NCBI GenBank assembly: GCA_964448195.1
Contig: CAYUVP010000001.1
Location: forward strand, 12,430 to 42,255
Source: an uncultured Candidatus Peribacteria bacterium
GTDB lineage: Bacteria > Patescibacteriota > Gracilibacteria > BD1-5 > JAGOOR01
Reading direction: 5' to 3'
Length of the DNA stretch: 29,826 bases
The notes beneath the pieces are model-generated. The model had not been told where the DNA came from and did no database searches. It saw nothing but the letters and a program-made list of their open reading frames with translations. How positions within the stretch are numbered: the first letter of the stretch is position 1; every line of letters starts with the position of its first letter. Made by a program: the position numbers and the translations under genes. Below, one piece after another: positions 1 through 29,826 of this stretch.

Positions 1-2
1 GA

Positions 3-95
3 CGAAAAGCATTTCAGAAACCAATGACCGAAGGTATTGAGCTGATTCAGGCTATACAGGATGTGTACTTGGATAAAAATATTACTATTGCATAA
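3..95 (+). CDS. fbaB: Class I fructose-bisphosphate aldolase, C-terminal fragment (gene begins upstream of window)
   Basis: Frame 3 reads [30 protein letters not shown] then TAA, matching the characteristic FbaB C-terminus. It lies in the same gene run as tpiA. Confidence 0.85.
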
Positions 96-98
96 ACC

Positions 99-611
99 AT
101 GACTCAGACTATACCCATAGAAGAGACTCTTGAAAACGCGATTCGTTTTCTCGTACCACGATTTCCTGATGCTCGCGAACTCATCAAGCCAACTGCATTC
201 CACTCAATTCGAGTAGGTACATATCTTTATGAAAATTGATATAGTGAAATTATTTGTCTTGCTTGACTCCTCCATGACATCCTCGAAGACACTGAAACGA
301 CAGAGCAAGAAATAGGAGAACTATTTGGAAAAGAAGTCCTTGAAATCGTCTTGGCAAATACAAAAAACATAAATATAACAGACAAAGATGTAAGAAGAGA
401 AGATTTAATAAAAAGGTGTTTATGAACTCAGGAGGCCCTTATTGTGAAATGTGCAGATATCATGGATAACTATAAATACAGAACACGTCACGGAAACATA
501 AAAGAGACCAAAGATGCACAAAATCTTGCAAGGATGATTAAAAATGATATACCTTCTTCATTTTCTGATAAGATTTTCTGAGAGTTTTTTACTCTTGTGC
601 TCGGTAATTAA
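99..611 (+). CDS. HD-domain protein, RelA/SpoT-hydrolase-like (small alarmone hydrolase/Mesh1-like), 170 aa
   Basis: Open with TGA=Gly from ATG 99 to TAA 611. Motifs FHSIRVG, AGLLHDILEDT and KCADIMDN. Confidence 0.8.
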
Positions 612-618
612 ATATTTT

Positions 619-1215
619 ATGATCCTTTTTATTTTCGACTTCGATAATACACTTGGCGATGCGTATGGCCCCTACGGTGAAGGAAATATATTTCGAACCA
701 AGACGCTTGTTGATACAGAAAAGGCAACAGAAATTTATGCAAAATATCGCAGGTGATCTGATGATATTCTCGTCTATGAGAGACTCTTAAAAGAGCTAGA
801 AATACATCATCCAGAACAGTTTTTCATTAATGCTGGTATGCCGAATCAGCTCTTTCCAGATGTTATCCCTTTTCTAACAAAACTTCAGAGTACACCAAAT
901 GTAAAAACTGTGATACTCACTGCTGGTGATGAACTTTTCCATGAAATGAAAGTACGAATCACAGGAGCGGGTAAGCTCGTCAATCAAGTTGTTGTTACGC
1001 GCATTCGCAATAAGATAGAAATTATCCGGCGAATTATAGCCCACTATGGACCAGAAAGTACAATATTTATCGATGACCGTATTCATATGACTCCTGCAGA
1101 TTTTGACACGCCTATAACCATCTATGATATGGATCGTGCTCATACAAAAGAATGAGAATTTGTGATTCATGAACTCAACGAACTTCCTCTCGAAAAACTC
1201 TTATGAACAAAATAA
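619..1215 (+). CDS. HAD-superfamily hydrolase/phosphatase, 198 aa
   Basis: N-terminal FDFDNTL (DxDxT motif I), ILTAG (motif II) and FIDDR (motif IV). Continuous through TGA 754-756, 1153-1155 and 1204-1206. Confidence 0.8.
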
Positions 1216-1853
1216 TCGCCCTCAACTGGAAAAATACACAAACAGTAGAAACTGCTTGAATTCTTATGAAAACGGTTGAAGATGTTGTGAATATCTATCC
1301 GGATTATACGTGGATAATTTTTCCTGGTGACGAATTCACGAGTATTATGAGAACAGAAATCCCTCTTGGTATTCAAAATATATCAGATAAAATAACCCTT
1401 CCCTATTGTCTTATCTGACACATGTCCCAGAGGATTAAAGGGGTAACAAATAAAAATATACAGGAGCAAATAGAGCCCCTCATTCCATCGTCAGTAATAC
1501 CTATTTTCTGTGTCGGCCCAATGAACGAAACAGATACGCTCGAATCAGTTTTTAGAGAACAGCTCGTAGTTTTGGAGAAATGGCCAAAAAATAAAGAAAT
1601 TATCATTGCTTATGAGCCATGATTTGCTATTTGAACAGGAAAAACTATAACACTTGAGGACATAGAAATCATCTATGATATACTCATAGAAACTCTTAAA
1701 GAGTTTAAGAATAAGAGTATTATATACTGAGGTAGTGTGAATGATACTAATATAGCAGAAATTATAGAGATTACTGATGGGGTCATCATCGGTACAGCCA
1801 GCCAAAAGTCCTCTACTCTCCTCACTCTCTCTCGAGCTCTATGACCAGAATAA
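1203..1853 (+). CDS. tpiA: Triosephosphate isomerase, divergent, 216 aa
   Basis: ALNWKN, IGH, AYEPGFAIGTG, IYGGSVN and DGVIIGTAS motifs, with several of the Gly encoded by TGA. Confidence 0.85.
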
Positions 1854-2083
1854 AACCACACACATGAGAACGCTATACTCACTATAAGAATAGTGAAAAA
1901 CAATATGAGATTGTTTGTGTGGCAAAAAACAAGGAAACTCTCGAAGATCTCATTGTCTATCGAGCTCTCTATCCTATTCTCGATTTAGGTGAAGAATTTG
2001 CAAAAGATCCTGTTTTTGTCCGTACAGTAGAGGATTTTATGGCTATTTTACCGGACGGAACAGAACGCTTCCAAAAGGTCTAA
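1841..2083 (+). CDS. DUF1653-family small protein, 80 aa
   Basis: YTHYKNSEKQYEIVCVAKNKETLEDLIVYRALY...VFVRTVEDF matches the DUF1653 pattern Y-x-H-Y-K...ET-x-E...VVY-x-ALY...VRP. Confidence 0.75.
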
Positions 2084-2088
2084 AAGAG

Positions 2089-2117
2089 TTGCAAATAGAC
2101 TCAAAATATGGCATTCT
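2089..2117 (+). promoter_or_regulatory. Sigma70-type promoter for nucleoside hydrolase, probably leaderless
   Basis: TTGCAA, 17 nt, CATTCT, then 6 nt to ATG 2124. Confidence 0.5.
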
Positions 2118-2123
2118 AGAGAC

Positions 2124-3071
2124 ATGAATACCAAAATACCTCATGTAATTATCGACTGCGATCCTGGCGCTGATGATTTTTTTGCACTTCTCTGGGCCCT
2201 CGGACTCCACAAAAAATGAATTATAAAGGTTCTTGCTCTCACGACTACTGGCGGAAATGTCTGAACCGAAATCACCTATCTCAATGCACTGCGTGCTTGT
2301 GAATTTATGAATATCATCGATGTACCCGTTGGAAAATCAGATACTATTGTGAAAAGTCCAGATGCGAGCCATATACATGGAAAAGATGGGCTCTGAAACG
2401 CCAGTAAATTTCTACCAAGAGTAAAGATACCAAAAATTTCCCTCTCCAGTGAAGCCTTGCTCGAAAAATTCATCACAAAAAAACCTGATGTTCAAATTCT
2501 CACATTTTGACCACTTTCCAATATAACAAAAGTTCTTGAGAAAGGTTTCAATCCATCAAGAATCATATGTATGGGTTGAGCTATTCATGTACCCGGAAAC
2601 GTCACACCTGTTGCAGAATTCAATATTTCCTACGATCCAGAATCAGCCGATCGCGTATTTGCAAGTGACATACTCACTATTCTCATGCCTCTCGATGTCA
2701 CAACACAGCTCATCTTCACACGTCACGAGATGCAAACTATTTTGAGAGGACTTACTGGGAAAAGAGCAAAATTCCTCGAGGCGTTAACGCTCCATACATT
2801 CAAAACCAATATGGCATTCCGAGAAACTGCTGGTACAGAAGGGTTTCTCGTCCATGATGCCTCAGTTGTCGCCATGCTCATCTATCCGAGCCTATTCTCT
2901 GGACAATTCCTCCCACTCCGTGTAGAAACAAAGGGTGAATTTACCCGAGGACAGACTGTCACTGATTTGCGAAATATCGCACAATCAGGTACACATACTT
3001 TCGTAGTTACCAAAGTTGACCGTGATAGATTTATGGAGTCAATGGTCCAAGATTTTCTTAGTTTTTTATAA
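2124..3071 (+). CDS. Inosine/uridine-preferring nucleoside hydrolase (IU-NH family), 315 aa
   Basis: DCDPGADD Ca-binding motif, HIHGKDGLG, GPLSN, MGGAIHVPGNVTPVAEFNISYDPESA, PLDVT and HDA. Confidence 0.93.
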
Positions 3072-3074
3072 AAT

Positions 3075-3770
3075 ATGTATCTAATAAACCTTATCGGCTG
3101 AAGTGGATCTGGAAAATGATATCTCGCGGAGAAAATCATTGAAGCTTTTTGAGCAGACAGAGTAGACACAATCCCTTATGACATGTATTACTATCCTGAT
3201 GCAGAATTTCCGAAGCATCTCTATATTGATTTCGAAGGGAAAAAATTTAAAAATTTTGATACACCAGAGGCTCTAGAAACAGAACTACTTATCAAACATA
3301 TAGAACAACTCAAAAATGGTCACGAGGTGCAAATACCAGAGTATGATTTTGGCAACAACCCCACTGGTAAATCTCAGAGAAAAACAGGACGAATTGTTAA
3401 ACCAAAAGATTTTATTATTCTCGATGGACTCTTCTGACTCTGCCATCCTCAACTCAGAGAGCTCACCGATGTAAGCATTTTTATTGAACTCTCCGCAGTC
3501 AATCGTATGGCCCGCCGTATGATTCGTGATTGGGGTCGTGGACAAGCTCGGAGCGATATGGGAGAGCCTGGCATGGCTGATGATATTCTCTTTTATGTAA
3601 CATTTGTACAGGCTGGTTACGCTAAATATGTGGAGAGTTATAAACAATATGCAGACCTCGTAGTAGATAATAATGAATGGATTCATGAGTGAGTAGAACC
3701 AAAAATGATAGATATAGTGATTAATTACCTGCGGGGTAAGTTTGATTTTCAGAAAAATTCGATAGTATAG
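3075..3770 (+). CDS. udk: Uridine/cytidine kinase family protein, 231 aa
   Basis: P-loop [33 protein letters not shown] and RRMIRD. Ends TAG 3768-3770. Confidence 0.85.
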
Positions 3771-3775
3771 GGTCC

Positions 3776-4858
3776 ATGAAGTTTGACCTCCAAAATCTCG
3801 TTGAAGAAAGTAAAAATCTCGAAGCACTCCTCGCTGATGGGAGTATTTTTAGTGACCAAAAGAAGGTAAAAGAAATAATGATTCGAAAAAAACATATTGA
3901 TCCAATTGTGAAGCTTTATCTCATCTATGAGAAAACGTCACACGATTTCGAAGAAGGAAAAAGAATTCTGGAAAATGAATCTGACGAAGAGCTTCGTGAA
4001 ATGGCAAAAATGGAAATATCTTCACTTGAAGCAAAAATTCCAGAACTAGAAGAAAAAATAAAAATAGCTCTTATACCTCCAAACCCTAATGACGACAAAA
4101 ATGTCATGATTGAAGTACGTGCTGGCGCTGGTGGAGATGAAGCTGGCCTCTTCTGAGCAGAGTTAGTCGAATGTTACCGTCTCTATTCAGCACAAAACAA
4201 ATTTCAAGTAGAAACTATGTCAGAGTCAAGAAATGACGCTGGGTGAATCAAAGAAGTAATATTGAAAATATCTGGAGAAAAGGCATATTCAAAATTCAAA
4301 TTCGAAGGAGGCACTCATAGAGTGCAGAGAATACCTGAAACTGAAAATAAAGGAAGGGTCCACACTAGTACAGTAACCGTCGCAGTACTTCCTGAAGTTG
4401 ACGAATTAGATATACAAATTCGTGATGAAGATTTAGAATTGACGTATTGTCGTGCTGGCTGAGCTGGATGACAACATGTTAATAAAGTAGAGTCAGCTGT
4501 ACGTATGGTACACATACCAACTGGAATAGTTGTAGAATGTCAGGATGAAAGATCTCAAGTAAAAAATAGAGAAAAGGCTCTTTCAGTTATGCGTGCAAGG
4601 GTCTATGCATTTGAAGAAGAAAAGAGAAATAAAGCTCTTGGAGAAGCCAGACTTGCACAAGTTGGTACAGGGGATAGGAGTGAAAAAATCCGTACTTACA
4701 ATTTCCCGCAAGATCGTGTCACAGATCACCGCATCGGAGAAAATTTCTCAAATCTTCCCTCTATCATGCTCGGCAACATAGGGGATATAGTTGTAAGCCT
4801 AGAAACACACGAACAAACCCAGAAAATAGCACAAGCATCAGGTGTTGATATTGCTTAG
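3776..4858 (+). CDS. prfA: Peptide chain release factor 1, 360 aa
   Basis: [24 protein letters not shown] (RF1 PxT motif), GRVHTS, GAGGQHVNK and [20 protein letters not shown]. Four internal TGA sit at Gly-compatible positions. Confidence 0.97.
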
Positions 4859-4884
4859 TTTTCTATAAATTATATAATCTTTAT

Positions 4885-5331
4885 ATGTTTGAATTCCTCA
4901 AAAAACCAATTCAGCCAATCTGAGAAACAGAATCGTCTCATCGAGACATCCCGATAGAATCAACTGAGGACCCTCATGGTGAGGACGTCGGGCAGATTGC
5001 TGTTGATATACTAGAAATACACGAATGATACCTCATCATAGCCCCTCTTGCCGGAGTACCGAGAAGTGATGTCGATGTAACCATTTCGCGGAATGTTTTG
5101 ACCATATCAGGTAATCGACCTGAACCAGAAGTCTACAGTGAAGCTTTTAAGATACCAGTAAAAGAATGTTTCTACGGTCCATTTTCTCGCTCAATTATCC
5201 TTCCAGAGAACTTAGCCCTTGATACTATACGAGCAACGATTGAACGAGGAATGCTAATAGTTACTATCCCCTACCTCATCGTCGATGCCCGCACAGTAAA
5301 AGTAGAACACATAGAAGATGGCGAAGAATAA
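4885..5331 (+). CDS. Hsp20/alpha-crystallin small heat-shock protein, 148 aa
   Basis: AVDILE...IIAPLAGV...VDVTISRNVLTISGNR...ECFYGPFSRSIILP...IRATIERGMLIVTIP. Confidence 0.88.
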
Positions 5332-5342
5332 TATTTATTACT

Positions 5343-5513
5343 ATGTTTTTTAATAGAAAATCAAAAGAAAAAATAAAAAAAATGGATATCTTGATCACAA
5401 GCATCGTGCTCAGTACTATTATTGCTTGAGCTTTTTGACTCAAGAGTAAAAAAGACGATCAGACAAAAGAACCTTTTTGGAAAAAAATAGTCAAAATATT
5501 TTTATGAAAATAA
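5343..5513 (+). CDS. Small single-pass membrane protein, 56 aa, hypothetical
   Basis: MFFNRKSKEKIKKMDILITSIVLSTIIAGAFGLKSKKDDQTKEPFWKKIVKIFLGK fills the gap between neighbours and has one hydrophobic helix. It is open only with TGA=Gly. Confidence 0.55.
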
Positions 5514-6178
5514 AATATATATTTATTGTTTTAGCTCTTCTATTCTCTGCCTTTTGTTTTTCTGAAAGTGGAAAATGTACCTATTTAGAAAGCAATAATG
5601 GCTTTATTAATACGCCCAAGAATTCATTTGGTTATTATTATAATATTCAGCTTTGCAAGGAATTTGAGCCCATCACTGAAGATGCAGTAAAGTATGTGCA
5701 ATCTATAAAACAGACTAAAGGAAAAAATATACGTGAGGTAGTGACGGAAATAGGCAACACTCTCTGTCGTTGATCATTTGGTGAGTGCGGAGAGAAGGCA
5801 TTTTATGATAGATATATGGCTGCCTGTGAAACTGCCCGAGAAAATGCCAAAGAAGATCTAGCAAAGTATAAAAAAATAGATAAAAAGGCTCTTACTATTC
5901 CTGAAAATGATGAAATATACGCCATGAGTTTCACAAAATGTGAGCCTCTTGCAAATTCCTTGTTGGAAGTTTTTAAAGATGTAGCAGGGCAAGAAGCGGC
6001 AAAATACCATGATAAAATAATAGAATCATCTAGTGGTAAATATCTCAAACCGTCATACGAGCTCATGCAGAAGCTCAGCAATACAATGGGGACTATCATT
6101 AAAAAAATTGGATCCACAGCTCGCTCATTTGAATGATTTATTAGAAATGTTTACAATACCTGATTTACTACAAATTAA
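5504..6178 (+). CDS. Secreted cysteine-containing hypothetical protein, 224 aa
   Basis: Signal-peptide-like N-terminus MKIKYIFIVLALLFSAFCFS and six further Cys. The stop TAA overlaps the rsmA ATG (TAATG). Confidence 0.7.
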
Positions 6179-7026
6179 TGACTGCGCAAAAAGTAGAAGC
6201 AAAAAAACATTTGTGACAAAATTTCCTCAGAAACACTGATATTTTAAGAAAAATAGTATGAGAATCTTCATTGTTATGACTTCATGTCGTAGAGGTAGGG
6301 CCTGGTCCTTGAGATCTAACAGCAGAAATTCTCAATAAAAATCCTGACTCTCTTTCTGTGATTGAAATTGATAGCGACATGATACCTCTCCTTCAAGAAC
6401 GCTTTAGTAAAGATCAAATTGAACTCTATTGGTCTGATGTTCTCAAAATCAATATTTCCAAAGGAAATACTTCCTCAAATAAAAAGAATACTTTTTTTCA
6501 AGTTCATAAAGAAATAAAGGAGATAATAATACCGGAGTATGAATTATACGGAAACATACCTTATTACATCACCTCTCCAATTATTTATCATTTTTTCTAT
6601 ACGGTTAATTTTCCCCCAAATAAAGCAACTTTTACTATGCAAAAAGAAGTGGCGGAAAGAATACTTGCACGAGACGAAAAACATTCTGTTCTTTCTGTGA
6701 GCTGTCAGCTCGTAGCTGATGTGGAGAAAGTTTGCGATATCAACCCTCAGTCCTTCTATCCTGTACCAAAAGTGTGGTCTAGTTGCCTCAGATTTACCCT
6801 AAAAAAAGATGTCTCAATACAGGATTCACGGGAAATTATAAAAATAGTAAAACAAGGTTTCTCTCAAAAACGTAAGAAACTTATGTGAAATCTCTCACAA
6901 ATATACAGTAAAGAAAAACTTATGCAGATTTTTCATAATATACGTATAAGCCCTGATGCACGCGCTGAAGATCTAAAAATAGACAACTGGAAAGAGCTTT
7001 ATACTCAATTGGGGCATTGCGAATAA
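6178..7026 (+). CDS. rsmA: 16S rRNA m6,2A1518/1519 dimethyltransferase, 282 aa
   Basis: KKHLGQNFL, EVGPGPGDLT, IEID, GNIPYYIT, MQKEVAERI, FYPVPKVWS, FSQKRKKL and RAEDL. Confidence 0.95.
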
Positions 7027-7049
7027 TAATAGGCACTCTCTTCTTGGTT

Positions 7050-8465
7050 TTAGACTCAGAGTTTTTCTCGAAGTGAATAAATATCATTCGAGAGTCTTTG
7101 ATCTTTTTTCATAAGTATTTCAAGTTTTTTGCAAGAATACATAACTGCTGAATGCTCTCGACCATTAAATATATTGCCAATTCTCTCGTAAGTATACCTG
7201 AGTTTATTCTTGAGGAGATACATAGCAACTTGTCTCGGTATCCTGAGATCTCGGCCACGATTTGCTCAGAGTAATGCTTCGACCTCTATGCCAAAGTATT
7301 CACTAACTCAATTGAGAACCTCCTGATAAGAAACCGATCGAAGTATATTTTTTACACTTCCCTCTTTTTGTCCTATGTGAGAATGTTTGATGCCAAGACG
7401 TGTAAGCCTAGAAGATATTGATTCAATAGTTGGCATGCAACCATCGAGCTCATATTCTGCAATCATTTGATTAAGAATACCTTCTATCTCACGAACATTT
7501 CTTCCCATGTTATACGATATATATTCTGCTACTTCTTGTGGTATTATGAATTCTCTTTCTCTCGCTTTTTGTTGAATAATAGCAAGTCGGGTCTCAAAAT
7601 CAGGAGCATCAATATCAACCATGATTCCACAATCAATCCGACTCACTAGACGAGGCTCTATTTCTACAAGTTCTTTTGGAGGACGATCAGAGCTGAGAAA
7701 TATCTGTTTCCCTGCGTCATAGAGAATATTAAAGAGTGTGTACATTTCCTCTTGTGTGCTCTTTTTTCCTGCCAAGAATTGTATATCATCAACTAACAAC
7801 ACATCTATTGTTCTAAAACGAGCACGCATCTGGTCTATCTTTCTATCCTTTACTGCATTGACATACTCTGATACAAATTGATCAGAGGTAATATAGACAA
7901 CTTTTTTTTCTGGGAATTTCTTTTTAATCTCTAAGGCAGTTCATTGGAGAAGATGAGTCTTACCAAGGCCCACTTCAGAATAGAGGAAACACGGATTATA
8001 ATTTACTCCTGGCTTACGAATAACAGCATCGCAAGCAGAATAAGCAAGTTGATTGCTTGGTCATACTACAAAATGCTTCAAATCAAAACGAGAAGAAAAG
8101 CTCTCCTTTCATGCATATTTCTCGACAGGTTGGCTTTCTTTTTCTTTTTGATTTGCTCGAAAAGTTTTACGACAATCAATTACCTGTGTATATGACACAT
8201 TTTCAATTTGAGCATCGACTATGATGTCTACTTTTTTAATGTTAGGCCCCCATATTTCCTGAGCTGTAGAATTAAGAATATCACCGAAACGAAAACTCAT
8301 GTTATCTCGTATAAATGATGAAATAACACCAATCACAATGATGTCTGTTGATTGTGATACCAGACTAATTTTCTGAAAATAAGTCAGGAAATCTTGTTTT
8401 CTCATACGTTCCCCGAGGAGTTGAGAAAACTTCTGAAGTTGAGCAATGTCGGAGAGCGTTGTCAT
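7050..8465 (-). CDS. dnaA: Chromosomal replication initiator DnaA, 471 aa
   Basis: [59 protein letters not shown] and PRQVAMYL. True stop TAA at 7052-7050. Confidence 0.96.
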
Positions 8466-8473
8466 ATGTACCC

Positions 8474-8501
8474 ATTATCATATTGCCACTTTTAAAGTCA
8501 A
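8474..8501 (-). promoter_or_regulatory. Sigma70-type promoter for dnaA
   Basis: Minus strand TTGACT, 16 nt, GATAAT, then 8 nt to ATG 8465. Confidence 0.5.
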
Positions 8502-8713
8502 AGAAAAAAAGACTTGATTTTCATTAAGTGAGTTTTTCTCTTTTGCTAAGAGGTTAATAGAAAATTGACTTAATAATATATAAATCAAAATATTGTATTC
8601 TGTATAAATATAGTAATTAACAATATATCAAAAAACTAGCTTTTTCACGCTACTGAACACAAATTGTATACTAAAGACTTAAAACAAAAATATATCATTT
8701 TGTTTTGATGTTT

Positions 8714-9418
8714 TTAATGAGCGTGATGATCATCGTGATGTTCCTCTGAATCATGTGAAGTAGGAGTTAATTCAGGCTGTACGTCAAATGTTTTCTTTCA
8801 GAATATTTGATTACCTTTGGCATAAACAATTCCTCCGAATAATACTATACGGCTAATCCAGTGAGAAAAAAGAATCTTGTAAAAACCAAGAAGAAATCAA
8901 AAGAGTAAAATAAAATAAGATTTATCTGTCACCCAACCATAAATAATTGAATTTTTTATATAAGGGAGGTTGTCAGTAAATCATTTCAATATAACTGTTT
9001 GTCATAAGATGCCATCTACAGCAAAAAGTAGTCTAAATAGTACAATTCCAAAGATCACAAAAAATGCAGAAAGAATAAGTACTTTAACAAAAAACCACAA
9101 TGTATCTCTTACAACTCACGCCACATTCAAACCAAGGGTCATAGGAGTCACAAAGAAGAGCATAATGGTTAATGACTTTGAGACCCAAAGAAGGATATCT
9201 CTATGGTCGACTATCCAATTTCCGAAAAATACATTTCGAGTTAGATCTGGTGCAACAAGTGTCATCTGATATATAAAAAGATAACAACCTAGAGCCAACA
9301 AAGCTCCAAATAATCATTCATAAACTTTATGAGGACCAACAAGAAAAAAAATAATTAAACAAATAATATATAGTATAATAAACAAACCATCGGCAGAGGT
9401 GGTAATACTATCAAACAT
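8714..9418 (-). CDS. Polytopic membrane protein (about 6 TM) with His/acidic C-terminal tail, 234 aa; weak CvpA-like resemblance
   Basis: Open frame with TGA=Gly from ATG 9418 to TAA 8714. Several long hydrophobic segments. Ends HDSEEHHDDHHAH. Confidence 0.75.
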
Positions 9419-9423
9419 AAATA

Positions 9424-9999
9424 CTAGAGTGTATTAGGAACAGTACCGCGAAGACTAAAAAAATGAAAAGCAAGAACTACGCAAGCGCATAAAAGTACAA
9501 AGACTCCTATCATAAGTACCGTTGAAATGAGTTTTTCCTTCTGATATTTTCCCTCTATATCATTTTTAGTTTGGACGAGTATATCCATGTCATGAAGTCG
9601 GCTCGAATTAGCTTCCTCTAGAGCAATCATTGCTTTTTTGTGTTCCAATCTTGGGACAGTATTTGTCATTTCTGATTCCAATCTTCCGAGCTTGAATGTG
9701 AGCTCCTGAATAAGCTGATCTTTATCTCGAATAACAGTTTCGAGCATTCGTAATATCTCATTTTGCGCTTCACGTGGATCGTAACCAATACTTGGAACGA
9801 CTGTCGGTTTTGGTGCGAGAACTTCGTAGTCCGTCTGAACCCCTCCTCACTTTACCTGTGATACATCTTCCTTATGAAGCATGATTACTTTACCTTCACG
9901 TTTAGTACGAATTTTACCAGAATGAATATATCTATCAACAGTACGAGTTGAGACACCTAGCATCTTAGATGCATCGTCGCGAGTGAGTGTAAAGACCAT
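9424..9999 (-). CDS. HTH (excisionase/MerR-like) plus coiled-coil plus C-terminal TM protein, 191 aa
   Basis: N-term MVFTLTRDDASKMLGVSTRTVDRYIHSGKIRTKREGK (HTH_17-like), heptad-rich middle, hydrophobic tail LISTVLMIGVFVLLCACVVLAFHFF. Confidence 0.82.
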
Positions 10000-10100
10000 A
10001 ATAAATCTAAAAATATGAGTATGATTCTACCGGGTGGTTTTTCTTTGCAAGTGAAAAAACTTGCAAAATACAGAAGGTCACTGGAGTATGTCTTCACAAT

Positions 10101-10142
10101 GTCTAACATCTGAGTTAGACTCTATAAAAATATTTCTATAAT
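10101..10142 (+). promoter_or_regulatory. crtI promoter with overlapping 7-6-7 palindrome (candidate operator)
   Basis: GTCTAAC-atctga-GTTAGAC at 10101-10120 overlaps a TAGACT -35-like hexamer. TATAAT at 10137-10142 lies 6 nt before ATG 10149. Confidence 0.5.
10129..10142. repeat. 14-bp direct repeat, copy 1 (AATATTTCTATAAT)
   Basis: Identical to 12852-12865. Confidence 0.8.
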
Positions 10143-10148
10143 AGGGCC

Positions 10149-11633
10149 ATGAAAAAGAAAATTGCCATTATTTGAGCAGGTCCAGGATGACTCTCGGCTG
10201 CTATGCTTCTCTCACAACAAGGTCACAAAATAGATATCTATGAAAAAGATACTATTATTGGTGGTCGTAATTCACGACTAACACTCGCCGAAAAATATCA
10301 CTTTGATGTTGGTCCAACTTTTCTTCTTATGAAGCCTTTTCTCGATGAAATATTTGAGAAAACAGGGAGAAAATCATCTGACTATATTGATTTTAGACAG
10401 GTCGATCCGATGTACGATCTTCACTTTGCAGATGTTTCTGTCTCAATGACAAGTGATCATCAGAAAATGCGTGCCACTATAGCAAAACTCTTTCCGGGAG
10501 AGGAAACATGATTCGATAAGTATCTCGCCTGTGAAGATAAACGCCTAGAAAAAATGTACCCTTGTCTTGACATGGACTATAGCAAGTTCTCGAGAATTAT
10601 AAAAAAGTGGAAACATCTCCTCGAAGTTATCCCCTATCTCTCGCTCGGTAAATCAATCTATCAGGTCTTGAGTGGATATTTCACAACAGAAGAGCTCAAG
10701 CTCTGTTTCACCTTCCAAGCTAAGTATCTCGGTATGTCGCCATGGAGCTGTCCAGGGTTTTTCTCGATGCTCGCCTATGCTGAGCACAAATACGGTATCT
10801 ATCATACAATAGGATGACTCTCTGAAATATCCGAGGCTATGGTAAAAGTAGCACAGGAAAATGGTGCCATTCTCCATCTCAAAACTCCAATTAAAAAAGT
10901 CATAACAAAGAATGGCGTAGCAACAGGTGTACAATTCGAAACAGGTGAAATAGAAGAGTATGACTCTGTTGTTGTCAACGCTGATTTCGGTACTGCTATG
11001 ACACAACTCTTCGATGAAAAAGATGTCCGAAAATATTCAGCAAAAAAACTTTCAAAAAAGGGATTTTCTTGTTCGACTTTTATGGTGTATTTGGCACTCG
11101 ATAAACTCTATAATCTCCCGTTTCACTCTATTTATTTTGCAAAAGAATATCGAGACCAGCTTGATAAAATCCATCACAACAAACCAATTGGAGACAAGGA
11201 TTTCTCATTTTATGTTCGTAACGCTTCGATTATCGATAAAACTCTCGCACCCGAGTGACACTCATGAATCTATATACTCATTCCTATGTCTAATCTCAGA
11301 TCTGGTGAATCATGGGAAGAATCACAAAATACTATATGGTATGAATCAGCTCTCAAAATGCTTGAGACACGTGCATGACTCAGTGATATCAGGAGTCACA
11401 TTGTTGCCTCTGAAACAATTAATCCAAAAGATTGGGAAAATCGTGGAGTTTATATGGGTGCGACTTTTAACCTCTCTCACAGTCTCAATCAAATGCTCTA
11501 TTTCCGACCTCGTAACGAATTTGAATGTATCAAGAACTGCTACCTCGTTGGAGGAGGCACGCATCCGGGAAGTGGACTTCCGACCATATATGAAAGTGCA
11601 AAAATAGTGGCAGGAATTATTGAGAAAGCATAA
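10149..11633 (+). CDS. crtI: Phytoene desaturase (CrtI/CrtN) family FAD oxidoreductase, 494 aa
   Basis: IAIIGAGPGGLSAA Rossmann motif (two TGA-Gly), IGGRN, FDVGPTFL, FQAKYLGMSPW, VVVNAD, SCSTFMVYL, GATFNLSH, QMLYFRP and YLVGGGTHPGSGLPTIYESA. The substrate cannot be assigned from sequence. Confidence 0.88.
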
Positions 11634-11638
11634 ATACC

Positions 11639-12853
11639 ATGTCTTTATTCTCCTTTTTCTGACTTATCTATCAGATATTTATAGACAAAATTCCAAATCT
11701 GGATTCTATTCGTCAGAAGTGACTTCTTGCAACAAAAATCTGACAACTCTATGCGCTTCGTGCTGATTTTATCGGTGTTGAACGAGCGAATATCCTCACA
11801 CAACTTTATGAGAAAAACTTCGATACGACAAAAATAAATACCCCCTATTCTTTTGAGGAGAATTTTCGGAATCAATTTGAATCAATAGATGGTGTAGCTT
11901 TTTCTGAAGCAAGTATAGGAAAGGTTTATGGTGCCAAATGGAAATGACGTGATGTAGTTATTAAAGTTATTAAATCTGATTTTCGAGAGAAATTTATCAC
12001 TGACGTGAATCGACTCAAAAAATATTTCAAATTCATGATTTTTTTCTATCCGAAACTCGCACGAGTGGCTGACCCTATTGGTACGCTCGAAGATCTCGAA
12101 CGCATGACGCTCTCTGAGCTCGACCTGAGGAATGAGATAAAAGGTGTCTCGGTGCTCAAAAAAACACTCGATAATCACAGAGATTTCATCAGAAAAACAG
12201 TATCACATGAGCTCACGTTTCCAGAATGTATCACGGAACTCTCAAGTGAAAAAATACTTGTCTCCGAACGATTAACTGGTTCATCTTTTCGAGAACTTCT
12301 TGATACTGGCACGCTTCCCTACCCTGTGCTCATCGATTTCTTTTTTCAGCATGTTTTCTGCATGCTCCTCGATGGTTATTTTCACGAGGATATCCATAGT
12401 GGTAATATTTTCTTCCAGGATAACAAAATATATCTCCTCGATAATGGTTCTATTGGTTTTGCCTCAGAAAAATTACGTCATGGACTGACAAGCTTCTTTT
12501 ATAATCTCACGCATGACAGAATAGCAGAATCAGCATTATCTCTCATCCTTATGGCAGAAAATTCTGAACGAAATAAACACAATTTTTCAAGGTATGAGAG
12601 AGACTTTTGTAAGCTCTACGGAGGTTTTTCAAATAAAACACTACGAGAGCTCTCACTCACACAACAAATGATGGCATCCATAAAGATGGCAGTCCACACT
12701 GGGTACACATTTGAACGTGGTATGTATCCGATTATCAAGAGTTTTATGTATCTCGATGGTATGGCAAGAACATGTAAACCAGACACAAAACTTATGGAGG
12801 ATGTACGACCTCTTATAGAACGTTTTTGCGAATATAGTTGATACAAAGCATAA
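11639..12853 (+). CDS. UbiB/ABC1/AarF-family atypical protein kinase-like ATPase, 404 aa
   Basis: KIGQ (KxGQ motif, Gly = TGA 11741-11743), EASIGKVY (A-rich loop), VVIKV, ELDLRNE, FHEDIHSGN and LLDNG. True stop TAA 12851-12853. Confidence 0.88.
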
Positions 12854-12865
12854 TATTTCTATAAT
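12852..12865. repeat. 14-bp direct repeat, copy 2 (AATATTTCTATAAT); contains a TATAAT upstream of obgE
   Basis: Identical to 10129-10142 and overlaps the kinase stop codon. Confidence 0.8.
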
Positions 12866-12890
12866 CACGGGGTTTTTTAAATAAGTCAAA

Positions 12891-14225
12891 ATGTTCATCG
12901 ATGCTGTAGACGTAAAATTCCGTGCAGGAAATGGAGGAAATGGAATCGTTTCTTGGAGACGTGAAGCCCGCATTGCCAAATGAGGTCCATTTTGAGGTGA
13001 TGGAGGGAGAGGAGGCGATCTCATTGTCATAGCTGATCCGAATATTAATACTCTCTCAGATTTTCGCTATGTAAAAGAAATCGCTGCAGAAGATGGTGAA
13101 CGTGGTGGAATACAACTCATGCATGGTGCTAATGCGTCAGATAAAATAGTCAAACTACCTGTCTGAACCCTTATTTATGACAAAGAAACAAATGAGCTGC
13201 TCCATGATCTCGCAAGAGAATGAGAAACGGTAAGACTCTGCGTAGGCGGTCGAGGGTGATATGGAAATGCTCACTTTGTTGCTGCCACACGTAGAAGCCC
13301 TTGTTTTGCTGAAAATGGAGATACTGGCACAAAAATCGCGGTACACCTCGAGCTCAAGCTCGTCGCAGATGTCGGTATCATTGGTATACCTTCTGCTGGT
13401 AAATCAACTCTCATTTCTTGTGTTACCTCTGTCAGACCAAAAATTGCAGACTATCCATTTACGACCCTCATCCCAAATCTCGGAGTCATGGAATATAAAG
13501 GTCAAAATATGGTACTCGAAGATGTACCCGGATTGATTCCTTGAGCACATAAAGGCGAAGGTCTAGGAATAGAATTTTTAAAGCACATAGAGCGTACTCG
13601 TGTTCTCTGTCATCTCCTCGATGCAGGAAAATATGAATGATGCATCACTGACTATGACGCTATTCGCAACGAACTAGCCCTTTTTAATCCAACAATGCTC
13701 GAAAAGGTAGAAGTAATAGTTCTCGCAAAATGCGATCTGCTCGATAGCGACATGGTAGAAGATCTCAAATCTCAGATAGAGAAAAAAACAGGGAAAAAAG
13801 TATTTCCTATTTCTGCACCGATTGGTGAAGGTCTCGAGGCTCTCCAAGATGAACTCATAAAACATATTACCAAAGTTTCCTCTGAGGTGAAAATTGATGA
13901 AAAGACGATTATTGACCTCCATGATAGAAGGGACGATAACGAATATGTCGTTACTCCTGAATGAAATTACACATACCGTGTAACTGGCATCCGTATAGAA
14001 CAAATTGTCCGTATGACACCAATGAAGTACCCTGAGGCAATTGATCGTGTCTGGGATGTCATGGATAAGAGAAAAATAACAAACGAAGTGATACGTTGTG
14101 TTATCCGTGAGTTACCAGAAGATGATGATAGAAAAAATCTCTGAGACACCTCGAGTCTTTGGTATACTATTGAATGAAAAATACTCATCGGTGACTGCGT
14201 ATTTCATTTTAGAGACTATAGGTAG
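12891..14225 (+). CDS. obgE: GTPase Obg/CgtA with C-terminal extension domain, 444 aa
   Basis: [56 protein letters not shown] and DVPGLI. C-terminal [15 protein letters not shown]. Ends TAG 14223-14225. Confidence 0.96.
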
Positions 14226-15689
14226 TTAAATCTTGCACACAATTCCATTGCACTGCATATTGCGCTCTAGAGACTTCCTGCAGAGTTTACCATGAACGAC
14301 ATCATAGATGTCTCATGGAGCTGGAGCAGTAATAGTTGTTTCTTTGAGGTTTTGGAGCTCTTTCATCCCTGATGTAAGTGCATCCATACCTTCCTTTTCA
14401 CCATGGACGAGAAATATCTGCTTTGGATTACCACAGTGTTCAGCAAATTCTAGGAGTCATTTACGGTCAGCATGTCCTGAAAAAGCGTTAAAAACAGCTA
14501 TCTGCATCTTCACTTTTTTGACTTCATCAAATATAGTCACCTCTGTAGCACCTTCGAGGAGTTTTCTTCCGAGAGTATTTTCTGCCATGAAACCAATAGC
14601 GAGAAGGAGATTTCTGCTATCTTCGATATTATTTGCTACATGATGAACAATTCGTCCATACTCTACCATGCCAGAGGCAGCAATTATGATAGCTGGATAG
14701 TTGATACGATCGAGGCCTTTTGATTCTTCGACACTTCGTACAAATCGTACCCCTTCTCCTTCGAGAAATGGGAAAAGTCCTTCATCTTTAGCTTCTAAAA
14801 CTTCTTGATCGAAACATTCGGGATGAATCTTGAAAATATCAGTCGCTCCAGTAGCAAGTGGTGAGTCTATGTAGATAGGGAGCTTCATGATTTTCCCTTG
14901 ATGCATCAAGAGCCTCAGGACGTAGAGGATTTCCTGCGTGCGCTCAACAGCAAATGCTGGGATAAATATTTTGCCTCCTCGATCGACAGTATCATTGATC
15001 ACTTTTGTGAGTTTTTCTTCTATTTGTGATATTTCATCATGAAATCTATTTCCGTAGGTAGACTCAGTAATCAGAATATCCAGATCTTTCAATTGAACAG
15101 GTTCACGGAGAATTGGGAGATGTTTACGTCCGAGATCACCGGTGAAGCCAAATCGAATATGTTCACCTGTTTCTTCATCATCGATTTCCCATTCTTCGAG
15201 AGCAGAACCGAGAATATGACCAGCATCATGAAAAGTCATAAATACGCCCGTATGAAGTGGGATTTTTTGTTCATAGCTTACTGATCGGAATTGCATAATA
15301 GCTGCTCTCGCGTCTTCTTCTGAATAAAGAGGCTCTATAGTTTTTCCCAGCTTACGTGAGAGATGCTCGGCATCATGAGTCTGTATACGTGCTGAATCCT
15401 GTAACATAATAGAGCAGAGATCTCGAGTAGCATGAGTACAATATATAGGTCCAGAATAACCATTTTTAACGAGAAGTGGGATAAGTCCTGCATGATCAAT
15501 ATGAGCATGTGAGAGGATCATAGCATCTATCTCATTTGTTTTGAGTGGGAGAAATCTATTTGCCTCATCAGATTCACGACGACGACCTTGAAACATGCCA
15601 CAATCAAGGAGAAATGTTTTGCCATTAGCACGGAGGATATGTTTTGATCCTGTCACAGTTTGTGCAGCACCGACGAATTCTAGTTGCAT
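14226..15689 (-). CDS. MBL-fold/beta-CASP ribonuclease (CPSF73/YSH1-like bacterial family), 487 aa
   Basis: VTGSKH, LLDCGMFQG, SHAHIDHAG, DAGHILGS, FTGDLG, TESTYG, AFSGHAD and FLVHGE. True stop TAA 14228-14226. Confidence 0.92.
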
Positions 15690-15715
15690 ACAGATGTTTT
15701 AAAAATAACATAAAT

Positions 15716-15744
15716 ATCCTATCAGATAATCGCCATGGTTGCAA
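15716..15744 (-). promoter_or_regulatory. Sigma70-type promoter for the beta-CASP gene
   Basis: Minus strand TTGCAA, 17 nt, TAGGAT, 26 nt before ATG 15689. Confidence 0.45.
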
Positions 15745-15789
15745 AGAAATGAAGACGACTTTATGAAAAATAATGTGAAAAAGAAATTT

Positions 15790-16884
15790 TTAAGACATTT
15801 TTCTCCAAAACTGACATTTTTCTGCACCATTCATGAGATTCTTTTTGTTCCAACCCTTTTCATTCTTTGGAAAAAAATCAACAGGAGTTATAACCCCACC
15901 AGTCAGAGCATTATTGAGAAATATTTTTTCGAGGTTTTCATATAATCATTCGAGGTTTTCATCTCATAGACGTTTTCCGTATGGAGGATTGGTAATCAGG
16001 TGAGCAGATTTTTCATAAGCGACATTTTGCATGTCTTCTTCACTAAATTTTATAGTATCAAGCACTCCTGCCCGTGAAGCATTTTGACAAGCAATATCAA
16101 TCATATATGGATTAGAATCACTTCAAAATATCTCATAAGATTTATCATATTTTTTCATACGTGCTTCATCGATGACTTGTTTATGAAACGGTAAATCGTA
16201 CCAAGGGAAATACAAATAATCAAATTCTCTATTGAGACCGGGAGCAACGTTTCTTGCTATCATAGCAGCTTCTATCAGAAGAGTACCGCTGCCACACATT
16301 GGATCATAGAGGGGGGTTCGGAATTTCCATCCACTGAATAATACGAGAGCAGCTGCGAGAGATTCTTTGAGAGGTGCCTCCCCTGCTTCAGTACGATATC
16401 AGCGCTTATGGAGAGCATCACCTGATGTATTTATGAGGACATGAAGCTCATTATTGACGAGAAGGAGAAATATCTCTATTGGATGAGAATGTTCATTTTC
16501 TTTCCAGTAATCATCCCCATTCATGAGGGATCGAATAATGGCTTTCTTACCGAGAGATTGCATGCTCGGGGTATGTGTGACGTTAGAGCGATTTGTCGTC
16601 GCTGAAACCAAGATAGGCGTACCTACAGGTATCCATGGCTTCCAATCAATTTCAGCTACAACAGCAAAAAGCATTTCCAATGATGTCACTTGTATTTTTT
16701 CAACCTCTATATAGATACGATTTGCTACGCGCGACCATATATTTGCCTTTGTGAGAGTCAACATATCACCCTTGAAGGCAACTAACCTATCCTGTCCGTA
16801 GGTTATTTGGATATCCTGGCGTTCTAGTTCACTTCTTACGAGAGACTCAACTCCGTTGATACAAGTTGCAAGAAAATTTGTCAT
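15790..16884 (-). CDS. THUMP-domain rRNA m2G methyltransferase (RlmL/YpsC-like), 364 aa
   Basis: INTSGDALHKRGYR, APLKESLAAAL, DPMCGSGTLLIEAAMIARNVAPGLNR and TNPPYGKRL. Confidence 0.92.
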
Positions 16885-16885
16885 A

Positions 16886-16913
16886 TTGACTTAAATTAAT
16901 TATATATTATAAT
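16886..16913 (+). promoter_or_regulatory. Near-consensus sigma70 promoter, probably leaderless
   Basis: TTGACT, 16 nt, TATAAT, then 6 nt to ATG 16920. Confidence 0.6.
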
Positions 16914-16919
16914 TTTATA

Positions 16920-17249
16920 ATGTTACTTTGCCCAGATCTCATACCGGAAGAAGAAATATTGAAAAGCTATGAAGCTGGAGAATTTACTTATTCAGACTTA
17001 ATGGAATATAATAGGAGAAGAGTTTCAGAAACAATAGACACAAGTGAAACTGTAGAGAGTTTAGTGAATGAACTAGAAAGGCAAGAATTACAAAGAACAA
17101 ATAAGGCGAGAAGGATAAAAATGACTGTACCAAAATCCTGAAGATGGAGGTTTATACGTATTGTCGAAGATTGGGATGACCCTTATGGTCAAAAAAAGTT
17201 GAAAATAATGCAATCACCTACTGGCAAATTTTTCTCTTTTCCTGCCTAA
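16920..17249 (+). CDS. Orphan hypothetical protein, 109 aa
   Basis: Open with one TGA-Gly up to TAA 17247-17249. It has its own promoter and fills the gap between the RlmL-like and DUF192 genes. No family recognised. Confidence 0.65.
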
Positions 17250-17680
17250 TTTAAACAATTGAGTGGTAATGAATCAAGATTCCACAGTGAACCATGATTT
17301 ACCTCTAAAACATACTGTGCTGGAGCTTTCGAATGATACATCATGGGATCTTTTGTTTCATTTTCTGGGCGCATATTTATAACTTTATCCACGAGGTTAT
17401 TATTTTTATCGTAAAAATATATATCAAGCGGAATAAGCGTATCTTTCATCCAAAAAGTCTGATTTTTTTCAGAGCGAAAGACAAAGAGCATACCACAATG
17501 AATACAGAGCTTTTTTCTTCACATGAGTCATTGTGCATATCATTTATTCGTATTGACGACTTCTAAATTCCACATACCAGATGATGTTGGTATGCGACAA
17601 TGGGTTTTGTGTCATTTCCAAAAAAGAAAAGAAACAAAAAAAATAAATAAGAGTGCGGCTAATAAGCTCAAAATCTTCAT
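17246..17680 (-). CDS. DUF192-family protein with N-terminal membrane anchor, 144 aa
   Basis: AQGLMGRK, GMLFVF, FWMKDTLIPLDIYF and YVLEVN. Start extended to ATG 17680 using TGA=Gly. Confidence 0.88.
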
Positions 17681-17687
17681 ATAAATC

Positions 17688-17753
17688 AATGTATCGTCAT
17701 TTTTAGAAGTTGCAAGAGCTTCTATTTGGATTTCCATAACTTATTTTTATAAT
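17688..17753. promoter_or_regulatory. Divergent promoters for DUF192 (-) and cysS (+), both probably leaderless
   Basis: Minus: TTGCAA (17715-17710), 16 nt, TACATT, 7 nt, ATG 17680. Plus: TTGGAT, 16 nt, TATAAT (17748-17753), 6 nt, ATG 17760. Confidence 0.5.
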
Positions 17754-17759
17754 CGGTCT

Positions 17760-19208
17760 ATGCTCTCAATCTACAATACACTTTCTCGAACAATCGAACC
17801 CTTTAAACCACTCAAAGAAAATAAGATAAAATTCTATGCCTGTGGTCCGACTGTTTATAACTACGCACATATCGGAAATCTGTGTTGCTACACTTTTGAA
17901 GACATCATAATTCGGTCTCTCAGATTTATCGGTTATGAAGTTGATGCCCTCATGAATCTCACAGATATTGATGATAAAACTATCCGTGACAGCCAAAAAG
18001 AACATTTACCATTAAAAGCTTTTACCGAACGTTATTCAGATTTATTTTTCGAAGATCTGAAGAAACTCGGGGTGATAAGCTTTGAGAGATTTAAACCTAT
18101 CTCAGAGCTCGTCCCTGAGATGATTAATATAACTCAAAAACTCATAGAAAAAAAACATGCGTATATAAGTGACGACGGCTCTGTTTATTTTGATATAAAG
18201 AGTTTCAAAAAATATGGCAACCTCGCTCATCTCGATACAAAAGGTATGAAAGCAGGAGCTCGGGTCAAACAAGATGAATATGAAAAAGAAAGTGTCAGTG
18301 ATTTTGCGCTCTGGAAATGATATGACGAGGCTGATGGTGAGAACTTTTGGGATGCACATTTTGAAACAAGTGAAGGGGAAAAACTTCTCAAAGGTAGACC
18401 TGGTTGGCACGTCGAATGTAGTGCATGCAACCTCTGGTGACATGGTGAACAGATAGATATTCATATGGGCTGATGTGATCTGATATTTCCCCACCATCAA
18501 AATGAGATAGCTCAAACAGAAGCAATTACGGGAAAGACTTTCTCTACCTATTGGATGCATACAGGCCACCTACTTGTCGATGGTAAAAAAATGAGCAAAT
18601 CACTCTGAAATGTTTATAGAATGAAAGACCTCGAAGAAAAATATCCTGACAGAAAGAATATTCTCTATCGTGCTTTTCGTATGATGTGTCTTCAAAATCG
18701 CTATCGTGAAAATTTCAACTTTACTTTTGAAAGATTGGAAGGTGCCATGACAACAGTTATCGGAATCGATAATTTTCTCAAGCGTCTCAAGACATATACC
18801 TCAAAAAATACAAAGATACGTAGAGAATTCCGTACAGCTATTCTGGAATCCATGCAAAATTTTGTACAAAGCCTGGAATCTGATATCGATACGGTCAATG
18901 CTCTCACTGAAGTTTTTACTCTCATTACAACAGTGAATAAAGATATGGATACTGGCTCATTTGGGACAAAAGAAGTTTGAACCGTCATAGACCTCTTGAA
19001 AAATTGGGATATGGTTATGGGTGTCGTTGATTGGTCACTCCTCGAAGATGCCATTATCCCAGAAAATATAACCACTCTCGCCCAGGACAGAATCGAAGCA
19101 AAAAAAAATAAAGACTACGCTCGTTCTGATGAGATAAGAAAAGAAATAGAAAATGCTTGATTTGTATTAATTGATACAAAAGAGGGCTTTGTTCTTGAAA
19201 AAAAATAA
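17760..19208 (+). CDS. cysS: Cysteine--tRNA ligase, 482 aa
   Basis: [57 protein letters not shown] and the anticodon-binding region ARSDEIR. Confidence 0.97.
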
Positions 19209-19210
19209 AT

Positions 19211-19810
19211 ATGTATCTCTTTGTTGACACTTTATCTTCCTCTAATTATCTCGCACTTTTTGATGAAAAGAGAATTATTATTGATTCGACAACGTGGATT
19301 GGTAAACAAAAAGAATTTGATATGCTTATCGAACAGATTGATTGTTTTTTGGCGAATAACAACCTCTCATATGAGAAACTTTCGGGCATAGTAGCAATTA
19401 TCTGACCTGGTGGTTTTACTGGAACAAGAATCACATCTCTTGCTATTAACTCTATTAATTTTAGTTTCAATACTCCTCTTTTTTCACTCACAGTGGGTGA
19501 TTTTTTCTCACTCCAAAATGCCCCACTTCCCTGGATAAGCCCACTTACAAAAAAAGAAGTAATAATTTGGGAAGAGAATATAGCAGAAAAATATAAAATC
19601 ATACCCATCGAAAATATCGAGAGCACAATTGTCTCTAGTCTCACATCTGTTGACTTCACCGACAGCAAGATTAGAATGATGCCAGCAAATAACTATACAA
19701 GCGTTATTAAAAATCTTTCGCTCCATAAAAAGGTAAAACGAATTCAACCTCTCTACGCAAAAGCTCCGAACATAACCCCTCAAAAAACCAATGCCTCACT
19801 CTGACTCTAA
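19211..19810 (+). CDS. tsaB: tRNA t6A biosynthesis protein TsaB (YeaZ)-like, 199 aa
   Basis: LFVDT, GPGGFTGTRI and C-terminal QPLYAKAPNIT. Confidence 0.8.
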
Positions 19811-20345
19811 TCTTGAAATAAATGGGAAGATTGTATGCGTATGAATCACGCTCGAAGCAAATGAACATCTTCATCTTGTTATACGAAAACATTGGATTAT
19901 TTTAGCACACACTCTGGCATTGCTTCTCCTGTTAATATGATTATGCGTTTGAGTCTACACGGTATGAGAGTTGTGACGTGTTCCAAGTGTATTTGTACTG
20001 ACAACTATGTTTGGTATGGTTATGATTGGAATTCAATACATATTTGTACACTGGGTCAACGATGAGCTCGATATTTTGATCCTCACGAATAGACGAATTA
20101 TAGCACTAGAACAAATCAAATTTCTCGATAGAAAACTCTCTCAGGCAAGTATCGATCAAGTGCAAGAAGTAAATGCTGCTACAACGGGTTTTCTCTGAAA
20201 TGTACTTCATTATGGTAGTCTCACTATACAGACAGCTGGTGATGCCTCTGATTTTCATCTCGACAAAATTAGCGAATCCCTCGAAAAATCTCATATTATT
20301 CATGGCTACATCGATGAATATCGCCAAAAAATAGAGAAAAAGTAA
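19791..20345 (+). CDS. Membrane-anchored bacterial PH-domain (bPH_2-like) protein, 184 aa
   Basis: LVIRKHW, two hydrophobic helices, then LILTNRRIIALEQ...IDQVQEV...GFLGNVLHYGSLTIQTAG. Confidence 0.75.
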
Positions 20346-20348
20346 ATT

Positions 20349-21017
20349 ATGTCTGAAATAAAACTTCACGAAAGTTGGAAAAAAGTCCTCCGGAATGAAT
20401 TTGAAAAAGAATATTTCAAAGTACTTTCTGAATTTATAAAGAATGAAATTATTGCTGGGAAAATCATCTATCCTCATCCGAAAAATATCTTTGCCGCACT
20501 GGATAAAACACCCTTTGAGAAAGTAAGAGTCATAATCCTCTGACAAGATCCCTATCATGGTCCTAGTCAAGCGCATGGGCTTTCATTCTCTGTGCAAGAA
20601 TGAGTCAGGAATCCTCCATCACTCATGAATATATTTAAGGAAATTCAGTGAGACCTCGGTATTCCAAGTCCAAAAAATGGCGACCTGACACGCTGGGCAG
20701 AACAAGGCGTTCTCCTTCTAAATACAACACTCACTGTCCGTGCATGACAACCTATGTCGCATGCTGGGAAGTGATGGGAAACGTTTACAGATTCAGTAAT
20801 TCATACACTTTCAGAAGAACGTGATTTCCTCATATTTCTTCTCTGGGGAAGCCATGCACAAAAAAAGAAATCACTCATTGACACAAATAAACACATTGTC
20901 CTCGAAGCACCACACCCCTCTCCCCTCTCAGCACACCGTGGCTTTCTCGGTTGTGGTCATTTTAGCAAAACAAATACTCTCCTGAGAGAGCAGTGATTGA
21001 GCGAAATTCAGTGGTAA
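20349..21017 (+). CDS. ung: Uracil-DNA glycosylase family 1, 222 aa
   Basis: [20 protein letters not shown] (G = TGA 20541-20543), PPSL, QGVLLLN, LLWG and [16 protein letters not shown]. Confidence 0.97.
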
Positions 21018-21021
21018 ACTA

Positions 21022-22791
21022 CTACTCAATTTCTCTTATTTTTTGGAGCTCTAACAAGTGTCTATAGAGACCACTTGATTCTCGCGCGAGATCAGCATGT
21101 TTCCCAGACTCAACAATAACTCAGTTTTCGAGGACAAATATCTCATCACAATGTTTAAGCGTAGAGAGTCTATGTGCTATAACTATCGTTGTTCTGCCCT
21201 TTGCTATATCCCAAAATGCTTTTTGTATAACTGACTCTGACTCGCTATCGAGATGAGAAGTTGCCTCATCAAAAATAATAATTGGAGCATTCTCTAAAAA
21301 CACCCTTGCTACGCCTACACGTTGTTTCTGGCCTCCAGAGAGTTTTACGCCTCTTTCACCGACTATAGTATCGAGACCTTTTGGGAGATCATTTATAAAA
21401 TCTATAAGTGCTGATTTTTTCAGGGCTTCTTTGAGTTCATATTCTGAAGCATTTGGACGACCGTAGATAATATTATGGCGGAGTGTATCATTGAAAAGTA
21501 TGGTCTCTTGTGGAACGATACCAATCCTTTTCCGAAGAGAAGATTTTGTAATCTTGGAAATATCAATTCAATCTATGGTAATTAAACCCTTATCGATATC
21601 ATAGAATCTCAGTAACAATTTGATCAAGGTGGTCTTCCCTACACCTGAACGACCAACAAATCCGTAGGATTTTCCAGGCTCTAAATTGAGACTTAAATTA
21701 TGGAAAAGCTTTTCTCGTTCATTATATGAAAAGTCCACATTATGAAATTGGATACCATCTTTACTTGAGCTATTATCTAGCATATTCCATCTATCTTGTA
21801 ATACCTTTTCAGGCCTATCTGGTACAGTATTTTTGGTTTCAAGAAGTGCAAAATAGGGCTCCACATCTGTGAGATATTTTGTTATATTTTTCCATTCCAG
21901 AGCCAGACTAGCCATGCGAGGAAGAAGTAATGCCAGAAAGGCTGTAACAGAAGTCACTTCACCTAAACTCATAATTCCTAAAAAATAAGAATTTAGAGAA
22001 ATCCAAATAGAACCTCCGAGCAATAGCGTCAATAAAAATGCTACTCCATATTCGAGTATGAGATATTTATTGACATATTTTCGCTCTATAACTCTGTCAT
22101 ATGACGTACGTGCGAAAAATTTATCACGTTCTGACTGTTCTTGCGCAAAGAATTTCACTGTATCAAAATTTGTGAGATTTTCCACCTGAACACTACTGAT
22201 AGCATTAGCAGAATCTCTGAGAGCCTTTCTTTCTCAACCCTGGTAAATACTAAACCAAGAAATGAAAATAAAATATACAAGAGATATAATGACAAAAAGG
22301 ATTGCAATAGAAGGGGAAATTTGAGTTAAGAAACCACAGATAAGAAATACATCGATAACAGTTGGGAGGGAATAATAATGTATATCAACTGCAAGCTTTG
22401 AAAAAGCTCCTTCCCCTTGCTTAAGTACACCTATAATACCTCAGCTAGATTTATTTGTATGAAAAGCGAAATCCAATTCCTGCAGATGTATAAATACTTT
22501 TTCTTTCATGCTCGTAACAGCGCTCCAACATCAATTACGATTTGTATAAATAGTCGCCCCTACGTGGACGAGTAGTTGAGAAAAAACATAGCTTGCCACT
22601 ATTTGTACAGAAATTGTACTTGCGAGTCATTTGTCATTATTCTGAAGAGCATCCACTAAATGTCTCAGAGAGAAATTTGCATATTGCATGAGCAAAAGTC
22701 AGACAAAAAGTACCCCCAATCCCCAAAAAAATGAAGGAGCAAGAGGGATTAGATATCAATAAAATTTTCGCCAAGTTGTAAGAAGTCTCAT
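21022..22791 (-). CDS. ABC exporter, fused TMD-NBD (Atm1/MsbA-like), 589 aa
   Basis: N-terminal TM domain with FIHLQELDFAFH, Walker A GRSGVGKT, VPQETILFNDT, VGERGVKLSGGQKQR, IFDEATSHLD and IAHRLST. Confidence 0.93.
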
Positions 22792-22796
22792 GCTTA

Positions 22797-22870
22797 TGGT
22801 ATCCCCAACAGGAATCGGACCTGTATTTGCTCGTTAGGAGTGAGCTGTTCTTCCATTAAACTATAGGGAC
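22797..22870 (-). tRNA. tRNA-Arg(CCT), 74 nt with encoded CCA
   Basis: Minus strand GTCCCTA TA GTTT AATGGAA GAAC A GCTCA CT-CCT-AA CGAGC AAAT ACAGG TCCGATT CCTGT TGGGGAT A CCA folds as a cloverleaf. TATAAT plus a GC-rich discriminator (GGCGG) lies directly upstream. Confidence 0.9.
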
Positions 22871-23034
22871 ACATCCGCCATTATAGAGAAAAGATAAAAG
22901 ATAAAAGAGAAGAAATTTGAATTTTTAGAGAATTTTTCACTATTTTTGAGAGAAGTCTAGTAGCTTTGGAGGTTTTTCAGGCTTTCCATGTTTTCCCTTG
23001 TGAGAAAATGGAGTATGATAGTCTTATTATAAAC

Positions 23035-25482
23035 ATGTCTCTCGAACTCATTTTTCTTCTCTTTGTACTTGTAGCTTTCCCTACTATTGGGATAGTATTA
23101 ATTTTTCTATTCAAGAAGAGTGTCGATCAAAGACGTTGCCTCGAGAAAGCTCATCTACAAATACTCATACCCCGTAAAGACTCAGATGCTGATGCAAAAC
23201 AAGATAACTCAAAAGACTTCAAAGACTATATAGGCCTGATGGAACAACTTCTGACTGCTATGAGTTCTCTCTATTCAGGGAAGATTTTTGGGAAACTCCG
23301 CGGACAACATACTTTTTCGCTTGAGTATATTTCTTATAAGAATCAACTCTACTTTCATATGGTCGTACCTCGTAAATATCAAGGACTTGTTGAAAAACAA
23401 ATAACGAGCTTCTTCTCAGATGCTGTTATCGAAGAAGTAGATGAAATTAACCTTTTTGAAGGTGAAAACCTCCATTATGCAACAGAATGCCTTACTCTTG
23501 GTCACAATTATATATTTCCCATAAAAACACATCAAAAACTCGAATCTGATCCTATCAACAATATCACTAATGCTCTCTCAAAGCTCGACGAAGATGAATC
23601 ATGCATGATACAGATTATGTTACGGCCAACAGACAATCATTGGCAAAAACATGCGAGCAAACATGCGAGTCACATGCAAAAACATGGTCATCATAGTGGA
23701 TTTAGCCCTTTAGATATCATACGTGGATTCATCGACTTCTGGAAGACTGACACAAAAAATGAAAATAAATCGGAAGAAAAAGAAGGTCCGAGTGCTCTCG
23801 AATCAGAAGAGGTAAAACTCATCGATGAGAAAAGTAAAAAGATTGGTTATGACACTATTATACGGGTCATGACTGTCGCTCGTGATCATCACGAATGTGA
23901 GATGCAAATGAAAAATATCATGTCTTCTTTTGAACAGTTCAAGAGTCCAGATACAAACTATTTTCATGATTCGCACGAGCATGCTAGTGCCCGTACAGTG
24001 AGAAATATACTGTACAGAACTTTTTCACGACCTGGATGGAAAAAATGGAAGTCCATGATCCTCAATGTCGAAGAAATAGCCTCTCTTTTTCATTTTCCTC
24101 ATTCAAAGTATAACCTCACTCCAGAGATTAAATGGCAAAAATTCAAAATCGTCAAAGCACCTGATAATATTCCAAAAGAATGAATCCTCCTCGGGCATAA
24201 TATTTACCGAGGGAAAAAAGTCCCTATTTACATGAAAACAGAAGACAGGATGCGACATTTCTACGTCATCGGTCAAACTGGTACAGGTAAAACAACCATT
24301 CTCGAAGCTATGGCACGGCAAGATGCAAAAATGGGACACGGATTAGCAGTTATGGATCCTCACGGAGATTTTGCAACTGGGATGCTTCCTCACATACCAC
24401 GTAGCCGTGCTGATGATGTTATATACTTCAATCCGAGTGATACGGCCCGTCCTATGGGCCTCAATCTCCTCGAAGCCCACGATGCAGAAGAGAGAGAATT
24501 CGTGGCACAAGATGCAACAAAGATGATGATCAAACTCTTTGGTAACGAAGTATTTTGACCACGTCTCCAGGATTATTTTCTCAATGGTGTTCATACGCTC
24601 ATGGAATATCCTGGCGGCGGAGCTCTCACAGATATAGTGAGACTCTTTACTGATGAAAATTTCCAGATGGAGCGCCGCCGTACTCTCCAGAATAAAATCG
24701 TTAAATCATGGTGGGACTATACCTACGCTGCCATGTGAGATCGTGAAAAGAAAGAAATGATACCCTACTTTCAGGCTAAATTTTCTGGCTTCATAACAAA
24801 TGAGCTCCTCCGAAATATTATTGGTCAGACAAAGAGTTCTTTCAATGTAGAAGAAGTCATGAATACTGGAAAAATACTCCTCATCAATCTCTCAAAGGGT
24901 ATACTTGGAGATCTCAACTCCAAATTACTCGGTATGATATTTGTGACAAAAATTCAGGGAGCAGCTCTTGCAAGACAAAAGATAGAAAAAGAACTACGCA
25001 AAGATTTTTTCTTTTATATGGATGAGTTTCAGAACTTTGTCACCGATTCTATTGAGTCCATACTCTCAGAAGCTCGTAAATATCGTCTTTCCCTCAATGT
25101 GGCCCATCAATACATGTCTCAGCTCGAGCAATCGGACGCTCTCACAAAAAGCTCAGTCAATCTCAAGAATGCTATATTTGGTAACGTAGGTTCTATGATG
25201 AGCTACAAAGTAGGCGCAGAAGATGCTGAAAAATTGGAAAAAGAATTTGCACCAAATTTTTCAGGAGGTGATCTGGTAAATATGGATAAATTCAAAGGTG
25301 TTATGCGACTCATGATTGATGGACAAGTATCCCGAGCATTTAGCAATATACCAGAAAATATACACCTTGAAAAAGGTGACCCCAAACTGATGCGTGCTTA
25401 TATGGAGCTTTCTCGTCTTAAATATGGCCGCGAAAAGGAGTTCGTGAACCGTGAAATACTATTTCGTATTGGTGCCCCGTAA
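23035..25482 (+). CDS. Membrane-anchored VirD4/TraD/HerA-like P-loop ATPase (type IV coupling-protein-like), 815 aa
   Basis: N-terminal TM, long accessory domain, RHFYVIGQTGTGKTT (Walker A), DPHGD, LINLSKG, YMDEFQNF (Walker B), LSEARKYRLSLNVAHQY and AIFGNVGS. Confidence 0.9.
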
Positions 25483-25496
25483 GTCCAATAAAATTT

Positions 25497-26360
25497 ATGA
25501 GAAAAAAAACCTCTACATTTATTTTATCTATAATACTCGCTGGAATAATAACTCCGGTTTTTTCACAAACACTCACAAAAGAAGAAGAGAAGCTCTGATA
25601 TAATCAATACAAAACTTGAGACTATTCTTATTCGTCTAACGTATCCAATCTCTGCCTCTGACAACGATATGGTGGAGACTATTGGAATTTTAATACAAGT
25701 AAACAGCTCGTAGCGGTACACAATAAAGACAAATACCCAGACCTATCTGAGACTGGAGGGGTTAGTCTCGATGATATACAAAAGATATATCTCAAAACAA
25801 TGGATAACATCATGAATTGTGCGGTCTTAAAGTCCAAGTATACTCTTCACAAGAAACTAATAGATGACTATAAAATTTCTGAAAAAGCGAAAAAAGTCCT
25901 CGAAGAAGCAAATTCAATTATAGAAAAACAACTAGCAGAAGAAAAATGTGTCGCACCGAGGGATGGAGATAAAATCTACAATCAGAAAGATTTACTAGAT
26001 TCCATGAGCTACGAACAATGTGTATACAATATGTATCTCTTTTATTACAAAAACGTTTGTGAAAATAGCCTAAGCACATGTCTTGCTGGGAAAACCCCCA
26101 GAAAAGCATCAGAAGTGGCTGAAATTTCTGGCACAGAAAGAAATAAACTCAGAAATGAGAGAGAGATTTCACAACGTGCTTTTGATACAAGTCTCACTCT
26201 CTATGAAAACTTTGAACGAACCTATATAGCACATGTCATACTACAACTCATAGAAGTAGAGCTCACTGAAGATAAGAGATTTATAGGGATTACTATGAAA
26301 GCCATTCAGCAATGGATATCCCTCGCAAAAAATGCTCAGAGAAGTACTGGATCTCGTTAA
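25497..26360 (+). CDS. Secreted cysteine-containing hypothetical protein, 287 aa
   Basis: Signal-peptide-like MRKKTSTFILSIILAGIITPVFSQ, six Cys and a helical C-terminus. Start extended to ATG 25497 through three TGA-Gly. Confidence 0.75.
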
Positions 26361-26490
26361 ATACAATTTTCTCTTTACTTCACAAAAAGATACGCTATAC
26401 TAGGCACATCGTCAGTGTTACTGTTTTATTAGTGGTTTTTCCGCGAAAGAGGAGTGCAAGGTCGATACTTATTTTTTTCTTTTTTCAGTT

Positions 26491-26850
26491 ATGGGCAAAC
26501 GCCTTTTTGTCGGAAATCTTCCGTATCGTGTTACAGCAGACCAGCTCCGAGAAATTTTTTCTCAGAATGGTGAAGTAGTTGATGTATTTATCCCTCTCGA
26601 TCGAGAGACACGACGACCTCGTGGTTTTGCTCTCGTAGAGATGTCTACAGATGAAGAAGCAAATGCAGCTATCGCAGCTCACAATGGTGTGACTGAAATC
26701 GCAGATGATCGTGGCCCTCGTGTTATCACTGTTAATGAAGCTCGTCCAAAAGAAGAGCGTCCTGCAGGTGGTGGTTTCGGTGGTGGTCGTCCTCCTCGCC
26801 GTGAAGGTGGTGGATACAATGGTGGTGGTGACAGCGGTAATCGCTGGTAA
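26491..26850 (+). CDS. RRM (RNP-1) RNA-binding protein with Gly/Arg-rich tail, 119 aa
   Basis: RNP2 LFVGNL, RNP1 RGFALVEM, VNEARP and the RGG-like tail. Confidence 0.95.
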   Translation: MGKRLFVGNLPYRVTADQLREIFSQNGEVVDVFIPLDRETRRPRGFALVEMSTDEEANAAIAAHNGVTEIADDRGPRVITVNEARPKEERPAGGGFGGGRPPRREGGGYNGGGDSGNRW

Positions 26851-26871
26851 TTCTCTCAATTGAATCATCTC

Positions 26872-26899
26872 AAACTGCCCCTCCTGGGGCAGTTTTTTT
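26872..26899 (+). terminator. Rho-independent terminator
   Basis: AAACTGCCCC-tcct-GGGGCAGTTT followed by a T-run. Confidence 0.85.
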
Positions 26900-26987
26900 A
26901 TAAAAACAATGAATGTACACCTCCCTAATCTTGAAAATCTCATAGGAACAATATCATACATATACTTTATTTTTTATCCGCATTAGT

Positions 26988-27413
26988 ATGAAGAAAACGC
27001 CTCTCTTACTCTCTATCTCTCTATTTGTACTCCTTACAAGCTGTACTCTTTCTCAGAAAAATACTGCACCTGTACCGACACCTCCTGAGCCAAATTTAGT
27101 AGCGCCAACAGAAGAAAAAACAACCATAAAAGAAGTTACTACAGATAAAAATAATCAACCTAATACTTCAGCTACAGTAGCTGCGACAAAATCTTTTGTT
27201 TTAGCAGATGTCTCAAAGCATAATACTGGTGCTGACTGTTGGCTTATACTTGATAACAAGGTTTACGACGTAACTTCATTTATCGGGAAGCATCCTGGTG
27301 GAGAGGCTATCCTCAAAGGTTGTGGAAAAGATGCAACAAAGATGTTCTCACGACACCCAGAGAGCGCAAAGGCTATGAAAGAACAATTCTATATCGGTGA
27401 TTTCAAAGCATAA
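26988..27413 (+). CDS. Lipoprotein with cytochrome b5-like heme-binding domain, 141 aa
   Basis: Lipobox LTSC (Cys19), Pro/Thr-rich linker, DVSKHN...DCWLILDNKVYDVTSFIGKHPGGEAIL...GKDATKMFSRH. Confidence 0.9.
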   Translation: MKKTPLLLSISLFVLLTSCTLSQKNTAPVPTPPEPNLVAPTEEKTTIKEVTTDKNNQPNTSATVAATKSFVLADVSKHNTGADCWLILDNKVYDVTSFIGKHPGGEAILKGCGKDATKMFSRHPESAKAMKEQFYIGDFKA

Positions 27414-27426
27414 ATCTCTACGTCTC

Positions 27427-27464
27427 TCTCAAAAAATCCTCCCATGTGGGAGGATTTTTTGAGA
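27427..27464. terminator. Bidirectional Rho-independent terminator between convergent genes
   Basis: Perfect 18-bp inverted repeat TCTCAAAAAATCCTCCCA-tg-TGGGAGGATTTTTTGAGA, with A/T tracts on both sides. Confidence 0.85.
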
Positions 27465-27480
27465 TAAATAATATGTAGAA

Positions 27481-28259
27481 TTATTTACTCATTTTTTCAG
27501 CAATTTTTGGGAGGAGATTGTTGAGTCCGTCAATAGCACGAAGAGTCTCAACTGGGACCATCCAAACAGTCGTATTAGATTGATCAGATGATATATCGTT
27601 GATAGACTGAAGTGTGCGAAGATGGAGAGCATGGCAGCAGCCTGAGCAAGCTTTTCCGATGCAAGGAGTTCACCTTCTGCATCGATAATCTTTGCACGTT
27701 TTTCACGTTCTGCCTCTGCCTGTTTACTCATCGTGCGTTTGAGAGATTCAGGGAGATTGAGATCTTTCAATTCAACAGAATGAATATTGACGCCCCAAGC
27801 CTCAGATTTTTCATCGACAATCGTTTTTATTTTTTTACTCGCTTCTTCTTTGTTTGCGAGGAGTTCGTCGAGTTCAAATTGACCAACGATATTTCTCATG
27901 GTAGTCATAGCAAATTGCATGATAGCATATTCGAGCGCTCGGACATTAACGACTGATTTCATAGCATCATCAATAGCGTAGTAGAGAACAGCATTGATAG
28001 TGAGAGAGACATTGTCTTTACTCATTGCTTCTTGTGAAGGCACGTCCACAGCACGTTCACGCATATCTACTTTCGTGCAGGTTTGAATAAAAGGTATAAT
28101 AAAACGAAGACCTGGCTCAGCTGTGCGAGAATACTTACCAAGAGTAAATATGACACCTTTTTCATACTGATCAACAATACGGATAGAGAGACTCAGAAAT
28201 ACTACCAGAAAAATTAATGCTGGAAAAAGCGAACCTATGAGGAGAAACAATGAATCCAT
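27481..28259 (-). pseudogene. SPFH/band-7 (stomatin/slipin) protein with a frameshift near 27630
   Basis: IVDQYEKGVIFTLG...AMTTMRNIVGQFELDELL...KQAEAEREKRAKII. The family-like C-terminus LHLRTLQSINDISSDQSNT...MSK-TAA(27481) is in a different frame. Confidence 0.75.
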
Positions 28260-28316
28260 AAAAAATAACTTAAGAATAAGGCTTTACTATTATAATCAGA
28301 CGCTTACTTTGTCCAT

Positions 28317-29717
28317 CTAACCTACCACCTTCTCCATTCTGAGAACGACCTCTATATGATGCGTGTGGGGAAACATATCAACAGGTGTAATATCAGTAAC
28401 ACGATACTCCCCGTTTGGAGCTATAAGACCTATATCGCGAGCAAGAGTAGAAGGATTACAACTGACATAGATAATTTCAGCCGGATTGAATTCTCGTAGA
28501 ATACCTGGTGCATCTGGATGCATACCTGCACGTGGCGGATCCACTACAATGACATCTGGAGACTTCCCTTCTTTTTTCCAGTCTTCGAGGAGTTTTTCTA
28601 CAGGGGCATTCACGACGGTTACGTTTTTGATATTATTTCTTGCAAGGTTTCTAATATTATCTTCACTCGCTTCTGGAACAATCTCGACAGAATAAACTTC
28701 TTGAGACCGACCCGCAAGAACCATTCCAATCGTACCAGTCCCTGCATAGAGATCAAATACAACAGGATTCTCAGTTTTTATCATATCAGCTGTCACACGA
28801 TACAACTCTTCGGCACCAAGTGTGTTTGTTTGGAAAAAACTCTTCGGACTGATTTCAAATTCGAGATCAAAAAGTTTTTCTGTAATAGTTGGAGTTCCAG
28901 AAATATGCTCAAAATTTCCCTGCACAACATCGGCATTACCAGTATTGTGGAGGAGATAAGCTGAAGTAATAACTGGAATGTGTGAAATGAATGATTTCAG
29001 AAACTTTTTAAATTCTTCACGCTGAATCTCACCAAGATAAAATGTATTTACAGAAACAATCACCATGGTCTCCCCCGTTTTCTTGCTTCGACGAATCACG
29101 AGGTGACGCCAGAAACCAATATTAGTCTTCACGTCATATGTTGGTAACCTATTTTCACGAGCAAAAGCGTCAAATGCACGAAAGATATCATTCACGATAT
29201 CGTCTCCAAGAACACAATATGTACAATCAACGATACGATCAAACTGACCTGATTCGTGAAAACCAAATCGATACTTATCGTCTACACCCTCACGAGCAGA
29301 AATATACTTTCACCAGCTAAATTCTACCTTATTTCTATATCCATAGATTTCAGGAGACGCAACGATTGGATGCCATATAACATCTTTTACCATGTCTGGA
29401 GCATGTATAAATACCTCCCGAATTTGTTTCTCCTTCATTTCGAGTTGTTTCTCATGTGGGATTGGGAGCCATCGACAGCCACCATAAACTTGAAAATTAT
29501 CTGGAAGTTTTGCTTCAAGCGGAGATTTTTTTACGACTCTGATAAGTTGTGATTCTATACGATTTGACCTATTTTTGAGGACACGGACATCAACTGTGCT
29601 CTCAGGAATAGCACCCCCAGAGATGAGTATTTTTTTTCCTGATACATCTGTGCCCAGACCAATACCTCAGAGAATGAGTTTTTCGACGTAGATATTAGTG
29701 AGTATGGTTCATTTCAT
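28317..29717 (-). CDS. rlmD: 23S rRNA m5U methyltransferase RlmD/TrmA family with TRAM domain, 466 aa
   Basis: GYRNKVEF, SFFQTNT, DLYAGTGTIG, VVDPPRAG, YVSCNPSTLARD and DMFPHTHHIE. Start extended to ATG 29717. Confidence 0.92.
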
Positions 29718-29780
29718 GAGAAGCTGATAATATATAAATTATGAGGAGTATACGAAGAAACATATATTTACGAAAATTTT

Positions 29781-29808
29781 TTGACACAATCACCTCTCTC
29801 ACTACAAT
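29781..29808 (+). promoter_or_regulatory. Sigma70-type promoter pointing out of the window
   Basis: TTGACA, 16 nt, TACAAT. Confidence 0.55.
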
Positions 29809-29826
29809 GCCTCTACTTTGTATGCG

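What the first reader, a model, noticed from the sequence alone, without database searches (positions are those of the whole stretch)
10149..12853. Candidate undescribed system: CrtI-family desaturase coupled to a UbiB/ABC1 atypical kinase, with no carotenoid synthase nearby
Seen: two genes 5 nt apart behind one promoter. The desaturase looks intact. The kinase has KxGQ, the A-rich loop (ASIG), HxDxHxGN and a DNG variant of DFG, and lacks an obvious C-terminal TM pair. No crtB/crtM/crtE or ubi genes are in the window. Known: UbiB/COQ8/ABC1K proteins are ATPases that support isoprenoid-lipid (quinone, plastoglobule carotenoid/tocopherol) metabolism at membranes, CrtI/CrtN desaturate C40/C30 isoprenoids, and CPR mostly lack lipid and quinone biosynthesis. 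Inference: a scavenge-and-remodel module in which the ATPase mobilises host-derived polyprenyl lipids and the flavoenzyme desaturates or reduces them, for membrane or oxidative/photo-protection. I cannot confirm novelty without a neighbourhood search.
Basis: partly seen in the sequence, partly recalled or inferred. Interest (0 to 1): 0.72.

Follow-up and report, generated by a model that had tools for sequence, protein, structure and literature searches.

The report
CrtN-type desaturase with UbiB-like ATPase
A tiny parasitic-type bacterium carries a carotenoid-type desaturase gene joined to a small soluble UbiB/ABC1-family ATPase; this two-gene pair recurs in many bacterial and some archaeal phyla, so it offers a simple test system for a protein family whose job is still unclear.

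Summary
Read with TGA=Gly, window 10149-11633 encodes a 494-aa CrtI-family flavoenzyme. Five nt later, 11639-12853 encodes a 404-aa ABC1/UbiB-domain protein with no predicted membrane helix. Both are intact and under strong purifying selection.

The pair is not special to CPR bacteria. In 80 loci found with the short ABC1 protein, from more than 15 phyla, 69 have a CrtI-family gene within 1 kb, in either gene order. The reverse does not hold: the desaturase often stands alone, including in three genomes of the same genus. So the ATPase looks like an accessory to the desaturase.

In a tree, the desaturase falls in the clade that holds the first desaturase of Bacillota C30-carotenoid-type clusters, so it is CrtN-type. 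It is apart from the paralogues that sit next to crtM/crtB.

No phytoene/squalene synthase was found in this 79%-complete genome or in ten relatives. This matches the published "orphan CrtN" puzzle.

My best reading is that the ATPase extracts or presents a membrane polyisoprenoid to the desaturase. The substrate is unknown. I found no paper on the pairing. This scan has already reported the same pair on other DNA (e1-5237595, e1-2476359).

The parts
10129..10142 (+). Copy 1 of an exact 14-bp direct repeat, AATATTTCTATAAT. It contains a TATAAT that ends 6 nt before the desaturase ATG, so it is a possible -10 box for a leaderless or near-leaderless transcript.
   Evidence: The same words lie about 35-40 nt upstream of obg in relatives that lack the cassette.
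10149..11633 (+). CrtI-family, CrtN-type FAD-dependent desaturase, 494 aa, with 7 in-frame TGA=Gly codons.
10167..10190 (+). FAD dinucleotide-binding motif IIGAGPGG (residues 7-14). G9 and G14 are encoded by TGA.
11535..11597 (+). C-terminal conserved block NCYLVGGGTHPGSGLPTIYES (residues 463-483). It is invariant or nearly invariant in the subfamily and shared with Pantoea CrtI.
11634..11638 (+). 5-nt spacer (ATACC) between the desaturase stop and the kinase start.
11639..12853 (+). Short, soluble UbiB/ABC1-family atypical kinase-like ATPase, 404 aa, with 5 in-frame TGA=Gly codons.
11735..11746 (+). KxGQ motif (KIGQ, residues 33-36).
11903..11929 (+). A-rich loop SEASIGKVY. The family consensus is ASASVGQVH, so this protein has Q95K and H97Y.
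12380..12451 (+). Catalytic loop FHEDIHSGN (HxDxHxGN) and metal-binding DNG (D268). The family consensus for the latter is DTG.
12852..12865 (+). Copy 2 of the 14-bp direct repeat. It overlaps the kinase stop codon and forms the -10 of the best promoter-like site (TTGATA-16-TATAAT, 11 of 12) upstream of obg.

Best explanation
The two genes are a co-transcribed, self-contained module.

The first gene encodes a peripheral-membrane flavoenzyme of the CrtN branch of the CrtI family. In C30-carotenoid clusters this type of enzyme desaturates 4,4'-diapophytoene or squalene.

The second gene encodes a short UbiB/ABC1-family protein with no membrane anchor and with its ATP-binding and catalytic residues intact. 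I read it as an accessory ATPase of the desaturase. By analogy with UbiB/COQ8 in ubiquinone synthesis, it would use ATP to pull a very hydrophobic polyisoprenoid out of the bilayer, or otherwise make it available, and hand it to the desaturase.

What is shown:
- The family assignments.
- The intact motifs.
- Purifying selection on both genes.
- The strong, one-sided genomic coupling: the ATPase almost never occurs without the desaturase next to it, while the desaturase often occurs alone.
- The lack of any SQS_PSY-family synthase in this lineage.

What is inferred:
- ATPase-assisted substrate delivery.
- The lipid nature of the substrate.
- Where the substrate comes from. In this genome the only isoprenoid genes found are an FPP-type synthase, UppS and a polyprenyl-phosphate-using UbiA-family transferase. 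So the substrate is either taken from another organism (squalene or dehydrosqualene-like) or is an endogenous polyprenyl lipid.
For: Family and integrity:
- TIGR02734 397 bits (cut-off 238) and PF03109 97 bits (cut-off 22.9).
- End-to-end match of the subfamily profile to Pantoea CrtI 4DGK, 374 bits.
- dN/dS about 0.05-0.11 for both genes against genus relatives.
- A model of an 86%-identical kinase homologue (pLDDT 89.9) matches COQ8A best, with TM 0.62-0.65 over about 400 columns.

Coupling:
- In 80 ABC1-centred loci from more than 15 phyla, 69 have a CrtI-family gene within 1 kb. Of these, 66 are at least 38% identical to the window's desaturase. The desaturase is upstream in 44 and downstream in 25; 61 are on the same strand; the median gap is 52 nt.
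- 6 of the 11 loci without a desaturase end within 700 bp of the ABC1 gene on one side.
- Over 84 loci nothing else is conserved around the pair.
- All four metagenomic ABC1 homologues I looked up also had the desaturase beside them or two to three genes away.
- Within the order, another genus has the reverse gene order.

One-sidedness:
- Among 400 Patescibacteria, 3 carry the subfamily desaturase and only 1 of them carries the ABC1, 10 nt from the desaturase. No genome has the short ABC1 without the desaturase.
- Among 200 Verrucomicrobiota, 8 carry the desaturase and none carries the ABC1.
- Three genus members have the desaturase only.

CrtN assignment:
- The first desaturase of three Bacillota clusters (desaturase, paralogue, SQS_PSY, further paralogue) nests inside the clade of all ABC1-linked desaturases, which has SH-aLRT support of 100. 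The SQS_PSY-adjacent paralogues fall outside it.
- PMC9907078 reports CrtN in the same unusual set of taxa (Verrucomicrobia, Fusobacteria, Acidobacteria, Clostridia, Fibrobacteria, Poseidoniia). It notes that CrtN in Clostridia and Fusobacteria has no synthase partner and an unclear function.
- Carotenoid-context examples exist: an archaeon with ABC1, one gene, the desaturase, then SQS_PSY (L103), and a Paceibacterota locus with ABC1 beside canonical crtI and SQS_PSY (L041).

No synthase:
- PF00494 was not found in the window's genome.
- It was not found in 10 relatives that carry the desaturase, 5 of them at least 90% complete.

Mechanistic analogy:
- UbiB is proposed to extract ubiquinone intermediates from the membrane, and its function depends on ATPase activity (preprint 10.64898/2026.03.05.709815).
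Against: - No direct evidence of ATPase activity, of binding between the two proteins, or of any substrate.
- The desaturase works without the ATPase in many genomes, including bona fide C30-type clusters, so the ATPase cannot be essential for catalysis.
- The window's kinase departs from near-invariant family residues: Q95K, H97Y, G250E and P254S.
- The CrtN anchors in my tree are identified by gene context, not by experiment.
- 15 of 17 genomes that carry the subfamily desaturase (16 of them without the ABC1) also lack SQS_PSY. So the subfamily's usual substrate may not be a C30 backbone at all.
- Co-transcription is inferred from the 5-nt spacing only.
Confidence: 0.5

Rival explanations
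1. This is a CPR-specific scavenging module: the ATPase mobilises lipids taken from the host or prey (squalene, dehydrosqualene or carotenoid precursors), and the flavoenzyme desaturates or reduces them for membrane protection or photoprotection. It rivals my reading on the origin of the substrate, not on the coupling.
For: - No SQS_PSY in the genome or in 10 relatives.
- No IspH and no GHMP kinase were found, so even the source of IPP is unclear in this 79%-complete genome.
- A photolyase gene is present, so light or UV exposure is plausible.
- The cassette comes and goes within the genus, like an accessory trait.
Against: - The same pair occurs in many free-living phyla, and 24 of 49 carriers have their own SQS_PSY synthase.
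- Among 400 sampled Patescibacteria only one has the pair.
- Nothing shows lipid uptake.
Confidence: 0.25
2. The ABC1 protein carries out an ATP-dependent chemical step on a small molecule, rather than physically extracting it. For example, it might phosphorylate a polyprenol or a hydroxylated intermediate, or act like the ATP-dependent decarboxylation recently ascribed to UbiB. The two enzymes would then catalyse successive steps.
For: - The catalytic Lys, HxDxHxGN and the metal-binding Asp are invariant across the subfamily.
- The 2026 preprint reports a UbiB-dependent, ATPase-dependent decarboxylation.
Against: - No lipid-kinase activity is established for any UbiB member, as far as I know.
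- The desaturase stands alone in many genomes, so no obligatory two-step pathway is apparent.
Confidence: 0.13
3. The ABC1 protein is a regulatory protein kinase that phosphorylates the desaturase, as has been proposed for plastoglobule ABC1K1 and tocopherol cyclase.
For: - Protein-kinase-like fold and catalytic residues.
- Plant ABC1Ks are described as presumed regulatory kinases in prenyl-lipid metabolism, found alongside carotenoid enzymes (PMC9725166).
Against: - The best structural match, over the full length, is COQ8A. From my own knowledge, COQ8A's N-terminal KxGQ domain is described as occluding the peptide-binding cleft, and COQ8 shows ATPase activity but no trans protein-kinase activity.
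- No activation-loop-type extension is present.
Confidence: 0.09
4. The adjacency has no functional meaning here: two unrelated accessory genes, or a decaying remnant.
For: - The cassette is absent from most of the genus.
- The kinase is lost in three genomes of the genus.
- The window's kinase deviates at some near-invariant positions.
Against: - 69 of 80 loci across phyla keep the adjacency, in both gene orders.
- dN/dS is about 0.05-0.1 for both genes and the reading frames are intact.
Confidence: 0.03

Closest known systems
CrtN (4,4'-diapophytoene / squalene desaturase of C30 carotenoid pathways; CrtI family, TIGR02734)
   Same: - Same family HMM, above its cut-off.
- Same length and architecture as solved CrtI.
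- Groups with the first desaturase of Bacillota C30-type clusters.
- Same odd taxonomic spread as published for CrtN, including lineages that lack a synthase (PMC9907078).
   Different: - No CrtM/HpnCD/Sqs, CrtP or CrtQ in this genome or its relatives.
- Partnered with an ABC1 ATPase, which the C30 clusters lack.
- No experimentally characterised CrtN was placed in my tree.
Pantoea ananatis CrtI (PDB 4DGK), phytoene desaturase
   Same: FAD-dependent amine-oxidase-type fold that aligns end to end: 189 bits for the single sequence and 374 bits for the subfamily profile. The N-terminal GxGxxG motif and the C-terminal GGGTHPGxG block are shared.
   Different: - About 30% identity.
- A different clade from the crtB-linked CrtI-type genes.
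- No crtE/crtB context.
UbiB (E. coli) and COQ8A/B (ADCK3/4, yeast Coq8): UbiB-family atypical kinase-like ATPases of ubiquinone synthesis
   Same: - PF03109 domain, KxGQ motif, A-rich loop, catalytic Lys, HxDxHxGN, and the Asp of DFG.
- Best structural match of the modelled homologue is COQ8A.
- Proposed role in handling membrane-embedded isoprenoid lipids.
   Different: - Only 404 aa, with no membrane helices.
- TIGR01982 scores 133 bits against a cut-off of 488.
- The organism is not known to make ubiquinone.
- The partner is a single desaturase rather than a multi-enzyme Ubi/Coq complex.
Plant plastoglobule ABC1K kinases (ABC1K1/K3 and others)
   Same: ABC1-family proteins found together with prenyl-lipid and carotenoid enzymes, and implicated in prenyl-lipid homeostasis (PMC9725166).
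   Different: Eukaryotic, larger, multi-paralogue and organelle-bound. Their link to carotenoid enzymes rests on co-localisation, not on an operon.
Mycobacterial MABP-1 (Rv3197 / MSMEG_1954), a soluble ABC1-family macrolide-binding ATPase
   Same: A soluble bacterial ABC1 ATPase that binds a hydrophobic ligand. It is the best PDB match by sequence.
   Different: - NF050082 scores 35 bits against a cut-off of 800.
- TM only about 0.5.
- No desaturase partner that I know of.

Membership tests
CrtI family (TIGR02734, phytoene desaturase family) | Score above the curated family cut-off | tested here: met
   397.3 bits against a cut-off of 238.1.
CrtI family (TIGR02734, phytoene desaturase family) | N-terminal FAD-binding GxGxxG motif and full-length collinearity with a solved CrtI | tested here: met
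   IIGAGPGG at residues 7-14. Residues 4-491 align to 3-487 of 4DGK. The subfamily profile scores 374 bits.
CrtN-type (C30) desaturase | Falls in the clade of the first desaturase of crtM-containing C30 clusters, apart from the CrtP/CrtD-like paralogues | tested here: met
   Three Bacillota cluster genes (L131-L133) nest inside the SH-aLRT 100 clade that holds the window's protein. The paralogues fall outside it. The anchors are identified by gene context only.
CrtN-type (C30) desaturase | Same clade as an experimentally characterised CrtN (S. aureus, P. limnophila) | not tested
   No reference sequence was available through the tools. The taxonomic match with PMC9907078 is indirect.
CrtN-type (C30) desaturase | A head-to-head synthase (CrtM, HpnCD or Sqs; PF00494) in the genome to supply the substrate | tested here: not met
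   None in the window's genome, which is 79% complete. None in 10 desaturase-carrying relatives, 5 of them at least 90% complete.
CrtN-type (C30) desaturase | Desaturation of diapophytoene or squalene | not testable with these tools
   Needs heterologous expression and LC-MS.
UbiB/ABC1 family (PF03109) | Domain score above the cut-off | tested here: met
   97.3 bits against a cut-off of 22.9.
UbiB/ABC1 family (PF03109) | KxGQ motif, catalytic Lys, HxDxHxGN loop and metal-binding Asp | tested here: met
   K33/Q36, K109, H249/D251/H253/G255/N256 and D268 are all invariant in 56-sequence alignments.
UbiB/ABC1 family (PF03109) | A-rich loop (AxASxGQVH) | tested here: inconclusive
   The loop is present as SEASIGKVY. 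The near-invariant Gln is Lys, and the consensus His is Tyr.
UbiB/ABC1 family (PF03109) | UbiB fold including the N-terminal helical KxGQ domain | tested here: met
   The model is of P0126, 86% identical to the window's protein: pLDDT 89.9. Its best hits are COQ8A structures, TM 0.62-0.65 over about 400 columns. The window's own protein was not folded.
UbiB proper (TIGR01982 / PRK04750 equivalog) | Equivalog score, C-terminal membrane helices, ubiquinone pathway context | tested here: not met
   133 bits against a cut-off of 487.55, and 98 against 667. No hydrophobic segment. The only UbiA-family gene resembles decaprenyl-phosphate phosphoribosyltransferase.
MABP-1 macrolide-binding ATPase (NF050082) | Score above the curated cut-off | tested here: not met
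   35.2 bits against a cut-off of 800.

The most novel reading that the evidence does not exclude
The short ABC1 ATPase and the CrtN-type flavoenzyme form a minimal, self-sufficient machine that acts on a non-carotenoid lipid. In organisms with no head-to-head synthase this would be an endogenous polyprenyl carrier such as undecaprenyl phosphate, or squalene taken from another organism. That would define an undescribed lipid-modification pathway and give the UbiB family its first single, defined client enzyme.
Probability: 0.2. Interest if true: 0.8.

Novelty: new variant of a known kind. Interest (0 to 1): 0.58.

Why it matters
What UbiB/ABC1/COQ8 proteins actually do is a long-standing open question. 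The proposals include lipid extraction, a kinase role and, recently, ATP-dependent decarboxylation. The usual systems are membrane-bound and part of large complexes.

This subfamily has no predicted membrane helix and is about 400 aa long. It is tied to one enzyme of a well-understood type, in operons found across many phyla, some of them cultivable (Ilyobacter, Victivallis and Fibrobacter appear among the MAG labels). That makes direct tests possible: ATPase with or without lipid, desaturase with or without ATPase.

It also bears on the published puzzle of CrtN-type desaturases in anaerobes that have no substrate-forming synthase. In addition, it shows that some reduced CPR genomes keep such a gene under purifying selection.

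Tried and rejected
1. Complex prediction of the two proteins. A second job used search-result homologues from one contig (P0006 and P0126, confirmed adjacent) with alignments A4 and A5. It scored 0.00, meaning no verdict. I do not use it as evidence either way.

2. RNA evidence. No RNA holder was listed for the stretch. In the mixed search the only RNA run held 0.05 of the words.

3. Rhodopsin link. The PF01036 hit in the genome (24.8 bits) lies in the membrane segment of a surface protein of more than 1,300 aa. It is a false positive. No heliorhodopsin was found, but that search had no working control.

4. Idea that the ABC1 marks genomes lacking a synthase. Not supported. SQS_PSY is present in 24 of 49 pair carriers, but in only 2 of 17 genomes that carry the desaturase, 16 of which lack the ABC1.

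5. Remnants of the kinase in the three desaturase-only relatives, and of the cassette in cassette-less relatives. tblastn found nothing significant.

6. Literature. Searches combining UbiB/ABC1/AarF with phytoene desaturase/CrtI, and CPR with phytoene desaturase, returned nothing on the pairing. The supplements of PMC9907078 are not held.

7. Catalytic residues of Pantoea CrtI. The positions I recalled from memory (R148/D149) are not conserved in the alignment. I do not trust the recollection and did not use it.

8. Other conserved neighbours. None are general. DUF2141 (11 loci), glutathione peroxidase (5), PNPOx-like (4) and YtfJ/AhpC-like (3) are lineage-restricted.
Full report
**What is in the sequence**

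The window uses genetic code 25. Under table 11 the region 10149-12853 breaks into ORFs of fewer than 280 aa. With TGA=Gly two long same-strand ORFs appear.
- The first runs 10149-11633 and encodes 494 aa.
- The second has its sensible start at 11639, five nt after the TAA of the first, and ends at 12853, encoding 404 aa.

In-frame TGA codons sit on Gly columns that are invariant in the family alignments. These include both outer glycines of the FAD-binding motif (IIGAGPGG) in the desaturase and G28 in the kinase. That confirms the code.

The flanks are housekeeping genes:
- dnaA (7050-8465, minus strand).
- A 234-aa protein with no family match.
- A 191-aa HTH_17 protein (9424-9999, minus strand), divergent from the desaturase.
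- obg (12891-14225, plus strand).
- A beta-CASP RNase (14226-15689, minus strand).

**Family assignments**

Desaturase:
- It passes the curated CrtI-family model, TIGR02734, at 397 bits against a cut-off of 238. It reaches no equivalog cut-off (CrtD, CrtO, CRTISO, HpnE and others).
- It aligns end to end with Pantoea CrtI, 4DGK.

Second protein:
- It passes PF03109 (ABC1) but is far below the UbiB equivalog cut-offs.
- It keeps the KxGQ motif, the catalytic Lys, the HxDxHxGN loop and the metal-binding Asp. All are invariant in 56-sequence alignments.
- It has no segment of transmembrane hydrophobicity.
- An AlphaFold model of an 86%-identical homologue (pLDDT 89.9) matches COQ8A over its whole length, and next the mycobacterial soluble ABC1 ATPase MABP-1.
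- The window's protein departs from the family at some near-invariant positions: Q95K, H97Y, G250E and P254S.

Both genes are under strong purifying selection against relatives in the genus, with dN/dS about 0.05-0.11, although dS is near saturation.

**Is the pair conserved?**

Starting from the ATPase, clearly yes.
- All four distant homologues (40-45% identity) that I looked up in metagenomic contigs (Dethiothermospora, Edwardsbacteria, Parcubacteria and one unnamed) had a roughly 495-aa amine-oxidase-family gene beside them or two to three genes away.
- A scan of one genome per species with an alignment of the short ABC1 proteins gave 80 loci. They come from Gracilibacteria, Saccharibacteria, other CPR groups, Verrucomicrobiota, Lentisphaerota, Kiritimatiellota, Fibrobacterota, Bacteroidota, Ignavibacteriota, Delongbacteria, Thermodesulfobacteriota, Acidobacteriota, Fusobacteriota, Bacillota, Mollicutes, Gammaproteobacteria, Chlamydiota, Woesearchaeota and a Methanobacteriota-labelled archaeon.
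- 69 of the 80 have a CrtI-family gene within 1 kb, and 66 of those are at least 38% identical to the window's desaturase. The desaturase is upstream in 44 and downstream in 25. It is on the same strand in 61. The median gap is 52 nt.
- 6 of the 11 loci without it end within 700 bp of the ABC1 gene on one side.
- Clustering all neighbours across 84 loci found no other conserved gene, only lineage-restricted extras: DUF2141, glutathione peroxidase, PNPOx-like and YtfJ/AhpC-like.

**The coupling is one-sided**
- Three close homologues of the desaturase on long metagenomic contigs had no ABC1 nearby.
- In an even sample of 400 Patescibacteria, three genomes carry the subfamily desaturase. Only one of them has the short ABC1, 10 nt from the desaturase. 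No genome has the short ABC1 without the desaturase.
- In 200 Verrucomicrobiota, eight further genomes have the desaturase and none has the ABC1.

Within the window's own genus there are three states.
- 8 of 18 other genomes have the desaturase. Five of them have the kinase beside it, and three have the desaturase followed by obg with no kinase.
- In five genomes that lack the cassette, the HTH gene and obg are direct divergent neighbours.
- A different genus of the order has the kinase upstream of the desaturase.

So the ATPase behaves as an optional accessory of the desaturase, and the cassette as an accessory trait.

**What kind of CrtI-family enzyme is it?**

I built a maximum-likelihood tree of 120 family members taken from the loci and from paralogues in the same genomes. 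It separates, with SH-aLRT support of 100, a clade that holds every ABC1-linked desaturase except the canonical-type crtI of the Paceibacterota locus L041. Outside this clade fall the SQS_PSY-adjacent paralogues of Mollicutes and others. Mollicutes carry both kinds: a crtM-adjacent paralogue, and elsewhere the ABC1-linked one.

In a sample of 250 Bacillota I found three clusters with this gene order: desaturase-like (44-48% identical to the window's), a paralogue, SQS_PSY, and a further paralogue. This is the make-up of C30 carotenoid clusters. Their first gene nests inside the ABC1-linked clade, and the other paralogues fall outside. So the window's enzyme is CrtN-type.

This fits Santana-Molina et al. 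2022 (PMC9907078). They found CrtN in Firmicutes including Clostridia, Verrucomicrobia, Planctomycetes, Fusobacteria, Acidobacteria and Poseidoniia. They state that Clostridia, some Fusobacteria and Fibrobacteria have CrtN but no CrtM, HpnD or Sqs, so that its function there is unclear. That paper does not mention a kinase.

The caveat is that my anchors are identified by gene context. No experimentally characterised CrtN is in the tree.

**Substrate supply**
- PF00494 (CrtB, CrtM, HpnC/D, Sqs) was not found in the window's genome, which is 79% complete. It was not found in ten relatives that carry the desaturase, five of them at least 90% complete.
- The genome does have an FPP-type synthase and UppS side by side, plus a UbiA-family gene that resembles decaprenyl-phosphate phosphoribosyltransferase.
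- No IspH or GHMP kinase was found.
- Across phyla, 24 of 49 pair-carrying genomes have an SQS_PSY gene. Only 2 of 17 desaturase-carrying genomes, 16 of which lack the ABC1, have one.
- The pair therefore does not depend on an endogenous synthase, and the ABC1 is not a marker for its absence.
- Two loci place the ABC1 inside real carotenoid contexts: an archaeon with ABC1, one gene, the desaturase, then SQS_PSY (L103), and a Paceibacterota locus with canonical crtI plus SQS_PSY (L041).

**Mechanism**

The best-supported reading is that the short ABC1 protein is an accessory ATPase for a peripheral-membrane polyisoprenoid desaturase. The analogy is UbiB, which is proposed to extract hydrophobic ubiquinone intermediates from the membrane for a soluble enzyme complex and which needs its ATPase activity (preprint 10.64898/2026.03.05.709815). 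This step is inference.

Rival readings are that the ABC1 protein performs an ATP-dependent chemical step on the lipid, or that it phosphorylates the desaturase. The data do not require it, and it cannot explain the pair in free-living bacteria that make their own squalene or diapophytoene.

**Novelty**

Both families are known, and orphan CrtN genes are noted in the literature. I found no paper that describes the conserved CrtN-ABC1 pairing. This scan has already reported the same pair in other genomes, with the same conclusion of wide conservation (e1-5237595, e1-2476359). First-stage notes describe archaeal ABC1-crtI-crtB arrays. My survey reproduces this independently. It adds the one-sidedness of the coupling, the CrtN placement and the three-state polymorphism within one genus.

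**Cassette boundaries**

An exact 14-bp direct repeat, AATATTTCTATAAT, lies at 10129-10142 and 12852-12865. These positions are just before the desaturase start and on the kinase stop. In cassette-less relatives the same words lie about 35-40 nt upstream of obg. So the 2.7-kb cassette sits inside the obg promoter region and carries a duplicated copy of its -10 box. This fits a gain or loss by insertion or recombination, and it gives the desaturase a TATAAT 6 nt before its ATG.

Noticed in passing
window 10129-10142 and 12852-12865: An exact 14-bp direct repeat (AATATTTCTATAAT) brackets the desaturase-kinase cassette. In relatives without the cassette the same words lie just upstream of obg, so the cassette appears to sit in a duplicated obg -10 region.
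   Followed up: partly
window 9424-9999 (-): The 191-aa HTH_17/excisionase-type protein divergent from the desaturase is also kept, next to obg, in genus members that lack the cassette (L123-L127). So it is not a dedicated regulator of the cassette.
   Followed up: partly
L007:2980-3578, L009:963-1501, L124-L127 intergenic stretches; L128:5205-5681: Relatives have a conserved ORF of about 160-180 aa on the opposite strand between the desaturase, kinase or HTH gene and obg (shared words such as AIFSP...VP.GGK). The window has no room for it (38 nt between the kinase and obg). I did not identify its family.
   Followed up: no
L041 (Candidatus Paceibacterota), about 3500-7200: Here a short ABC1 gene sits with a canonical-type crtI (29% identical to the window's desaturase) and an SQS_PSY gene. 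In addition, 35 of 400 sampled Patescibacteria carry a canonical-like CrtI-family gene (27-32% identity).
   Followed up: partly
L103 (archaeon labelled Methanobacteriota), 6001-9538 and onwards: Array of ABC1, one gene, a CrtN-type desaturase and SQS_PSY. The desaturase branches at the base of the ABC1-linked clade.
   Followed up: partly
L027, L034-L036, L038, L066, L097 (Bacteroidota, Ignavibacteriota, Delongbacteria): A roughly 146-aa DUF2141 protein is inserted between the desaturase and the ABC1 gene in 11 loci. Glutathione peroxidase follows the pair in 5 loci, for example in the Acholeplasmataceae locus L059.
   Followed up: partly
G000 contig C27 (L130:1890-4358) and C46 (L129:2917-3849): The genome has UppS, an FPP-type synthase and phosphatidylserine decarboxylase in a row. 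It also has a UbiA-family gene that resembles decaprenyl-phosphate phosphoribosyltransferase (201 bits, just under the cut-off of 207). No IspH or GHMP kinase was found.
   Followed up: partly
G000 contig C30 (L145:3-3998) and C79:2984-3436: There is a surface protein of more than 1,300 aa with many repeats; its membrane segment gave a borderline false rhodopsin hit. A DNA photolyase gene is present (115 bits).
   Followed up: partly
window 14226-15689 (-): This beta-CASP RNase scores 406 bits on the type VII CRISPR Cas14 model, well below that model's cut-off of 800, and 315 bits on the aCPSF1 model. It is most likely an ordinary RNase J/CPSF-type enzyme.
   Followed up: no
window 10149-12853: Near-identical DNA is held mainly by wastewater, activated-sludge and freshwater metagenomes (5 runs with at least half of the sampled words, from 4 studies).
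   Followed up: no
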